Shown here: positions 1 through 64,000 of the stretch, piece after piece | Numbering within the stretch: position 1 is the stretch's first letter | How the letters are laid out: every line of letters starts with the position of its first letter | Source: an uncultured bacterium | Lineage (GTDB): Bacteria > Patescibacteriota > Patescibacteriia > SG8-24 > DYFX01 | Assembly (NCBI GenBank): GCA_937900255.1 | Contig: CALCDZ010000003.1 | Coordinates: 127,149-191,148, forward strand | Direction: 5' to 3' | DNA: 64,000 nucleotides | Translations under genes and position numbers: made by a program | Notes under the pieces: generated by a model | Database searches by the model: none | Told to the model about the DNA's origin: nothing | Seen by the model: the letters and a program-made list of their open reading frames with translations, nothing else

Positions 1-432
1 GGCCCTGTCGCCTTTGGGCGCCCAGGCCACGGCCGTCGCCGACGGGAAGGCTTGCGGGGAAAGCGCCTGCGTCGTGCCGTCGGGGAGAGCGCGATAGAAG
101 CGCCCGTCGGTGCCATCGTAATAGCTGAGACCGTCCGGGGAGGCCGACGGGTGCCGCGCGGTGTCTTGCGTGAGGCGGGGGCTGGCCGTCTTCCCGCCGG
201 AAGCCACCGCCGGCAGCGTGGCCGCGGGCGGCAGGGTCGTCACGCCGGGCGTCGTGGTGCCGACGGGCGGCTTGCTGTCGCCCGAGGTCGGGAGTCCCGT
301 GACCGGCGGCGTCCCGACGGGGGACGTCGGAACGGCGACAGGCGCGCCCGCGAAGAAGAACCGGTACAACAGGAGCGCGACGCCTACGGTGACGCCGACG
401 AACAGGACGAGCAAGGCGATCTTCTTGAACAT
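1..432 (-). CDS. hypothetical membrane-anchored/secreted protein, 5' part only (ATG at 432-430, runs off window start). It has an N-terminal TM/signal anchor, a Pro/Thr/Gly-rich linker, then SPDG..YYDGTDG..PDG motifs suggestive of a PD40/TolB-like beta-propeller
   Basis: Own translation of the minus strand from ATG 432-430. The frame stays open to position 1 (144 codons). The hydrophobic N-terminus MFKKIALLVLFVGVTVGVALLLY is followed by a PT-rich segment. It is absent from the ORF track only because no stop codon lies inside the window. Confidence 0.45.
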   Translation of the reverse strand, partial: MFKKIALLVLFVGVTVGVALLLYRFFFAGAPVAVPTSPVGTPPVTGLPTSGDSKPPVGTTTPGVTTLPPAATLPAVASGGKTASPRLTQDTARHPSASPDGLSYYDGTDGRFYRALPDGTTQALSPQAFPSATAVAWAPKGDRA

Positions 433-453
433 ACGGCGGAAGGCAGCGTCGGT

Positions 454-774
454 TTAGAGGTGATTAGCGGCAGCCGTGACGACGGCGAGCAGGATGGCGA
501 TCACGGTCACGAACAGCACGTCGAGCGCGATGACCAGGGCGGTGATGACGACCATGCCGACGATTTCGGCCAGCTTGATCGGCAAGAGGGAACTTTTCGG
601 CAGGTTCTTCAATGCCTCCGGGGCGAACCACTCTTCCCCGACGGCCGGGATGAATCTCCTTAAATACCCGGAGCCTGCCTGCAGCAGGAACAGGAGATCG
701 ATGAGGTAGATCGAGTGCCCGAACGTCTCCCAGAGGAACGCCCAGCATGCCTTGATGAATCCGCTCACCATCAT
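454..774 (-). CDS. small hydrophobic membrane protein (about 106 aa from internal Met; track ORF 454-963 has a low-complexity N-terminal extension that is probably not translated)
   Basis: C-terminal two thirds are TM-like (LAEIVGMVVITALVIALDVLFVTVIAILLAVVTAAANHL). Start chosen at MMVSG (774). No convincing SD, so the start is uncertain. Confidence 0.4.
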   Translation of the reverse strand: MMVSGFIKACWAFLWETFGHSIYLIDLLFLLQAGSGYLRRFIPAVGEEWFAPEALKNLPKSSLLPIKLAEIVGMVVITALVIALDVLFVTVIAILLAVVTAAANHL

Positions 775-979
775 CCGGGAGGCTTGCTCGCCTGAGCCCT
801 GTCCGGGCTCTCCTTCGACGTCCCGCGATACCGGATCCCGACCCCCTCGCCCGATCCCGTCCGTGTTCGGGCTCGTTCGTCGCTCGAAGTCCAACGCCCG
901 GCGCCTCGCCTCCTCCGAAACGGGGGGCGTGGAGATGTCGGAAGGCGGTCGGACTTCGTCCATACGTCGTCAGGAGCGG

Positions 980-3520
980 TTAGGGTTTCACGACCAGCGC
1001 GTCGTCCTTGACCGTCAAACGGACCGTCTCGCCGGGGGCGTACGCGCCGGAGAGCAGCTTCTCGGCTACCAGATTCTCGACCATCTCCTGGATGGTCTTG
1101 CGTACGCCGCGCGCGCCCTGGAGCGGCACGAAGCTGCGCTCGGCCACGAGCTTCTGCCCGCCGGCGGTGAGCGCTACCTTGATGCGGTGCTCGGTCTCCA
1201 GGCGACGGTTGAGGTCCGCCATGTGCAGGCTGACGATCTTCTGCAGGCTCGCCAGGTCGAGCGGGCGGAAGAGGATGACCTTGTCGATGCGGTTCACGAA
1301 CTCCGGCTTGAAGCGCCGTTCGAGGTCCTGCAGCATCGGCCCCTTGGCCTCCGCGAACTTGTCCTTGAGCGACTGGTCCTTGCTGCCGGAGGAATCGAAG
1401 CCGACCGTAGCGGTGCGGAGATGCTCCGAACCGACGTTCGACGTCATGATGATGATGGTGTTCTTGAAGTTGATCTTCTTGCCGGTCGCGTCCGTCAGGT
1501 GCCCGTCCTCGAAGATCTGGAGGAAGAGGTTGAGGACGTCCGGATGCGCCTTCTCGAGCTCGTCGAAGAGCACGACCGAATACGGCCGGCGCTTCACGGC
1601 ATCGGCGAACTTGTTGGAATCGCGGTAGCCGACGTAGCCGGCGGGGGACCCGATCAGCTTCGAGATGTTGAAGCTCTCGGTGAACTCCGACATGTCCACG
1701 CGGACGAAGGCTTCCTTGTCGCGGAAGACCGTCTCGGCGATGGCCTTGGCGAGTTCGGTCTTGCCGACGCCGGAAGGTCCCATGAAGAGGAAAGAGGCGA
1801 GCGGTCGGTTCGGGTGCGCGAGGCCCAGGCGGGCACGGCGGATGCTTTCGGCGACCGACTTCACGGCTTCGTCCTGCCCGACCACGCGTTCGGCCAGCTT
1901 CCGTTCGAGGTCGACCAGCTGCCGCTTCTCTTCGAATACGATCTCCTCGACCGGGATGCCGGTCGAGCGGGCCAGGACCTTGGCGACGTCCGCGGCCGTG
2001 ACTTCCGTCGGCGCTTTCGAGAGCGCCCCTCCGCGCGCGAGCGCTTCCATCTTCTTTTGGAGCGCCTTCTCGTGCTCCTTGAGGGCCAGCGCTTCGGTGA
2101 AGTTCTCCCCGACGACGGCCTGCTGCTTCTTAGCGCGCACGTCGCTCAACTTGCCTTCCGTCTCGCGCGCTTCGGCGGCGGCGGCGTCCTGGCCGTCGTT
2201 CACCCGCAGCATGGCGGCAGCCTCGTCGATCAGGTCGATGGCCTTGTCCGGCAGGAAGCGGTCCTGCACGTAGCGGACCGACATCTGCACGGCCGCGTCG
2301 ATGGCGGCGTCGGTGATCTTCACGCCGTGGAAGCTCTCGAACGATTCGCGCAGCCCCCGGAGGATGTGCGCGGCCTGTTCCGGCGTCGGCTCGGAGACCT
2401 GCACCGGCTGGAACCGGCGGTCGAGCGCGCTGTCGGCCTCGATATGCTTCTTGTATTCCGCCAGCGTGGTGGCGCCGATGCATCGGATCTCGCCGCGGGC
2501 CAGGGCGGGTTTCAGGATGTTGGCGGCGTCGATCGATCCGGAGGCGGCCCCGGCGCCCATGATCATGTGGAGCTCGTCGATGAACAGGACGATCTCCGGA
2601 TGCGACTTGACCTCGTCGATGATCTGCTTGAGGCGGCTCTCGAACTCGCCGCGGTAGATGGTGCCGGCGATGATCAGTCCCAGGTCGACCGAGATGATCC
2701 GCTTGCCTTCGAGCGCGGGCGGCACCTTGCCGGCCGCCAGTTTCTTGGCCAGCCCTTCGACGATGGCGGTCTTGCCCACGCCGGGCTCGCCGAGCAGCAC
2801 CGGGTTGTTCTTGGTCTTGCGGCAGAGCACCTGGATGATGCGCTCGACCTCCTTCTCGCGTCCGACGACGTCTTCCACCTTGTCGACGAATTTCTTGGCG
2901 GTCATGTCGACGCCGAAGAACTCGAGCGCAGGCGTCTTCACGGCCTTGGCGGCGGCCTTGGCCCTGCCGCGCGCCGCCATCTCCTCCTTCTGGCCTTTGT
3001 CGGCATCGGGCTTCTTGGCTTCGAAGGTCTCGGTCATGTCGGGGAACTTCGAAGTCGATTTCAGGACGCTGGCGATCTGGTCCTTCGCCGCCGAGAGGGC
3101 GACGCCGCGCGTCCGGAAATAGGATTCGATGCCCGCTCCGGCGACCTGCAGGATGGCAGAGAGCAGGTGCTCGGTGCCGACGTATTTGTGCTCGTGCAGG
3201 TTGGCGGTCAGCACCGCCTTCTCGATCATGCGCTTGGCATCCGCCGACAGCTTTGGCGAAGCGTCGGTCCCGGCGGCATCCACCCGGTTCCTCCTGGCGG
3301 CGGCGTTCGTCGCCTCGCTCACGGACCTCTTGATGTCGTCGGACGTCAGTCCGAGCTTGGTCAGGACTTCCGAAGCGATCGATCCTTTCTGCGCCGAAAG
3401 CGCGAACAGCAGGTGCGGAGGTTCGATGGAAGGCTGCCGGAGCTCCTGCGCCAGGGCGTAGGCCCGGACGAGCGTGTTCTTGAGGTGCGTGGAGAACTTG
3501 TCGAGGATTTCCGGGTTCAT
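980..3520 (-). CDS. clpC: Clp/Hsp100 AAA+ ATPase, ClpC-type (Clp_N repeats, two Walker A modules GEPGVGKT and GPSGVGKT about 337 aa apart, i.e. short middle domain)
   Basis: 846 aa ORF. N-terminal Clp repeat, two P-loops, AAA+ sensor motifs. The spacing between P-loops fits ClpC rather than ClpB. Confidence 0.9.
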   Translation of the reverse strand: MNPEILDKFSTHLKNTLVRAYALAQELRQPSIEPPHLLFALSAQKGSIASEVLTKLGLTSDDIKRSVSEATNAAARRNRVDAAGTDASPKLSADAKRMIEKAVLTANLHEHKYVGTEHLLSAILQVAGAGIESYFRTRGVALSAAKDQIASVLKSTSKFPDMTETFEAKKPDADKGQKEEMAARGRAKAAAKAVKTPALEFFGVDMTAKKFVDKVEDVVGREKEVERIIQVLCRKTKNNPVLLGEPGVGKTAIVEGLAKKLAAGKVPPALEGKRIISVDLGLIIAGTIYRGEFESRLKQIIDEVKSHPEIVLFIDELHMIMGAGAASGSIDAANILKPALARGEIRCIGATTLAEYKKHIEADSALDRRFQPVQVSEPTPEQAAHILRGLRESFESFHGVKITDAAIDAAVQMSVRYVQDRFLPDKAIDLIDEAAAMLRVNDGQDAAAAEARETEGKLSDVRAKKQQAVVGENFTEALALKEHEKALQKKMEALARGGALSKAPTEVTAADVAKVLARSTGIPVEEIVFEEKRQLVDLERKLAERVVGQDEAVKSVAESIRRARLGLAHPNRPLASFLFMGPSGVGKTELAKAIAETVFRDKEAFVRVDMSEFTESFNISKLIGSPAGYVGYRDSNKFADAVKRRPYSVVLFDELEKAHPDVLNLFLQIFEDGHLTDATGKKINFKNTIIIMTSNVGSEHLRTATVGFDSSGSKDQSLKDKFAEAKGPMLQDLERRFKPEFVNRIDKVILFRPLDLASLQKIVSLHMADLNRRLETEHRIKVALTAGGQKLVAERSFVPLQGARGVRKTIQEMVENLVAEKLLSGAYAPGETVRLTVKDDALVVKP

Positions 3521-3523
3521 AGG

Positions 3524-4414
3524 CTAGGAAGTGATTTCCATCTGTCGCAGGGCCTTGATGCGTTCGGCGATCGGCGGGTGCGTGGAGAACAGTCCGGAGA
3601 GCTTGTGTCCTGCGCCGAAGGGGTTCGCGATGTAGAGGTGCGCGGTGGCCGTCGATGCGCGGCGCATCGGCCCGTCATAGGCCGAAATCTTCTCGAGCGC
3701 GCGGGCCAGGCCGTCGGGAAAGCGCGTCAGGAGCGCGCCGGAGGAGTCGGCCAGATACTCGCGTCGCCTGGAGATCGCCAGCTGGATCAGCTGGGCCACG
3801 ATCGGCGCCAGGATCAGTCCGATGATGCCTAGGATCATGAGCGCCTCGCCGCCTTGGCGGTCGTTACGACGCCGTCCGCCCCCGAATGCCGAGGCTCTCA
3901 GGAACAGGTTGGCCATCATCGCGACGACGCCGACCAGCACGGCCACGACGGCCATCACCCGCGTGTCATAGTTCTTCACGTGGGAGAGCTCATGGGCCGC
4001 GACGCCTTCGAGCTCCGTCCGGTCGAGTCTTTCGAGGAGCCCGGTCGTGAATGCGATCGAGGCGAGCTCCGGCTTGCGGCCGGTGGCGAAGGCGTTCGGA
4101 GCGGGATCGTCGATGACGTAGATCTTCGGGGTCGGGATGCCGTCGGCGATGCAGAGGTTCTCGACGACGCGATACAGCTCCGGCGCGTCCTGCTTGGCGA
4201 TCTGTTTGGCCCCGGCGCCCCAGAGCGCCATCTTGTCCCCGGCGTAGTAGGAGACGCCCGCGGTCCCCAGGGAGTAGAGGAGCGCGATGAACACGATGCC
4301 GCCGCCCGCGTCGTAGTACCGGTCCAGCGCGTAACCGAGCCCGGCCACGAACAGGACGAAGACCGCGATCAGGAACGCGCTCCGGCGCTTATTGGACGTG
4401 ATTTGTGAATACAT
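3524..4414 (-). CDS. htpX: zinc metalloprotease HtpX (peptidase M48)
   Basis: HELSHVKNYD zinc-binding motif, N-terminal TM helices, 296 aa. Confidence 0.9.
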   Translation of the reverse strand: MYSQITSNKRRSAFLIAVFVLFVAGLGYALDRYYDAGGGIVFIALLYSLGTAGVSYYAGDKMALWGAGAKQIAKQDAPELYRVVENLCIADGIPTPKIYVIDDPAPNAFATGRKPELASIAFTTGLLERLDRTELEGVAAHELSHVKNYDTRVMAVVAVLVGVVAMMANLFLRASAFGGGRRRNDRQGGEALMILGIIGLILAPIVAQLIQLAISRRREYLADSSGALLTRFPDGLARALEKISAYDGPMRRASTATAHLYIANPFGAGHKLSGLFSTHPPIAERIKALRQMEITS

Positions 4415-4507
4415 TGAACGCGCGATACATCTATAAGTGGGTGTCTATGCGGATTCTATCAATTTTATGTGGGGTGGACAATCGGGAACGGCGGTCACCG
4501 CCCCTTC

Positions 4508-4536
4508 TTGACATCTTGTCGAAATGCACCTATGTT
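4508..4536 (+). promoter_or_regulatory. sigma70-like promoter (TTGACA-17 nt-TATGTT) for the downstream hypothetical gene
   Basis: TTGACA at 4508-4513, 17-nt spacer, TATGTT at 4531-4536, in an AT-richer intergenic stretch. SD AAAGGGG lies 6 nt before ATG 4564. Confidence 0.5.
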
Positions 4537-4563
4537 TCCCGTGGTCAACCAAAGGGGTACACG

Positions 4564-5010
4564 ATGCACCTTGAATCGTTCATGATCGATTTCGATCCCC
4601 AGGCTCCGCTGGAGCGGCTGGTCGCCGAAAGCGGTAATGACTGGGTGAGCGGCGCGATCTCCGACGTGCCGCTTGAGACGGGACTGGGGTCTGACCGGAT
4701 CGTTCAGGAGGTCGGCGTGGCCTGGTTCGATACGGAAACGCCTCTGGCGGCGGCGCTCGCCGCTTTCGCCGAGCGTGCCCGCCGGCCCGCCGGCCTGCGT
4801 CAGCTCTTCGCCTTTAATCGCCGGTATCCGGACCTCCAGCGGCGTTTTCCGGTCATCGCGCTCGGGTCTTTCTGGCAGCGCCGCGAAGGGTACCCGAAAT
4901 ATTATCCTTGGCTCGAAGGCAGGACAATACGACAATGCCTGGACCTGCTGCAGGTGACGGGTACGGGCGCTTTCGGCGCCTGCTGGAGATACCTCACGCT
5001 CGCCGCTTGA
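4564..5010 (+). CDS. hypothetical protein (148 aa; track ORF 4405-5010 starts inside the promoter region)
   Basis: ATG 4564 is preceded by an SD and the promoter above. No recognisable motif. Confidence 0.5.
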   Translation: MHLESFMIDFDPQAPLERLVAESGNDWVSGAISDVPLETGLGSDRIVQEVGVAWFDTETPLAAALAAFAERARRPAGLRQLFAFNRRYPDLQRRFPVIALGSFWQRREGYPKYYPWLEGRTIRQCLDLLQVTGTGAFGACWRYLTLAA

Positions 5011-5097
5011 GCCCCTCCTTTCCGAGGGGTTTTTATGATGTACAAAAACGGCCATTCATGGGTAAGATGCGCCCAGTCCCATTTGGAGGCGAATGTG

Positions 5098-5934
5098 CTG
5101 AAAGACCGACTTTTTCGGATCGTCCTGATTTTTTCCGCCGTGACGGTTCTTTTCATCCCGTCTGCCTGCGCGGATGGGTGTCCGGTGCGGGCCGTTCCGG
5201 AAGACGGCGGCACGCACTGGTGCTATTCGGCCGGAAGCCTCGGACATGTCCATCTTTGGAAGCCAGCAAGCTACGATGCGGCAAGCGCCGTCACGGTCGT
5301 GTACGTGCACGGTTATAACCTGACGGAGGACGGCAGGCAGGTGACCGGCAAGAGGGCGGGCCTCGATGGCTGTGTCAACGCGCACTACATCGACTGCGCC
5401 TGGGACAAGCATCACCTGGCTGAACAGTTCGCCGCGAGCGGATTGAACGCTCTCTTCGTGGCCGTCGAAGGGCCAGTCAACGACCATCAGCGCGCGAAGT
5501 GGAAGTCGCTCGGCAGCCTGCTCAGCACCATCGGCCGCCACGGTTTCCGCGTCCCGAAGGACGTGACGGCGGTCGGTCACAGCGCCGGAGGCTTCACGGT
5601 CGTGAACTTCCTGAACGACCGCCGACTGAAGCACGTCGTCGCGCTGGATGCGCTTTACCGGCGCGTGCCGCGCCGCTTGGAAAAGTGGTATCGGCCGTCC
5701 CAGGACCATCGCCTGACCCTGATCGGGGCCGAAGGCCTGCCGGAACAGACGGCTGCGTTCGGCGCGAAGCTCGGATGCGACGTCGTCGAAGATCCGGCCG
5801 AGGCTTACTCTGAAGATGCGATGCGCGCGCGATGCGTCGTCGCGGTCGATGCCGCCATCAATCACATGGCGGTCGTCACGGACGGGGAGATCGTGCCTAT
5901 CGCGTTGACACGAACGTACGCGCCTGACCCGTGA
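5098..5934 (+). CDS. secreted alpha/beta-hydrolase-fold esterase/lipase-like protein (GHSAGG nucleophile elbow; signal peptide with possible lipobox PSAC)
   Basis: GxSxG motif VGHSAGGF. Hydrophobic N-terminus after GTG 5098, which follows SD GGAGG. The track ORF starts earlier at 5035. Confidence 0.7.
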   Translation: MKDRLFRIVLIFSAVTVLFIPSACADGCPVRAVPEDGGTHWCYSAGSLGHVHLWKPASYDAASAVTVVYVHGYNLTEDGRQVTGKRAGLDGCVNAHYIDCAWDKHHLAEQFAASGLNALFVAVEGPVNDHQRAKWKSLGSLLSTIGRHGFRVPKDVTAVGHSAGGFTVVNFLNDRRLKHVVALDALYRRVPRRLEKWYRPSQDHRLTLIGAEGLPEQTAAFGAKLGCDVVEDPAEAYSEDAMRARCVVAVDAAINHMAVVTDGEIVPIALTRTYAPDP

Positions 5935-5938
5935 AATG

Positions 5939-5962
5939 CACCGAGCATCCGCTCGGTTTTTT
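5939..5962 (+). terminator. intrinsic terminator (CCGAGC-ATCC-GCTCGG + T6)
   Basis: Perfect 6-bp stem followed by TTTTTT, directly after stop 5932-5934. Confidence 0.6.
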
Positions 5963-6031
5963 GTCGCAGTCGTCCTCTGGAAATAAAAACGCCGCCGGAC
6001 GAAGCGTCCGACGGTCCGAGAGGTCCTGAGC

Positions 6032-6319
6032 CTAGGCGACGAAGGGCAGGCAGATCCAGCAGCCGATGGCGACGAGCAACGCCCCGAGCGTCGTGATGGC
6101 GGTCACGTACATGATGCTTTCCGCCAGCTGGATGCGTTGGAGGTGCCGGTGCCGCTGCTGGCCCTGCTGCCACGTCGTCTCCCCGCGACAGGAGAGCGTC
6201 CCCGTCAGGACCCGCAGCTCATGGGTGAGCTGCGTCCCGATGCGGTCCGAGACGGCGCAGGCCACCAGGGACAGGAATGCCATGGCAAACGCGGTGAGAG
6301 CGATCGTAGCGACGAGCAT
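6032..6319 (-). CDS. small two-TM membrane protein, hypothetical (95 aa from Met26 of track ORF)
   Basis: SD AAGGAGG 7 nt upstream of internal ATG (MLVATIAL...). Two hydrophobic helices. Confidence 0.5.
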   Translation of the reverse strand: MLVATIALTAFAMAFLSLVACAVSDRIGTQLTHELRVLTGTLSCRGETTWQQGQQRHRHLQRIQLAESIMYVTAITTLGALLVAIGCWICLPFVA

Positions 6320-6703
6320 CGTGATCCTCCTTGTGGGATGCTGACAAGCGTGTTGCCAGGCCGACAGGATACCCGTTTTCCGTTCTTTTGTCAAGATGGC
6401 GCCGAAATATGCCGCGCTCGTTCAGGTATAGGCGGACCGATGCCGGAAAACGCCGGAAAGGACGCGCCTCTTGCATTGAAGGAGAGCTCTTGGTTGCGTA
6501 TACTTCAATCGATATGAAATCCGCCGCGCCAAAAAGGTATTCCAGGTACGATTTGTCGGAAGCGTCCCGCGCCATCGCTTCGTTGATCGGCAAGTGCGTC
6601 AAGGTGCAGAAGAGACTGCGCAAAGGATCGGCCCAGGCGACCTTGATGAAGAACCGACTGAAGGCATTCCGCATCTCGGCAGCCCTGATCAAGTCGGAAA
6701 TGA

Positions 6704-6738
6704 GAAAAACGCCCGCTTAGAACGCGGGCGTTTCGTTT
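6704..6738 (-). terminator. intrinsic terminator (ACGCCCGC-TTAGAA-GCGGGCGT), functional on both strands but with the longer U-run on the minus strand
   Basis: 8-bp GC-rich stem. AAAAA upstream gives U5 on the minus strand, and TTCGTTT follows on the plus strand. It lies downstream of minus-strand tiny ORF 6804-6917. Confidence 0.55.
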
Positions 6739-6803
6739 GCCTGGGCCTATCGTCAAGAACCGCAAGGCTCGCGAGACTCACTTTGAGGGTCGGATCCTGA
6801 CGA

Positions 6804-6917
6804 TCAGTTGCCGGAGCGCTCATCCTCCCGATCCTGCCATATCCTGGCGAGGTCGCTGGCGACCCCAAACAACACGAGCGCGAGGAAGGGGAACAGTAGA
6901 CATTTGAGAATGATCAT
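6804..6917 (-). CDS. candidate tiny membrane protein (37 aa, MIILKCLLFPFLALVLFGVASDLARIWQDREDERSGN)
   Basis: ATG preceded by AAGGA 8 nt upstream. Hydrophobic helix plus charged tail. Terminator 6704-6738 lies downstream and a TTGACA-17-TAGCGT-like promoter upstream (about 6960-6990, minus). Not in a well-supported family. Confidence 0.3.
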   Translation of the reverse strand: MIILKCLLFPFLALVLFGVASDLARIWQDREDERSGN

Positions 6918-7167
6918 GGTGGATCCTTGCGCAAAAAAGCTGCCAGCGCCCGGACGCTATCACGAAAATAGGCATTTGTCAAGAAGAAAGCGCTGCAGGA
7001 ACGGCCGGTGTTCGGACTGACCGTGGGCGTCTGCAACCTGCCCGCGGACCGTCCTCTCCGGCCCGCTTATCTTGCACGTCCCGCATCGTTCCTTCCCAGC
7101 CTGAAAGCCGACTCAAGCAGATCCGTTCCCCCCGTGCTCGCAAAAGCGAAGACTTGGTCCAGCAACG

Positions 7168-7190
7168 AAAAAGCACCCGTGAGAGGGTGC
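7168..7190 (-). terminator. intrinsic terminator for lemA (GCACCC-TCTCAC-GGGTGC + U5 on minus strand)
   Basis: Seen as AAAAAGCACCCGTGAGAGGGTGC on the plus strand, just downstream of the lemA stop (7203-7205). Confidence 0.6.
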
Positions 7191-7202
7191 CTTCGGGTGC
7201 GT

Positions 7203-7757
7203 TCAGAACTTCACCTGCGGCGTCTGCTGTTCCGGGCCGTTGTCCGGGAGGTCGAAGAAGTCGCGTTTCTTGAATCCGAGAGACTGGGCGACCAGGTTGC
7301 TCGGGAAGACTTGAATCTTGATGTTCAGGTCGCGGGCGTTGGCGTTGTAGAAGCGGCGGGCGGCCTGGATCTTGTCTTCGGCGTCGCGCAGCTCATGCTG
7401 GAGGTCGAGGAAGCTTTGGTTGGCCTTGAGGTCCGGATAGGCTTCCGAGACGGCGAAGAGCGACTTGAGCGTCCCGGAGAGCATGTTCTCGGCGGCGGCG
7501 TGCTGGGCCGGGGTCTGGGCGCCCATGGCGGCGGCGCGTGCCTTCGTGACGTTCTCGAAGGCGGAGGATTCGTGGGCGGCGTAGCCCTTGACGGTGTTGA
7601 CGAGGTTCGGGATCAGGTCGTAGCGGCGCTTGAGCTGGATTTCGATGTCGGACCAGGCTTCATCGGTGCGCACGTTCAGCGTGACCAGCCCGTTATACAC
7701 GGACCAGAGCCAGACCAAAGCGACGACGATGATGCCGAGGATGATGTACATCGGCAT
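7203..7757 (-). CDS. lemA: LemA family membrane protein
   Basis: 184 aa. N-terminal TM helix then the conserved LemA region (YNGLVTL..RRYDLIPNLV..). Confidence 0.85.
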   Translation of the reverse strand: MPMYIILGIIVVALVWLWSVYNGLVTLNVRTDEAWSDIEIQLKRRYDLIPNLVNTVKGYAAHESSAFENVTKARAAAMGAQTPAQHAAAENMLSGTLKSLFAVSEAYPDLKANQSFLDLQHELRDAEDKIQAARRFYNANARDLNIKIQVFPSNLVAQSLGFKKRDFFDLPDNGPEQQTPQVKF

Positions 7758-7797
7758 AGTGGCGTTTTTTCAGGCGAAAAGTTAAGCTGGTTCCATT

Positions 7798-9144
7798 ATG
7801 GACTACAATCCTTCCATCTTCAAGGCGTACGACATCCGCGGCCTGGTCGGCATCGATTACGACGACGAGTTCTGCGAGGCGCTCGGCCGCGCGTTCGTGC
7901 TGCACACCGGCGCCAAGACGATCGTGGCCGGCCGCGACATGCGCGGATCTTCGCCCGGCTACTTCGCTGCGCTCACCCGCGGCATCATGAAGCAGGGCGC
8001 GGACGTCATCGACATCGGCATGGTCTCGACGCCGATGTTCTATTTCGCCGTTTCCGACTACGACCTGCACGATGCCGGCATCATGGTGACCGCGTCCCAT
8101 AATCCTGCCGAATACAACGGCTTCAAGATGGTGCATGGCGACGCTTTGCCGATCGGGAGGGGGAGCGGCATGGAGGAGCTGAAGGCGCTGGTCGAGCGGG
8201 GCGGATTCCCGGACGCGAAGGAAGGCACGCTCATCCAGGTCGACATCGTGCCGGACTATCTCGAACGCCTCTTTGCGCTCGTGCCGCCGGAATCGATTTC
8301 GGGGCTGAAGGTCGCGGTCGACGCCGGCAACGGCATGGGCGGCGTCATCCTGCCGAAGATCTTCGAGCGGCTCGATGTCGAAGTCGAGCGGCTCTTCTGG
8401 GAACCGGACGGCACTTTCCCGAACCACGAGGCGAACCCGCTGAAGGTCGAGACGCTCGTAGATCTCCAAGCGAAGATCGCGGAGGCGAAGGCTGACGTCG
8501 GCATCGCGCTCGACGGCGACTCCGACCGCATCGGCCTGGTCGACGAGAAGGGGACGGTCATCCGCGCCGATCAGATCATCGCCATGCTGGCGCACGCGCT
8601 CCTGCCCGGACATGCCGGCGAGACGGTCACCTATAACGTCTCGTGCGGCAACATCGCGCCCGAAGAGATCCGCGCTTCCGGCGGCGTCCCGCTCATGACT
8701 CCGACCGGCCATGCGCTCATCAAGCCCATCCTGAGGGAGCATGACGCGCTTTTCGGCGGTGAACTCTCGGGCCACTTCTATTTCCGCGAATTCTTCAGCG
8801 CCGAGAATACCGATTACGTGCTGCTGCTCGTGCTGCAGCTGCTTTCGCGGGAGAAGCGCCCGCTCTCGGAACTCGTCGCGCCATTCCGCCGCTACGCCCA
8901 TTCCGGCGAACTGAACTTCAAGGTGACCGACGCGAAGGCGAAAGTCGCCGCGATCCGGGAACGTTTCGCGCCGGACGCCGCGAAGGTCACCGAGATCGAC
9001 GGTTTGCGCCTGGATTTTTCCGACGGCTGGTGTTCCGTGCGTACTTCGAACACCGAACCGCTGCTGCGCCTGAACGTCGAGGGCGCCACGCGCGAGGTGA
9101 TGGAAGCCCGTAAGGCCGCGCTCGAAGCCGTCATCCGAGGCTAG
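7798..9144 (+). CDS. phosphomannomutase/phosphoglucomutase family protein (alpha-D-phosphohexomutase)
   Basis: TASHNPAEYNGFK active-site serine loop, 448 aa, four-domain length. Confidence 0.9.
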   Translation: MDYNPSIFKAYDIRGLVGIDYDDEFCEALGRAFVLHTGAKTIVAGRDMRGSSPGYFAALTRGIMKQGADVIDIGMVSTPMFYFAVSDYDLHDAGIMVTASHNPAEYNGFKMVHGDALPIGRGSGMEELKALVERGGFPDAKEGTLIQVDIVPDYLERLFALVPPESISGLKVAVDAGNGMGGVILPKIFERLDVEVERLFWEPDGTFPNHEANPLKVETLVDLQAKIAEAKADVGIALDGDSDRIGLVDEKGTVIRADQIIAMLAHALLPGHAGETVTYNVSCGNIAPEEIRASGGVPLMTPTGHALIKPILREHDALFGGELSGHFYFREFFSAENTDYVLLLVLQLLSREKRPLSELVAPFRRYAHSGELNFKVTDAKAKVAAIRERFAPDAAKVTEIDGLRLDFSDGWCSVRTSNTEPLLRLNVEGATREVMEARKAALEAVIRG

Positions 9145-9218
9145 CGCCGCCCGCATCTTGCGGTTTCGCGCAGGGCATGTAGTATTCCGGTCACGCGGTA
9201 ACGCGTGACGGAGGTTCT

Positions 9219-9929
9219 TTGCTCATGGAAGAAGACCTGCTGCTTTCCAGGGTCGAAGGTTTTTTCTACGACGGCGACGGGACGCTCTGGGACACCGAGT
9301 CCTTGCTCTACGGCGTCTACGCCAAGATGCTCGCCGACCGCGGTCATCGCATGACCGAAGCGCAGTACCTGCCGATCGTCGGTCAGGGGGCTTCGGCGGC
9401 GGCGCGTCTCATCATCGAACGGTTCAGTCTCAAGGATGAACCCTCGGCTTTCGTCGAGGAACGCCGCTGCCGCATGCATCCACTGCTCGCGACGGTCCGG
9501 CTCTTGCCCGGCGTTTCCGGGCACCTTGACCGGTACCAGTTCAGCAAGACGAACGTGATGTCCGCGCTCGTCACCTCCGCGCCTGCGGCGCATGCGGACC
9601 CGATCCTCGACGCGCTGAGGCTTCGCTCGCGGTTTCGGGCCATCGTGACGGCCGACACGCCCGGCCTTGGCGGTCGTCTCAAACCCGACCCCGCGCCTTA
9701 CCGCTGCGCCGCCAAGGAGCTCCATGCGCACCCGATGCGCTGCGTGGCTTTCGAGGATACGTCGCACGGCGCGACTTCGGCCCGCGAGGCCGGCATGATC
9801 GTGGTGGGGACGCCTCATCGCTTCTCCCCGCGCTCAAAGCTCGAAGGCGTCGCTCATCACGTCCTGCCAGAAGGCACGACGCTCGCCGACTTCCGGCTCA
9901 GTTCGATCGAACGCTGGCTCCCGCACTGA
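9219..9929 (+). CDS. HAD-superfamily hydrolase, subfamily IA (beta-phosphoglucomutase-like sugar phosphatase)
   Basis: FFYDGDGTLWDTE motif I (DxDGT) at the N-terminus; later motif region EDTSHGATSAREAGM. 236 aa. Confidence 0.8.
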   Translation: MLMEEDLLLSRVEGFFYDGDGTLWDTESLLYGVYAKMLADRGHRMTEAQYLPIVGQGASAAARLIIERFSLKDEPSAFVEERRCRMHPLLATVRLLPGVSGHLDRYQFSKTNVMSALVTSAPAAHADPILDALRLRSRFRAIVTADTPGLGGRLKPDPAPYRCAAKELHAHPMRCVAFEDTSHGATSAREAGMIVVGTPHRFSPRSKLEGVAHHVLPEGTTLADFRLSSIERWLPH

Positions 9930-9996
9930 TCCGCCCGCGCGGACACGGGAGCTTTTTTGTTGCGTGCGTCGTGGCCGCGAGGTAGGCTGAAGACGC

Positions 9997-10791
9997 ATGA
10001 TCGGCCTCTTCGATTCCGGCATCGGCGGATTGACGGTGGTGCGCGCCCTTCGGGAAGCGCGGCCGGAATTGTCGTACGTCTACTTGGGCGACACCGCCCG
10101 CACGCCCTACGGCGGCAAGAGTCCGGAGACGATCCGCCGCTATGCGGAGGAAGCCGCCGATTTCCTGATCGCCCAAGGGGCCAAGGCCATCATCATCGCC
10201 TGCAACACCGCGTCGGCCCTGGCGGCCGATCACTTGCGCGCGCGCCACGAAGGGTTGCCGATCTTCGAAGTGGTCGGCCCGGCCGTCCGCGCCGCCGTCC
10301 GCGCGACTCGGAAGAAGAAGATCGGGCTCATCGCCACGCGCGCCACCGTCGCGAGCGGCGTCTACGCGGCGAGGCTCGGGGAGATCGACCCGGCGATCGA
10401 AGTCGTGGCGCGTCCGGCGCCGCTCCTCGTCTCGCTGGTGGAGGAGAACTGGATCGATCAGCCGGAGACCGCCGCCATCGTCGCCAAATACCTGGCGCCG
10501 ATCCGGCAGGCCGAAGTCGACGCGCTCATCCTCGGCTGCACGCATTACCCGATCCTGAAGGGACGCGTCGCCGCCGCGATGGGGGAGGGCGTGGTACTGA
10601 TCGATTCGGCCGAAGCGGTCGTCGGGGAGTTCTGTGCTACACTCCTGGAAGATCCCGCGCTTGAAGCCTCCTTGGACAAGAACGGACGTGCCGTCTATTT
10701 CGTGACCGACCCCGCGCCTTCCTTCGAGACGGTCGGCTCGGCCTGGATCGGTTCGCCGGTCGTCGCCCGTACGGTCCGCCTTTCGAACTGA
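9997..10791 (+). CDS. murI: glutamate racemase
   Basis: FDSGIGGLTV, ACNTAS and GCTHYP motifs, 264 aa. Confidence 0.9.
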   Translation: MIGLFDSGIGGLTVVRALREARPELSYVYLGDTARTPYGGKSPETIRRYAEEAADFLIAQGAKAIIIACNTASALAADHLRARHEGLPIFEVVGPAVRAAVRATRKKKIGLIATRATVASGVYAARLGEIDPAIEVVARPAPLLVSLVEENWIDQPETAAIVAKYLAPIRQAEVDALILGCTHYPILKGRVAAAMGEGVVLIDSAEAVVGEFCATLLEDPALEASLDKNGRAVYFVTDPAPSFETVGSAWIGSPVVARTVRLSN

Positions 10792-10808
10792 ACACTGAAA
10801 CCATCCAG

Positions 10809-11927
10809 ATGCATGCGCTCCTGACCGCTCTCCTGTTCGTCGTCGTCCTGTTCGTCCTGGTGCTCGTCCACGAACTCGGGCATTTCATCACCGCCCGGCT
10901 CTTCGGCATCGAGGTGGAGGAGTTCGGCATCGGTTTCCCGCCACGGGCGCTGATCCTCAAGAAGGGGAAGACGCTCTGGACGATCAATTGGATCCCGCTC
11001 GGCGGCTTCGTGAAAATCGCGGGAGAGGACGATCCTTCCAAGACCGGTCCGGGGACCTTCTCGGAAAAACCGTGGCACGTCCGCGCGGCCGTCATCGCGG
11101 CCGGCGTCTTCATGAACCTGGTCTTGGCCTCGGCGCTCTTCGCCGTCGGCTTCATGGTCGGCATCCCGCAGCCGTCCGACGGCCTGCCTTCGGGTGCCCG
11201 CGCGCGCGACCCGCGCGTGCAGGTGGTGGAGGTGCTGAAAGGCTCTCCGTCCGCAGCGGCCGGTTTCGCCGCCGGCGACGTGCTCGTCTCGATCGACGGG
11301 AGGCCGTTCGCGAAAGTCGCCGACGTCCAGGCCTACGTGAACGGCGCCCCTGACCGGATCGACGTCGTCATGCGGCGCGGCAAGCGGACATTCGCATCGA
11401 GCCTTCTGCCCGTGTCCGATCCCTCGTCCGGAAAGAAGCTGATGGGCGTAGGGCTGGCCGAGTCGGTCACAGTCTCGTTCCCGTGGTACCTGGCCATCTG
11501 GCACGGCATCGCCGCCACCGGCTTTTACGTGAAGGAGATCTTCTCGGGCTTCGCCGACCTCATCAAGGGCCTGTTCGTCGGGCAGAAACCCGGCGTCGAG
11601 TTCTCCGGCCCGGTCGGCATCGCGGTCATGACCGGCCAGGCCGCCCGCTTGGGATTCCTCTATCTCCTGCAGTTCGCCGCCGTATTGTCCGTGAACCTGG
11701 CCGTCGTCAATATCCTGCCCATCCCGCCGCTCGATGGCGGACGCCTGCTCTTCATCCTGATCGAACGGTTCCGAGGGCGCGCCGTCCGCCCCGTCATCGA
11801 AGCGGTTATCCAGCGCATCACGCTTTTCCTGCTGATCGGCCTCACTCTCATCGTCACGGTCCACGACCTCGTGCGCTACAGTCACCAGATCGGGAACGCG
11901 CTCAAAGGACTGTTCGGGGTCGCCTGA
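10809..11927 (+). CDS. rseP: RIP metalloprotease RseP (site-2 protease, M50 with PDZ domain)
   Basis: HELGHF zinc motif in TM1, central PDZ-like region, C-terminal LDGG motif. 372 aa. Confidence 0.9.
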   Translation: MHALLTALLFVVVLFVLVLVHELGHFITARLFGIEVEEFGIGFPPRALILKKGKTLWTINWIPLGGFVKIAGEDDPSKTGPGTFSEKPWHVRAAVIAAGVFMNLVLASALFAVGFMVGIPQPSDGLPSGARARDPRVQVVEVLKGSPSAAAGFAAGDVLVSIDGRPFAKVADVQAYVNGAPDRIDVVMRRGKRTFASSLLPVSDPSSGKKLMGVGLAESVTVSFPWYLAIWHGIAATGFYVKEIFSGFADLIKGLFVGQKPGVEFSGPVGIAVMTGQAARLGFLYLLQFAAVLSVNLAVVNILPIPPLDGGRLLFILIERFRGRAVRPVIEAVIQRITLFLLIGLTLIVTVHDLVRYSHQIGNALKGLFGVA

Positions 11928-11957
11928 TGCGCTGAAATGAAAGGGTAAGTTATAACT

Positions 11958-11982
11958 CTGCCACCAGCTCGGTGGCAGTTTT
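11958..11982 (+). terminator. intrinsic terminator after rseP (CTGCCACC-AGCTC-GGTGGCAG + T4)
   Basis: Perfect 8-bp stem and TTTT about 30 nt after the stop. Confidence 0.7.
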
Positions 11983-12070
11983 CGTGTTCATACAACGGAG
12001 AAATGAGTCAGGAAGGATAGTGACCTTGACGGCAGCGGAAAAACGTGCAAGGGTTGAGGCGGGAGGCCAC

Positions 12071-12688
12071 ATGCCGATGTTCTCTTTGCTCGTCGTGGAC
12101 GTGTCTGAAGATTGGGAAGAAGCGCTCAAGGCGCATGAGCGCGGGTACTTCATCGATTGGGAACCGTATATGCCAGGCAAATACGTGCCAGGCCGCATTC
12201 AGCCCTCCGATGTATCGCTCATCAGCTATCCGCATGGTTCGCTCCGTGCCGGCTTCAACGCCATCATCGACACGGTGCGTATGGCCAACCGGTTCGGTGC
12301 CGCCACCTACGCGGTGGAACATGATGTGCCCAATGCCGACGGCGAGGAAGAGACCTGCTGGTCGCTCCGGCCATACGTCGACGCACGGAACCGCTACCAC
12401 AAGCGTTCACTCAGCGCTTTCGGTTGTGAAGTCGCCAACCACCTCCGTCCGGAAGACGGCCCGCTTTTCATCCTCGGCTACGACCGTGACGCTTGCGTGC
12501 TTGCTACCGTGAAGGATGCCGTCGAGCGCGGCTTCAGGGTCGTGCTCTCGGAGCACTGCCTGCTCACCGCCGACCGCAATAATCGTCGAGAGGACACCAT
12601 GGCCTACTTCCGCGCCAACACGCATGTCCTGGATTCGCTGATTGACGTCTGGAACTGGATGCGCGATCGCACATGCGTTCCAGCCTGA
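12071..12688 (+). CDS. isochorismatase-family cysteine hydrolase (nicotinamidase-like)
   Basis: Start at MPMFSLLVVDV with SD GGGAGG. LLVVDV and the catalytic-Cys context ILGYDRDACVLATVKDAVERGFRV are typical of the family. The track ORF starts upstream at 11972. Confidence 0.7.
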   Translation: MPMFSLLVVDVSEDWEEALKAHERGYFIDWEPYMPGKYVPGRIQPSDVSLISYPHGSLRAGFNAIIDTVRMANRFGAATYAVEHDVPNADGEEETCWSLRPYVDARNRYHKRSLSAFGCEVANHLRPEDGPLFILGYDRDACVLATVKDAVERGFRVVLSEHCLLTADRNNRREDTMAYFRANTHVLDSLIDVWNWMRDRTCVPA

Positions 12689-12716
12689 CCCCCGCTCAAA
12701 AAAAGCGGGGGATTTT
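12688..12716 (+). terminator. intrinsic terminator (CCCCCGC-TCAAAAAAA-GCGGGGG + ATTTT)
   Basis: 7-bp G/C stem immediately after stop 12686-12688. Confidence 0.7.
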
Positions 12717-12753
12717 ATGTGCGAAGTCAGTCCCTTCCCATAAAGCGACGTAT

Positions 12754-12792
12754 ATGAAAGAGCAGATCGAACAGCTTCGGACCGAGGCATAG
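12754..12792 (+). other. 12-codon mini-ORF MKEQIEQLRTEA. It and about 20 nt upstream of it are about 74% identical to the pheS start region 720 nt downstream (MKEKLEQLKTEA...)
   Basis: Direct nucleotide comparison of 12722-12800 with 13440-13520, about 42/57 identical positions including non-coding upstream bases. Confidence 0.3.
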
Positions 12793-13475
12793 CAGGATTC
12801 GCCGCCGATGTTTCCGTGGCGGCGTCAGCATCCGGCAGGGCGTCATTGCGTCGATCGCCGTTTCATTTATACTCGGCACATCTCGTACCTTAGGAGGCAA
12901 CGTGATCCCTGGAAAGAAGTGCGGAAGCCTTTGTCCGGCTGCAATACCGGGCATCTCGAACCGGTCTGGCGTACCGTGGTCGTCGGCAAGTCGACGAGCG
13001 GAGTCATAGGCATGTCGATGACGGGGGAGGTCATCGATCGGCTGGGTTGCAACGGTTGCGGCGCCTCGTATGAGGCGGACGGACGTGGTAAGATGCGCTC
13101 CGATATCTTGGGGCCGCAGCTGAAGGGGGCCGGCACGGGCGGAGAACCGCTTTCAGCCTATCCTGACTGTGCCGGATCGCTCGAAGAGCGCCAGGACATC
13201 CGCTACCCGTCGCTGCCGACGACGCCAAGCCCCATGCCGCTCGCCCGGCGCACGTACCGTTTCTGCCCCACCCGTCTGACGATCGCCTGGGTCGGTCCCT
13301 GGGACCGCGATCCGGACGCAGAAGATGCTCGTCGATGGAGCTGGATGGATTCTTTCTGAAGAAGGGTGTCCACCGAGGAGACTGCTCGCTGATCGGTCCC
13401 CGTCACGCGAAACGCGGCGGTTTTTTGATGGGGAAGAAGGTGACAAAATTCATGCCTTCCTTTACAGTGACGCAT

Positions 13476-14534
13476 ATGAAAGAGAAGCTGGAGCAGCTCA
13501 AGACCGAAGCGACCTCCGCCCTGGCCTCCGCTAAGGACGCGGCCGAGCTTGAGGCGTTGGAAATCGCGTATCTCGGCCGGAAAGGCTCGATGGCCGCCCT
13601 GATGCAGGGGATGGCCGGTTTGCCCGGCCACGAGCGGCCTGCCATGGGCCAGTTGGCCAACGAGGTGAAGGTCGCGATCGAGCGCGCGCTCGCGGAACGC
13701 CGGAGAGAGATCGAATCCGAGAAGCTCGGCGCCATCGCCACCTCCGAATGGATCGACCTGACCGCGCCCGGCACCCGCCCGCCCAAGGGCCACCTGCACC
13801 TCGTGACCGACGCCGTCGCGGCGATCACCGACATCTTCTCGCGCATCGGCTTCACCCGCGTGCGCTATCCGGAAGTCGAATGGGACTGGTTCGCCTTCGA
13901 GGCGCTCAACATGCCCAAGGACCACCCCGCCCGCGACGAGTGGGAGACCTTCTTCATGGATGCTCCCGAGGACCCCAAGAACGGCAAGATGGTGCTGACC
14001 CCGCACACCTCCTCCGGGCAGATCCGCGAGATGCGGAAGGGCAAGCTGCCGATCCGCATGATCAACATCTCCAAGACCTACCGCCGCCAGAGCGATGTCA
14101 CGCACGTGCCGATGTTCCATCAGTTCGAAGGCCTGATGATCGACGAGAAGGTCTCGGTCACGCACCTCAAGGGCGTGCTCGACCATTTCGCGCGCGCGTT
14201 CTTCGGCGCCGGGCGCGTCACGCGCCTGCGTCCGTTCCACTTCCGCTTCACCGAACCGTCCTTCGAGATCGACATCTCCTGCGACCTGTGCGGCGGCACC
14301 GGCCTTCTCGGAGCGAACAAGTGCCGCGTCTGCAAGGAGGGCTGGCTCGAGCTCGGCGGCGCCGGCATGGTCCACCCCAACGTCCTCAAGGCGTGCGGCG
14401 TCGACCCGGAGAAGTGGAGTGGCTTCGCCTTCGGCTGGGGCGTCGAGCGCACCATGATGATGCGCGAAGGCCTGAAGATCGACGACATCCGCCACCTCTA
14501 CCGGAACGATTTCAGGTTCTTGCGGCAATTCTGA
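13476..14534 (+). CDS. pheS: phenylalanine--tRNA ligase alpha subunit
   Basis: 353 aa. Class II aaRS motifs (FRFTEPSFEID.., GWGVERTMMM). Start at MKEKLEQL; the track ORF is extended upstream to 13335. Confidence 0.9.
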   Translation: MKEKLEQLKTEATSALASAKDAAELEALEIAYLGRKGSMAALMQGMAGLPGHERPAMGQLANEVKVAIERALAERRREIESEKLGAIATSEWIDLTAPGTRPPKGHLHLVTDAVAAITDIFSRIGFTRVRYPEVEWDWFAFEALNMPKDHPARDEWETFFMDAPEDPKNGKMVLTPHTSSGQIREMRKGKLPIRMINISKTYRRQSDVTHVPMFHQFEGLMIDEKVSVTHLKGVLDHFARAFFGAGRVTRLRPFHFRFTEPSFEIDISCDLCGGTGLLGANKCRVCKEGWLELGGAGMVHPNVLKACGVDPEKWSGFAFGWGVERTMMMREGLKIDDIRHLYRNDFRFLRQF

Positions 14535-14535
14535 T

Positions 14536-14865
14536 ATGCCGATCCTCGCCGTCCTGGTCGCCCAGGTCTTCTATACCATCGCCGATGTCCTGCAGAAGAA
14601 GGTGCTCGGCGCCGGATTCTCGGTACGTACGCTGTTGAGCCTCGGGTTCCTTTCGACCTTGCTCGTCTCCGGCACCGGCTTCGTCTTCCAGATGTTCGCC
14701 ATGTCCAGGATGGAACTCTCCCGCACCATCATCCTGCTCGGCGTCTTCGGCGTCGTCCTGGCCGCCGCCGCCGGCGTGCTCGTCTTCCACGACAAGCTTT
14801 CCTTGAAGAACTACGTCGGCATCGCTTTCGCGGTGGCCGCCATCATCCTGGTCCGATCGAAATAG
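14536..14865 (+). CDS. small 4-TM transporter of the SMR/DMT superfamily (ArnE/ArnF-like, 109 aa) inserted between pheS and pheT
   Basis: Four hydrophobic helices, about 110 aa. ATG is 1 nt after the pheS stop and its own stop is 1 nt before the pheT ATG. Confidence 0.6.
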   Translation: MPILAVLVAQVFYTIADVLQKKVLGAGFSVRTLLSLGFLSTLLVSGTGFVFQMFAMSRMELSRTIILLGVFGVVLAAAAGVLVFHDKLSLKNYVGIAFAVAAIILVRSK

Positions 14866-14866
14866 T

Positions 14867-17272
14867 ATGAACCTCCTCGTCTCGTACAAGTGGCTGAAGG
14901 ACTACGTGAAGCTGAAAGCGTCGCCGAAGGAATTCGCGGCGCGGCTTTCGCTGTCCGGACCGTCGGTCGAACGCATCTACCCGCAAGGCGCGGCGCTCGA
15001 CAAGGTCGTCGTCGGCAAGATCCTGAAGGTGAAGCCGCATCCGAACGCCGACAAGCTGCGCGTGGTCGAGACCGACCTCGGCGGCATGACGAAAGAAATC
15101 GTCTGCGGAGGATCCAACCTCGCGGAAGGCCAGCTCGTGGCCGTGGCCCTGCCCGGTTCTTGGGTGAAGTGGCACGGGGAAGGGGAGTCGATCGAAATCA
15201 AGGCGGCCGCCCTGCGAGGCGTCGAGTCGTTCGGCATGATCTGCGGCGCCGACGAGATCGGCCTGCTTGATCGTTTTCCGAAGAAAGAAGAGAAGGAGAT
15301 CGTCGACCTGAGCGCCAACAAGGTCAAGCCGGGAACGCCTTTGGCCGAAGCGCTCGGGATGGACGACGTCATCTTCGACGTGGAGGTCACCTCCAACCGC
15401 CCGGACGCCTATTCGATGCTCGGCATGGCCAACGAGGCATCCGCCATCCTCGGCGTTCCGCTCACCTGGAAACCGCCCAAGGCGCCCCAGCTCAAGAAGG
15501 GGGAGAAGACCCTGCCGCTTTCCGTCAGCGTCCAATCCAAGAAGCTTTGCCCGCGCTACAAGGCGCTCGTGATGCGGAACGTGAAGGTCGGTCCGAGTCC
15601 GGAGTGGATGAAAGAACGCCTGGCATCGGCCGGCGTGCGTTCGATCAACAACCTGGTCGACATCACCAACTACGTCCGTCTCGAACTCGGCCAGCCGCTG
15701 CACGTCTTTGATTACGACGCGCTTGCCGGGCATGGGATCGTGGTGCGCGAAGCCGCGGCGGGGGAGAAGCTCAAGGCCCTCGACGGCAACGTGTACGACC
15801 TGAAACCGGGCCAACTCGTCATCGCCGACGCCGAACGTCCGGTGGCCGTGGCCGGCGTGATGGGCGGCGAAGAGACCGGCACGACCGAAAAGACGACCAC
15901 GGTCGTCATCGAAGCCGCTTGCTTCGACCCGGTCTCGATCCGCCGCACCGCCCGCGCCCTGAACCTGCATTCCGATTCCTCCAAGCTCTACGAGAAAGGC
16001 CTTTCGACCGAACTGGTCGAAGTGGCCTTGGAGCGCGCGGCCGGACTGGCTGCCGAGATCGCCGGAGCCGAAGTCGCCTCGAAGCGTTTCGACGTCCGCG
16101 CCGCGCCGTACAAGAAGCTCGTCTTTCCGTTCCGTCCCGAACGCGCCGCCGAGCTGATCGGCGTCTCGATTCCCGTCGCGCGTATGAGGAAGATCCTGGC
16201 GGACCTCGGTTTCAAGGTGTCCGGCGCCGCTAAAAAGTGGAGCGTGACCGTCCCGTACTGGCGCGATCACGACATCGAAGGCGAGCGCGACCTGGTCGAG
16301 GAAGTCGCCCGTGTCTATGGATACGGCAACTTGCCGTCGGTCGTCCCGGCCGGCACGCTGCCGCTCGCGGTCGAAGACCGCGCCCTCGCCTGGGAAGACA
16401 AGGCCAAGCGCCATCTCAAGGATTGGGGCTTCACCGAACTCATGACCTATTCCTTCATCTCGAAGGACCTGGCCGAAAAGATCGGCGCCGACCCGGCGAA
16501 GCTGCTGCGTGTCTCGAACCCGCTCAACGAGGAGCTTGAGTACATGCGCGACCGTTTGGGCGCCGGCATCCTCAAGGTCGTCGCTGAGAATCAGGAAGAA
16601 GCGGTCGAAGGCCGCGCGTTCGAGCTTTCCAACGTGTACATCCGGCGCGAGAACGACCTGCCTGCGGAGACCGCCCGACTCATGCTGGCCGTCTGGGGGC
16701 GCGGGCAAGATGGCCGCTACGTCTTTGACGCCAAGGGGGTTTTGGAAGCGCTGTTCGAGGAGTTCGGCATCCGCGGCTTGAAGACCGAACGTGCGCCGGG
16801 AGATTCCGTCTGGCACCCGGGCCGTACGGCCTCCGTCACGGTCGGCGGCGAGACGCTCGGCATGCTCGGGGAGTTCCATCCGGAACTGCTGAAGAAGTTC
16901 GGTATCGAGCGGAGGGTCGCGGCCGTCAGTCTTGATTTCGCCAAGCTGCTGACCTTCGCCTCCGCCGCCAAGTTCTACGTCCCGATGCCCGCCTTCCCGC
17001 GCGTCAAACGCGATCTGGCGTTCGTCGTCGAGCGCCACCTTGAGCACGCCGCCGTGGCCGAGAAGATTCGCCATGCCGATCCTTCGATCAGGATGGTCGA
17101 GCTCTTCGACGTCTTCGAAGGCAAGAACCTCGGGGAGGGGAAGAAGAGCATGGCCTACCACCTCGAGTTCGGCGCCGACGACCGCACGCTCAAGGCCGAA
17201 GAGGTCGATCGCGTGATGGAGACCCTCCGCGGGACGCTCAAGAGGGAGTTCGGGGCCGAAGCGCGTTCTTGA
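14867..17272 (+). CDS. pheT: phenylalanine--tRNA ligase beta subunit
   Basis: 801 aa. N-terminal tRNA-binding domain, B3/B4 and B5 regions, C-terminal FDX-ACB domain. Confidence 0.9.
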   Translation: MNLLVSYKWLKDYVKLKASPKEFAARLSLSGPSVERIYPQGAALDKVVVGKILKVKPHPNADKLRVVETDLGGMTKEIVCGGSNLAEGQLVAVALPGSWVKWHGEGESIEIKAAALRGVESFGMICGADEIGLLDRFPKKEEKEIVDLSANKVKPGTPLAEALGMDDVIFDVEVTSNRPDAYSMLGMANEASAILGVPLTWKPPKAPQLKKGEKTLPLSVSVQSKKLCPRYKALVMRNVKVGPSPEWMKERLASAGVRSINNLVDITNYVRLELGQPLHVFDYDALAGHGIVVREAAAGEKLKALDGNVYDLKPGQLVIADAERPVAVAGVMGGEETGTTEKTTTVVIEAACFDPVSIRRTARALNLHSDSSKLYEKGLSTELVEVALERAAGLAAEIAGAEVASKRFDVRAAPYKKLVFPFRPERAAELIGVSIPVARMRKILADLGFKVSGAAKKWSVTVPYWRDHDIEGERDLVEEVARVYGYGNLPSVVPAGTLPLAVEDRALAWEDKAKRHLKDWGFTELMTYSFISKDLAEKIGADPAKLLRVSNPLNEELEYMRDRLGAGILKVVAENQEEAVEGRAFELSNVYIRRENDLPAETARLMLAVWGRGQDGRYVFDAKGVLEALFEEFGIRGLKTERAPGDSVWHPGRTASVTVGGETLGMLGEFHPELLKKFGIERRVAAVSLDFAKLLTFASAAKFYVPMPAFPRVKRDLAFVVERHLEHAAVAEKIRHADPSIRMVELFDVFEGKNLGEGKKSMAYHLEFGADDRTLKAEEVDRVMETLRGTLKREFGAEARS

Positions 17273-17288
17273 AATTTTCCACGCCACC

Positions 17289-17579
17289 ATGAACCGAACC
17301 GAATTCGTCCAGCGCCAGCATGACGAGGTCCGCGAGACGCTCCTGAAGCTTCGCGAGCATGCCGCCGCCTTCGAGGGGAAGGTCCCGGGAGCCGAAGACC
17401 TGGAAGAGTGGCAGTCATCGCTCGATGAGACCCGGTCCGGCATCGCGACGCTTGAGCCGATCCTGGCGGATTTCGAGGCCGTCGGCGTCGATCCGGAAGA
17501 ACTGGTCCGATACGCCCAGACCATCGAGGACTGGCAGATGAGGGAAGCCGAACTCGCTAAAAAACTCGCCTCCGTATGA
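17289..17579 (+). CDS. hypothetical small acidic helical protein (96 aa)
   Basis: ORF with host-like codon usage. No motif recognised. Confidence 0.45.
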   Translation: MNRTEFVQRQHDEVRETLLKLREHAAAFEGKVPGAEDLEEWQSSLDETRSGIATLEPILADFEAVGVDPEELVRYAQTIEDWQMREAELAKKLASV

Positions 17580-17824
17580 CTTCACACGAGGAGATCAAGG
17601 AACTTTCCGACCGCTTCGAAGCCCATCGTTCCGCGCTGGAAGAGCGGCTGAAGCAGGAGCCCGCTGACGATGAGATGCGCGATGCCTTGCAGGACGTCGA
17701 AGAAGCCATCGAGACGCTCGAACCGCTCCTAGGCGTCGACGACGAGGACCTGGGCAAGTACGAGGACGCCGTCTCCGAGCTGACGTCCAAGGAGAGCGCC
17801 CTCGCCGAGCGGCTTGAATCGTGA
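17576..17824 (+). CDS. hypothetical small acidic helical protein (82 aa), start overlaps previous stop (ATGA)
   Basis: Translational coupling with the previous ORF. No motif recognised. Confidence 0.45.
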   Translation: MTSHEEIKELSDRFEAHRSALEERLKQEPADDEMRDALQDVEEAIETLEPLLGVDDEDLGKYEDAVSELTSKESALAERLES

Positions 17825-17858
17825 TAGACTGTCCTTGCTGACACATTAAGGAGGAAAT

Positions 17859-18245
17859 GTGTATTTAGAAAGCTCAAAAGACATCCTGTATCTCGTGCTG
17901 GCGTTCTGCGCGCTCTGGTTCACGGCTTTCGTGTGCTGGCTCCTTTGGTACATCATCCGCATCCTGAGGGATGTCACCAAGGTCGTCCACGAGATCCATG
18001 AGAAGATCGAGACGATCGACCGCGCCGTGCATTCGGCCAAGGAGAAGCTCGAGGCCTATTTCGGCTCCTTCGGCGTGGCCACGGCCGGCATCAAGATGCT
18101 CGGCAGCTATCTGGAGAAGCGCAAGGAAAAGGCCGTCGAAAAAGCGGAAGCCGTGGCCGCCAAGGTCCGGAAGAAAGTCTCGAAAGCGAAGAAACGCTTC
18201 AAGGAGGCGTTGGAGGACGAGGAAGAATCGGAAGATCTGGCCTGA
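17859..18245 (+). CDS. hypothetical membrane protein (one TM helix then Lys/Glu-rich coiled region)
   Basis: SD AAGGAGG upstream. The hydrophobic segment LVLAFCALWFTAFVCWLLWYIIRIL is within the first ~40 aa. Confidence 0.5.
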   Translation: MYLESSKDILYLVLAFCALWFTAFVCWLLWYIIRILRDVTKVVHEIHEKIETIDRAVHSAKEKLEAYFGSFGVATAGIKMLGSYLEKRKEKAVEKAEAVAAKVRKKVSKAKKRFKEALEDEEESEDLA

Positions 18246-18249
18246 AAGA

Positions 18250-18277
18250 CCCCCGGCGCGAGCCGGGGGTTTCGGTT
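18250..18277 (+). terminator. intrinsic terminator (CCCCCGGC-GCGA-GCCGGGGG + TTTCGGTT)
   Basis: 8-bp G/C stem right after stop 18243-18245. Confidence 0.7.
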
Positions 18278-18322
18278 CAGGCACGGCTCGTGCTATCCTT
18301 TCCGCAAGATTCACTGAAACCT

Positions 18323-18766
18323 ATGAAAACGCAACACGGATTGCCCGCCATCAGCTGCCGGGACCTGCGCATCCTGCAGGAGAAGGAGAAGAAGCACGTG
18401 CTGATCGACGTCCGCGACGCCGCCGAGTACGAAGCCGGCCACGTCGAGGAGTCCATCCACGTCCCGCTCAAGGAACTCGAGTCGAACATCGATTCCGTGG
18501 TGCCGGAGAAGGACGAATACGTCATCGTCATCGGCGAAGAGCGAGGGCTCGCGCCGGAAACCTACGAAGCCCTTAAGACGAAAGGGTATTCCAACGTGGA
18601 GTTCCTGCTCGGAGGCTTCGACGAATGGTGCAAGCCGGCCACGCCCGACATTTCCGACCTGGTTGAGGACGCCGAATTGGAAAAAGGGATCTCTGAAGAG
18701 GGGCATGAGCACGATGAAGACAAGGACAACATCGAGCAGGGCAGCGACGACGAACCGTTGATGTAA
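18323..18766 (+). CDS. rhodanese-like domain protein with acidic C-terminal tail (active-site Cys apparently absent from the usual loop)
   Basis: Rhodanese fold signature (HVLIDVRDAAEYEAGHVEESIHVPL ... LGGFDEW). The loop where CxxGxR is expected reads VIVIGEERG. Confidence 0.65.
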   Translation: MKTQHGLPAISCRDLRILQEKEKKHVLIDVRDAAEYEAGHVEESIHVPLKELESNIDSVVPEKDEYVIVIGEERGLAPETYEALKTKGYSNVEFLLGGFDEWCKPATPDISDLVEDAELEKGISEEGHEHDEDKDNIEQGSDDEPLM

Positions 18767-18846
18767 AAACCCTTGTAAACGTTGGCCCCTTGTAGAGGAA
18801 CTGCTATACTTCCTTACGTACTAAGACTTATCCACATAGAGATCGT

Positions 18847-19128
18847 ATGGCGAAGATGAGCAAGTCGCAGGTCGTGGCCGCCATGGCCGACAAGTGCGGG
18901 ATGGCTAAGAAGGATTCGGCCATGTTCCTGGAATCCTTGGCCGCTTTGGCCGAGACGGAGGTCAAGAAGGCCGGCGAGTTCGTTCTCCCGGGCTTCGGCA
19001 AGCTGGTCAAGATGCACCGCAAGGAGCGCATGGGCCGCAACCCCGCCACCGGCCAGCCGGTGAAGATCGCCGCCAAGACGGTCGTGAAGTTCCGCCTCGC
19101 CAAGGCGATGAAGGACGCCGTCCTCTAA
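18847..19128 (+). CDS. hup: DNA-binding protein HU
   Basis: 93 aa. The HU/IHF beta-arm region VLPGFGKLVKMHRKERMGRNPATGQPVKIAAKTVVKF carries the conserved RNP.TG motif. Confidence 0.9.
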   Translation: MAKMSKSQVVAAMADKCGMAKKDSAMFLESLAALAETEVKKAGEFVLPGFGKLVKMHRKERMGRNPATGQPVKIAAKTVVKFRLAKAMKDAVL

Positions 19129-19143
19129 GAAAGAGCCATGAGA

Positions 19144-19169
19144 CCCCGTGCCGAAAGGCCGGGGTTTTT
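19144..19169 (+). terminator. intrinsic terminator after hup (CCCCGTGCC-GAAA-GGCCGGGG + T5)
   Basis: GC-rich imperfect stem followed by TTTTT. Confidence 0.55.
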
Positions 19170-19232
19170 GGTTTGCGGGCCGTTTGCGAGGGTCTTGCAT
19201 GGAAAAGGCCGCTTCTGTTAGGGCTTCGGCAT

Positions 19233-19814
19233 ATGAAAATGCCTATACGGAAGACGCTCATCTTCTCCTTGATCGCCGCCGTCGCGGCCATCGGCCTGTG
19301 GTGCGCCTATGCCTGGCGGTTCGGCCGCCTTTCGGGGTATGACCGTTCGATCAGGACGGTGCCGGGCGAGCCGATCAAGGTGGCGCGCGTCATCGATGGC
19401 GACACGATCGTGCTCGCGAACGGCGACCGCCTGCGCTACATCGGCATCGACACGCCCGAAGAGTTCGACCGCCGCAAGCCGGTGCAGTGCTGGGCCCGCG
19501 AGGCGGCCGAAGCCAACCGCAAGCTGGTGGAGGGCAAGACGATCGTCTTCATGCAGGACGTCTCGCGACGCGACAGATACGGGCGCTGGCTAGGGTTCGT
19601 TTCGGTGAGGGAAGACGGGCATCCGGATGTCGACGTGAACGCCACGCTGGTGAAGGAGGGTCATGCCTTCAGCTACCCGTACAAGCCGGACACGTCGCGT
19701 TCGGCGGAATTCAAGGCGGACGAGGCTGAGGCCAAGGCGGGGCGGCTCGGCCTCTGGTCGCACTGTCAGGTTTCACGGGTCGGCGCCCGTAAGCAGACGA
19801 ACGCCGTCAGATGA
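19233..19814 (+). CDS. secreted thermonuclease (staphylococcal-nuclease-like, SNase)
   Basis: Signal peptide MKMPIRKTLIFSLIAAVAAIGLW. SNase motifs GDTIVL..RLRYIGIDTPE and WLGFV. Confidence 0.8.
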   Translation: MKMPIRKTLIFSLIAAVAAIGLWCAYAWRFGRLSGYDRSIRTVPGEPIKVARVIDGDTIVLANGDRLRYIGIDTPEEFDRRKPVQCWAREAAEANRKLVEGKTIVFMQDVSRRDRYGRWLGFVSVREDGHPDVDVNATLVKEGHAFSYPYKPDTSRSAEFKADEAEAKAGRLGLWSHCQVSRVGARKQTNAVR

Positions 19815-19886
19815 ACGTCGAGCGCTACTTCCCGCATCGGCGCCTTTTGCCGTATACTGTCCGCGTACCGTTTCTTAATCATCCAT

Positions 19887-19952
19887 ATGGCCAAGGGGAA
19901 CAACGCCCAGAAGCGCGAGACCAAGAAGCCGAAAGCCGGAAAGAAGAAATAG
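19887..19952 (+). CDS. candidate 21-aa highly basic peptide MAKGNNAQKRETKKPKAGKKK
   Basis: ATG preceded by a TATACT -10-like hexamer (19853-19858) and followed by terminator 19961-19989. No family assignment. Confidence 0.25.
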   Translation: MAKGNNAQKRETKKPKAGKKK

Positions 19953-19960
19953 GCCGAAAG

Positions 19961-19989
19961 CGCCTCCGGAAGGAGGTCTTTCGTTTTTT
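19961..19989 (+). terminator. intrinsic terminator (CCTCC-GGAA-GGAGG + TCTTTCGTTTTTT)
   Basis: GNRA-loop hairpin plus a long T-rich tail. Confidence 0.55.
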
Positions 19990-20005
19990 CTGCTACACTT
20001 GAAGC

Positions 20006-21076
20006 ATGTACAAGCCGACCCCCCATATGATCGCCGCCGGTTTCGGCGCGCTGGCCCTCCTGACCCTGATCGGCGGCGGGTGGTTGATCGTCCGCGACCA
20101 GGCGAACGTTCGGGTCGCCCTGGCGACGGCCGCACCCCAGGAAACGGCCGACGAAGTCCCGCCGAAGCCGATGCTGGACAAGGATACCTATGACCGCAAG
20201 CTCCGGCAGCTCGCCGGCCTTTCCGAAAGCGCCACCGATACCGCCGGGTTGCTTTGGCCCGCCAAGGCCAGCTATCCGGAAGTCGGGGCCATCTTGCCGT
20301 TCAAGCGGATCGTCGCCTATTACGGCAACTTCCTCTCCAAGGGCATGGGTGTGCTGGGGGAGTACCCGGAGGACGTGATGCTCGGGATGTTCAGGAAGGA
20401 GATCGCGGCTTGGGAAGCGGCCGACCCGGCCACGCCCGTGCAGCCGGCCATCGACTACATCGCCGTCACCGCGCAGGCCGGCGCCGGCGCCGACGGGATG
20501 TATCGCGCCCGCATGTCGCCGAAGGAGATCGATAAGGCTCTGGCGATCGCGGCCAAGGTGGACGGCATCGTCATCCTGGAAGTGCAGGCCGGCAAAGCCG
20601 ACCTGATGGGGGAGGTGAAGGCGCTTGAACCGTACCTGGTCAAGCCGCAGGTGCACCTGGCCATCGACCCCGAGTTCGCGATGCGGAAATCGGGGGCGGC
20701 ACCGGGTACGCAAGTCGGGACGGTCGATGCCGCCGACGTGAACGCCGTCGCGGAATATCTCGCCGGACTGGTGCGTGCCAACGGCCTGCCGCCCAAGGTC
20801 CTGATCGTCCACAGGTATACCCGCCCGATGGTCACGCGCGCCGTCAAGATCGTGCCTCTGCCGGAAGTGCAGGTCCTGATGGACATGGACGGTTGGGGTC
20901 CGCCCGACCGCAAGTACAGTTCCTACAACGCCTACATCAAGCCCGAGCCGGTCCAGTTCACTGGGTTCAAGCTCTTCTACAAGAACGACGTCAAGCAACC
21001 CGGCACCAAGGTGCTGACGCCTGAGCAGGTCCTCTCGAACCTGACGCCGAAGCCGTCGTTCATCCAGTACCAATGA
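20006..21076 (+). CDS. hypothetical membrane-anchored protein (N-terminal TM, 356 aa)
   Basis: Signal-anchor AAGFGALALLTLIGGGWLIV. No catalytic motif recognised with confidence. Confidence 0.65.
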   Translation: MYKPTPHMIAAGFGALALLTLIGGGWLIVRDQANVRVALATAAPQETADEVPPKPMLDKDTYDRKLRQLAGLSESATDTAGLLWPAKASYPEVGAILPFKRIVAYYGNFLSKGMGVLGEYPEDVMLGMFRKEIAAWEAADPATPVQPAIDYIAVTAQAGAGADGMYRARMSPKEIDKALAIAAKVDGIVILEVQAGKADLMGEVKALEPYLVKPQVHLAIDPEFAMRKSGAAPGTQVGTVDAADVNAVAEYLAGLVRANGLPPKVLIVHRYTRPMVTRAVKIVPLPEVQVLMDMDGWGPPDRKYSSYNAYIKPEPVQFTGFKLFYKNDVKQPGTKVLTPEQVLSNLTPKPSFIQYQ

Positions 21077-21077
21077 T

Positions 21078-21659
21078 ATGATTACCCTCGCCGACATGCC
21101 GATCGCGTTCGTTATCCTTTGCTGGGTCATTTTCGTGATCGTTTGGATCGCCGCTGCGCCGCGCGTGAAGAAGGTCGCGGCCGCCCAGGACGTGAATTGG
21201 AACCTGCGTTTCGCCCTGATCGCCATCGCGCTCATCCTGCTCATGAACGGCGTGCCCGCGATTTCCGCCCTGGCCGGCGTGCGCCTATTGCCGAAGCGTC
21301 CGGAAATCGGACTGTTGGCGGACGCGCTCGCCTTGATCGGGCTCCTCGTCATGCTGTGGGCGCGCGCGATCATCGGGAAGAACTGGAGCGGGGAAGTGGT
21401 GCTGAGGAAGGATCATGAGCTGGCGATGACCGGCCCGTATGCCTACGTCCGTCACCCGATCTATTCCGGACTCCTCCTGCTCATGCTGGCCACGGCCATG
21501 GCTTTCGGCGTCGTTTCCGGTTTCGTCGTCTTCGTCACGTTTTTCGCCGTCCTCCTCTACAAATCGCGTATCGAGGAACGCTTCATGGCAGGGCACTTTC
21601 CCGAGACGTACACCGCCTACATGAAAAAGACCAAGGCGCTCGTCCCATTCGTCTTCTGA
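21078..21659 (+). CDS. isoprenylcysteine carboxyl methyltransferase (ICMT)-family membrane methyltransferase
   Basis: Multi-TM protein with the C-terminal ICMT/PEMT-type motif (YVRHPIYSG.. ..E..F). Confidence 0.75.
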   Translation: MITLADMPIAFVILCWVIFVIVWIAAAPRVKKVAAAQDVNWNLRFALIAIALILLMNGVPAISALAGVRLLPKRPEIGLLADALALIGLLVMLWARAIIGKNWSGEVVLRKDHELAMTGPYAYVRHPIYSGLLLLMLATAMAFGVVSGFVVFVTFFAVLLYKSRIEERFMAGHFPETYTAYMKKTKALVPFVF

Positions 21660-21692
21660 ACGGCCGAACCGTCCCATTTCGCCTTTGAAGAG

Positions 21693-22028
21693 ATGAAAAA
21701 ACGCAACGTCTTCAGCGAACGCGTCGTCGAGATGGCCCTTTCGATCCCGAAAGGCCGCGTCACGACCTACGGACGCCTGGCCCGGGCGGCCGGGGGCGGC
21801 GCGATGGCTTCGCAGAGCATCACCTCCATCCTCGGCAAGGCGGAAGCCCGCGGCGTGAAAGGTATCCCGTATCATCGTATCGTCTACGCCGACGGTCGGG
21901 TCTGGATGAGCCGCACGCACCGTGCCGCGCGTCTCGCGCTGTATGAGAAGGAGGGGATCAAGATCGACAAGGACGACAAGATTATCGATTTCAAGAATAA
22001 GGTCCTCGACCCGAACGTATCACCATGA
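21693..22028 (+). CDS. MGMT-family DNA-binding domain protein lacking the acceptor cysteine (alkyltransferase-like, ATL)
   Basis: Helix-turn-helix GRVTTYGRLA and the PYHRIV motif (Cys replaced by Tyr compared with canonical PCHRV). Confidence 0.7.
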   Translation: MKKRNVFSERVVEMALSIPKGRVTTYGRLARAAGGGAMASQSITSILGKAEARGVKGIPYHRIVYADGRVWMSRTHRAARLALYEKEGIKIDKDDKIIDFKNKVLDPNVSP

Positions 22029-22420
22029 AAACCGCCTACGCGACCATTCCCGCCTACAACCGCGGCCAAGCCAAGGGCGACAAGGCCATCTGCGACGCGC
22101 TCCGGAAAGAGATCGAGAAGGCCCTGCCGAAAGCCGAGAGCAAGATCTGGCACGGCGCTCCCGTCTGGTTCCTGGACGGCAACCCGATCGTCGGCTACCA
22201 CAAGCTCAAGGACGGCATCCGTCTCATGTTCTGGAGCGGCCAGTCGTTCGAGGAAGAAGGCCTGGAGCCGGAAGGTTCCTTCAAGGCGGCCGAAGCGCGC
22301 TACGCCGACGTCAAAGAGATCAAGCCCGCCGTCCTCCGTCGTTGGCTCGGCAAGGCCAAGAAGATCCAGTGGGACTACAAGCACATCGTGAAGAACAAGG
22401 GGCTGGTGCGGTTGAAGTGA
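22025..22420 (+). CDS. DUF1801 (YdhG-like) domain protein
   Basis: 131 aa. Start overlaps previous stop (ATGA). Typical length and hydrophobic pattern (KIWHGAPVWFLDGNPIVGY). Confidence 0.6.
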   Translation: MKTAYATIPAYNRGQAKGDKAICDALRKEIEKALPKAESKIWHGAPVWFLDGNPIVGYHKLKDGIRLMFWSGQSFEEEGLEPEGSFKAAEARYADVKEIKPAVLRRWLGKAKKIQWDYKHIVKNKGLVRLK

Positions 22421-22478
22421 ACCTTTTGAAGCGTCAGTATCGCGCAAGCGGTCCATTCATCATTGAAACTCCAGGAAT

Positions 22479-22907
22479 ATGTCGAAGAACCCGGTGGTGC
22501 ATTTCGAGATGGGCTATGAGGACCGCGAACGGCTGAAGAGATTCTATGCGGACGCGTTCGGCTGGCAGATGCGTCAGCTGGGTGAGGAAATGGGCGGCTA
22601 TGTCGTCGCCCAGACGGCCGAGACCGACGAGAACGGTATGGTGAAGACGCCCGGCACCATCAACGGCGGTTTCTACAAGAAGTCCGAAGACCCGCTCTCG
22701 CACGCACCCTCGGTCGTCATCGCCGTCGAGGACATCGCGGCGGCGGTCGAGAAGGTGAAGGCGGGCGGCGGCGAGATCCTCGGCGCCATGGGCCAAGACG
22801 GCCAGCGAAGCATGGAACCCCAGCCGATCCCCGGGGTCGGCCTCTGGATCTCCATCCGCGACACCGAAGGCAACCGCGTCAGCCTGCTCCAACCGAACAA
22901 GATGTGA
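22479..22907 (+). CDS. VOC/glyoxalase-bleomycin-resistance-fold protein
   Basis: 142 aa, paired beta-alpha-beta-beta-beta modules (VHFEM.. ..SVVIAVEDI). Confidence 0.8.
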   Translation: MSKNPVVHFEMGYEDRERLKRFYADAFGWQMRQLGEEMGGYVVAQTAETDENGMVKTPGTINGGFYKKSEDPLSHAPSVVIAVEDIAAAVEKVKAGGGEILGAMGQDGQRSMEPQPIPGVGLWISIRDTEGNRVSLLQPNKM

Positions 22908-22915
22908 CGCCGCGG

Positions 22916-22947
22916 CTCCCCGAAAGGGGAGCTTTCGTTTACGCTGA
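22916..22947 (+). repeat. 32-nt direct repeat copy 1 (CTCCCCGAAAGGGGAGCTTTCGTTTACGCTGA), also a hairpin/terminator for the VOC gene
   Basis: 31/32 identical to 23640-23671, differing only at the base after GGGGAG (C here, T in copy 2). It contains the hairpin CTCCCC-GAAA-GGGGAG. Confidence 0.7.
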
Positions 22948-23059
22948 AGACATGAAACCCAAGAAAAAACCTGCTCCCGCGGCCACTCCTTCACCGTCTC
23001 CGGCCCGTGCCCGAAGTGCTGGCCCGCTGGTGCCAAGAAGCACGCCGACAAAAAGAAAG

Positions 23060-23088
23060 AAAAAACCGCCCCACGGCGGTTTTCGGTT
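23060..23088. terminator. bidirectional intrinsic terminator (A6-CCGCC-CCAC-GGCGG-T4)
   Basis: Immediately downstream of the minus-strand gene 23089-23433. A-run and T-run on either side. Confidence 0.6.
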
Positions 23089-23433
23089 TCAGGCCAGGAT
23101 GGCGCGCCTGTCTTCGAGGGTGAGGACCTTCTTGCGTTCAAGGACGTTTACGAGCCGGTTCATGTGACCGTCACGCTGGCCCAGTTTTTCGTCGAGGTAG
23201 TCCTTCGTGACCATGCCGGCCTTGATGCTCGTGACATCCGTCTTAAGGCCAGTCACATCCACCTTGATCCCGGTCACGTCCGCCTTCAGTCCTGCGATAT
23301 CGGACTTAAGCCCCGCGACATCGGATTTCAGTCCTGCAACGTCGGTCTTCATCCCTTCAATTTCGACTTGGACGCCCGAAAAGCCCTTGCTGACCGCGTC
23401 GAGGACATCGCTGATCGTGGGTTCTGCTTCCAT
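23089..23433 (-). CDS. coiled-coil protein with heptad-like (D/K)V(A/T)G(L/I)K(S/T)D repeats (DUF1640-like)
   Basis: 114 aa. Repeats DVAGLKSDVAGLKSDIAGLKADVTGIKVDVTGLKTDV. Followed by terminator 23060-23088. Confidence 0.5.
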   Translation of the reverse strand: MEAEPTISDVLDAVSKGFSGVQVEIEGMKTDVAGLKSDVAGLKSDIAGLKADVTGIKVDVTGLKTDVTSIKAGMVTKDYLDEKLGQRDGHMNRLVNVLERKKVLTLEDRRAILA

Positions 23434-23531
23434 AGAGGGTTCGCTTTCAAGGATTATAACACGGACCTACCAGAGACCGTTTCCGGCTGTCAATCCGTCC
23501 GAGCGGCAACCAGACCTGGAAATCTCGGTTT

Positions 23532-23559
23532 TGGGGTTCGAGTCCCCGCCGGTCCACCA
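23532..23559 (+). other. tRNA 3'-end-like fragment: T-arm (TGGGG-TTCGAGT-CCCCG) + 7-nt acceptor strand CCGGTCC + discriminator A + CCA. No matching 5' acceptor strand or D/anticodon arms found upstream
   Basis: Canonical T-loop TTCGAGT closed by a 5-bp stem and followed by a genomically encoded CCA. Only 5 of 7 pairs are possible with the best upstream candidate (GGACCTA, 23463-23469), which would also give a 97-nt molecule. Confidence 0.5.
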
Positions 23560-23564
23560 CCGCT

Positions 23565-23594
23565 TTGACAAGCATGCGGTGAAAGGCGTATCAT
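23565..23594 (+). promoter_or_regulatory. sigma70-like promoter (TTGACA-18 nt-TATCAT) for the NERD gene, starting 6 nt after the tRNA-like CCA
   Basis: Consensus -35. The -10 TATCAT matches 5 of 6 consensus positions. Confidence 0.55.
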
Positions 23595-23639
23595 GGACGA
23601 CATCCAGGTCTGGCCGCCTTGGCGAAAGCCGAGAGAAAA

Positions 23640-23671
23640 CTCCCCGAAAGGGGAGTTTTCGTTTACGCTGA
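23640..23671 (+). repeat. 32-nt direct repeat copy 2 (CTCCCCGAAAGGGGAGTTTTCGTTTACGCTGA) in the 5' leader of the NERD gene
   Basis: See copy 1. It lies between promoter 23565-23594 and ATG 23703. Confidence 0.7.
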
Positions 23672-23702
23672 GGGCGCGGATGTCGTCTCTGAAAGGAATG
23701 AT

Positions 23703-24377
23703 ATGGCCTATCTCAAGTGGCTGGAGGATGGATACGTAAAGAAACAATCAGGTAAGTACTTGTGGTGGGGCATGGGTGTCGCTGCGATCGGATACCTAGC
23801 CTATCGTGGTTTCATCGATGAACGACTTCCGTCGCCTCTGATCATTTTAGGAGGCACTGGCATTTTGATCGCGTACGTACATTTGCACGTGAAGTTCTTC
23901 AAGAAGCACTTGAAATTTGAAAAGGGTTATGAAGGTGAGATGGCCGCCGCAAGGGAGCTGTGCAAACTGCCGGAGGGCTATCTGGCTTTCCACGACGTAC
24001 AACTTCCCGGCAGGCACGGTAATATCGATTTTGTCGTAGTGACGCCTTCTCACGTGTACGCCGTAGAGGTCAAAAACATGAAGCGCCACATCCGCAAGTC
24101 CGACATCAGCCAGGCGAAACGGAACGCCCTTTTCTTGAATAGATGGCTTCAGCAAGAAGTGGGCCAGTACATCATCGTGCAGCCCGTGCTGGCATCCGTG
24201 AACAAGAAAATCCAGTTTCACAGCGGCATGACCGACGAGACCGGAGTGGTCCGCCTCGAGGATCTCAACGCATTCATCCTGGACAAATCAGGACGGTCGT
24301 ACGGCACCGGCCTGATGGTCCAGGTCGTACGGGTCCTGAAGAGATTTACGCCCGTTCACGAAGTCGTCTGCGACTAG
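23703..24377 (+). CDS. NERD (nuclease-related domain) protein with N-terminal TM region
   Basis: NERD signature FHDVQLPGRHGNIDFVVVTPSHVYAVEVKNMK. SD AAAGGA 6 nt before ATG 23703; the track ORF starts upstream at a TTG. Local GC content is clearly lower than the surroundings. Confidence 0.75.
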   Translation: MAYLKWLEDGYVKKQSGKYLWWGMGVAAIGYLAYRGFIDERLPSPLIILGGTGILIAYVHLHVKFFKKHLKFEKGYEGEMAAARELCKLPEGYLAFHDVQLPGRHGNIDFVVVTPSHVYAVEVKNMKRHIRKSDISQAKRNALFLNRWLQQEVGQYIIVQPVLASVNKKIQFHSGMTDETGVVRLEDLNAFILDKSGRSYGTGLMVQVVRVLKRFTPVHEVVCD

Positions 24378-24396
24378 GCTAAAAACAGCCAGAAAT

Positions 24397-24418
24397 GACC
24401 TCAAAACGAGGTCTTTTT
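24397..24418 (+). terminator. intrinsic terminator (GACCTC-AAAAC-GAGGTC + T5)
   Basis: Perfect 6-bp stem + TTTTT after the NERD stop. Confidence 0.7.
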
Positions 24419-24521
24419 GTACTCAGCCGAACCCTTGAAAAGAAAGGGTTTACGTGTTCGCCCTAAAGCGAGTAAAATCGGGTACACTGAATGAGGGAGT
24501 CTATCCCAAAAACTAATATAT

Positions 24522-25439
24522 ATGGCGATTCCCGACTTCCAGACCGTAATGTTACCGATTCTTCAGTTTGCAGGCGATGGGGAGGAGCATTCAATTCGAG
24601 AAGCAATTGAAAACATTTCTGAAAAATTTAATCTTAACCCCGAAGAAAGAAGCTTCGTATTGCCGAGCGGTCATCAATTCATTATCGACAATCGCGTAGG
24701 TTGGGCACGGACGTACATGAAAAAGGCTGGGCTACTGGATACCCCGAGGCGCGGTTTCTTCCGGATTACCGATACTGGAAAAAAAGTGCTCAGTGAAAAG
24801 CCTGAGGCAATTGACGTAAATTTTCTTCAACAATTTCCATCGTTCAATGAGTTCCGAACCTTTAGACGTGAAGAAGAGGGGGTACCGACTCGAGAGGGTT
24901 CAGAAGGATCTTTGACACAGACGCCCCAAGAACAGATTGAAGACGGCTACCAAAAGATTCGGGCAAATCTGGCGCAAGAGATATTAACTGCCATTAAAGG
25001 ATGCTCGCCCAGGTTTTTCGAGAAACTCGTTGTCGAGTTGCTGCTCGGGATGGGCTATGGAGGAGACATTGAAGGTGCGGGTAGGGCCATTGGTCAGAGT
25101 GGAGACGGTGGCATCGATGGTGTGATTAAAGAGGATAAGCTTGGTCTCGATGAAATTTACATTCAAGCAAAACGCTGGGAGGCATCAGTAGGCGCTCCGC
25201 TTGTAAGGAACTTTGTTGGTAGTTTGGCGGGCAGAAATGCGAACAAAGGTGTATTGATTACAACGTCGGATTTTACAAGAGATGCCCTAGACTATGTTAA
25301 GACAGTTTCGCATAAAGTGATACTGATAAACGGAGAAACCCTCGTCCGTTTGATGATTGATCATGGTATTGGTGTATCGAGAGTTGCGAACTATGAAGTG
25401 AAGAAAATTGACGCCGAATACTTCTCTGAAACAGAATAG
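24522..25439 (+). CDS. mrr: Mrr-family type IV restriction endonuclease (Mrr_N winged helix + Mrr_cat nuclease)
   Basis: N-terminal Mrr_N-like region and a C-terminal PD-(D/E)xK-type block (GGIDGVIKED.. DEIYIQAKRW). Markedly AT-rich compared with the flanks. Confidence 0.85.
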   Translation: MAIPDFQTVMLPILQFAGDGEEHSIREAIENISEKFNLNPEERSFVLPSGHQFIIDNRVGWARTYMKKAGLLDTPRRGFFRITDTGKKVLSEKPEAIDVNFLQQFPSFNEFRTFRREEEGVPTREGSEGSLTQTPQEQIEDGYQKIRANLAQEILTAIKGCSPRFFEKLVVELLLGMGYGGDIEGAGRAIGQSGDGGIDGVIKEDKLGLDEIYIQAKRWEASVGAPLVRNFVGSLAGRNANKGVLITTSDFTRDALDYVKTVSHKVILINGETLVRLMIDHGIGVSRVANYEVKKIDAEYFSETE

Positions 25440-25462
25440 AGTTTTTCTGTCCGAAACCTGTC

Positions 25463-28400
25463 ATGTCCACCTTCACCCACCTCCACACCCACTCCCACTA
25501 CAGCCTCCTCGAGGCCTTGCCTCAGGTCGACAAATTGGTGAAATTCGCCAAGAAACAGGGGGCGAAGGCGGTGGCGCTGACGGATAATGCCAACATGTTC
25601 GGGACGATCGAGTTCGTGCAGGAGTGCCAGAAGGCGGAGATCAAGCCGATCATCGGGTATGACGCCTACGTGGCGGTCGAGACGATCGACCTCAAGCGGC
25701 ATCGCATCGACGACAAGAACACCCGCTTGGTGCTCCTGGCCGAGAACATGGAGGGGTACAAGAACCTGATGAAGCTAGCGTCGGCGGCGTATTTGGACGG
25801 CTTCTACTATCGCCCGCGCATCGATCGCAACCTGCTGCGCCAGTACGGCAGGGGGTTGATCGCCTTGGCGGGGCCCCGCAGCGACATCGGCAAGTGGCTG
25901 ATCGACGGCGACGACGAGAAGGCTGAAGCGCGGCTGCGGGAGTATCTGGAGATCTTCGGCAAGGAGAACTTCTTCTTCGAGCTCGTCCATCAGCCGGACA
26001 GCCCCACGCAGAAGGAGGTGAACGATGCGTTCATCGCGCTCGGCAAGAAGGCCGGCGTCGGGGTGGTGGCGTCGCGGAACGTCTACTACCTGCGGCCGGA
26101 GGAATCCGAAGCGCGCAGCCTGCTCCTGTGCATCAAGGACAACCGCACGATGGAGGAGCGCGAACGGTCGGTCGCGGCCGACAACGACCTTTCGATGACC
26201 TCGCCGGAAGAGATGGAAGAGGCCTTCAAGGACGTCCCGGAGGCGCTCGAGAATAACGCGCGCATCGCGGAACGCTGCGACGTGAAGCTGGAGCTCGGCA
26301 AGTGGAACTTCCCGGTCTATGAGATCCCCGACGGCCTCACGGCCATCGAGTACCTGCGCAAGATCGCCTTCGAGCGCCTACCGCTCCTTTTGAAGCGCGA
26401 GCTGGATCAGAAGGAGATCGACCGCCTGAACTACGAGATCGACATCATCGAGAAGAAAGGCTACGCCACCTACTTCCTGGTGGTGGCCGACTACGGTTCA
26501 TGGGCCCGCAAGCAGGGGATCGTGCTGACCACGCGTGGATCGGCCGCCGGTTCTCTCATGGCGTACGCCATCGGCATCGTCACCGTGAACCCGCTCGACT
26601 ACAACCTGCCGTTCGAGCGCTTCCTGAACCCGCAGCGCCCGTCCGCGCCCGATGTCGATATGGACTTCGCCGACCATCGACGCGGCGAGGTGTTGGAATA
26701 CGTGAAAGGCAAGTACGGCGCCGACCACGTGGCCCAGATCTGCACCTTCGGGACGATGGCGGCGCGCGCTTCGATGCGCGACGTCGGCCGCGCGCTCGGG
26801 TACCCGGTGGCCTTCTGCGACCAGATCGCCAAGACCATCCCGTTCGGCCAGCAGGGCTTCGCCATGACGATCGACCGCGCGCTCGCCGAGACGCCCGACT
26901 TCAAGCGCCGTTACGACACCGAACCGGAAGTGAAGCGTCTCGTGGACTTGGCCAAGCAGATCGAAGGCAACGCGCGGCACTGCTCGGTGCACGCCGCCGG
27001 CGTCGTGATCTCCGACAAGCCGCTCGTGGAGTACACGCCGCTCCAGAGGGAAGCAGGCGGCGAGGCCATCATCACGCAGTACGAGATGCACGCGGTGGAA
27101 GACGCCGGCGTCCTCAAGATGGACTTCCTCGGCATCCGCAACCTTTCGATCCTGGAATACGCCATCGATCTCGTGAAGCGCACCAAGGGCGTCGAGGTCG
27201 ACTTGGTGCACATGGATTTGAAGGACAAGAAGACCTTCGAGATGCTGGCCGCCGGCAAGACGATGGGCATCTTCCAGCTGGGTGGCTCCGACGGCATGAC
27301 GCGCTTCCTGATGCAGCTCAAGCCGACTGTCATCGAGGACATCATGGCCATGGTGGCGCTCTACCGCCCGGGCCCGATCGACATCATCCCGGAGTTCATC
27401 AGGCGCAAGCAGAACCCGAAGCTGATCACCTACCTGGACCCGCGGATGAAGGACTACCTGCAGATGTCCTACGGCATGCTGGTGTACCAGGACGACGTGC
27501 TCATGACCGCCATCAACCTGGCGGGCTACGACTGGCTGGAAGCCGACAAGTTCCGCAAGGCGATGGGCAAGAAGATCCCGGAGGAGATGGCCAAGCAGGA
27601 GATCAAGTTCAAGGAAGGCTGCATCGCCCACGGGCTGACGCAAGCCAAGACCTTGGAGCTTTGGGAGCTGATCAAGCCGTTCGCGGCCTACGGCTTCAAC
27701 AAGGCGCATGCCGCTTCCTACGGCATCGTGGCCTACCAGACGGCCTACATGAAGGCCAACTTCCCGGCCGAATACATGACGGCCCTCATGACCGCCGAAT
27801 CCGGCGACCTCGACACCGTGGCCGAGGCGGTGAAGGAGTGCGAAGCGCTCGGCATCGCCGTGCTGCCGCCTGACGCAAACTCGAGCGAAGCCGGCTTCAC
27901 GTACATCGATGACCACCGGATCCGCTTCGGTCTCAGCACCATCAAGGGGCTGGGCATCGACACCGTGAACGCCATCATCGAGGAACGCAAGGCGGGCGGT
28001 TCCTTCAAGGACTTGTCCGATTTCGCGCGGCGTATCCCCGGCAAGGCCTTCAACAAGAAGTCGCTCGAATGCTTGGCGAAGTCCGGCGCGCTCGACGCCT
28101 TCGAGGAGCGCAACCGCATCGTCGAGAACATCGACGTGCTCACCACCTACAACAAGAACATGATCAAGGAGCGCGACAACGGGCAGTCCTCGCTCTTCGC
28201 GTTCGTGGTGCCGGACGGGACCGAACTCGTGCCGATGCTGGGGCTGCGCAACGTGCCGCCGGCCACCCGCAAGCAGAAGCTGGCGTGGGAGAAGGAACTG
28301 CTCGGGCTCTACGTCAGCGCGCATCCGTTCGAGGAGGTCGCCAAGGAGTTCGGCGACCTGCTCATGCCCATCAGCAAGGCGCTCGCGCTTCCGGAGAAGT

Positions 28401-28975
28401 CGCCGATCCGCGTGGGCGGCACCGTCACTTCCGTGAAGCAGATCGTCACCAAGAAGAGCGGAGAGCCGATGCTCTTCGCCACCATCACCGACCAGAGCGG
28501 TTCGGCCGAATGCCTGGTCTTCCCGAGCGTCTTCAAGGAGAACGGCGCCGCCTGGGTCGAAGGCGCCAACCTGGCGGTGACGGGGCGGCTTTCGCGCAAG
28601 GACGACGAACCGAAGTTCCTGGCCGACCGCGGCTGGTCGCTGACCGACGAGACGATCCCGGTCTACAAGAAGCACTTCAAGGGCGAGGCGATCAGTTCCG
28701 GCGAGATGCTGGACATGCACCGCCCCAAGGCGCGGGCTACCCAGGGCGAAGTGCGCATCAGCCTGCCTTCGAAGCTGCCGCCGTCAGCCGTCTCCGCCCT
28801 CAAGGCCGTATTGGCCAAGTTCCCCGGCAAGGCGCTCGTGACGCTCGACGTCCGCGCCGAAGGCGGTTTCCAGCGCGTCGAGACGTCGTTCCTGATCGAC
28901 CCGAGTCCTGACGCCGTGGCCGCCATCGAGAAGCAGGTCGGTATGGGCAACGTGAAGCTCTACCCCCCAGCCTGA
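25463..28975 (+). CDS. dnaE: DNA polymerase III alpha subunit
   Basis: 1170 aa. PHP domain (HLHTHSHYSLL), polymerase core, OB-fold C-terminus. Confidence 0.95.
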   Translation: MSTFTHLHTHSHYSLLEALPQVDKLVKFAKKQGAKAVALTDNANMFGTIEFVQECQKAEIKPIIGYDAYVAVETIDLKRHRIDDKNTRLVLLAENMEGYKNLMKLASAAYLDGFYYRPRIDRNLLRQYGRGLIALAGPRSDIGKWLIDGDDEKAEARLREYLEIFGKENFFFELVHQPDSPTQKEVNDAFIALGKKAGVGVVASRNVYYLRPEESEARSLLLCIKDNRTMEERERSVAADNDLSMTSPEEMEEAFKDVPEALENNARIAERCDVKLELGKWNFPVYEIPDGLTAIEYLRKIAFERLPLLLKRELDQKEIDRLNYEIDIIEKKGYATYFLVVADYGSWARKQGIVLTTRGSAAGSLMAYAIGIVTVNPLDYNLPFERFLNPQRPSAPDVDMDFADHRRGEVLEYVKGKYGADHVAQICTFGTMAARASMRDVGRALGYPVAFCDQIAKTIPFGQQGFAMTIDRALAETPDFKRRYDTEPEVKRLVDLAKQIEGNARHCSVHAAGVVISDKPLVEYTPLQREAGGEAIITQYEMHAVEDAGVLKMDFLGIRNLSILEYAIDLVKRTKGVEVDLVHMDLKDKKTFEMLAAGKTMGIFQLGGSDGMTRFLMQLKPTVIEDIMAMVALYRPGPIDIIPEFIRRKQNPKLITYLDPRMKDYLQMSYGMLVYQDDVLMTAINLAGYDWLEADKFRKAMGKKIPEEMAKQEIKFKEGCIAHGLTQAKTLELWELIKPFAAYGFNKAHAASYGIVAYQTAYMKANFPAEYMTALMTAESGDLDTVAEAVKECEALGIAVLPPDANSSEAGFTYIDDHRIRFGLSTIKGLGIDTVNAIIEERKAGGSFKDLSDFARRIPGKAFNKKSLECLAKSGALDAFEERNRIVENIDVLTTYNKNMIKERDNGQSSLFAFVVPDGTELVPMLGLRNVPPATRKQKLAWEKELLGLYVSAHPFEEVAKEFGDLLMPISKALALPEKSPIRVGGTVTSVKQIVTKKSGEPMLFATITDQSGSAECLVFPSVFKENGAAWVEGANLAVTGRLSRKDDEPKFLADRGWSLTDETIPVYKKHFKGEAISSGEMLDMHRPKARATQGEVRISLPSKLPPSAVSALKAVLAKFPGKALVTLDVRAEGGFQRVETSFLIDPSPDAVAAIEKQVGMGNVKLYPPA

Positions 28976-29039
28976 AGGCCGCCCGCTTTTTCGGCCCTGC
29001 CGCGCGTGGTATAAAGAGAAGGAATCACTCCACCACCCT

Positions 29040-31307
29040 ATGGCCACCGCTGCACGACCGATGGAAATAACGCCCGAAGACTCCGGAAGGTTCGGCGCGG
29101 TCGGAGTCGCCGAATTGAGGAGATTGGCCGACCGTTATACCGAGGCCGAGCGCGCGCGCGCCGTGCATCCCGATGATGCGGACGCCGAACTCGGGCTGGA
29201 AATCGCCGCCCTGGAGCAGCAGCTGTTTTTCGTCGAGCACGACAACGCCGGCGCGTTCAAGACCAAGAAGCTCGGTCGTCGCATCCAGGAGCTGTTCAAG
29301 CCCGGGCCCGACGGCAGGCCTGCGCTCGGCTTCGACGAGAAAGGCGACCTGCAGGTGGCGGAATCGCAAGCCGAACGCCGCTTCCTCTTGGTTAACATGG
29401 GCGAACTCGACCGCTTCAACAAGGAGGGCGGAGGCCATGCGGCAGGGGACGCGGCGCTGACGGAGACCGTGCAGGCGATCGAACGCGTCGTCGCCGAAGC
29501 GGTCAAGGGCAAGGAGGGCGCGGAAGCCGAATACGACATCTACCGCTTCGACGGCAACACCTTCGCCGTGGACTTGGCATCGATGCCGCTCGCGGAGTTC
29601 GCCAAGCTGGTCGGCGAAATGCAGAAGGCCGAACCGAAGCCGGAGATGCCGGGCGTGACCGACCCAGCGCCGCTCACCGTCCGAGGCATCGATTTCCGTG
29701 ACGCGGTCGGACTGGTCAATCACCTCCAGGCGGAACTTCCGGCCGGAGTCAGGATCGACACCTCCGACGAAGCCGCACGCGAGATCTTCGGCATGCTGCG
29801 CCGCGCGTCCGATTGGGACCTCGAGGCCGCCAAGTTCGAACAACGCGCGCTTCGCATGAAGAGGAAGCTGTCCGACGTCGATGCCGAGGCGTTTTTCGAC
29901 AACTACATCAAGAAGTCCTTCCAGGACACGGAACTCTCTTCGTTCGATGCCTTCAGGCGCGCGGCGCAGGCGCCGGATTTCCAGGCGACCGTCGATCGTC
30001 TCGCCATCGGCCATGCCGAGAAGCGCTTCGCCGACGGCAGGAACGTCGAAGACCAGATCCAGGAGATGATTTCCGCGCGCGCGCGCGAACGCGGCATCCC
30101 GATGCCTGGGATTGAGGCCCCTTCTGACGGCCCTCATGCTCAGGCCGAGCCGTTCTCGCACGGCAAGCGGCTGCTCGCGGAGAAGGCCGAGGCCGCCGTC
30201 GCGGCGAAATCTGCCGCCGCGCGCGCGGGCGAAGGACCTGAGGCACGGCGCTTGGCGCTCCTGGCCAGCAAGGCCGAGCTGGAATCCCAGATCGAATCGG
30301 CCCGGCGCGACGCCGGTACCGGCCTCCTGAACCGCGGCATGCACTACGAGAATCTCGAACGCGCGCTCGAACAGGGCCGCGATGTCGCCGTCGTGTTCGT
30401 CGACATGGGCTTCCTGAAGTACTTCGACCAGATGGGCGGTTCGGACGTCGGCGACGCCGCCTTGGACGTGGCCGCGCGCATGATGGAGCAGGCGCTGTCG
30501 GAATCGGGCGTCAAAGGAGAAGTCTACCGCTACGGCGGCGACGAGTTCACTCTCCAGGTGGAAGGCGGCGCGGAAGCGGCTTCCAAGGCCATGCGCGCGC
30601 TCGAAGACCTCCGCAAGGCTTCCGAACCGATCCCTCGCACGGCCAAATCCCGGGCGGAATACGCGCCGACGCGCCTTTCCTTCAATTATGGCCTCTCGGA
30701 TGGCGCCATGCTCGACGAGCTCTACCGTGCCTCCAAGGCCTCCGAAGCGGCTCCGGAAGGGGAGCAGGTCGACGCTGAAAAAGTCCTGAACGCCAAGGCG
30801 GAGCTGATGACCAAGGCGGCGGACGTCGGTATCGAGTACAACAAGGCCTACTCCCGCTTCATGCTCCTGATCGAGGAGCTGCGGAATCCGGATTCGACGA
30901 GTCCCGAGCGGAAGCGGCAGCTCGATTCGTTGATCAGCTTCTCGAACAAGGCGCTGTTCGCCGAACTCGGGGGCGCAGATCACCTCCGCACCCTTGCGGC
31001 CGATCTTTCGCTTGAAGGCGATGCCTTGGAGGAGGCCGTGCTCGATTACGTGGTCGAAAAGGTCAACGAGACCCGCGCGCGGGAGAAGGGGCAACGGGAA
31101 CTGGTGGATGTCCTCCTGGCCGCGCAGACCAAGGTCTCGTTCTTCAAGGCGCGCGTCGAAAGCTTGGAGGCGGAGAACGCGAAGCTCAAGGATGAGAACC
31201 GCGGGCAGGTGCTGAGCCTTGCACGGGCACGCGAACAGAAGGACGCGGCGGAAAGGGAAAAACAGGAGATCATCGACGCGCGGAACCTCATCGGCCGCGC
31301 CGCTTGA
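29040..31307 (+). CDS. cytoplasmic tandem GGDEF-domain protein: first domain degenerate (RFDGNTF in place of GGDEF), second canonical (RYGGDEF); C-terminal coiled coil
   Basis: 755 aa. Two nucleotidyl-cyclase-like modules with the characteristic LVNMGELDRFN / FVDMGFLKYFD metal-site segments. Confidence 0.8.
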   Translation: MATAARPMEITPEDSGRFGAVGVAELRRLADRYTEAERARAVHPDDADAELGLEIAALEQQLFFVEHDNAGAFKTKKLGRRIQELFKPGPDGRPALGFDEKGDLQVAESQAERRFLLVNMGELDRFNKEGGGHAAGDAALTETVQAIERVVAEAVKGKEGAEAEYDIYRFDGNTFAVDLASMPLAEFAKLVGEMQKAEPKPEMPGVTDPAPLTVRGIDFRDAVGLVNHLQAELPAGVRIDTSDEAAREIFGMLRRASDWDLEAAKFEQRALRMKRKLSDVDAEAFFDNYIKKSFQDTELSSFDAFRRAAQAPDFQATVDRLAIGHAEKRFADGRNVEDQIQEMISARARERGIPMPGIEAPSDGPHAQAEPFSHGKRLLAEKAEAAVAAKSAAARAGEGPEARRLALLASKAELESQIESARRDAGTGLLNRGMHYENLERALEQGRDVAVVFVDMGFLKYFDQMGGSDVGDAALDVAARMMEQALSESGVKGEVYRYGGDEFTLQVEGGAEAASKAMRALEDLRKASEPIPRTAKSRAEYAPTRLSFNYGLSDGAMLDELYRASKASEAAPEGEQVDAEKVLNAKAELMTKAADVGIEYNKAYSRFMLLIEELRNPDSTSPERKRQLDSLISFSNKALFAELGGADHLRTLAADLSLEGDALEEAVLDYVVEKVNETRAREKGQRELVDVLLAAQTKVSFFKARVESLEAENAKLKDENRGQVLSLARAREQKDAAEREKQEIIDARNLIGRAA

Positions 31308-31346
31308 TGGCTCGCGGCACGGAAGCGTGCTATACTTGGTGCAGCT

Positions 31347-32909
31347 ATGTCGCCTAGGAGGAAAAAGGCGGAGAGCGGGGAGCCGGAGACGTCCGACCAG
31401 GACGCGACCGGATCCGTGCCGAAGCCGAAAAAAACACGAGCGACGCGGAAGAAGGTCCCGGCGAAAGACGCCGAGGCCTCGATTGACGTCCAGGTTCCAG
31501 CCCCGACCGTTCCGACGCCGACCTTCGGCGCCCCGATCCCTCCACGGCAGCCGGTGAACATCCCGATCAAGCCCATCCCGCAACAGATCGTCGTGCCGCC
31601 GAGGATCGTCATCGAGCCGGAAGTGAACATCGCCGAGGAGATCGAGGATCTCTGGAGGCCAGAAACCCGAAAGGCCGACCTGACGGCTCCGCCTTCGGCG
31701 CTTTTGCAGCGCAAGAAGATCCCGCAAGAGGAAGTCGAGGACGTCCCCGAGCGACCGGAGGGGGCCGAAAAGCGCGGCGATGAACGCGAAGCGCTGCGCG
31801 GCACCATCCGGACCGGGCTGTACCGAAAGATCGCCATCGGTTTCGGGTTGCCGGCGGTCATCGTCGGCGCCCTCGTCCTTTACGTCCTCCTGGCTGGCGC
31901 GACCGTCACCGTCTATCCGCAGCAAGCGGAAATCAGGTCCGAACAGGACCTGACGGTTTCGGCTTCGCCTCGGCAAGGCGAAGTATCGGGCCAGGTCGCG
32001 GAAGTCACGGTGAGCGGTTCGCGTACCCAGATTCCGGCCGATTCGACCCGTACCGACGGCGTTTCCGGCGGGGAAGTGACGATCATCAACCAGACCGGAA
32101 ACGACCAGGTCCTGATTCCCACCACCCGTCTTTTGACTTCGGATGGGACGCTGTTCCGGATCAAATCCAGGGTGAACGTGCCGGCGCATGGGCGGATCAA
32201 GACGCGCGTCTACGCCGACAAGCCTGGAGCCTCCGGCGATATCGGGCCGTCGGCGTTCACGATCCCCGGGCTTTCGGCCGATCTTCAGAAGTCGATCACT
32301 GCCCAGAGCGAGTCGCCCATGACGGGCGGTGTCGTCGCGAGCGGCGTGCTTTCGCAATCGGATATCGACAAGGCCGAAGCGGACTTGCGGGAGGAACTCC
32401 TCGGCCAGGCCAAGGATGAGCTGGCCGCTTCGCTCGATCCGAAATGGACCGGCCAGGCGTACGTGGCCGAGACCATGAATCGGGCGGTCAGCGCGGCGGT
32501 CGGGGAGACGTCCGACGGCGTCACGGTGCGCCTGACGCTGCGCGTCCGCGCGGCCGCGTTCGACCGGATGAAGGCGCTGGCATTCGCGGCCGACGGCCTG
32601 AAGCGCGGCTTGACCTCCGAACGGGAATTGCTCGGGACGGACGCCGAACACGCGGAATTCAGCCTGTCTTCGGCCGACCCCAAGGACGGCAGCGCCGGCC
32701 TGCACGTCCTCCTGAAGGGCAAATCGCAAGTCTCCCTGAACGGCCCGGCCTTCGACCCCGGCAAGCTCAAAGGGAAGAGCCTTTCCGCCGTCCAGGAATA
32801 TTTCTCCGGCATCGAAGGCGTCCAGAAAGTCGACGTCGCCTTCCGCCCCTTCTGGATCAAGCGCATGCCCGACCTGCCAGACCATATCAGGATCGTCTTC
32901 CACAAGTAG
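31347..32909 (+). CDS. hypothetical single-pass membrane protein with basic disordered N-terminus and large extracytoplasmic domain
   Basis: 520 aa. TM helix IAIGFGLPAVIVGALVLYVLLAG. Lies immediately downstream of the GGDEF gene. Confidence 0.6.
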   Translation: MSPRRKKAESGEPETSDQDATGSVPKPKKTRATRKKVPAKDAEASIDVQVPAPTVPTPTFGAPIPPRQPVNIPIKPIPQQIVVPPRIVIEPEVNIAEEIEDLWRPETRKADLTAPPSALLQRKKIPQEEVEDVPERPEGAEKRGDEREALRGTIRTGLYRKIAIGFGLPAVIVGALVLYVLLAGATVTVYPQQAEIRSEQDLTVSASPRQGEVSGQVAEVTVSGSRTQIPADSTRTDGVSGGEVTIINQTGNDQVLIPTTRLLTSDGTLFRIKSRVNVPAHGRIKTRVYADKPGASGDIGPSAFTIPGLSADLQKSITAQSESPMTGGVVASGVLSQSDIDKAEADLREELLGQAKDELAASLDPKWTGQAYVAETMNRAVSAAVGETSDGVTVRLTLRVRAAAFDRMKALAFAADGLKRGLTSERELLGTDAEHAEFSLSSADPKDGSAGLHVLLKGKSQVSLNGPAFDPGKLKGKSLSAVQEYFSGIEGVQKVDVAFRPFWIKRMPDLPDHIRIVFHK

Positions 32910-32915
32910 GCGACG

Positions 32916-32937
32916 GCCCCGCTCCGGCGGGGCTTTT
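32916..32937 (+). terminator. intrinsic terminator (GCCCCGC-TCCG-GCGGGGC + T4)
   Basis: 7-bp perfect stem 6 nt after the stop. Confidence 0.65.
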
Positions 32938-32984
32938 CGATTCCGCCTGCATTTGCTACAGTCCCTCCGTAAAAAGAAACTCCT

Positions 32985-34817
32985 ATGGCCGCCAAGAAAC
33001 CCTCCGAATACGACGACGTGGACCGGATGCGCCACTCGGCCGCCCATCTGCTGGCAGCCGCCGTCATGAAGATGTTCCCGGACGCCAAGCTGGGCGTCGG
33101 CCCCGTCATCGAGAACGGCTTCTATTACGACATGCAGCTGCCGCGTCCGCTCACGACGGACGATTTCGCGGAACTGGAAAAGACCATCTCGCGCCTGAAG
33201 GCGGAAAACATCGACTTTCGGCGCGAGGAGATGCCGATCGATCAGGCTATCGAGTTCTTCAAGTCCCGCGGACAGGATTTCAAGGTCGAACTGCTGACGG
33301 ACCTCAAGACGCGCGGCACGACGGCCATGAAGGAGGAGGAATCGCAGGATGTCGCTCCCGGAGCCGCCGCTTCGGTCTACTGGACCGGGGATTTCGTCGA
33401 TCTCTGCCGCGGCCCGCACGTGAAATCCACGGGCGACGTCGGCGCGGTCCGGATCAAGAGCGTGGCCGGCGCCTATTGGCGCGGCAAGTCGGAAAACGCC
33501 CAGATGCAGCGCGTCTACGGCTGGGCCTTCCCGTCCCAGGAGGCGCTCGACGCGCACTTGAAGATGCTGGAAGAGGCGGAGAAGCGCGATCACCGCAAGC
33601 TCGGTAAGGAGCTCGGACTCTTCACGTTCTCCGATCTGGTCGGCCCGGGCCTTCCGCTCTGGACGCCGCGCGGCACCCTGATCCGCGAACTGCTGAACGG
33701 TTATGTCGGAGAGCTCCGCAAGGCGCACGGCTACCAGCGCGTGACCATCCCGCACATCACCAAGAAGGACCTGTACGAGACCTCCGGCCACTGGGCGAAA
33801 TACGCCGAGGACCTCTTCAAGATCGAGACGCGCGAGGGACATCTCTTCGCCATGAAGCCGATGAACTGCCCGCACCATGCGCAGATCTTCGCCGCCGAAC
33901 CACGCTCGTACCGCGACATGCCGGTACGGTATGCCGAGACGACCATGGTGTACCGCGACGAGCAGTCCGGCGAGCTCTCCGGGCTGTCGCGCGTGCTGTC
34001 CATCACGCAGGACGACGCGCACGTCTTCTGCCGCATGAGCCAGGTGCGCGATGAGGCCGAAAAGGTCTGGTCGATCATCGAGACGTTCTACCGGACGTTC
34101 GGCTTCGAGTTGAGCCTGCGCCTGTCGCGCCGCGACCCCCTCCACCCCGAAAAATACCTCGGCGACCCGGGCGACTGGGAGCGGGCAGAATCCTCCTTGC
34201 GCGAGATCCTCGACGCGCACGGAGTCGAATGGATCGATGGCCCGGGCGAAGCTGCTTTCTACGGGCCGAAGATCGACTTCATGGCCAAGGACTCCATCGG
34301 CCGCATCTGGCAGGTCGCCACCATCCAGCTTGACTTCAACCAGCCGCGCAGCTTCGGCCTCTCCTGCACCAACGAGAAAGGCGAGAAGGAACCGATCCTG
34401 ATGATCCACTGCGCCGTGATGGGATCGATCGAGCGTTTCATGAGCGTCATCCTCGAGCACTTCGCCGGCGTCTTCCCGACGTGGCTCGCGCCCGTCCAGG
34501 TGGCGCTGCTCCCGGTGGGGGAACGGCATCGCGATGCCTGCCGCGCCTTGCGGGACAAGATGGAAACGCTCGGCGTGCGCGCCTGGCTGGACGCTTCGGA
34601 TGAATCGGTCGGCAAGAAGGTCCGCGGCGCCGAAAAGATGAAGATTCCCTACGGCCTCGTGCTCGGCGACAAGGAGATTCCGCCCGAAGGCGCCTGGGAG
34701 GACGGCGTCAAGCTGGCCGTCCGAGTGCATGGCACGAAGGATGCGGTGGAGATGACGCTGGGAGAGTTCCTCGGACGCGTCCGCCGGGAAGACGAGGAGC
34801 GGAGGCTCAGGGACTGA
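32985..34817 (+). CDS. thrS: threonine--tRNA ligase
   Basis: 610 aa. Second additional (editing) domain, class II core motifs, anticodon-binding domain. Confidence 0.9.
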   Translation: MAAKKPSEYDDVDRMRHSAAHLLAAAVMKMFPDAKLGVGPVIENGFYYDMQLPRPLTTDDFAELEKTISRLKAENIDFRREEMPIDQAIEFFKSRGQDFKVELLTDLKTRGTTAMKEEESQDVAPGAAASVYWTGDFVDLCRGPHVKSTGDVGAVRIKSVAGAYWRGKSENAQMQRVYGWAFPSQEALDAHLKMLEEAEKRDHRKLGKELGLFTFSDLVGPGLPLWTPRGTLIRELLNGYVGELRKAHGYQRVTIPHITKKDLYETSGHWAKYAEDLFKIETREGHLFAMKPMNCPHHAQIFAAEPRSYRDMPVRYAETTMVYRDEQSGELSGLSRVLSITQDDAHVFCRMSQVRDEAEKVWSIIETFYRTFGFELSLRLSRRDPLHPEKYLGDPGDWERAESSLREILDAHGVEWIDGPGEAAFYGPKIDFMAKDSIGRIWQVATIQLDFNQPRSFGLSCTNEKGEKEPILMIHCAVMGSIERFMSVILEHFAGVFPTWLAPVQVALLPVGERHRDACRALRDKMETLGVRAWLDASDESVGKKVRGAEKMKIPYGLVLGDKEIPPEGAWEDGVKLAVRVHGTKDAVEMTLGEFLGRVRREDEERRLRD

Positions 34818-34838
34818 ACCACGGGCGGAATCTCTCCC

Positions 34839-35738
34839 ATGCTTCCGAAGATCGTCGTCGTCGTCGGTCCGACGGCCTCGGGCAAGACGTCTTTCGCCGT
34901 CCGCTTGGCCAAGAAGATCGGCGGAGAGATCGTCTCGGCCGATTCGCGCCTGCTGTACCGCGGCATGGACATCGGCACGGCCAAGCCGGGCTTGGAGGAA
35001 CGGGGCGGCATCCCGCATCATCTGATCGATATCGTCCGTCCGTCCGGCATGCTGACCTTGTCCGGCTATCAGCGCCGCGCGTTCAGGGCGATCGGCGGCA
35101 TCCTGCGGCGCGGCAAGACGCCGATTCTGGTCGGCGGGACCGGACTGTACGTGCGTGCCGTCGTCGAGAATCTTAGGATCCCGGAAGTCCCGCCCGATCC
35201 GAAGTACCGCGCGTATCTGGAAAAGAAAGGCGCGGCGTGGATCCTTGCGAGGCTGGCGAAACTCGATCCGGAATACGCCGCACGCATCGGTCCGAATCCG
35301 CGTTACGCTTCCCGGGCCCTTGAGGTCATCCGGGCGACGGGAAAGCCTTTCGGGCGCCAACAAGGAGCGGGCAAGCGGAAGTTCGACGCCCTCCTGATCG
35401 GCCTCTATCCGGGCAAACCGGAACTGGAGCGGAGGATCGGTCTTCGCGTACGGCAGATGGCGGAGTCCGGTCTCCTGGACGAGGCGCGGTCATTGCATCG
35501 GCGTTATGGCGAAAAAAAGTCCGGCGCGCTTTGGACCGCTATCGGCTACCGGGAACTTCTCGGCGTCCTGAGGGGGGAGAAGGATCTCGAAGAGGCCTTG
35601 AAAGAGATCGTGACGTCGACTCGGCAGTACGCCAAGCGGCAAATGACCTGGTTCCGGGGGGTGAAGGGCATCGAGTGGTTCCCGCGCCCGGATGCGGCGC
35701 TCCGAAAGTCCATAATTTGGCTGAAACAAGGCAAATAG
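34839..35738 (+). CDS. miaA: tRNA dimethylallyltransferase
   Basis: P-loop VVVGPTASGKT at the N-terminus, 299 aa. Confidence 0.9.
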   Translation: MLPKIVVVVGPTASGKTSFAVRLAKKIGGEIVSADSRLLYRGMDIGTAKPGLEERGGIPHHLIDIVRPSGMLTLSGYQRRAFRAIGGILRRGKTPILVGGTGLYVRAVVENLRIPEVPPDPKYRAYLEKKGAAWILARLAKLDPEYAARIGPNPRYASRALEVIRATGKPFGRQQGAGKRKFDALLIGLYPGKPELERRIGLRVRQMAESGLLDEARSLHRRYGEKKSGALWTAIGYRELLGVLRGEKDLEEALKEIVTSTRQYAKRQMTWFRGVKGIEWFPRPDAALRKSIIWLKQGK

Positions 35739-35806
35739 AGGCGTTAGGCCTTCTCAAAAGGCTGATTTTCTGCTATGCTGAGCACAGAATTATTTTAATG
35801 CCCCGT

Positions 35807-35974
35807 ATGGAGCCCACCATGGGTTACTGCGTGAAGTGCAAGGACAAGCGCGAAATCAAGGATGCACAGGAGGTCCAGATGCCGGCGAAGGGCGGCAAGA
35901 CCCGACCGGCGCTCAAAGGCGTCTGTCCGGCCTGCGGGACCGGCATCTTCAAGATCCTGCCCTCCAAAGCCTGA
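35807..35974 (+). CDS. small zinc-ribbon protein (two CxxC pairs, 55 aa)
   Basis: MEPTMGYCVKCKDK..GVCPACGTG. Flanked by the miaA terminator hairpin and terminator 35979-36010. Confidence 0.5.
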   Translation: MEPTMGYCVKCKDKREIKDAQEVQMPAKGGKTRPALKGVCPACGTGIFKILPSKA

Positions 35975-35978
35975 ACGA

Positions 35979-36010
35979 TAAAAACCTCCCTGGCAGACGG
36001 GGAGGTTTTT
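35979..36010. terminator. bidirectional intrinsic terminator (A5-ACCTCCC-TGGCAGACG-GGGAGGT-T4)
   Basis: 7-bp stem with an A-run before and a T-run after. Confidence 0.6.
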
Positions 36011-36025
36011 ATGCACACGGAAGTC

Positions 36026-36054
36026 TTGCCGGTCCCCGTGCCTGTTGCTAGAAT
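36026..36054 (+). promoter_or_regulatory. strong sigma70-like promoter TTGCCG-17 nt-TAGAAT, with no protein-coding gene downstream on this strand
   Basis: Near-consensus hexamers with optimal 17-nt spacing. The next plus-strand ORFs are only antisense artefacts. Confidence 0.6.
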
Positions 36055-36060
36055 CCGGTA

Positions 36061-36222
36061 GTCCGATAAGGGGCTGGAGGGATTCTTTCGTCGAACGGCT
36101 ACTTCTCACGCCGCAGGACGATGGATTTCTCAGAGGGACGGGCGCGCCTCGTCGCGGTCGTCCATGACCCTCCGGCCCCTTATCGGAAAACGAAACCCCG
36201 CTCATCGAGAGCGGGGTTTCGT
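36061..36222 (+). ncRNA. candidate small RNA (about 125-160 nt). Its 5' and 3' ends form a 19-bp helix (CCGATAAGGGGCTGGAGGG / CCCTCCGGCCCCTTATCGG, one G-U), followed by hairpin AACCCCGCTC-ATCGA-GAGCGGGGTT. Class not assigned
   Basis: Seen directly: promoter 36026-36054, then the 36063-36081 / 36168-36186 perfect long-range pairing enclosing about 86 nt with an internal helix GGACGA/TCGTCC, then a terminator hairpin (36194-36218). The G-U pair (T36075-G36174) is only compatible with plus-strand RNA. Confidence 0.45.
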
Positions 36223-36687
36223 TCATCCTTTCAGCCAGCGTTTGAAGCGGCTCAACAGTCCGGATTTTTGGGCAGGCGCCTGTTGCCGCGCCTTTTCCGC
36301 CTCTCCGGACTCCTTCCAGCCGCGTTCAAGCTGCGCATCATGGAAGGCGTCCATTTTTTTCGTGTCCTCGGCACGATTCAGCTCAGCCCGCGCCTTCAGA
36401 AGCTCCTTGCGCTCCTTGGCTGCCTGCGCCGCCATCTGCGCTTCGATCCGGGGTTTTTCGATGGCTTGCGCCTCGCCTTCCGTGATTTCCTCGAGGTCCG
36501 ATTCGTCCAGGAGTTCCGCCCCTTCGTTGGCGGCTTGGACGGCTTCGATCAATCCGTCTCGGACGGACGCTTCCGCGACATCATCATCCGATACGATCTT
36601 GAGCCGGTCCTTGGAGTGCGCACCCTTGCCCTTGGCCACCTCGTCTCCGATCGGAAGCTTTTCCGCCGCGTTTCCTCGCATAGTCAT
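36223..36687 (-). CDS. hypothetical acidic coiled-coil protein (154 aa)
   Basis: ORF with stop overlapping the gatB region (4-nt gap). Terminator hairpin 36194-36218 downstream with U-run on the minus strand. Confidence 0.5.
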   Translation of the reverse strand: MTMRGNAAEKLPIGDEVAKGKGAHSKDRLKIVSDDDVAEASVRDGLIEAVQAANEGAELLDESDLEEITEGEAQAIEKPRIEAQMAAQAAKERKELLKARAELNRAEDTKKMDAFHDAQLERGWKESGEAEKARQQAPAQKSGLLSRFKRWLKG

Positions 36688-36691
36688 GTCG

Positions 36692-38227
36692 TTAGATGTT
36701 ACCGAGCTTGGATTCCAGGATCTCGCGCACCAGTTCCGGTTTGGCCTTGCCTTTGGTCTCCTTCATGACTTGGCCGACCAGGAACATGATGGCGGGGAGC
36801 TTGCCGGCGCGATAATCGCCGACGACCTTCCCGTTCGCCGTGATGACGTTGTCGCAGGCCAGCTCCAGGTCGCCCAGGTCGGAGACTTGTTCCAGTCCGC
36901 GCTCCGCGACGATCTGCGATGGGTCCTGTCCGGATTCGAGCATCACGCCCAGGATCTCCTGCGCCGAAGTGCTGTTGATCTTGCCGAGATGCAGGAGCGT
37001 CAGGAACTCGGCGAAATCCTCGGGCGTCACCTTGACGGTGCGGATGTCGATCGACATCGAAGCCATGAGACCGAACATCTTGGAGAGCAGCCAGCCGGAG
37101 ACCAGCTTGGCGAACTTCGCCTTGGAGGCGTCCCAGGACTCCGTCTCTCCGACCGACCCGAGCCATTCGCGGAGCTCGGACATGACCTGTTCGACCCAAT
37201 CGGCCAGGTAAGGATTGTCGACGATCTGTTTCGCGTCGGGGGCGGTGAAGGCATACTCTTCCCGGAAGCGCTGCCGCTTGGCTTCGGGCAGTTCCGGCAT
37301 CCGTCGCCGGGCATCGCTTTCCGCTTCCGCCAGATCGAGCGGGGGCAGGTCCGGTTCCGGGAAGTAGCGGTAGTCGGCCATGCCTTCCTTCGTGCGCTGA
37401 TGGACGGTGATCTGCCGGTCGTCGTCCCACCCGCGGGTCGTGACCTGCGCGGGCGGTGTGCCGGCGTTCCAAAGGGCGGTCTGCCGGACGATCTCATACT
37501 CCAACGCGCGCTCGACGGCCTTGAAGGAGTTCAGGTTCTTGATTTCGGTCTTGGGGTTGAAGCGCAGGACCGATTCCTTCTCGATGGCCGGGTCGTCGAT
37601 CACCTGACGCAGGCTGACGTTGGCGTCGCAACGCAGGTGCCCCTTCTCCATCTCGGCGTCCGAGACGCCCAAGGTGCGCATGATCAGCCGGAGCTCGTGC
37701 AGGAAGGCCTTGGCTTCGGAAGGGGAGGCGAAGTCCGGTTCGGTCACGATTTCGGCGAGCGGAGTGCCGGCCCGGTTGAAATCCACGAGCGACGACTTGC
37801 CGTCGGCCGAGTGCTGGAGCTTGGCGGCATCCTCCTCAAGATGCAGCCGGGTGATGCCGATCGAGAAGACCTTGCGTTCGCCTTCCTTCGCGTAGGGGTT
37901 TTCGAGCGTGATGCGCCCGTCGACGCCGACCGGCTTGTCGAACTGGGAGATCTGGTAGCCCTTTGGCAGGTCCGGGTAGAAATAGTTCTTCCGGTCGAAC
38001 TTGGAGCTCTTCGTGATGCGGCAGCCGATGGCCAGGGAGGCCAGGACGCCGAACTCGACCGCCCGGCGGTTCACGACCGGCAGGGTGCCGGGGTGCCCCA
38101 TGCAGATCGGGCAGATGGCGGTGTTCGGCGGGGCGTCTTCGGCCCGGTTATCGCACGAACAGAACATCTTGGAGGCGGTTTTGAGCTGGACGTGGATTTC
38201 CAGGCCGATGACGGGTTCCAGGGTCAT
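36692..38227 (-). CDS. gatB: Asp-tRNA(Asn)/Glu-tRNA(Gln) amidotransferase subunit B
   Basis: 511 aa. The N-terminal 4-Cys cluster motif FCSCDN..CPICMGHPGTLP is present. Confidence 0.9.
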   Translation of the reverse strand: MTLEPVIGLEIHVQLKTASKMFCSCDNRAEDAPPNTAICPICMGHPGTLPVVNRRAVEFGVLASLAIGCRITKSSKFDRKNYFYPDLPKGYQISQFDKPVGVDGRITLENPYAKEGERKVFSIGITRLHLEEDAAKLQHSADGKSSLVDFNRAGTPLAEIVTEPDFASPSEAKAFLHELRLIMRTLGVSDAEMEKGHLRCDANVSLRQVIDDPAIEKESVLRFNPKTEIKNLNSFKAVERALEYEIVRQTALWNAGTPPAQVTTRGWDDDRQITVHQRTKEGMADYRYFPEPDLPPLDLAEAESDARRRMPELPEAKRQRFREEYAFTAPDAKQIVDNPYLADWVEQVMSELREWLGSVGETESWDASKAKFAKLVSGWLLSKMFGLMASMSIDIRTVKVTPEDFAEFLTLLHLGKINSTSAQEILGVMLESGQDPSQIVAERGLEQVSDLGDLELACDNVITANGKVVGDYRAGKLPAIMFLVGQVMKETKGKAKPELVREILESKLGNI

Positions 38228-38303
38228 ATCATGCCTATCCTAGCAGGACTTCCCCAATAAAAAAAGCCCATCCTGCTGGGGATGCGACCTGAATCCAGGC
38301 CGC

Positions 38304-38966
38304 CTAGACCGCCAGCGTCTTGCGGACCTCCGTCCAGACCAGTTCGTGGATCTCGTCGATCGAAAGCAGGCGTCCGTCCACGACGCATTCGACGAGCGCG
38401 AAGTTCGGGAAGCTGCGGGCCAGTTCAAGGTAGGCGGCTTCGGCGGCGCGCTGGTGTTCCAGGTTCTCGTGCTGGTCCTTCTCGTTGCCGCGCTTGTCGA
38501 TGAGCGTCATCGTGACTTCGGAAGGGACGTGCAGGATGACGTTCAGGTCCGGGCGCGGGATGCCGAACAAGCCGTGCTCAAGATCGTCGTTCCATCGGAA
38601 GAATTCCGCGCGCGCTTCAGGGTCAAGGATCTGCGCCCCCTGATGGCCCATGTTCGAGGCGACGTAGCGGTTCGCGACCACATGCGCGCCGCGTTCAAGA
38701 GGCGCCAGATCGCCCTCTTTGAACGAGGCCCAACGATCGATGGCGTACAGCATCGACGCTTGGCGGGCGGGTACTTCGGTAGCGGTGCCGTAGACGCCTT
38801 CCAGATAGCTCTTCACGACCCGTCCGGTCGGCGTCTCGTAACGGGGGTAGGAAAGCGTGCCGACGGCGTGGCCTTCGCGCTCCAAACGCGCGACCAGGCG
38901 CTTGGCCTGTTCGGTCTTGCCAGACCCGTTGGTCCCATCGATGACGATCAGTTTGCCGCGCGGCAT
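38304..38966 (-). CDS. tmk: thymidylate kinase
   Basis: P-loop IVIDGTNGSGKTEQ, DRW/ASF motif, 220 aa. Confidence 0.85.
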   Translation of the reverse strand: MPRGKLIVIDGTNGSGKTEQAKRLVARLEREGHAVGTLSYPRYETPTGRVVKSYLEGVYGTATEVPARQASMLYAIDRWASFKEGDLAPLERGAHVVANRYVASNMGHQGAQILDPEARAEFFRWNDDLEHGLFGIPRPDLNVILHVPSEVTMTLIDKRGNEKDQHENLEHQRAAEAAYLELARSFPNFALVECVVDGRLLSIDEIHELVWTEVRKTLAV

Positions 38967-38982
38967 GGGTGCGTCCGGGCGA

Positions 38983-40458
38983 TCATTCGATCGCCGCGTC
39001 CGAGAGGGCCTTCACGCCGACGGTCGAGACGGATTCCTCCGACAGGTCGACCCGGACGAAACTCGCCAGGAAGGGATGGACGCGTTCGAGTTCGCGGAAG
39101 CACTGCTGGGCGATGCGTCGGTAGGAGGGATGCCCCTTCTTGCCGCTGCGCAGGGGGATGAAGTGGTGCAGTTCGCGCAGGTTCCAGGTCATGAGCACGC
39201 GCTTGCGGAAGGCCATCGGCACGGCGTATTGAGCCTCTTCGCGCAGTCCGGCGGCGATCATGGCGTCATGCAGCTCGCGGGCCCGTTCCAGGGCGGCGCG
39301 GAACTCCGCCTCCTTGCCGATCTCGACGATCTCGGGGGGCACGATGTACCCGTGGGCCGTCGTGACGTTCTGGTTGGTCTGGGTGGCCATGCGATGGCGC
39401 TGGATGTCGCGCCAGGCGCCGTAGTCCATGAGGATGTCGAAGGTGTAGGAGGCATGCTCGAACTCGCGGACGGGAGCGTCATGCGGTCCGCGGGACGAGA
39501 GTGCGGCGTGGATGACCCGCTCTTTCTCTTCGCGCGGCATGATGCGCACGCGCTCCATGATCTGCGCGAAAGGATGCCGCGTGTGGCGGTAGAGGAGCGA
39601 GGCGACGATCTTTTCCAGCGCTTCCGGTTCATGGTCGACGATCCGCACCGGCGCGGCCTCCTCCGGGGCGGGTACGGCGGCGGCCCATTCGTCGGCGATG
39701 GCCTGGAGCGCCGCGCGCGACTCCGAGAGGTAGGCGTTAGGGTCGGCGTACTTCACGAGCGTCGGCGTGACCTTCAGGCAGGCCTCCTTGAGTTCCGCCG
39801 CCAGCGCGCGGACTTCCTCCAGCGGGTGGGAGAGGCCCTTGGTGATGGCCCATTCGAACCCGCGGGCGTTGGCCGTCATGCCGAGGTTCGTCATGGTGGC
39901 CGCCGGCAGGAGATAGCGCGCCACGTCGCAGACGCGCGCCTTGATCTGCGCGGCGTAGAGCTTGGGGGACGCCTTTTCGGATTTCGGGAACTTGGCCCGC
40001 ATGTACGTTTCAAGCGGCGCGAAGAGAGAAGCGTAGACGTCGAAGAGGCGGTCGAGCGTCTCGCGGTAGCGCGGGCCGATCTCGGAGGCCATCACGTTCT
40101 CCGGGCGGACGTAGCGGTTCTTGTCGATCACCTGGTAGCGCGTCGATTTTTCGGTATAGGAACCGAGGCGGTTGTCTTCGATGACCTTCACCGCGATGTT
40201 CGAGACGTTCTCGAAGGCGACGTGGAGCGAAGCGTGTTCGGCCACCGATCCGTGACCGTAACCGACGACCCACTTCTCATGGAACTCGGCGGCGGAGGCT
40301 CCGCTCACTTCGATCAGGTTCTCGTCGAACGGTTTGGGCGAACGCGAGCACTTGGCGAAAGCGACCGCCACGATTTCCGGCTCTCCCGTCAGCGTGTAGA
40401 CGCGGCGGGTGTTGCCGGTGTCGCCGGCCTCTTCGGACAGGAGGTCTTCGGGGTTCAT
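38983..40458 (-). CDS. thyX: FAD-dependent thymidylate synthase ThyX, long tandem form (491 aa). N-terminal ThyX-like half lacks the RHR motif; the C-terminal half carries QRHRMATQ
   Basis: Two ThyX-like halves. The first has the ThyX N-terminal pattern HGSVAEHASLHVAFENVS...SYTEKSTRY. The second has the RHR signature and the SRS/R..R region. Confidence 0.8.
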   Translation of the reverse strand: MNPEDLLSEEAGDTGNTRRVYTLTGEPEIVAVAFAKCSRSPKPFDENLIEVSGASAAEFHEKWVVGYGHGSVAEHASLHVAFENVSNIAVKVIEDNRLGSYTEKSTRYQVIDKNRYVRPENVMASEIGPRYRETLDRLFDVYASLFAPLETYMRAKFPKSEKASPKLYAAQIKARVCDVARYLLPAATMTNLGMTANARGFEWAITKGLSHPLEEVRALAAELKEACLKVTPTLVKYADPNAYLSESRAALQAIADEWAAAVPAPEEAAPVRIVDHEPEALEKIVASLLYRHTRHPFAQIMERVRIMPREEKERVIHAALSSRGPHDAPVREFEHASYTFDILMDYGAWRDIQRHRMATQTNQNVTTAHGYIVPPEIVEIGKEAEFRAALERARELHDAMIAAGLREEAQYAVPMAFRKRVLMTWNLRELHHFIPLRSGKKGHPSYRRIAQQCFRELERVHPFLASFVRVDLSEESVSTVGVKALSDAAIE

Positions 40459-40495
40459 GGAGTCGTGAGTTGGGTAAGATGGTGCTGGCAGTACA

Positions 40496-40511
40496 CCACG
40501 ACGCGTCGTGG
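40496..40511. promoter_or_regulatory. perfect 16-bp palindrome CCACGACGCGTCGTGG, 38-53 nt upstream of the thyX start codon: candidate operator
   Basis: Exact self-complementary 16-mer in the 108-nt dut-thyX intergenic region, between the dut terminator and the thyX start. Confidence 0.35.
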
Positions 40512-40542
40512 CTTTTAAGTGCGGAAGCTGTGGATAACCGAC

Positions 40543-40566
40543 GAAAAAAGAGGCCTTAGCCTCTTT
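40543..40566 (-). terminator. intrinsic terminator after dut (AGAGGC-UAAG-GCCUCU + U6 on minus strand)
   Basis: Seen as GAAAAAAGAGGCCTTAGCCTCT on the plus strand directly before the dut stop codon. Confidence 0.6.
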
Positions 40567-40995
40567 TCAGCTTCCGGTGCTTCCGAAACCGCCGCGCGTC
40601 CTGTCCGTCAGGGGCGGCCCCTCTTCCCATTCGGCCCGGTCGACGCGCACGAAACCGGCCTGGCACAGGCGGTCGCCTTTGGGAATCGTGACCGGAGTAT
40701 CCGTGAAATTACGAACCCGGATGCGCAGCTCATCCTCCGGACCTCGGAAATCCTGGTCGATGATGCCGATGCTGTGCGGCATCTGGACGCCTTTCTTCGG
40801 GGTGGAGGAACGCGGGGCGACCATGAGCATGTACCCTTCCGGCACGGCGAAGACGAGTCCGGTCGGCAGGTCGACGATCGCTCCGGGAGCGATCGTGACC
40901 TCTTCGAGGACGCGGAGATCGAAGCAGCAGGCCCCGGGCGTCTCGTAGGCCGGGATGATCGCGTCTGGGCGCGTCTTGGAGATGCGGACGTTCAT
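40567..40995 (-). CDS. dut: dUTP diphosphatase (trimeric dUTPase)
   Basis: 142 aa. Motifs APRSS, GIIDQDFRG and C-terminal RGGFGSTG. Confidence 0.8.
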   Translation of the reverse strand: MNVRISKTRPDAIIPAYETPGACCFDLRVLEEVTIAPGAIVDLPTGLVFAVPEGYMLMVAPRSSTPKKGVQMPHSIGIIDQDFRGPEDELRIRVRNFTDTPVTIPKGDRLCQAGFVRVDRAEWEEGPPLTDRTRGGFGSTGS

Positions 40996-41597
40996 TTTTC
41001 CGTATGCAGCTTGTTGCGGTGCGGATGCGGATGGTCGAAATCGCCCGCCTTGATGTAGTCGATGATCGAGGTGATCGAGGCTTCGAGATCGTCGATGCGG
41101 CCTCCGTTGTCGATCGTGAACTCGGCGCCCTCGCCGATGGCCTTGATGGCGAGTTCGGTCGGGAGGAGCTCCTCGCGCTTGAAATCCTCAAGGGTCATTT
41201 CGGATTCGCCGGCCTTCTCGCCGCGGTTGCGGGCGCGCTGCCAGCGGGTCTCGATCGGGGCGGTGACGTAGATCAGGTGGAAGCCGGAAAACCGCTTGAG
41301 GGCGACCATGTCGGCCTTGAGGCGGATGCCGTCCACGACGATGATGGAATGCTCGTCCCGTTCGCAGTCGCCGGCCACGACGTGCGCGAAGAGGTCCTCG
41401 CCGAAGGCTTGGCGCGTCAGGGTGGAGAACTTGGACATGTTCTCGCGCGAGAGCGGGAGGTAGAGCCGTACCAGGCAGTCCTTCATCGAGCGCGAAAAGG
41501 TGTGGGTGGAGGCGCCGTACTTGTCGTTCAGGAAGCTGGCGACGGTGCCTTTTCCGGAAGCGGCTTCGCCGACGAGACCGATGATGATCTTGTTCAT
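40992..41597 (-). CDS. P-loop nucleoside monophosphate kinase-family protein (GEAASGKGT P-loop; candidate (d)NMP kinase), 201 aa
   Basis: NMP-kinase-type Walker A GxxxSGKGT at the N-terminus. Start ATG overlaps the upstream stop (ATGA); the stop overlaps the dut start. The track ORF is extended to 41795. Confidence 0.55.
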   Translation of the reverse strand: MNKIIIGLVGEAASGKGTVASFLNDKYGASTHTFSRSMKDCLVRLYLPLSRENMSKFSTLTRQAFGEDLFAHVVAGDCERDEHSIIVVDGIRLKADMVALKRFSGFHLIYVTAPIETRWQRARNRGEKAGESEMTLEDFKREELLPTELAIKAIGEGAEFTIDNGGRIDDLEASITSIIDYIKAGDFDHPHPHRNKLHTEK

Positions 41598-42100
41598 GTA
41601 CGGGAGACGTAATCCTCGAGCGGAGCCTTGAAGGCTTCGGCGAGGCGGCCGGTCCATTCCGGCGACGGTTGATAATAATCGATGGCGACTTCGGCGTACT
41701 TGCGGGCCTCGGTCACGGCCGCCGATTGGTAGTTCGCGGCGGCCACGACGCGCTTCACGCCCGCGACGGCCACGGCCTTGAAGCAGTGGTGGCAAGGGGA
41801 GTGGGTGGTATAGAGCGTGGCGCCGACGGTGCTGAGGCCGCCCAGGACGGCGGCCTGCAGGATGCAGTTCTCTTCCGCGTGGACCGTGCGGATGCAGTGG
41901 TCGTGTTCCATCTGATGGCCGTCGGGGCCGTCGCAGTGCGGCATGCCCGGCGGCGCGCCGTTGTAGCCGGTCGCGATGATGCGCCGGTCCTTGACCAGCA
42001 CCGCGCCGACCTGAAGGCGGTCGCAGGTGCCGCGCGTCGCCACGATCTTGGCGATGCCCATGAAGTAGTCGTCCCAGGAAGGCCGTTGGAGTTTGATCAT
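41594..42100 (-). CDS. dCMP deaminase (cytidine/deoxycytidylate deaminase zinc-binding family)
   Basis: HAEENCI (H-A-E zinc motif) and PCHHC motifs, 168 aa. Confidence 0.8.
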   Translation of the reverse strand: MIKLQRPSWDDYFMGIAKIVATRGTCDRLQVGAVLVKDRRIIATGYNGAPPGMPHCDGPDGHQMEHDHCIRTVHAEENCILQAAVLGGLSTVGATLYTTHSPCHHCFKAVAVAGVKRVVAAANYQSAAVTEARKYAEVAIDYYQPSPEWTGRLAEAFKAPLEDYVSRT

Positions 42101-42186
42101 ATCATCATCACCCTAACGTTTCGGAGCGGACTCGGCAAGCGCAAGTCGCGAAAGCCGGTCCTTGGCGGAACCGGCTTTTGCTCCCT

Positions 42187-42858
42187 TCAGATGGTCCGGA
42201 TGGCCGGGCCCATGGTGGTCGCGACCGTCACGTTCTTCAGATAGACGCCCTTGGAGGACGCGGGTTTGGACTTGCGCAGGGCTTCGAGCAGGGTCTCGTA
42301 GTTCTCGACCAGGGCCTTTGCATCGAAGGAGACTTTGCCGATGACGGCGTGGACGATGCCGTAGTCGTCGGCCTTGAAGGCGAGCTTGCCCTTCTTGAGT
42401 TCCGAGACCATCTTGGCGACGTTGGTGCCGACCGTGTCGGACTTGGGGTTCGGCATCAGGCCCTTCGGACCGAGGACCTTCGCGACCTTGGCCATCTTCG
42501 GCATCATGTCCGGCGTGGCGACCGCGAGGTCCCACTCGAACTTGCCGGTCTTGGCGATCTCGTCGATGGTCTCCAGGGTGCCGATGGCGTCGGCGCCGGC
42601 TTCCTTGGCCTCCTTTTCCTTGTCGGCCGAGACGAAGGCGATCACCTTGCGGGTCTTGCCGCTGCCATGGGGCAGGACGACCGTGCCGCGGACCTGCTGG
42701 TCCGACTTTTTCGGGTCGATGCCGAGGCGCAGATGGACTTCCACCGTGCCGTCGAACTTGGTGACGGAGGTCTTCTTGGCGAGCTCCATCGCCTCTTCGG
42801 CGTTATAGGTCTTCTTCGGATCGATCAGCGCGGCGGCGGCCTTGTATTTCTTGCCCAT
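42187..42858 (-). CDS. rplA: 50S ribosomal protein L1
   Basis: 224 aa from [13 protein letters not shown]. The track ORF has a 32-aa N-terminal extension. A GC hairpin CCCCGGC-ATG-CCGGGG lies 15 nt upstream. Confidence 0.85.
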
Positions 42859-42957
42859 AGGGTTGATTGGCGTGGTCAAACCCCCGGCATGCCGGGGTCC
42901 CACGTGCCTGATGATTAATGACCGCATCCTAACGGAAGCGGGGGATTTTGGCAAGGG

Positions 42958-43362
42958 CTAGGCCTGTTTCGGTACGTCAGATGCCGTCCTGATTTCAAGC
43001 TCTCGATCCTTCTGCACCCACCTGAAGTGCAGGAAGAAGAGGGGAGCGGCCACGAGCAGCATCGAAAGGTATTGTACGAGCGTGTTCTGGCGTTGGGAAT
43101 CGCGCTGGTCGACTTGCTGCTTCTCGCAACGGGCCTGCTGGTCCGCCTGCTCCTGGGCGGTGGGAGCCTTGAAATCGGAAGTGCCTGGCGGCGCGATGGC
43201 GACGGTCGGCTGATTGACGCAGGGGTCATAGGCCATCTCCGCCTTGGTGAAGACATATGTCTTCAATCCGAGGTTCAGGAGCGAGATGAGCGCGATGACG
43301 CTCATGACCAGGAAAATCAGTGTCGCGGCGTAGAAATAGATCTGGCGGATGACGTTCTTCAT
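42958..43362 (-). CDS. hypothetical two-TM membrane protein (134 aa) inserted between rplK and rplA
   Basis: Hydrophobic helices IYFYAATLIFLVMSVIALISLL and LSMLLVAAPLFFLHF. The stop is 3 nt before the extended rplA ORF. Confidence 0.45.
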   Translation of the reverse strand: MKNVIRQIYFYAATLIFLVMSVIALISLLNLGLKTYVFTKAEMAYDPCVNQPTVAIAPPGTSDFKAPTAQEQADQQARCEKQQVDQRDSQRQNTLVQYLSMLLVAAPLFFLHFRWVQKDRELEIRTASDVPKQA

Positions 43363-43444
43363 ATGCTCAAAATATAAAGGTAAACAAAGGTTTTCGCAAA
43401 CCTAAAGCTTGACAAAAGCACCAAAATGGTGTAACCAGAAGCCC

Positions 43445-43900
43445 ATGAAGCTCTTTACCGAATTCTCCAGCATCCACCTCTCACACGAAGGTTACAATCG
43501 ATTCGCTCAGGAGTTTGCCGTCATCCGCTACGGCATAGGTCGCATGTCTTGGGCGCAGTTCATGGCACGGACGGCCGGCTTTCCGCCGGGCTTCAAGCTG
43601 GTCACCTTGCGAGTGATGAAAGCCGACGTTGCGGTGAAATCCAATGAGGCGTTGGCCTCGATGGCCAGCGCGGGGTATCGCAGCTGCAATCTTCCCGAGT
43701 TGATGTCGCTCGGAGTGCTCGGTGCCTCGGATGGCTTCAGGGATCGCGGAACCGTGCGTGCCCTGAAGAGTGCCGTCGGACTCGAGACATGCGACCTATG
43801 TCTTGAGATGGGTAACCAAGGATGGTCGCTTGTCCTGTCTGGACACGATCCCCGCGCGGTCTGGAGTGCGGGCACTTTCTTCCCGACCGTCAGGCTCTGA
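43445..43900 (+). CDS. hypothetical protein (151 aa) on the opposite strand inside the rplK-rplA cluster
   Basis: ATG 43445 follows an AT-richer segment with a TTGACA hexamer. Strong bidirectional terminator downstream. Confidence 0.45.
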   Translation: MKLFTEFSSIHLSHEGYNRFAQEFAVIRYGIGRMSWAQFMARTAGFPPGFKLVTLRVMKADVAVKSNEALASMASAGYRSCNLPELMSLGVLGASDGFRDRGTVRALKSAVGLETCDLCLEMGNQGWSLVLSGHDPRAVWSAGTFFPTVRL

Positions 43901-43904
43901 ACGC

Positions 43905-43944
43905 AAAAGCCCTCCGACACGCTGTTTGTTGGAGGGCTCTTTTT
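43905..43944. terminator. strong bidirectional intrinsic terminator (A4-GCCCTCC-15 nt loop-GGAGGGC-T7), serving rplK (minus) and gene 43445-43900 (plus)
   Basis: 7-bp G/C stem flanked by an A-run and a T-run, between convergent stops. Confidence 0.7.
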
Positions 43945-43952
43945 ACTTCCGT

Positions 43953-44378
43953 TCAACCCTTCACTTCAAGTCCCATCTGGCGAGCGGTGCCGGCGATGGT
44001 CTTCATCGCGGCTTCGACCGAGGTGGTGTTGAGGTCGGGGAGCTTCTTTTCGGCGATCTCGCGGATCTGGGCCATCGTGACCTTGCCGACCTTTTCCTGG
44101 AGCGGCTTGCCGGAACCCTTCTCGAGGCCGGCGGCCTTCATGAGGAGGGTCGAGGCGGGCGGCGTCTTGAGGATGAAGTCGAAGGTGCGGTCCTCGTAGA
44201 TCGTGAGGACGGCCGGGACGATGTCGCCGGCCATCTTGGCGGTGGCGGCGTTGAACTTCTGGACGAAGTCGGCGATGTTCACGCCGTGCTGGCCCAGGGT
44301 CGGACCGATCGGCGGGGCAGGGGTCGCCTTGCCGGCCGGGGCTTGGATCTTGACGATGGCTTTGACTTTCTTGGCCAT
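43953..44378 (-). CDS. rplK: 50S ribosomal protein L11
   Basis: 141 aa, [34 protein letters not shown]... Confidence 0.9.
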
Positions 44379-44538
44379 AGATTTGCGGTGAAGTTGAAGT
44401 GTTGCCCCGGGAGAAGCCGGCTTATCGCCGCACCGCGCAACGACCGGAATATAGCAGGAGACCGACGGATTGGCAAGAGGGGTTGACGTTTCGGTAGGGT
44501 ACAGCTACCGTCCAGACAGACTGCAAAAGGGGTCGTCT

Positions 44539-44694
44539 ATGAAGGAGTTCCTCGGAAACATCGCCCTATCCCTCGTCCGCGCGATGCTCTCGCTCTTCCT
44601 CGGGCCGTTCCTGCTCGTCGCCGCCGGCGGCATCGCGATCCGCAACCTCCTCAAGGAGCCGCCCACGGATCGTTTTGACTCCGCGCTCGTCTGA
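44539..44694 (+). CDS. candidate small membrane protein (51 aa) in the nusG-rplK intergenic region
   Basis: SD AAAGGGG before ATG 44539. One hydrophobic helix. Unsupported otherwise. Confidence 0.3.
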   Translation: MKEFLGNIALSLVRAMLSLFLGPFLLVAAGGIAIRNLLKEPPTDRFDSALV

Positions 44695-44771
44695 TGGCGA
44701 AGATGCCAGGCCATCGATCGCAAACGGACCCTTTCGGGTCCGCTTTTCTTTTTGGCGGGTTTCCGCAGGGC

Positions 44772-55191: not shown

Positions 55192-56046
55192 TCAGGGCCG
55201 TGCGGCGATCAGGACGCGGTCGTCGCCGTGGAGGTCCTTGAGGATTTCGGGGCGGGCGTCCGGCAGGAGCGCTCGGGTCAGGTCGGCGAGTTCAGGGAAC
55301 TGCTCCGGCTCGGCTTCGATGGCGATCATGACGGGGCGGCGTTTCCAGACCATCAGCCGCTTGAACAGCGCTCGGTAATGCCGCAGGCCGTCTGCGCCCG
55401 AGACGAGGGCGAGCTTAGGTTCGTGCGTCCGGACCTCCGGTCGCGATCTTTTCCAAACGGCGTCGGGGAGATAGGGGAGATTGGCGACGACGACGGACGC
55501 GCCTTTCGGCTCCGGCAATGCTTGGTGCAGGATGTCGAGTCTGGCGCAGCGGACACGGCGTCCAAGCTTGAGACGGCTGATGTTCGAGGCGGCGACGTCC
55601 AGCGCCTTTTTCGAGACGTCATAGAGGATCGCCTTCGTCTTCGCCCGTTCCGCCGCCAAGGTCGCGCCGATGGCACCGCTGCCCGTCCCGACATCGACGA
55701 TCGTCGCGGTCGATGTCACGGGGATCCGCGAAAGCAGCGCTTCGACGAGCGTCTCGGTCTCAGGGCGTGGGATGAGCGTGGCCGGCGTCACGCGGAAGTC
55801 GCGCCCGTAGAAAGATTTCACGCCGGTCAGGTAGGCATAGGGGACCCGTGCCGCACGCTTGGCGACCAGCTGGGCGAACGTCTTGATGACGGTGGACATG
55901 ACGTCCGCTTCCGGGTGGGCCAGGATCCAGCTCAGGTCGCGGTCGAGCAGGTGCGCCAAGAGCGACTCCGCTTCGAGACGCGGTTCCTCGATACGGGCGC
56001 GCCGGAGGCGATCGGCGGCGGCGGAAATGACGGAAGCGATGTTCAT
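55192..56046 (-). CDS. prmC: peptide chain release factor N5-glutamine methyltransferase
   Basis: HemK-family MTase (VVDVGTGSGAIG, VVANLPY). Lies downstream of prfA. Confidence 0.85.
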   Translation of the reverse strand: MNIASVISAAADRLRRARIEEPRLEAESLLAHLLDRDLSWILAHPEADVMSTVIKTFAQLVAKRAARVPYAYLTGVKSFYGRDFRVTPATLIPRPETETLVEALLSRIPVTSTATIVDVGTGSGAIGATLAAERAKTKAILYDVSKKALDVAASNISRLKLGRRVRCARLDILHQALPEPKGASVVVANLPYLPDAVWKRSRPEVRTHEPKLALVSGADGLRHYRALFKRLMVWKRRPVMIAIEAEPEQFPELADLTRALLPDARPEILKDLHGDDRVLIAARP

Positions 56047-56744
56047 GTCCGTGTCCCGGGTTCAAGGGCCGCGCGTGCCGCCTCCAGTTCCTCCGGCGTC
56101 CCGATCGGCATCCAGAAGGACGTTTCGATGACCCTGACGGGGTGCGCTGCGAGATGTTTTTCCAGCGTGTGCGGAAGCCCGAGCTCTCCGTTCGGGGCCG
56201 CAGCCGGAGCGAGATCGAAAAAACGGCCGTCCAGACGGCATGCGCCGACGTAGACCAAACGCTCAGGGTACTGAGTCGAATCTTTGTTCAGTTCGATGCG
56301 GCACAGGAATCCCCCTGACGTCGCAAGATGGCTGTACGGGTTCGGCGACGCGACGCGATGGGCGAGCATGGTGAAGGGTTCGGCGCGGACCAGCCGCGCG
56401 AGGTCTTCTTTCCCATACAGGTCGTCGCCGTTGAGCGCCAGGAACGAGCCGTCGAGGAACGGCTGGGCGCGCAGCAGGGCATCATACGTGCCTCGGAGTT
56501 CTGGCTGCTCCACGAAACGGACAGCCCGTCCGCCGGAAGCTTCGGGCGCATCTTCAAAATGCCTGCGGATGGCTTCCGCCTTGTAACCGACCACGACGAT
56601 CGCTTCGGTGACCTCCTTCGGCAGGGCTTCGAGGGTATGCTGCAAGATCGGCCTTCCGGCGACCGAGATCATCGGCTTCGGGATCCGGTCGGTCAGGGGG
56701 CGCAGGCGCGTGCCGAGACCGGCCGCGAAGATGACGGCTTTCAT
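56043..56744 (-). CDS. sugar-phosphate nucleotidyltransferase (NTP_transferase family)
   Basis: N-terminal [16 protein letters not shown] signature, 233 aa. Confidence 0.75.
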
Positions 56745-57826
56745 TCCTCGTCGCCTTCAGCCGCGCCGAAGGTGCCGGCACGGTCGGCTTCGTGCAGCGT
56801 ACGCATGATCTCCTCGAGCTCGCCCGAGAGGATGCCAGGGATGCCATGCCAGGACTTCTTGATGCGGTGGTCGGTCACGCGATCCTGCGGGAAGTTATAG
56901 GTACGGATCTTTTCCGAACGTTCGCCGGAACCGATCTGGCCTTGCCGCAGGTCCGTCCGCGCCTTGCGGCGCTTCTCCTCCTCGATGGCGAAGAGGCGCG
57001 CCCGCAGCACGGCCATGGCCTTCTCCCGGTTCTGGATCTGGCTGCGTTCGTCCTGGCAGCCGACGATCATCCCGGTCGGCAGATAGGTGATGCGCACGGC
57101 CGAATACGTCGTCTGCACGCCCTGTCCGCCGTGTCCGCCGGCCAGGAAGGTATCGACTCGGATGTCTTTAGGGTCGATCCTGATGTCGATCTCTTCGGCT
57201 TCCGGCATGACGGCGACGGTCACGGTCGAGGTATGCACGCGCCCGGCTTTTTCCGTTTCGGGCACGCGTTGGACGCGGTGCACGCCGGATTCGTATTTCA
57301 TCTCGCGATAGACGTTCTTGCCCTGCACGCTGAAGACGGCTTCCTTCACGCCGCCCAGGTCGTTGAGGCTCTGCGAGATCGCGGCGGTCTTCCATCCCTT
57401 GCGTTCGGCGTAGCGCACGTACATGCGGAAGAGCTCGGCCGCGAAGAGCGCGGCTTCGTCGCCGCCGACGCCCGCGCGGATCTCCACGATGATGTTCTTC
57501 TTGTCGAGCGGGTCGGGCTCGACCAGGGCATCCTCCAGTTCCAGACGGGTGGCCTCGAGCGCGCCGCCGACGCGGAGGGCTTCGGCCTCGGCCATCGACC
57601 GCAGCTCGCCGTCCGTCTCGTGTTCCAGCATCGCGGCGGTATCGGACGCCTCCTTCAAGAGCGCCTCGTGGCGGGCGGCGATTTCCAGCACTTCCCGCAG
57701 GTCGCTGTACTCCTGGTTCAGCCCGCGCATCTTCTGGTTGTCCGAAATCACCTCCGGGGTGGACAGGAGGGTCTCGATCTCTCGGGCACGGTCGCGCTTC
57801 TTCGCGATTTCGAAGGGGATGTTCAT
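56741..57826 (-). CDS. prfA: peptide chain release factor 1
   Basis: GGQ motif ([12 protein letters not shown]) and PxT-region, 361 aa. Confidence 0.9.
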
Positions 57827-57850
57827 GTGGTCAGTATGCTACAGGTAACC

Positions 57851-57874
57851 AAAACCCCGCTCGCGAGCGGGGTT
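57851..57874. terminator. bidirectional terminator (A4-CCCCGCTC-GC-GAGCGGGG-TT)
   Basis: 8-bp stem between the rpmE stop and prfA start region. Confidence 0.65.
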
Positions 57875-57882
57875 CGGCGCAG

Positions 57883-58167
57883 CTATTTGGCGGCTTTGGC
57901 GGCCTTCTTGGCGACGCGCTTGATGGTGCGGGCCTTCTTGCCGGTGGCCTTGGCGCCTTCGGCGGCCTTCTTGACCGTGCGCTCCTGGAACTTCTCGACG
58001 CGGCGGGAGGTGTCGAGCAGCTTCTGCTTGCCCGTGTAGAAGGGGTGGCAAGCCGAGCAGAGTTCGACATGGATCTCCTCGATGGTCGCGCCGGTCGTGA
58101 AGGTGTTGCCGCAGGCGCAGATGACCTTGGCTTCCGGGTAGTATTTCGGGTGGATGTCGGCTTTCAT
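57883..58167 (-). CDS. rpmE: 50S ribosomal protein L31 with Lys/Ala-rich C-terminal extension
   Basis: [24 protein letters not shown]. The track ORF has a spurious 27-aa N-terminal extension. Confidence 0.85.
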
Positions 58168-58258
58168 AGCGCGAAAATAAGTATGGCGGGAGTGTAGCAG
58201 AGCCTCCTTAATTTGGCAAGAGTGGGTCGGACGGCCTCCTATAGGCACGCGAGTCGTC

Positions 58259-58287
58259 TTGACAGCCTGCAGCCCCTTCCCTATACT
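58259..58287 (+). promoter_or_regulatory. consensus sigma70-like promoter TTGACA-17 nt-TATACT upstream of rpsB-tsf
   Basis: Perfect -35, 17-nt spacer, TATACT -10. About 110 nt before the rpsB ATG. Confidence 0.55.
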
Positions 58288-58397
58288 TCGACCATTATTA
58301 ACCTCACATTCCCGACGACACTCCTGGGCGCCTCCCTCCTGAAAAGGATACGGATGCCCCGGCCGGGAAGGTGTTAAAAGGAGTTTTCCTCTTTTTT

Positions 58398-59180
58398 ATG
58401 TACGAGATCCCTGACCTCGTGGAACTCTTGAAGACCGGCGCTCATTTCGGGCACCAGGTCTCCAAGTGGCATCCCAAGATGAAGCCGTACCTGTTCGGTT
58501 CCCGGAACGGCATCCATATCATCAACCTGGAGCAGACCGTCATCAAGCTCAAGGAAGCGCTCGACGCCGCGCGCGACATGACGGCCCGCGGAGGCGTCAT
58601 CGTCTTCCTGGGCACCAAGCGCCAGGCGGCCCCGATCGTCGAGAAGTACGCCTTGGAGTGCGGAGCGCCCCACATCACCAACCGCTGGCTGGGCGGCACG
58701 TTCACCAACTTCCCGGAAATCTCCAAGCTCATCAAGAAGCTGAACGAGGATCGCGGCAAGCGCGATTCCGGCGGCTTCGACAAGTACACCAAGAAGGAGC
58801 GCGTGGTGATCGACCGCTCGATCGCCGACATGGAACGCAAGGTGGGCGGCATCGCCAGCCTGACCAAGCTCCCGGACGCCATCTTCATCGTCGACGCCAA
58901 GCACGAGAAGACCGCCGTCGAGGAAGCCCGCACCAAGAAAGTCCCGGTCTTCTCGCTGATCGACTCCAACATCAATCCGGAGGACGTGACCTACGGCATC
59001 CCGGCCAACGACGACGCCGTGAAATCCATCGAGCTCTTCACCAAACTGTTCTCCGAAGCCGTGGCCGAAGGCCGCAAGCTCCGCGAGAAGGAGATGGTCA
59101 TGAAGAAGGCCGAAGCCGCCAAGGCCGCTCCGGCCGCCGGAGCCTCTTCCTCCGAACCCTCCCGCATCATCACCGCCTAA
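58398..59180 (+). CDS. rpsB: 30S ribosomal protein S2
   Basis: LLKTGAHFGHQVSKWHPKM signature, 260 aa. The track ORF starts at an upstream GTG. Confidence 0.9.
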   Translation: MYEIPDLVELLKTGAHFGHQVSKWHPKMKPYLFGSRNGIHIINLEQTVIKLKEALDAARDMTARGGVIVFLGTKRQAAPIVEKYALECGAPHITNRWLGGTFTNFPEISKLIKKLNEDRGKRDSGGFDKYTKKERVVIDRSIADMERKVGGIASLTKLPDAIFIVDAKHEKTAVEEARTKKVPVFSLIDSNINPEDVTYGIPANDDAVKSIELFTKLFSEAVAEGRKLREKEMVMKKAEAAKAAPAAGASSSEPSRIITA

Positions 59181-59211
59181 GCGCCGCCCACACCTTTAAT
59201 CTTTCGTTCCT

Positions 59212-59820
59212 ATGATCGACGCCAAGACCGTATCCGAACTGCGCGCCGCGACCGGCGCCGGCATCGTCGAGTGCAAGAAGGCGCTCGAGGAGGCCGCTGG
59301 CGACCTGACCGCCGCCGCCGAACTGCTCCGCAAGAAAGGCATCGTCAAGGCCGCGTCCAAGTCCGACCGCCAGACGTCCGAAGGCCTGGTCTACGCTTAC
59401 ATCCACGGCAACGGCAAGGTCGGCGCGATGGTCGAGGTGCTCTGCGAGACCGACTTCGTCGCCCGCACCGACGGCTTCAAGGAGCTCTGCCACGAGCTGG
59501 CGCTCCAGATCGCGGCCATGAACCCGCTCTACGTCTCCAGCGCCGACATCCCGCCGGAAGTCGTCGAGAAGGAGAAGGAGATGTACGCCCAGGAGTTCGC
59601 CGGCTCGGGCAAGCCCGCCGAGATGGTCGCGAAGATCGCCGAAGGCAAGCTCTCGAAGTGGTACGGCGACGTCTGCCTCCTGAACCAGGCCTGCATCAAG
59701 GACGAGGACAAGACGGTGGAAGAGATGCTCAAGGAGACCATCGCCAAGACCGGCGAGAACATCCAGGTCAAGCGCTTCACCCGCTTCGCCATGGAATCCG
59801 GCACCCAGGTGCCGGGCTGA
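59212..59820 (+). CDS. tsf: translation elongation factor Ts (short form)
   Basis: UBA-like N-terminus VSELRAATGAGIVECKKAL, 202 aa. Confidence 0.9.
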   Translation: MIDAKTVSELRAATGAGIVECKKALEEAAGDLTAAAELLRKKGIVKAASKSDRQTSEGLVYAYIHGNGKVGAMVEVLCETDFVARTDGFKELCHELALQIAAMNPLYVSSADIPPEVVEKEKEMYAQEFAGSGKPAEMVAKIAEGKLSKWYGDVCLLNQACIKDEDKTVEEMLKETIAKTGENIQVKRFTRFAMESGTQVPG

Positions 59821-59835
59821 GGCCCGTACGGAAAG

Positions 59836-59866
59836 ACCCTCGACATGCGTCGCGGGTCTTTTCATT
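59836..59866 (+). terminator. intrinsic terminator after tsf (ACCCTCGAC-ATGC-GTCGCGGGT + T-run)
   Basis: 9-bp stem with one mismatch followed by CTTTTCATTT. Confidence 0.55.
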
Positions 59867-59911
59867 TCATTCACTTCCCGTCCGCGGCGTTGAAACGTAT
59901 ACTGCCCGCGT

Positions 59912-60520
59912 ATGTCTCTTTGGAGGGTGAAACATACGCTTTCGCCGGTCGTTGAAGCCGCACTGATCGCCACTGTCGCATCGTACGGCCTTTTGGCGAT
60001 ATATCTTTCCTGGAGGCATCCATTCGACGTGGCGTCCCTTTCACCGATCGTCTCCTTGCCGCAGCCGGTCACGCTCGATATCGATGCTTGGAGCCGGCAG
60101 GACGATGCCGCGCGCGGGTATGCTTACGCCGTGCCGCCCGGCTGGACGGTCGATGCGCGCGATCCCGACCTCATCCGCATCGGACGCTCCGACAAGGAAC
60201 GCGCGCAAGCGCCTGACCAAGGGGAAGGTCTCGTGATCCAGACGGTGCCGGTGGCGGCGCGGCAGGAGATTTCGAACCTGGTTGCCGCCGATTTCTCCGG
60301 ACAGCGTCTCGTGCGCTACGACGTCTCCATCGACGGTCGCTCGGCCGTCTTCGCCGTCGCGTTCGAGAATGACCGCATCCGTCGCCAGGCGCTTTACGTG
60401 CCGCAAGGGTCCTCCGCCCTCGTCGTCCGCTCCGCGACGGCCGACCCGTCCGTCTTCTCCGCCCTCGTCTCCACCCTCAAGTTCTACTCCGCTGATACCA
60501 CTAAGAAGGACACCTTATGA
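59912..60520 (+). CDS. hypothetical membrane-anchored protein (202 aa)
   Basis: TM helix AALIATVASYGLLAIYLSW. Its stop overlaps the gap start (ATGA). Confidence 0.5.
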   Translation: MSLWRVKHTLSPVVEAALIATVASYGLLAIYLSWRHPFDVASLSPIVSLPQPVTLDIDAWSRQDDAARGYAYAVPPGWTVDARDPDLIRIGRSDKERAQAPDQGEGLVIQTVPVAARQEISNLVAADFSGQRLVRYDVSIDGRSAVFAVAFENDRIRRQALYVPQGSSALVVRSATADPSVFSALVSTLKFYSADTTKKDTL

Positions 60521-61524
60521 TCCGCGTCGCCATCAACGGGTTCGGCCGCATCGGCCGGAACACCCTCAAGGCCGCCCTCGGCCGCCTGAAAGAGCTCGAG
60601 TTCGTCGCCATCAATGACTTGACCGACACCAAGACGCTCGCGCACCTCCTGAAGCACGACACGAATTACGGCGCCTACGAGAAGGAGGTCACCTATGACG
60701 AGAAGAACCTCTATATCGACGGCAAGAAGATCATCGTGACGGCCGAGAAGGATCCGACCAAGCTGCCGTGGAAGGAACTGAAGATCGACGTGGTCATCGA
60801 ATCGACTGGCCGCTTCACCGACGAGAAGGGCGCGAGCCAGCATCTCGCGGCCGGCGCCAAGCGGGTCGTCCTTTCGGCCCCTGCCAAAGGCGGGGAGATT
60901 CCCACGTACGTGCTTGGCGTGAACGGACAGGACTATAAGGGAAAGGCGGCGATCATCAACAACGCTTCTTGCACCACCAACTGCATCGCCCCGGTCGCGG
61001 CCGTCATGCACGCGAAGTTCGGCGTGAAGAAGGCACTCATGACCACCATCCACAGCTACACCGCCGATCAGATGCTGCAGGATGGCCCGCACAGGGACCT
61101 GCGCCGGGCCCGCGCCGCCGCCTGCAACATCATCCCGACCTCGACCGGCGCGGCCATCGCCGTGACCGAGACGATCCCGGAACTGAAGGGGCTGTTCGAC
61201 GGCCTTTCGCTGCGCGTGCCGACGTCCGTCGTCTCGCTTTCGGACTTCACCTTCGTGCTCGGACGGAAGACGACCGTCGAAGAGGTGAACAAGGCCATCA
61301 AGGCCGCCTGCGCGACCAAGCGCTTCGAAGGCGTGATGGCCTGGACCGAAGAGGAACTGGTCTCTTCCGACTTCATCAAGAACTCCTACTCCTCGATCGT
61401 CGACCTCAATCTCACGCAGGTCGTGGGCGGCGACTTGGTGAAGGTCGTGGCCTGGTACGACAACGAGTGGGGTTACAGCAACCGGCTGGCGGAGATGGTC
61501 GCGCGCGTCGGCAAGACGGTTTGA
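60517..61524 (+). CDS. gap: glyceraldehyde-3-phosphate dehydrogenase
   Basis: NGFGRIGR NAD-binding motif, ASCTTNC active site, 335 aa. Confidence 0.9.
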   Translation: MIRVAINGFGRIGRNTLKAALGRLKELEFVAINDLTDTKTLAHLLKHDTNYGAYEKEVTYDEKNLYIDGKKIIVTAEKDPTKLPWKELKIDVVIESTGRFTDEKGASQHLAAGAKRVVLSAPAKGGEIPTYVLGVNGQDYKGKAAIINNASCTTNCIAPVAAVMHAKFGVKKALMTTIHSYTADQMLQDGPHRDLRRARAAACNIIPTSTGAAIAVTETIPELKGLFDGLSLRVPTSVVSLSDFTFVLGRKTTVEEVNKAIKAACATKRFEGVMAWTEEELVSSDFIKNSYSSIVDLNLTQVVGGDLVKVVAWYDNEWGYSNRLAEMVARVGKTV

Positions 61525-61526
61525 GG

Positions 61527-62462
61527 ATGCCGCGCAGGTATTCGCGAATCCACGAACTTGACCTCCCGTGGCGGCTCTATGATGCCGCCATCCTTTTGCT
61601 GCTCGCGTCCTTCGTCGGCGCTTGCGCCTGGACGCGCTCCTGGACCGGCCCATTCGTCCTGCCCGTCCGGTTCCTGTCCGTCGCCGGTTTCCTGACGATC
61701 TTTTACGGCTCGTTCATCGAACCGCGCCTTCTCGCGGTCCGGCGCTACGCCGTGGGAAAAGGCGAGCGCTCCATACGTATCGCTTTCCTCTCCGACCTCC
61801 ACGTCGGTCCGTACAAGGGGGCATCATGGGTCCGGCGGTTGGTGGATCGGACGAATGGCCTGAAGCCCGACCTCGTCCTGCTCGGGGGCGACTTCCTGTA
61901 CAGGGACGCCTCGGACCTTCCGGAACTGGCGCCGCTCAAAAGGCTGGAAGCGCCGCTCGGCACGTATGCGATCATGGGCAATCATGACGAGTGGAAATCC
62001 GGTCGGGAGACGCGGGCTTGGTTCGAGGCGTCGGGCATCCCGCTTCTGGTGAACAGGTCCGTCTCCATCGATCGGGAAGGGGAGAAGTTGCTGGTCTCTG
62101 GCGTCGATGACGACTGGTATGGCGAGGCGGACCTGGAAGCCGCTTTCAAGGATTTCACGCCGGACGCGCCGGCCGTGGTCATGCTGCATAATCCGGAATT
62201 GGCTCCGCATGCCGCCGCGCTGCTGAGGGGCCGGACCGGAGCGACCGTCTTCTTTTCCGGTCACACCCATGGCGGACAGATCCGCCTTCCGTTCCTCGGC
62301 TCGGTCGCGCGCCTGCCGCATGACATGGGGCGGCGCTTCGATCGCGGACGTTTCACGTTCGAAGGGTTCCCGCTCCTGCTCGGCGCCGGCACGGGGGAGT
62401 CCGGCCCCCGGGCGCGACTTTTCTGCCCTCCGGAAATCGTGCTGGCAGAGCTACGTTTTTAA
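61527..62462 (+). CDS. membrane-anchored calcineurin-like metallophosphoesterase
   Basis: GDxH / GNHD / GHTH motif series (FLSDLHVG, LGGDF, GNHDEW, SGHTHGG). The track ORF (60969-62462) has a long spurious N-terminal extension overlapping gap. Confidence 0.75.
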   Translation: MPRRYSRIHELDLPWRLYDAAILLLLASFVGACAWTRSWTGPFVLPVRFLSVAGFLTIFYGSFIEPRLLAVRRYAVGKGERSIRIAFLSDLHVGPYKGASWVRRLVDRTNGLKPDLVLLGGDFLYRDASDLPELAPLKRLEAPLGTYAIMGNHDEWKSGRETRAWFEASGIPLLVNRSVSIDREGEKLLVSGVDDDWYGEADLEAAFKDFTPDAPAVVMLHNPELAPHAAALLRGRTGATVFFSGHTHGGQIRLPFLGSVARLPHDMGRRFDRGRFTFEGFPLLLGAGTGESGPRARLFCPPEIVLAELRF

Positions 62463-62488
62463 GGCGGCGGATGGTATACTGAAAGCAT

Positions 62489-63805
62489 ATGGATGCCGTC
62501 CGATCCCGTCATCGCATCGTCATCTTGGGAGCCGGGTTCGGAGGCCTGACGGCCGCCGTCCGGCTTTCGAGGCGACTTGGCAAGCGCCCGGGCTGCGAGA
62601 TCGTCGTCGTGGACAAGCATACGCATCATCTCTACCGGCCGTGGCTCTACGAAGCGGCCACCGGCGATGCGCCGGAATCTCGTCTCGAGGCCGGAGTGGC
62701 GACCCCGTTCGAAGACCTCCGCACGCATCTTGCGGCCGAGGGCGTGAAGGTCGAGTACCAGGAAGCGACCGGCATCGATCGGGAGGCGCGCGCGCTCGTT
62801 CTGGCCGACGGACGCAGACTGGCGTTCGACGACCTGATCGTCGCGGTCGGCGCCGTGCCGGATTTCTACGGCATCGAGGGCTTGGAGCGCCATAGTCATC
62901 CGCTCTACAGCCTGCAGGACGCCTTGGTCGTCAATCGGCACTTGCGTGAGCTGGTCGCCAAGAAGAAAAAGAACGAGATCCCGTTCATCCGCGTCCTGGT
63001 CGGCGGCGCCGGCCCGACCGGCGTGGAGTTCGCCTGCGAAGCGGCTTCGTTCATGCGCACGCAGGTCAAGAAGGGGCGGCTCGGCGCGGGCGAATACTCG
63101 ATCGAGCTGATCGAGGCGTCGCCGCGCCCCTTGCCGGCCTTCCACCCGCAGCTCTCGGCGTGGGCGAGGAAGCGGCTCGAACGCCTCGGCGTGAAACTGA
63201 TCCTCGACGCCTGCATCAGGGGAGCGCACAGGGATCACGTCGTGCTCGCGCCGCGGCCGCTCAAGGCCGGCGAGACCGTGGACATGCTGGTCTGCGATTT
63301 CAAGAAGGAGCACGAGAAGGAGGTCACTTCCGACCTGCTGGTCTGGTGCGGAGGTTTCAAGGCTCGACCGTTCGTGAAGGATCTCGGCCTGCCGCTCGAC
63401 GCGCGCGGGAAGATCGAAGTCGACGCGACCCTGCGCGTGAAGGGCGAGGAGCATGTCTGGGCCGTCGGCGATTGCCTGACGCTGCTCGATCCGGAATCGA
63501 AGCGGCCGGTGCCGCAACTGGCGCAAGGCGCGATCCATCAGGCCGAGCGGGTCGCGGAGAACGTCGTCCGCGCGATGCGCGGCGCGCCGCCGGAACCGTA
63601 TGCCTTCCCGGTCATGCATACGCTGGTGCCGATGGGCGGTGCCTGGGGCGTCGCCGATGTCTATGGGTTCCGCTTCCGCGGGTACCTGGTCTGGCCGGTG
63701 CGGCTGGCCGCGGATATGCGTTATTTCTTCCGGACGCTTCCATGGAAGAGCGCTTGGAAGATGATCCGCGCGCCGCTCACCACTTTCCGCCGCAACAACC
63801 TATGA
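62489..63805 (+). CDS. ndh: type II NADH:quinone oxidoreductase (NDH-2, FAD-dependent pyridine nucleotide-disulfide oxidoreductase)
   Basis: Two Rossmann dinucleotide motifs (ILGAGFGG, VGGAGPTGVE), 438 aa. Confidence 0.85.
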   Translation: MDAVRSRHRIVILGAGFGGLTAAVRLSRRLGKRPGCEIVVVDKHTHHLYRPWLYEAATGDAPESRLEAGVATPFEDLRTHLAAEGVKVEYQEATGIDREARALVLADGRRLAFDDLIVAVGAVPDFYGIEGLERHSHPLYSLQDALVVNRHLRELVAKKKKNEIPFIRVLVGGAGPTGVEFACEAASFMRTQVKKGRLGAGEYSIELIEASPRPLPAFHPQLSAWARKRLERLGVKLILDACIRGAHRDHVVLAPRPLKAGETVDMLVCDFKKEHEKEVTSDLLVWCGGFKARPFVKDLGLPLDARGKIEVDATLRVKGEEHVWAVGDCLTLLDPESKRPVPQLAQGAIHQAERVAENVVRAMRGAPPEPYAFPVMHTLVPMGGAWGVADVYGFRFRGYLVWPVRLAADMRYFFRTLPWKSAWKMIRAPLTTFRRNNL

Positions 63806-64000
63806 GCAACGATCCGCGCATGAAACTCCGTACCGTCGAGGACTTCAAGGCTTTCAAAGGCAAACGCGTCTTCCTGCGCGCCGACTTCAACGTGCCGGTC
63901 TCCCGCGCGAAGGTCAGCCCGGACGAGGATTGGCGCATCCGCAAGGTCGTGCCGACCATCGAACGCCTGGCCGCCGCCGGAGCCAGGGTCGTGCTCGCTT
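63802..64000 (+). CDS. pgk: phosphoglycerate kinase, N-terminal part (runs off window end)
   Basis: KRVFLRADFNVP...IRKVVPTI N-terminal PGK signature. ATG overlaps the ndh stop (ATGA). Confidence 0.8.
   Translation, partial: MSNDPRMKLRTVEDFKAFKGKRVFLRADFNVPVSRAKVSPDEDWRIRKVVPTIERLAAAGARVVLA

Follow-up and report, generated by a model that had tools for sequence, protein, structure and literature searches.

Does a lone tRNA-like 3′ end, standing beside low-GC defence genes, mark the place where a genomic island once integrated? The question is raised by a 64,000-nucleotide stretch of Patescibacteria DNA (hereafter the window), in which a T arm, acceptor strand and CCA are followed by a NERD-domain gene and an Mrr-family restriction gene. 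The original prediction took the tRNA-like piece for the attL/attR-type remnant of an island that had integrated at a tRNA gene, delivered the two genes as one islet, and later lost its integrase and the rest of the tRNA. The locus does have the textbook look of an island scar, but it is probably none: positions 23480-23671 are best read as a damaged copy of a lineage-specific Patescibacteria (Minisyncoccota) RNA unit, with NERD and Mrr as separate acquisitions and no integration into a tRNA gene. The features on which this reading depends are as follows.

22914..22949, + strand: terminator module, copy A (hairpin CTCCCCGAAAGGGGAG and tail TTTCGTTTACGCTGA), directly 3′ of a glyoxalase-family gene; 97% identity to copy B
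23089..23433, − strand: gene for a 114-aa heptad-repeat protein (DVAGLKS-type), GC3 0.74, absent at the relatives' loci
23480..23559, + strand: tRNA-like domain (TLD), 5′-truncated, from sequence and alignment to relatives
23480-23486, + strand: residual acceptor 5′ strand of the TLD, TTTCCGG (GGGCCGG in relatives), followed by an 8-nt insertion
23509-23522, + strand: H5′ of the TLD
23523-23529, + strand: X1 of the TLD
23532-23548, + strand: T arm of the TLD
23549-23555, + strand: acceptor 3′ strand of the TLD
23556-23559, + strand: ACCA of the TLD
23558..23594, + strand: CCA hairpin CACCGC/GCGGTG (arms 23558-23563 and 23576-23581), which takes in the CA of CCA and bears P2
23565-23570 and 23589-23594, + strand: −35 (TTGACA) and −10 (TATCAT) of predicted promoter P2
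23601..23671, + strand: predicted partner or leader RNA
23601-23614, + strand: H3′, partner strand of H5′
23618-23633, + strand: GAAA hairpin in the partner or leader RNA
23628-23634, + strand: X′, which pairs with X1
23635-23660, + strand: terminator of the unit, copy B of the terminator module
23661-23671, + strand: conserved tail GTTTACGCTGA after the unit terminator
23703..24377, + strand: NERD-domain gene (Pfam NERD), 224 aa, hydrophobic N-terminus, GC 0.53, GC3 0.68
24397-24413, + strand: terminator of the NERD gene
24449..24494, + strand: native dnaE promoter and 5′UTR block (TTTACGTGTTCGCCC...GTAAAATCGGGTACACT), between NERD and Mrr, homologous to relatives
24522..25439, + strand: Mrr-family type IV restriction endonuclease gene (Mrr_N + Mrr_cat), GC 0.46, GC3 0.44
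25463..28975, + strand: dnaE, the right-hand native boundary

Much of what had been read from the letters stands. The T arm, acceptor 3′ strand, discriminator and CCA are perfect at 23532-23559 (TGGGG-TTCGAGT-CCCCG / CCGGTCC / A / CCA), and no 5′ half can be built: ARAGORN calls no tRNA or tmRNA in the 64 kb, and Rfam gives no match at gathering score. The piece is thus, as proposed, a remnant without its 5′ end. The consensus promoter described after it is also there, P2 (TTGACA-18-TATCAT, 23565-23594) lying 5 nt past the CCA and matching 11 of 12 consensus positions. An inverted repeat (23505-23520 / 23603-23618) encloses both the tRNA-like piece and P2, and a 34-nt direct repeat (22916-22949 and 23640-23673) comprises the terminator hairpin with its tail. 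The sole mobile-element gene, found with Pfam applied to the neighbourhood and 20 further large ORFs, encodes an IS110-family transposase 22 kb away.

Six other lineages have elements homologous to the whole stretch 23483-23671 (covariance model scores 53-218 bits), and in them the tRNA-like piece, P2 and the downstream hairpins belong to a single unit of ~180 nt; homology across that length rules out a chance or generic tRNA fragment. The unit was recovered by exact 24-27-mer search and covariance model in L031, L049, L062/L063, L072-L074, L075 and L078, the sample of seven lineages consisting entirely of metagenomic contigs, most of them reached via the neighbour gene DUF1801, which biases the genomic context. 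L001 and L002 match the window at 100% identity, which leaves them uninformative on variation. L078, L062 and L072 have the complete unit in the corresponding chromosomal region but neither NERD nor Mrr, which speaks for a conserved RNA and against an att scar.

The intact TLD measures 70-75 nt and comprises a 7-bp acceptor stem, a D-loop analogue whose GG lies 8-10 nt past the acceptor strand, and a T arm, with no anticodon arm. Its 5′ acceptor strand is intact in six relatives, and the stem varies among them (GGGCCGG/CCGGUCC, GGGCCCG/CGGGUCC, GGGGGGG/CCUCUCC, GGGCCGA/UCGGUCC) while G3:U70, A73 and the encoded CCA are invariant. The 5-bp T stem covaries beneath a T loop that reads UUCGAGU, UUCGAUU or UUCGACC. 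Covariation extends beyond the TLD, to a 14-bp long-range helix, H, and to X1:X′. In helix H, H3′ at the 5′ end of the partner RNA pairs over 13-15 bp with H5′, the segment that stands in place of the anticodon arm; two-sided changes occur at 12 of its 14 pairs, and the fraction of cells that pair is 96%, falling to 52% or less once the partners are slid. X1 and X′ are complementary over 7-9 nt, and at fixed positions in each of six lineages (joint P<5e-5). The −35 of P2 is invariably TTGACA, and its −10 is TAnnnT at 17-18 nt spacing in all lineages; a further motif, P1, lies 8-9 nt ahead of G1 in the relatives, with a predicted start at or just before G1. The partner RNA would be ~65 nt long, ending in an intrinsic terminator; the coding sequence of the next gene, usually an alkyltransferase-like (ATL) one in this DUF1801-based, context-biased sample, starts ~20 nt further on. 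From these features we infer both promoters, processing at the CCA and a two-piece state of the RNA.

Several other origins for this arrangement were considered and rejected. A MITE or other terminal inverted repeats behind H5′/H3′ would not explain arms that differ between copies yet stay complementary, with G:U pairs only when the + strand is read. A switch in which T arm and terminator hairpin would exchange strands is not backed by covariation in L075. The repeated hairpin modules do not make an integron cassette array, for which attC sites with R″/R′ cores (RYYYAAC...GTTRRRY) and an IntI integrase were the criterion: there is no IntI, the tail reads GTTTACR with no inverse core upstream, and the modules are missing between some gene pairs. 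A viral origin was dismissed after a pattern scan of IMG/VR returned 11 matches, all of them unrelated.

The unit shows a likeness to tmRNA. A global alignment of the Rfam tmRNA model (RF00023) to the TLD, with its centre deleted, scores 27.3 bits in L072 (E=8e-8), 24.1 bits in L075 (E=1.8e-6) and 15.9 bits in L049, the best of these lying below the gathering score of 47; ARAGORN calls no tmRNA in L031 or L049. The tmRNA-type acceptor (7 bp, G3:U70, A73, CCA) is present, with compensatory changes, in 6 of the 6 relatives and lost from the window copy, where positions 1-3 are UUU, and the RF00023 alignment agrees with the T arm, canonical T loop and D-loop analogue. There is no tag reading frame, resume codon or stop codon, only 33-37 nt separating the acceptor strand from the T arm; a tag frame in the partner RNA was rejected, the frames differing between lineages through indels and showing no tag-like C-terminus. 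A permuted two-piece tmRNA was likewise rejected: no 5′ acceptor strand (GGRCCGG) follows the CCA, the relatives having theirs upstream, and the Rfam permuted models give an 8-bit partial match only. No smpB occurs in the window or at the relatives' loci. Taken as sequence, the unit appears to be a CDS-less, TLD-only relative of tmRNA that pairs with a partner or leader RNA, and is likely homologous to tmRNA rather than to tRNA-Ala.

Known CDS-less, TLD-only tmRNA relatives include those of mycobacteriophage DS6A, ~65-bp plastid forms, mitochondrial tmRNA and Patescibacteria 'Standard NoCDS' entries (PMC4131195, PMC11915505). In the tmRNA database, bacterial 'Standard NoCDS' forms are confined to Patescibacteria and undetermined taxa, and one Patescibacteria genus may be without a tag frame (PMC11915505). 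The unit shares with these forms its G3:U70 acceptor stem, A73-CCA, T arm, D-loop analogue and missing tag frame, but differs in bearing, at the anticodon-arm site, a 13-15-nt strand whose covarying partner lies past the CCA, behind an internal promoter, and in adding X1:X′ and a partner RNA that terminates 20 nt before the next gene. Such partner-RNA features are not described for the known CDS-less forms; the three Patescibacteria entries among these may be the present element.

Three further systems invite comparison. Two-piece (circularly permuted) tmRNAs are found in Alphaproteobacteria, some Betaproteobacteria and Cyanobacteria; like them, the unit has a CCA-ending tRNA-like part, an intervening sequence and a second piece base-paired at the position of helix P2, but its gene order differs, with the 5′ acceptor strand upstream of the T arm and not past the CCA, and it lacks pseudoknots PK1-PK4 and a tag frame. 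T-box and other tRNA-linked leaders similarly pair a tRNA-shaped RNA with a terminator-bearing leader just upstream of a gene, whereas the unit's 'tRNA' is a dedicated adjacent mimic and the pairing spans 13-15 nt plus 7 nt instead of codon-anticodon plus NCCA; in the unit, no alternative antiterminator structure and no Rfam T-box match were found. Islander-type attL/attR islands resemble the window in placing a lone tRNA-like 3′ end beside foreign defence-type genes, but the window has no direct repeat of the tRNA 3′ end, intact target gene or integrase, and native sequence lies in between. Real tRNA 3′-half repeats can be seen, for contrast, in L020, L021 and L026.

The window copy of the unit is damaged at one end only. 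BLAST similarity to the relatives' units begins at ~23500-23510; by alignment, TTT replaces GGG at acceptor positions 1-3 and an 8-nt insertion follows; and the P1 motif is missing, the 5′ end of the 114-aa gene adjoining the truncated unit where P1 would be expected. As an aminoacylatable RNA this copy is most likely dead. Helix H keeps 11 bp + 3 and X1:X′ 7 bp, the best among the lineages, and no damage is seen in T arm, CCA hairpin, P2 or terminator. The predicted P2 and leader now stand, complete, ahead of the NERD gene. That the T arm, H, X1:X′ and CCA hairpin have not decayed implies either that the truncation is recent or that the remainder still works from another promoter.

The latter possibility, in which T arm, H, X1:X′ and leader would serve as a cis-regulatory 5′ element of NERD, with transcription from P2, from an unrecognised promoter further upstream or from both, we consider unlikely. 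The preserved parts favour it, as do the predicted fold (z=-5.2 vs shuffles) and a window-specific inverted repeat (23591-23605 / 23678-23692) that clamps the leader; yet a P2 transcript would begin downstream of H5′ and X1 and so lack them, the conserved P1 motif is gone, the losses are exactly the features kept in every relative (G1-G3, G3:U70), and L061 retains the leader with the TLD deleted, that is, without any TLD at all.

The two genes downstream are what they were said to be, and foreign, but they are not one islet. With its start codon corrected to the ATG at 23703, the NERD protein matches Pfam NERD at E=5e-15 (56.4 bits vs a cut-off of 22.1), and PADLOC assigns it to no defined system, giving weak Cas4 and PDC matches only. 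Mrr matches Mrr_N (E=2.2e-32) and Mrr_cat (E=8.3e-36) and is a full-length PADLOC mREase_IV (E=2.3e-87, residues 1-302), the only one of the two that PADLOC recognises. Both are ordinary members of their families, carrying by eye a D...QxK-type motif (GGIDG...IQAKR) in Mrr, alongside Mrr_N and Mrr_cat as in other type IV enzymes, and D...ExK as IDF...VEVK in NERD; type IV function, that is, modification-dependent cleavage, is predicted for Mrr from family membership. What is unusual is their placement, Mrr in the dnaE 5′UTR and NERD behind the unit's leader. The low GC reported for them is borne out by computation: 0.53 for NERD and 0.46 for Mrr, compared with a mean of 0.627 (sd 0.035) over the window, and GC3 of 0.68 and 0.44 against 0.85 +/- 0.03, the two genes giving the sole 700-nt windows with GC <0.53 across the 64 kb. 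Composition and synteny together support the view that both are horizontally acquired, nuclease-type, defence-like genes; that part of the earlier reading holds, while their status as cargo of a tRNA-gene island does not. Of the intrinsic terminators attributed to each gene, NERD's is present, whereas no terminator-like site follows Mrr, in which 23 nt separate the stop codon from the dnaE ATG.

Between the two genes lies native sequence. The dnaE promoter block matches ~45 nt ending 7 nt ahead of the dnaE ATG in L062, L067, L073 and L078, and since this promoter parts NERD from Mrr, two insertions are indicated instead of the single islet first envisaged. As this alignment reads, the Mrr insertion falls within the dnaE 5′UTR, after the dnaE promoter and ahead of dnaE itself; the first codons of dnaE are altered in the window (MSTF vs MPAKF or MPARF in relatives). 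The shared gene order is PheST-HU-[variable small genes]-dnaE. In L078, the simplest relative, it runs unit-ATL-DUF1801-dnaE, without the glyoxalase gene, the 114-aa gene, NERD or Mrr, while the position ahead of dnaE holds an Mrr_cat-nSTAND3 gene in L062 and a HATPase_c gene in L073. The stretch from the unit to dnaE thus appears to be a variable hotspot for defence-type genes, its occupants differing among relatives.

Against this background, the proposal that the tRNA-like piece is the displaced 3′ end (attR/attL) of a tRNA or tmRNA gene, left by a NERD-Mrr island whose integrase and remaining parts were lost later, seems extremely unlikely. It can draw on the foreign composition of both genes, on the identity of the 3′ end over 24-30 nt to real tRNA-Lys(CTT), tRNA-Ala(CGC) and one tmRNA of other phyla, and on genuine 3′-half repeats of tRNA-Ala(CGC) in contigs of Dormibacterota and Chloroflexia, where the intact tRNA gene lies elsewhere or none is called. 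However, the CCA is followed by 110 nt that are native and conserved (P2, H3′, X′, terminator) and that keep the foreign DNA apart from the tRNA-like end; relatives show this order too, unit and then native gene, without NERD/Mrr; the dnaE promoter splits the supposed islet; and covariation marks the element as a selected RNA. The 25-mer at the 3′ end is single-copy in the 64 kb at <=3 mismatches, ARAGORN and Rfam find no tRNA or tmRNA gene there that could have been the target, and no tyrosine integrase appears in the neighbourhood gene calls with Pfam or in 20 further large ORFs. In tRNA-gene islands, moreover, the island is expected upstream of the displaced 3′ fragment, not downstream, and from this geometry the orientation here would be wrong. 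The tRNA-like end and the Mrr/dnaE junction share 7 nt (GTCCACC), a match put down to chance because native sequence lies between both sites. With a conserved native unit and no repeat, integrase or tRNA gene, the att interpretation was abandoned.

It is nearly as improbable that the unit is the cell's sole tmRNA, a novel two-piece, tag-less form rescuing ribosomes with SmpB. An acceptor of tmRNA type with G3:U70, together with the T arm, would fit, NoCDS forms are recorded for Patescibacteria (PMC11915505), and maturation in two pieces would have its parallel in permuted tmRNAs. L061 has nevertheless lost the unit, the window carries it truncated, and the stretches of L067 and L071 examined (part of each genome) yielded none; such absences in close relatives argue against an essential role, and a cell's only tmRNA should be harder to lose. 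The unit also sits among accessory cassettes with no smpB nearby, and a standard tmRNA is present in 5252 of 6765 Patescibacteria genomes.

Returning to the reading we prefer, a damaged RNA unit beside two unrelated acquisitions, the intact unit may be pictured as follows. P1 would transcribe the 70-75-nt TLD from about G1 to the CCA, while P2, in the CCA hairpin, would transcribe the ~65-nt partner RNA up to the intrinsic terminator. The partner would then dock on the TLD through H5′:H3′ and X1:X′, giving a two-piece or pseudoknotted particle that carries no message and would resemble the tmRNA TLD with helix P2. In the window, P1 and acceptor positions 1-3 would have been lost where the 114-aa gene now sits, NERD would have taken the slot behind the unit's leader, and Mrr would have wedged itself between the native dnaE promoter and dnaE, to be co-transcribed with the latter. 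NERD and Mrr would thus represent two independent acquisitions in the hotspot between unit and dnaE, with no site-specific integration at a tRNA gene.

As to function, the unit could plausibly be a tRNA-mimic leader or riboregulator that governs either the stability of the downstream cassette (ancestrally the ATL repair gene) or read-through into it, the likeliest of the roles considered but at less than even odds. A weaker possibility is a role in SmpB-linked ribosome rescue, whether as a tmRNA without a CDS or as a decoy. More speculative still, and rather unlikely, is that it represents either an undescribed tmRNA-derived two-part riboregulator, in which an alanine-identity TLD docking on an adjacent leader would couple a translation-linked signal to read-through into Patescibacteria repair or defence cassettes, or a non-permuted, two-piece, tag-less tmRNA. 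For such a two-part riboregulator the candidate signals are the charging state of the TLD, binding of SmpB or EF-Tu, and chemical damage to the RNA.

The misreading that this locus invites would mis-map "islands" elsewhere in Patescibacteria genomes. The intact unit presents itself as a compact, strongly covarying, message-less tmRNA derivative with a dedicated paired partner and an internal promoter, and as such would offer a natural test case for roles of the TLD apart from tagging, a question already posed by phage DS6A and the organelle forms. The covariance model makes it possible to ask whether the Patescibacteria 'NoCDS' tmRNAs are this unit, and the position of Mrr suggests that a restriction gene can settle in the 5′UTR of an essential replication gene, dnaE.

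The tRNA-like piece and the two genes downstream of it are those that the original prediction had described:

23532-23559: T arm TGGGG/TTCGAGT/CCCCG, 7-nt acceptor 3' strand CCGGTCC, discriminator A and CCA
23703 (start ATG): NERD-domain gene, 224 aa
Following NERD: Mrr gene with Mrr_N and Mrr_cat domains, a full-length match to the PADLOC type IV methyl-directed REase model

Its statement that no tRNA can be constructed here also stands, as ARAGORN calls neither tRNA nor tmRNA in the whole window, and the consensus promoter reported just downstream is present (TTGACA-18-TATCAT, starting 5 nt past the CCA, with 11 of 12 promoter positions matching). The UCCACCA end and the U at position 70 are of the alanine/tmRNA type. 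Rfam gives no match to the piece at gathering score, and a mascRNA-like minihelix is the only match once thresholds are relaxed.

An exact 24-mer search of one genome per species returned three kinds of match: true genes, namely for tRNA-Lys(CTT) in Coriobacteriia, for tRNA-Ala(CGC) in Dormibacterota and Chloroflexia, and for a single tmRNA; several authentic tRNA-Ala(CGC) 3'-half repeats; and one Minisyncoccota (Patescibacteria) contig, L031, in which conservation spans ∼180 nt, beyond the 3' end alone. A further relative, L049, was added through a metagenome scan. A covariance model built from three sequences (window, L031, L049) and run on contigs retrieved via homologues of the neighbouring DUF1801 gene detects the same RNA unit in L062/L063, L072-L074, L075 and L078, at 53-119 bits. 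The intact unit comprises a tRNA-like domain (TLD) followed by a partner/leader RNA, with these elements in order:

1. Candidate promoter P1: (CTC)TTGCRT or TTGACA, ∼18 nt, TGCTAGGAC, ending 8-9 nt upstream of G1
2. Acceptor 5' strand, then a short D-loop analogue with GG
3. H5', a 14-nt strand
4. Linker of 9-10 nt, including X1
5. T arm, acceptor 3' strand and ACCA
6. Hairpin incorporating the CA of CCA and bearing a second promoter, P2
7. H3', the complement of H5', ∼7 nt past the P2 -10 box
8. Small hairpin, then X'
9. Strong intrinsic terminator AAAACUCCCC-GAAA-GGGGAGUUUU with conserved tail GUUUACR
10. ATG of the next gene, ∼20 nt past the terminator hairpin

Because the conserved upstream motif ends 8-9 nt ahead of G1, it is likely a promoter with its start at the first base of the RNA. 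P2 has an invariant TTGACA, with TATCAT, TATGCT, TACCAT, TATTCT, TATCCT or TACTGT 17-18 nt on. The CCA-hairpin stem covaries (CACCGC/GCGGUG, CACGGC/GCCGUG, ACCGGG.../...CCGGU), and the H5':H3' sequence is lineage-specific yet always complementary, with both sides changing in 12 of 14 pairs. Of the cells in the five modelled helices (H, T arm, CCA hairpin, small hairpin, terminator), 96% are paired, vs. at most 52% with slid partners, and the G:U pairs assign the RNA to the plus strand. In each of the six lineages examined, 7-9 nt of X' are complementary to X1, at fixed positions (P = 0.006-0.08 per lineage; jointly, none of 20,000 shuffles reaches the observed total). Cofolding of the two unit halves predicts stable intermolecular pairing (ddG -6 to -18 kcal/mol).

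In every relative, the T arm is preceded, at a distance of 33-37 nt, by an acceptor 5' strand that pairs perfectly, including G3:U70 (GGGCCGG/CCGGUCC, GGGCCCG/CGGGUCC, GGGGGGG/CCUCUCC, GGGCCGA/UCGGUCC). Since these sequences differ yet pair, four of the seven acceptor positions show compensatory change; G3:U70, A73 and CCA are invariant. In a global alignment of the Rfam tmRNA model to these RNAs of 70-75 nt, the 328 central model positions are deleted; it scores 27.3 bits (E=8e-8) in L072, 24.1 bits (E=1.8e-6) in L075 and 15.9 bits in L049, all under the gathering score of 47; the RNAs leave no space for a tag frame.

The window copy is damaged at its 5' end. BLAST homology to the relatives' units starts at ∼23500-23510, and in the multiple alignment conservation starts at the acceptor-strand CCGG (∼23483). 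The acceptor G's that partner C71, C72 and U70 are replaced by TTT, followed by an 8-nt insertion, and the P1 motif is absent from this copy; the window TLD cannot fold into an acceptor stem of the alanine type and lacks a recognisable promoter. All of P2, H3', X', terminator and tail remain intact, and NERD takes the slot behind them. The damaged end is the exact spot abutted by the 5' end of a minus-strand gene (23089-23433; GC3 0.74) that occupies the site of the lost promoter and 5' end of the unit and is missing from the relatives' loci. Its 114-aa product consists mostly of heptad repeats (DVAGLKS, DIAGLKA, DVTGIKV and similar), with weak coiled-coil-type matches only (LPP; PHROGs for phage minor head or tail needle). 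An inverted repeat of 15 nt that is specific to the window (23591-23605/23678-23692; 87% complementary) encloses the whole leader, pairing the first bases past the P2 -10 with a stretch shortly after the leader terminator; this second arm lies 11 nt upstream of the ribosome-binding site of NERD.

All of these contigs have a common backbone, PheS-PheT-...-rhodanese-HU-[variable small genes]-dnaE, the variable genes including DUF1801, OmdA, an alkyltransferase-like gene (ATL; DNA_binding_1), glyoxalase, GNAT, DUF1697, DUF2200 and RibD_C. The gene after the unit is ATL in L078 and L062, an ATL fragment in L031, DUF1697 in L072 and, beyond a second module, nfo in L049; in L061 ATL is also downstream, with P1 and the TLD cleanly deleted. 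The simplest arrangement (L078) is unit-ATL-DUF1801-dnaE promoter-dnaE, and nothing more. In L031 (minus strand, about 960-805 and 85-1) a C-terminal ATL fragment directly follows the unit and a full ATL starts 700 nt on; the motif CCCTTTGGTRCCAGGYACSGATA repeats at gene borders there and in L061 (11340-11362).

Modules lacking the TLD recur before or after other small genes (three in L071, two in L067, others in L075 and L061), some with a promoter and hairpin in addition to the same terminator, which in others stands alone; window copy A (22916-22949) is one. Their hairpin, CTCCCC-GAAA-GGGGAG with tail TTTTCGTTTACR, recurs at small accessory gene borders:

Window: 22916-22949, 23640-23673
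L071: 1583, 5159, 5762
L067: 3651, 6180
L061: 10753, 11461
L049: 503, 604
L075: 92-234

For several of them the following ATG is exactly 20 nt downstream, and some also have a promoter of their own plus a small GAAA hairpin. Gene order between modules is shuffled among relatives. With just two copies in the 64-kb window the hairpin is not a generic terminator; it may be the mark of a shared leader or of cassette boundaries.

The original prediction had joined NERD and Mrr in one defence islet at the att scar of a tRNA gene. Their low GC is confirmed (0.53 and 0.46 vs. 0.63 for the window; GC3 0.68 and 0.44 vs. 0.85 +/- 0.03), and no other part of the 64 kb falls under 0.53 GC. Of the terminators assigned to each, NERD's is present and Mrr's absent. 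Between the NERD terminator and Mrr lies a block, TTTACGTGTTCGCCC...GTAAAATCGGGTACACT (24449-24494), whose homologue in L062, L067, L073 and L078 stops 7 nt ahead of the dnaE start codon. As this dnaE-promoter block lies upstream of Mrr, Mrr sits within the dnaE 5'UTR; only 23 nt separate the end of Mrr from the ATG of dnaE, and, lacking a terminator, Mrr must be co-transcribed with dnaE, whose first codons are changed in the window (MSTF vs. MPAKF or MPARF). With this block between them and strongly different GC3, NERD and Mrr are two insertions rather than a single islet. The position before dnaE is variable, with defence-type genes in some relatives, since its occupants differ (Mrr_cat-nSTAND3 in L062, HATPase_c in L073, only a 93-aa gene without Pfam match in L067). 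NERD and Mrr are an ordinary horizontally acquired nuclease gene pair.

The att-scar reading is understandable but incorrect, failing at each defining feature of a tRNA-gene island: the window holds no tRNA gene and no second tRNA-like end, the neighbouring genes and 20 further large ORFs include no tyrosine integrase, and conserved sequence of the unit itself lies between the CCA and NERD. In contrast, the tRNA-Ala(CGC) 3' halves (anticodon arm to discriminator) of Dormibacterota and Chloroflexia MAG contigs (L020 5557; L021 3633; L026 5083 and 7815; L003/L022) have the appearance of true att repeats of tandem islands. They lie at least 2 kb from the nearest ARAGORN-called tRNA, or in loci without a tRNA call, with similar downstream sequence after each; in L021 the intact tRNA gene ends at 1665. 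Elsewhere the window carries ordinary chromosomal genes (ClpB, PheST, ThrRS, MiaA, GatB, ThyX, L1, GyrB, FtsW, RF1). Two other loci were observed:

47105-48484 (plus strand): 459-aa ORF weakly matching an IS110/IS116/IS902-family transposase domain (E=1.6e-6), the sole mobile-element gene seen in the window, 22 kb from NERD/Mrr
36027-36225 (plus strand): unannotated, strongly structured sRNA-like locus between convergent genes, without Rfam family match; promoter-like TTGCCG-17-TAGAAT, ∼130-nt RNA, strong terminator, closing 20-bp helix 36062-36081/36167-36186 (MFE -103.8 kcal/mol, z=-8.6 vs. shuffles)

The best-supported identity of the window piece is a 5'-truncated, CDS-less, TLD-only relative of tmRNA with a dedicated base-paired partner/leader RNA. 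Mycobacteriophage DS6A has a TLD-only gene, and a similar molecule inhibits tmRNA, perhaps via SmpB titration (PMC4131195); the unit resembles this gene, and CDS-less organelle forms, in kind. The bacterial ‘Standard NoCDS’ entries of the 2025 tmRNA database are confined to Patescibacteria and undetermined taxa (PMC11915505). The unit also resembles these entries in kind, as judged by description; its covarying partner helix, X1:X' pairing, internal promoter and fixed 20-nt pre-gene position are, however, not described for them.

The intact unit is unlikely to be the cell's sole tmRNA, being too easily lost. We tentatively favour a tRNA-mimic leader or riboregulator, which would act on the downstream cassette, because of the fixed position before the start codon, the leader-only versions and the repeated loss of the TLD while the leader persists. 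Strict conservation of the alanine identity set and CCA argues for a role directed at SmpB or the ribosome, our second choice and a rather more doubtful one. The object of interest is thus the RNA unit beside the nuclease genes, of which the window keeps just a relic.

Follow-up and report, generated by a model that had tools for sequence, protein, structure and literature searches.

An intergenic region of an uncultured Patescibacteria (CPR) bacterium very probably encodes an independently transcribed RNA of about 160 nt, whose promoter, terminator and three-helix fold are conserved in one lineage. Judging from comparative sequence analysis, this RNA very probably represents a previously uncatalogued family, without a match in Rfam 15, and we consider it highly probable that the element is a real structured non-coding RNA gene.

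The window, meaning the whole stretch of 64,000 nt that was analysed, belongs to a genome of about 63% GC, and the best relatives of its GatB and MiaA proteins are encoded in metagenome-assembled genomes of Patescibacteria/CPR. The genes surrounding the element are the following:

32985–34817, plus strand: thrS
34839–35738, plus strand: miaA
35819–35974, plus strand: gene for a DUF5679 zinc-ribbon protein of 51 aa (Pfam E 1.2e-11)
about 35985–36010: the DUF5679 gene's own terminator
36223–36687, minus strand: orphan ORF of 154 aa, convergent to the RNA element
36692–38227, minus strand: gatB
38304–38966, minus strand: tmk

A previous sequence-only reading of this DNA had placed the element between a zinc-ribbon gene and a convergent minus-strand gene, and this placement holds. 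The 154-aa ORF has no homologues apart from one identical copy, making it unusable for locus finding; relatives were found through the contigs of MiaA relatives, which are numerous at 54–74% identity, and the gene order was confirmed by tblastn. A CUUCUCA hairpin just 3' of miaA (35747–35763) resembled a second copy of the loop motif described below, and was put down to chance as it was seen only in the window and in one other locus (L089).

Fourteen further distinct homologues were obtained, all from metagenomic Patescibacteria and with the gene order miaA / DUF5679 / RNA / gatB, at loci where MiaA is 56–74% and GatB 74–87% identical. The neighbours in every locus are thrS, miaB, miaA, DUF5679, an orphan ORF, gatB and tmk. 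In the relatives' contigs, miaA and DUF5679 are followed by a gap of about 180–260 nt (about 690 nt in L100/L101), (a small ORF) and gatB. The gap aligns well among relatives, with GGCTACTTCTCACGCC and GGGACGGGCGCGCCTCGTCGCGG as invariant blocks; a pattern derived from these blocks and run against metagenomes returned 7 more loci, all with the same synteny, while no match to the pattern was found in IMG/VR viral contigs.

The 15 distinct sequences consist of a main clade of 13, all in the same orientation, plus the divergent L100/L101 and L105. A covariance model (R1) scores the main-clade sequences at 84–128 bits and also detects the divergent homologues (38 bits for L100/L101, 27.6 bits for L105), and it gave no match in 38 other CPR gatB loci. 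In L100/L101 and L105 the RNA is inverted with respect to miaA/DUF5679 and, on the gatB strand, starts 5–6 nt past the stop codon of that gene; at these loci it may form part of the gatB transcript or arise by processing of the gatB 3' end. A further relative, L103 (MiaA 54%), has only 61 nt with a plain terminator between DUF5679 and gatB, and the RNA is absent from this site. So far, the family appears confined to a single Patescibacteria (CPR) lineage.

Transcription signals bracket the element as follows:

36011–36017, plus strand: conserved upstream box ATGCACA, at the same position in 13 of 13 same-orientation loci
36026–36031, plus strand: -35 hexamer TTGCCG, located by promoter scan, its TTG kept in 13 of 13 same-orientation loci
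36046–36054, plus strand: extended -10 element TGcTAGAAT (TG at 36046–36047, TAGAAT at 36049–36054), 17 nt from the -35 hexamer
36060–36226, plus strand: predicted primary transcript of about 160–167 nt, from the geometry of promoter and terminator
36189–36223, plus strand: intrinsic terminator hairpin with a 15-bp stem (36189–36203/36209–36223) and a 5-nt loop

The TTGCCG-17-TAGAAT promoter of the sequence-only reading is present as placed, with the TG of the extended -10 as an additional element, and it is the sole sigma-70-like site in 35500–36800, an interval for which shuffled sequences predict 0.2. Throughout the 13 same-orientation loci, the -35 and the extended -10 lie at a fixed distance and the -10 ends 7 nt before the first helix, P1; the pattern TGnTAnAnT is kept in 12 of these, the remaining one (L091) having TGgTAGTAT. 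The upstream box reads (A/G)T(G/C)CACA in the relatives, 8–9 nt 5' of the -35, and is possibly a regulator site or an UP-like element. Independent promotion, as originally claimed, is supported for the 13 loci with their own conserved promoter. It is not evident in L100/L101 and L105, which have no convincing promoter before the RNA, and where weak -10-like hexamers overlap the end of gatB.

At the other end, the GC-rich hairpin of the earlier description was confirmed as the 15-bp stem listed above. In the window it is common to the RNA and the convergent orf-gatB operon, hence bidirectional, and the U tract on its plus strand is weak (UUUCGUU). The corresponding hairpins of the relatives are followed by U4–U6 on the RNA strand, in most cases a better U tract than that of the window. 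A hairpin with a U tract is found 0–18 nt after the aligned core in all 15 loci, directly after P1 in the main clade. The predicted transcript start follows from the -10 box and the predicted end from the terminator; without the latter, the RNA measures about 125 nt.

The predicted fold of the window RNA is composed of these elements:

36062–36081, plus strand: 5' arm of P1, a 20-bp terminal helix whose inner half GGCYGNRGG is conserved in sequence
36084–36125, plus strand: P2 hairpin, with a lower helix UCUuUCGUC/GACGAuGGA, an internal loop GAA/CAG and an upper helix CGGC/GCCG
36100–36109, plus strand: L2, the 10-nt apical loop UACUUCUCAC of P2 and best-conserved unpaired segment
36126–36135, plus strand: J2/3, the single strand UUUCUCAGAG with a second UCUCA(G) motif
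36136–36163, plus strand: P3 hairpin, GGACGG-G-CGCG-CCUCGU-CGCG-G-UCGUCC
36168–36187, plus strand: 3' arm of P1, pairing with 36062–36081

The minimum free energy of 36060–36225 is -103.8 kcal/mol (z = -11.1), a value equalled by none of 200 dinucleotide shuffles, and with the terminator removed it is -75.7 kcal/mol (z = -6.5 against shuffles). The proposal of a stable structured non-coding RNA of about 125–160 nt is supported by these z-scores, by the conserved fold and by the terminator. The terminal helix that had been proposed between 36063–36081 and 36168–36186 pairs at 19 of 19 positions, including U36075–G36174, and U36062–A36187 provides a 20th pair. The internal helix GGACGA (36116–36121)/TCGTCC (36158–36163) of the same reading, on the other hand, did not survive comparison: its strands are complementary, but they are paired in only 46% of cells among 13 homologues, about the level of shuffles. 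Their actual partners lie elsewhere, GACGA (36117–36121) pairing with UCGUC (36088–36092) in P2, and UCGUCC (36158–36163) with GGACGG (36136–36141) in P3. The interior is made of two hairpins that form a three-way junction with P1, not of one internal helix.

Each of the 15 distinct sequences, folded alone, adopts this same P1/P2/P3 junction. P1 measures 19–23 bp; J1/2 has 2–5 nt in every case; P2 consists of a lower helix of 4–10 bp, an internal loop, an upper GGC/GCC helix and a loop of 9–10 nt (10 nt in 13 of the 15); and P3 is followed by a short J3/1. The P2 hairpin forms independently in local folds of all 15 homologues, with different lower-helix sequences.

The sequence-only reading had pointed to covariation in related genomes as its check, and compensatory changes were found in all three helices across the 14 further loci. 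RNAalifold on the 13 main-clade sequences returned 33 pairs, 16 of them with compensatory changes. For P1, upper P2 and P3 of the same 13 sequences, 94.2% of cells are paired, compared with 87.1% after shuffling and 36–49% when the partners are slid, and on none of the pairing and covariation measures did any of 500 shuffles score as high. Changes on both sides affect 12 of the 19 scored pairs of P1 and 14 of the 17 pairs of P2, where up to five pair types occur per position; the length-variable lower P2 is beyond MAFFT and was aligned by hand with N padding, its register fitted to structure. P3 hardly varies among 10 of the 13 main-clade sequences; over the whole clade 94.6% of its cells are paired, with 2 compensatory pairs, and it is replaced by longer, different hairpins in L100 and L105. 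In L100, P1 differs wholly in sequence (GUGGCGGGUGGGCUGUGGG/CCCACAGCCCACCCGUCAC) yet still pairs.

Conservation of sequence, as distinct from pairing, is concentrated in a few positions. All 15 sequences keep inner P1 (GGCYGNRGG/CCYNCRGCC) and the upper helix of P2 with its loop, while outer P1 and the lower helix of P2 vary freely through compensation. The L2 loop UACUUCUCAC is identical in 12 of 13 main-clade homologues, its variants being UCUUCUCAC in L091, UACUACUCAC in L100 and UCUUCUUAC in L105. The (U)CUCA of J2/3 is conserved in 13 of 13 main-clade sequences, and the longer UCUCAG is near-invariant in this clade and replaced in L100 and L105. From this pattern, L2 is a candidate seed or recognition element. 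Conservation of the RNA exceeds that of its neighbourhood, since 10 of 13 main-clade members share an identical loop hairpin, GGCUACUUCUCACGCC, while their MiaA proteins are 59–74% identical and the adjacent orphan ORF is unalignable.

A long inverted repeat could also act at the level of DNA, as a MITE/REP-like repeat, a protein-binding inverted repeat or a recombination site. The terminal arms do form a 20-bp inverted repeat, and the reverse strand of the window element also folds well (z = -9.3). We nevertheless regard this reading as very improbable, as the evidence favours one strand: the assigned strand contains about three times as many G-U as A-C pairs, and in 13 of the 15 sequences the sense strand gives a more stable fold than the antisense, by 4.4 kcal/mol on average. 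Moreover, substitutions in the arms are compensated and the loops do not vary, whereas a DNA repeat bound by protein, or a transposon end, would show the reverse; promoter and terminator bracket the element exactly; it is held at the same syntenic site across deep divergence; and viral contigs contain no match. The element occurs once per locus, and its arm sequence is single copy in the 64-kb window (one other match, with 3 mismatches). A repeat or MITE was rejected on this single-copy basis, and the other inverted repeats of the window have no similar element.

Coding potential is the other explanation that dispenses with an RNA gene. Two candidate small proteins appear in the mechanical ORF list, one of 40 aa starting with TTG (36045–36167, plus strand) and one of 143 aa (35795–36226, minus strand). 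No ORF is conserved among the homologues, five of which lack any ORF of at least 20 aa, and indels of 1–5 nt, not multiples of three, break every frame. The 143-aa ORF has no Pfam match and runs antisense through the highly conserved DUF5679 gene. A small-protein function is, in consequence, extremely improbable, and all non-RNA explanations taken together remain very improbable.

The element is also no 5' leader, as had been stated at the outset, given that no same-strand gene lies downstream in any locus. A riboswitch or leader was discarded because 13 loci have a terminator and, beyond it, a convergent gene after the RNA, and because in L100, L101 and L105 the RNA lies behind a stop codon. 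A retron msr-msd was likewise rejected, as the next gene is convergent and no reverse transcriptase gene lies downstream.

The earlier failure to assign a known family is borne out by Rfam 15, which gave no match at gathering score anywhere in the 64-kb window. At E<=10, the region and six relatives (both strands for the relatives) returned only weak matches driven by the terminator hairpin, namely rnk_pseudo, Leu_leader, asX2 and BSnc120. The known-family check found no tRNA or tmRNA. SRP RNA (4.5S, RF00169) was set aside, the GNRA-capped GGAAGCAGCC-type motif of domain IV being absent and Rfam giving no match; a 5S-like reading of the minus strand has the wrong order of elements and no Rfam 5S match; and mimicry of a tRNA anticodon loop (Glu-CUC-like UUCUCAC) conflicts with the L100 and L105 variants, which alter the would-be U33 or anticodon.

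With regard to function, we tentatively favour, at somewhat less than even confidence, a trans-acting base-pairing sRNA that would use its CU-rich loop as seed in a Yfr1-like manner. Mechanistically, a sigma-70-type extended -10 promoter would start transcription 1–2 nt before the 5' arm of P1, and the RNA would fold into the three-way junction, its 5' and 3' ends locked by the 20-bp helix. Synthesis would stop at the intrinsic terminator, 1 nt beyond P1, giving a product of about 160 nt that the long P1 and the terminator hairpin would shield from exonucleases. P2 would display the near-invariant CU-rich loop UACUUCUCAC, and J2/3 would offer the second UCUCA; acting in trans as a base-pairing riboregulator, the RNA could use both as seeds for purine-rich (GUGAGAAG-like) sequences of target mRNAs, typically near translation start sites.

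Three observations favour base pairing: the invariant bases are unpaired while the underlying helices change freely; the distribution is narrow and lineage-level, as is usual for regulatory sRNAs; and the loop is 1 mismatch away from the first nine bases of the Yfr1 seed, ACUCCUCAC. No target emerged from the searches. Sequences complementary to the loop show no enrichment in the window, where 12 matches with <=2 mismatches compare with 8.7 expected, and duplexes of the loop with the start regions of thrS, miaA, DUF5679, gatB and tmk were no better in energy than those of shuffled loops in any genome. A model of the anti-SD style is weakened by several of the neighbouring genes, which appear leaderless or have no Shine-Dalgarno sequence. 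Base pairing is further disfavoured by the 20-bp end-joining helix and the sequence-conserved P3 and inner P1, since a long helix joining the ends and conserved stems characterise protein-bound RNAs (6S, Y and SRP RNA, for example) more than sRNAs that act by base pairing.

These same features suggest a protein-binding RNA, acting as a stable RNP or a decoy, as 6S, Y or CsrB-type RNAs do, a possibility that we hold with some doubt but as nearly as likely as base pairing. Its recognition surfaces might then be the two UCUCA motifs, the P3 stem and the inner half of P1, and one conceivable partner would be the DUF5679 zinc-ribbon protein encoded next door. Consistent with protein binding, both ends are locked in a helix of 19–23 bp, P3 and inner P1 (GGCYGNRGG) are conserved in sequence beyond what pairing requires, the same 5-mer recurs in two unpaired regions, the promoter is strong and looks constitutive, and the genome is reduced (the relative CP129476.1 is complete at 1.17 Mb). 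DUF5679 is always adjacent and is 84–98% identical where MiaA is just 54–74%. Its predicted model is a small all-beta zinc ribbon, which comes closest in shape, though not significantly, to Cren7, a nucleic-acid binder: a Foldseek search of the PDB returned nothing significant, with a best E of 0.5 and TM 0.53–0.58 for Cren7. A sequence search matched S27ae weakly (E 0.14), and in the literature on DUF5679 we found nothing relevant, just incidental mentions in two papers on eukaryotic viruses.

Against a protein partner, the RNA matches none of the 6S, SRP or Y RNA models; its J1/2 of just 2–5 nt leaves no 6S-like open bubble; no Ro/TROVE gene occurs in the neighbourhoods; the P3 stem is exchanged for other hairpins in L100 and L105; and so narrow a distribution is unusual for a housekeeping RNP RNA. 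The adjacency of DUF5679 is perhaps mere synteny, since L103 retains the protein (84% identical) without the RNA at the site. In a more far-reaching form, which we judge rather unlikely, the RNA would be the core of a lineage-specific RNP in ultra-small Patescibacteria and a new class of protein-binding structured RNA; it might serve as a functional stand-in for 6S- or Y-type RNAs, or alternatively it might partner the almost invariant neighbouring DUF5679 protein. We know of no report of a 6S- or Y-type RNA in CPR, and our search found no publication mentioning the candidate phyla radiation together with 6S RNA.

Three-way junctions with conserved joining strands are also typical of aptamers and small ribozymes, and the RNA might instead be a ligand-binding 'orphan aptamer', a ribozyme, or a cis element for the convergent gatB operon. 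As a cis element, it would be a 3'-end stabiliser, a transcription-collision insulator or a 3'UTR-derived RNA, and both the terminator that the window shares with the convergent operon and the position in L100/L101 and L105, 5–6 nt past the gatB stop on the same strand, as expected of a possible gatB 3'UTR product, fit this idea. However, neither strand matches a riboswitch or ribozyme family, an expression platform and a downstream gene are both missing, and in 13 loci the RNA, with its own conserved promoter and its convergent orientation, is placed outside the gatB mRNA. Roles of this sort, cis-acting ones included, strike us as improbable.

Whichever way it acts, the RNA very likely does something that matters: it takes up a 250-nt intergenic region with a promoter of its own, which is costly in small genomes, and it is kept down to MiaA identities of about 56%. 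A large part of bacterial diversity belongs to the Patescibacteria (CPR), nearly all of them uncultured and with genomes of about 1 Mb, and to our knowledge almost no regulatory RNAs have been characterised in them. The element adds a new family, with covariation in all three helices, for a phylum-level group poorly covered by Rfam, and supplies a covariance model for annotating this Patescibacteria lineage. Its invariant loop UACUUCUCAC provides a handle for finding targets or partners in metatranscriptomes and co-cultures. In scope the family is narrow, being limited to one lineage, and the RNA is of a familiar general kind.

Four known types of RNA invite comparison. Those of the RsaE/RoxS type in Firmicutes are Hfq-independent sRNAs with C-rich loops, which pair with purine-rich translation start regions through repeated pyrimidine-rich motifs in loops and linkers; these motifs are CCCC/UCCC, carried on two or three simple hairpins with no closing helix. 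The likeness would lie in the pyrimidine-rich motifs of loops and linkers, and there is no sequence or model similarity to the Patescibacteria RNA.

6S RNA (SsrS) is likewise a structured and independently transcribed RNA of the abundant type, with its 5' and 3' ends in a long closing helix. It is, however, rod-shaped, with a large central bubble separating the closing stem from an apical one, instead of a three-way junction with a J1/2 of 2–5 nt; it measures 150–200 nt, compared with about 125 nt here without the terminator, and it binds sigma-70 RNA polymerase and serves as the template for pRNA. 6S RNA (RF00013) was rejected, with no match at gathering score, nor at E<=10 in the window region and 6 relatives, and with the rod absent in all 15 sequences. 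The bacterial Y RNAs (YrlA and relatives) also have both ends in a terminal helix, enclosing a structured module of about 100–130 nt, a generic feature. The Patescibacteria RNA differs in having neither a tRNA-like module nor an Rfam match, and a Y RNA was dismissed as no rsr (Ro60/TROVE) gene was present in any locus neighbourhood examined.

The closest parallel is Yfr1 of cyanobacteria, an RNA of 54–69 nt in which two stem-loops flank an unpaired linker of 16–20 nt containing ACUCCUCACAC (PMC2190773); this ultraconserved unpaired motif pairs with and sequesters ribosome-binding regions (PMC2190773, PMC2796815). The Patescibacteria RNA comes from another phylum, is larger at about 160 nt, and has a three-way junction, a 20-bp closing helix and no Rfam match to Yfr1; membership was rejected, since the architecture of two stem-loops and a linker is not found and the motif UACUUCUCAC sits in a hairpin loop. 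The resemblance would at most be a functional analogy, not homology. It consists in a small RNA gene of streamlined genomes that ends in a Rho-independent terminator and in which conservation is highest in an unpaired CU-rich motif between helices, with ACUCCUCACAC of Yfr1 and (U)ACUUCUCAC of the Patescibacteria RNA matching at 8 of 9 positions over ACUCCUCAC.

The sequence (A/G)T(G/C)CACA, located at window positions 36011-36017, lies 8-9 nt upstream of the -35 element of the sRNA promoter and is kept in all 13 loci with the sRNA in the same orientation (13/13). This candidate element could be a regulator-binding site or, alternatively, an UP-like element. The two most divergent homologues of the sRNA, found at L100/L101 and L105 (loci of metagenomic Patescibacteria), are flipped in orientation relative to miaA and the DUF5679 gene:

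L100/L101, 4706-4840, minus strand: divergent sRNA homologue
L105, 4718-4858, minus strand: divergent sRNA homologue

At both of these loci the sRNA starts 5-6 nt past the gatB stop codon, and its second internal hairpin, P3, is longer and different. In the homologous locus L103 there is no sRNA between DUF5679 and gatB, and the gap consists of a 61-nt terminator only.

Downstream of gatB, the window holds an orphan reading frame:

36223-36687, minus strand: orphan ORF of 154 aa, 4 nt downstream of gatB

The E/K/A-rich product of this ORF had no match in Pfam or NCBIfam, and an identical copy was its sole match among 5.8 billion proteins. ORFs of 133-195 aa occupy the equivalent position in relatives, the whole set having little in common except a basic/aromatic C-terminal tail (LLSRFKRWLKG, WYKRLFGSKG, LLSRIKGWFGGK). 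Loci L091, L097, L100/L101 and L105 are devoid of such an ORF.

Both gatB and miaA seem to have little or no 5' leader. At none of thrS, miaA, gatB and tmk can a Shine-Dalgarno sequence be seen. A -10-like box (TGCTAGGAT/TGCTAGAGT) is located 9 nt 5' of the gatB ATG (window about 38228-38245). In relatives, GCTAAGGTA is found directly 5' of the miaA ATG.

Elsewhere in the window, a low-GC island (23619-25439; GC 0.51 vs about 0.63) sits directly upstream of dnaE (25463-28975) and is probably an acquired defence islet. Its two ORFs, with translations judged by eye, and two further long-range inverted repeats of the window, outside the island, are:

23619-24377: NERD-like ORF, in the island
24522-25439: Mrr-type restriction-endonuclease-like ORF, in the island
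46775-46810/47030-47065: inverted repeat, 36 nt, 72% complementarity
43534-43549/43785-43800: inverted repeat, 16 nt, perfect, arms 235 nt apart

The 2112-aa open frame antisense to thrS and miaA (29025-35363, minus strand) was rejected as a gene, being a shadow ORF; such frames are typical of GC-rich DNA.

Beside the sRNA, the DUF5679 protein is clearly under strong constraint:

35819-35974, plus strand: DUF5679 zinc-ribbon gene, preceded by its promoter and 5'UTR (about 35770-35818)

Identity across loci is 84-98% for this protein vs 54-74% for MiaA and 74-87% for GatB. The gene's own extended -10 promoter is conserved, and its 5'UTR is near-invariant (AGAATTCTTAACG..CCGTATGGA). The AF2 model of the protein displays an all-beta fold (pLDDT 84) which, compared with PDB structures, gave no significant match, the top shape match being Cren7 with a TM of 0.53-0.58.
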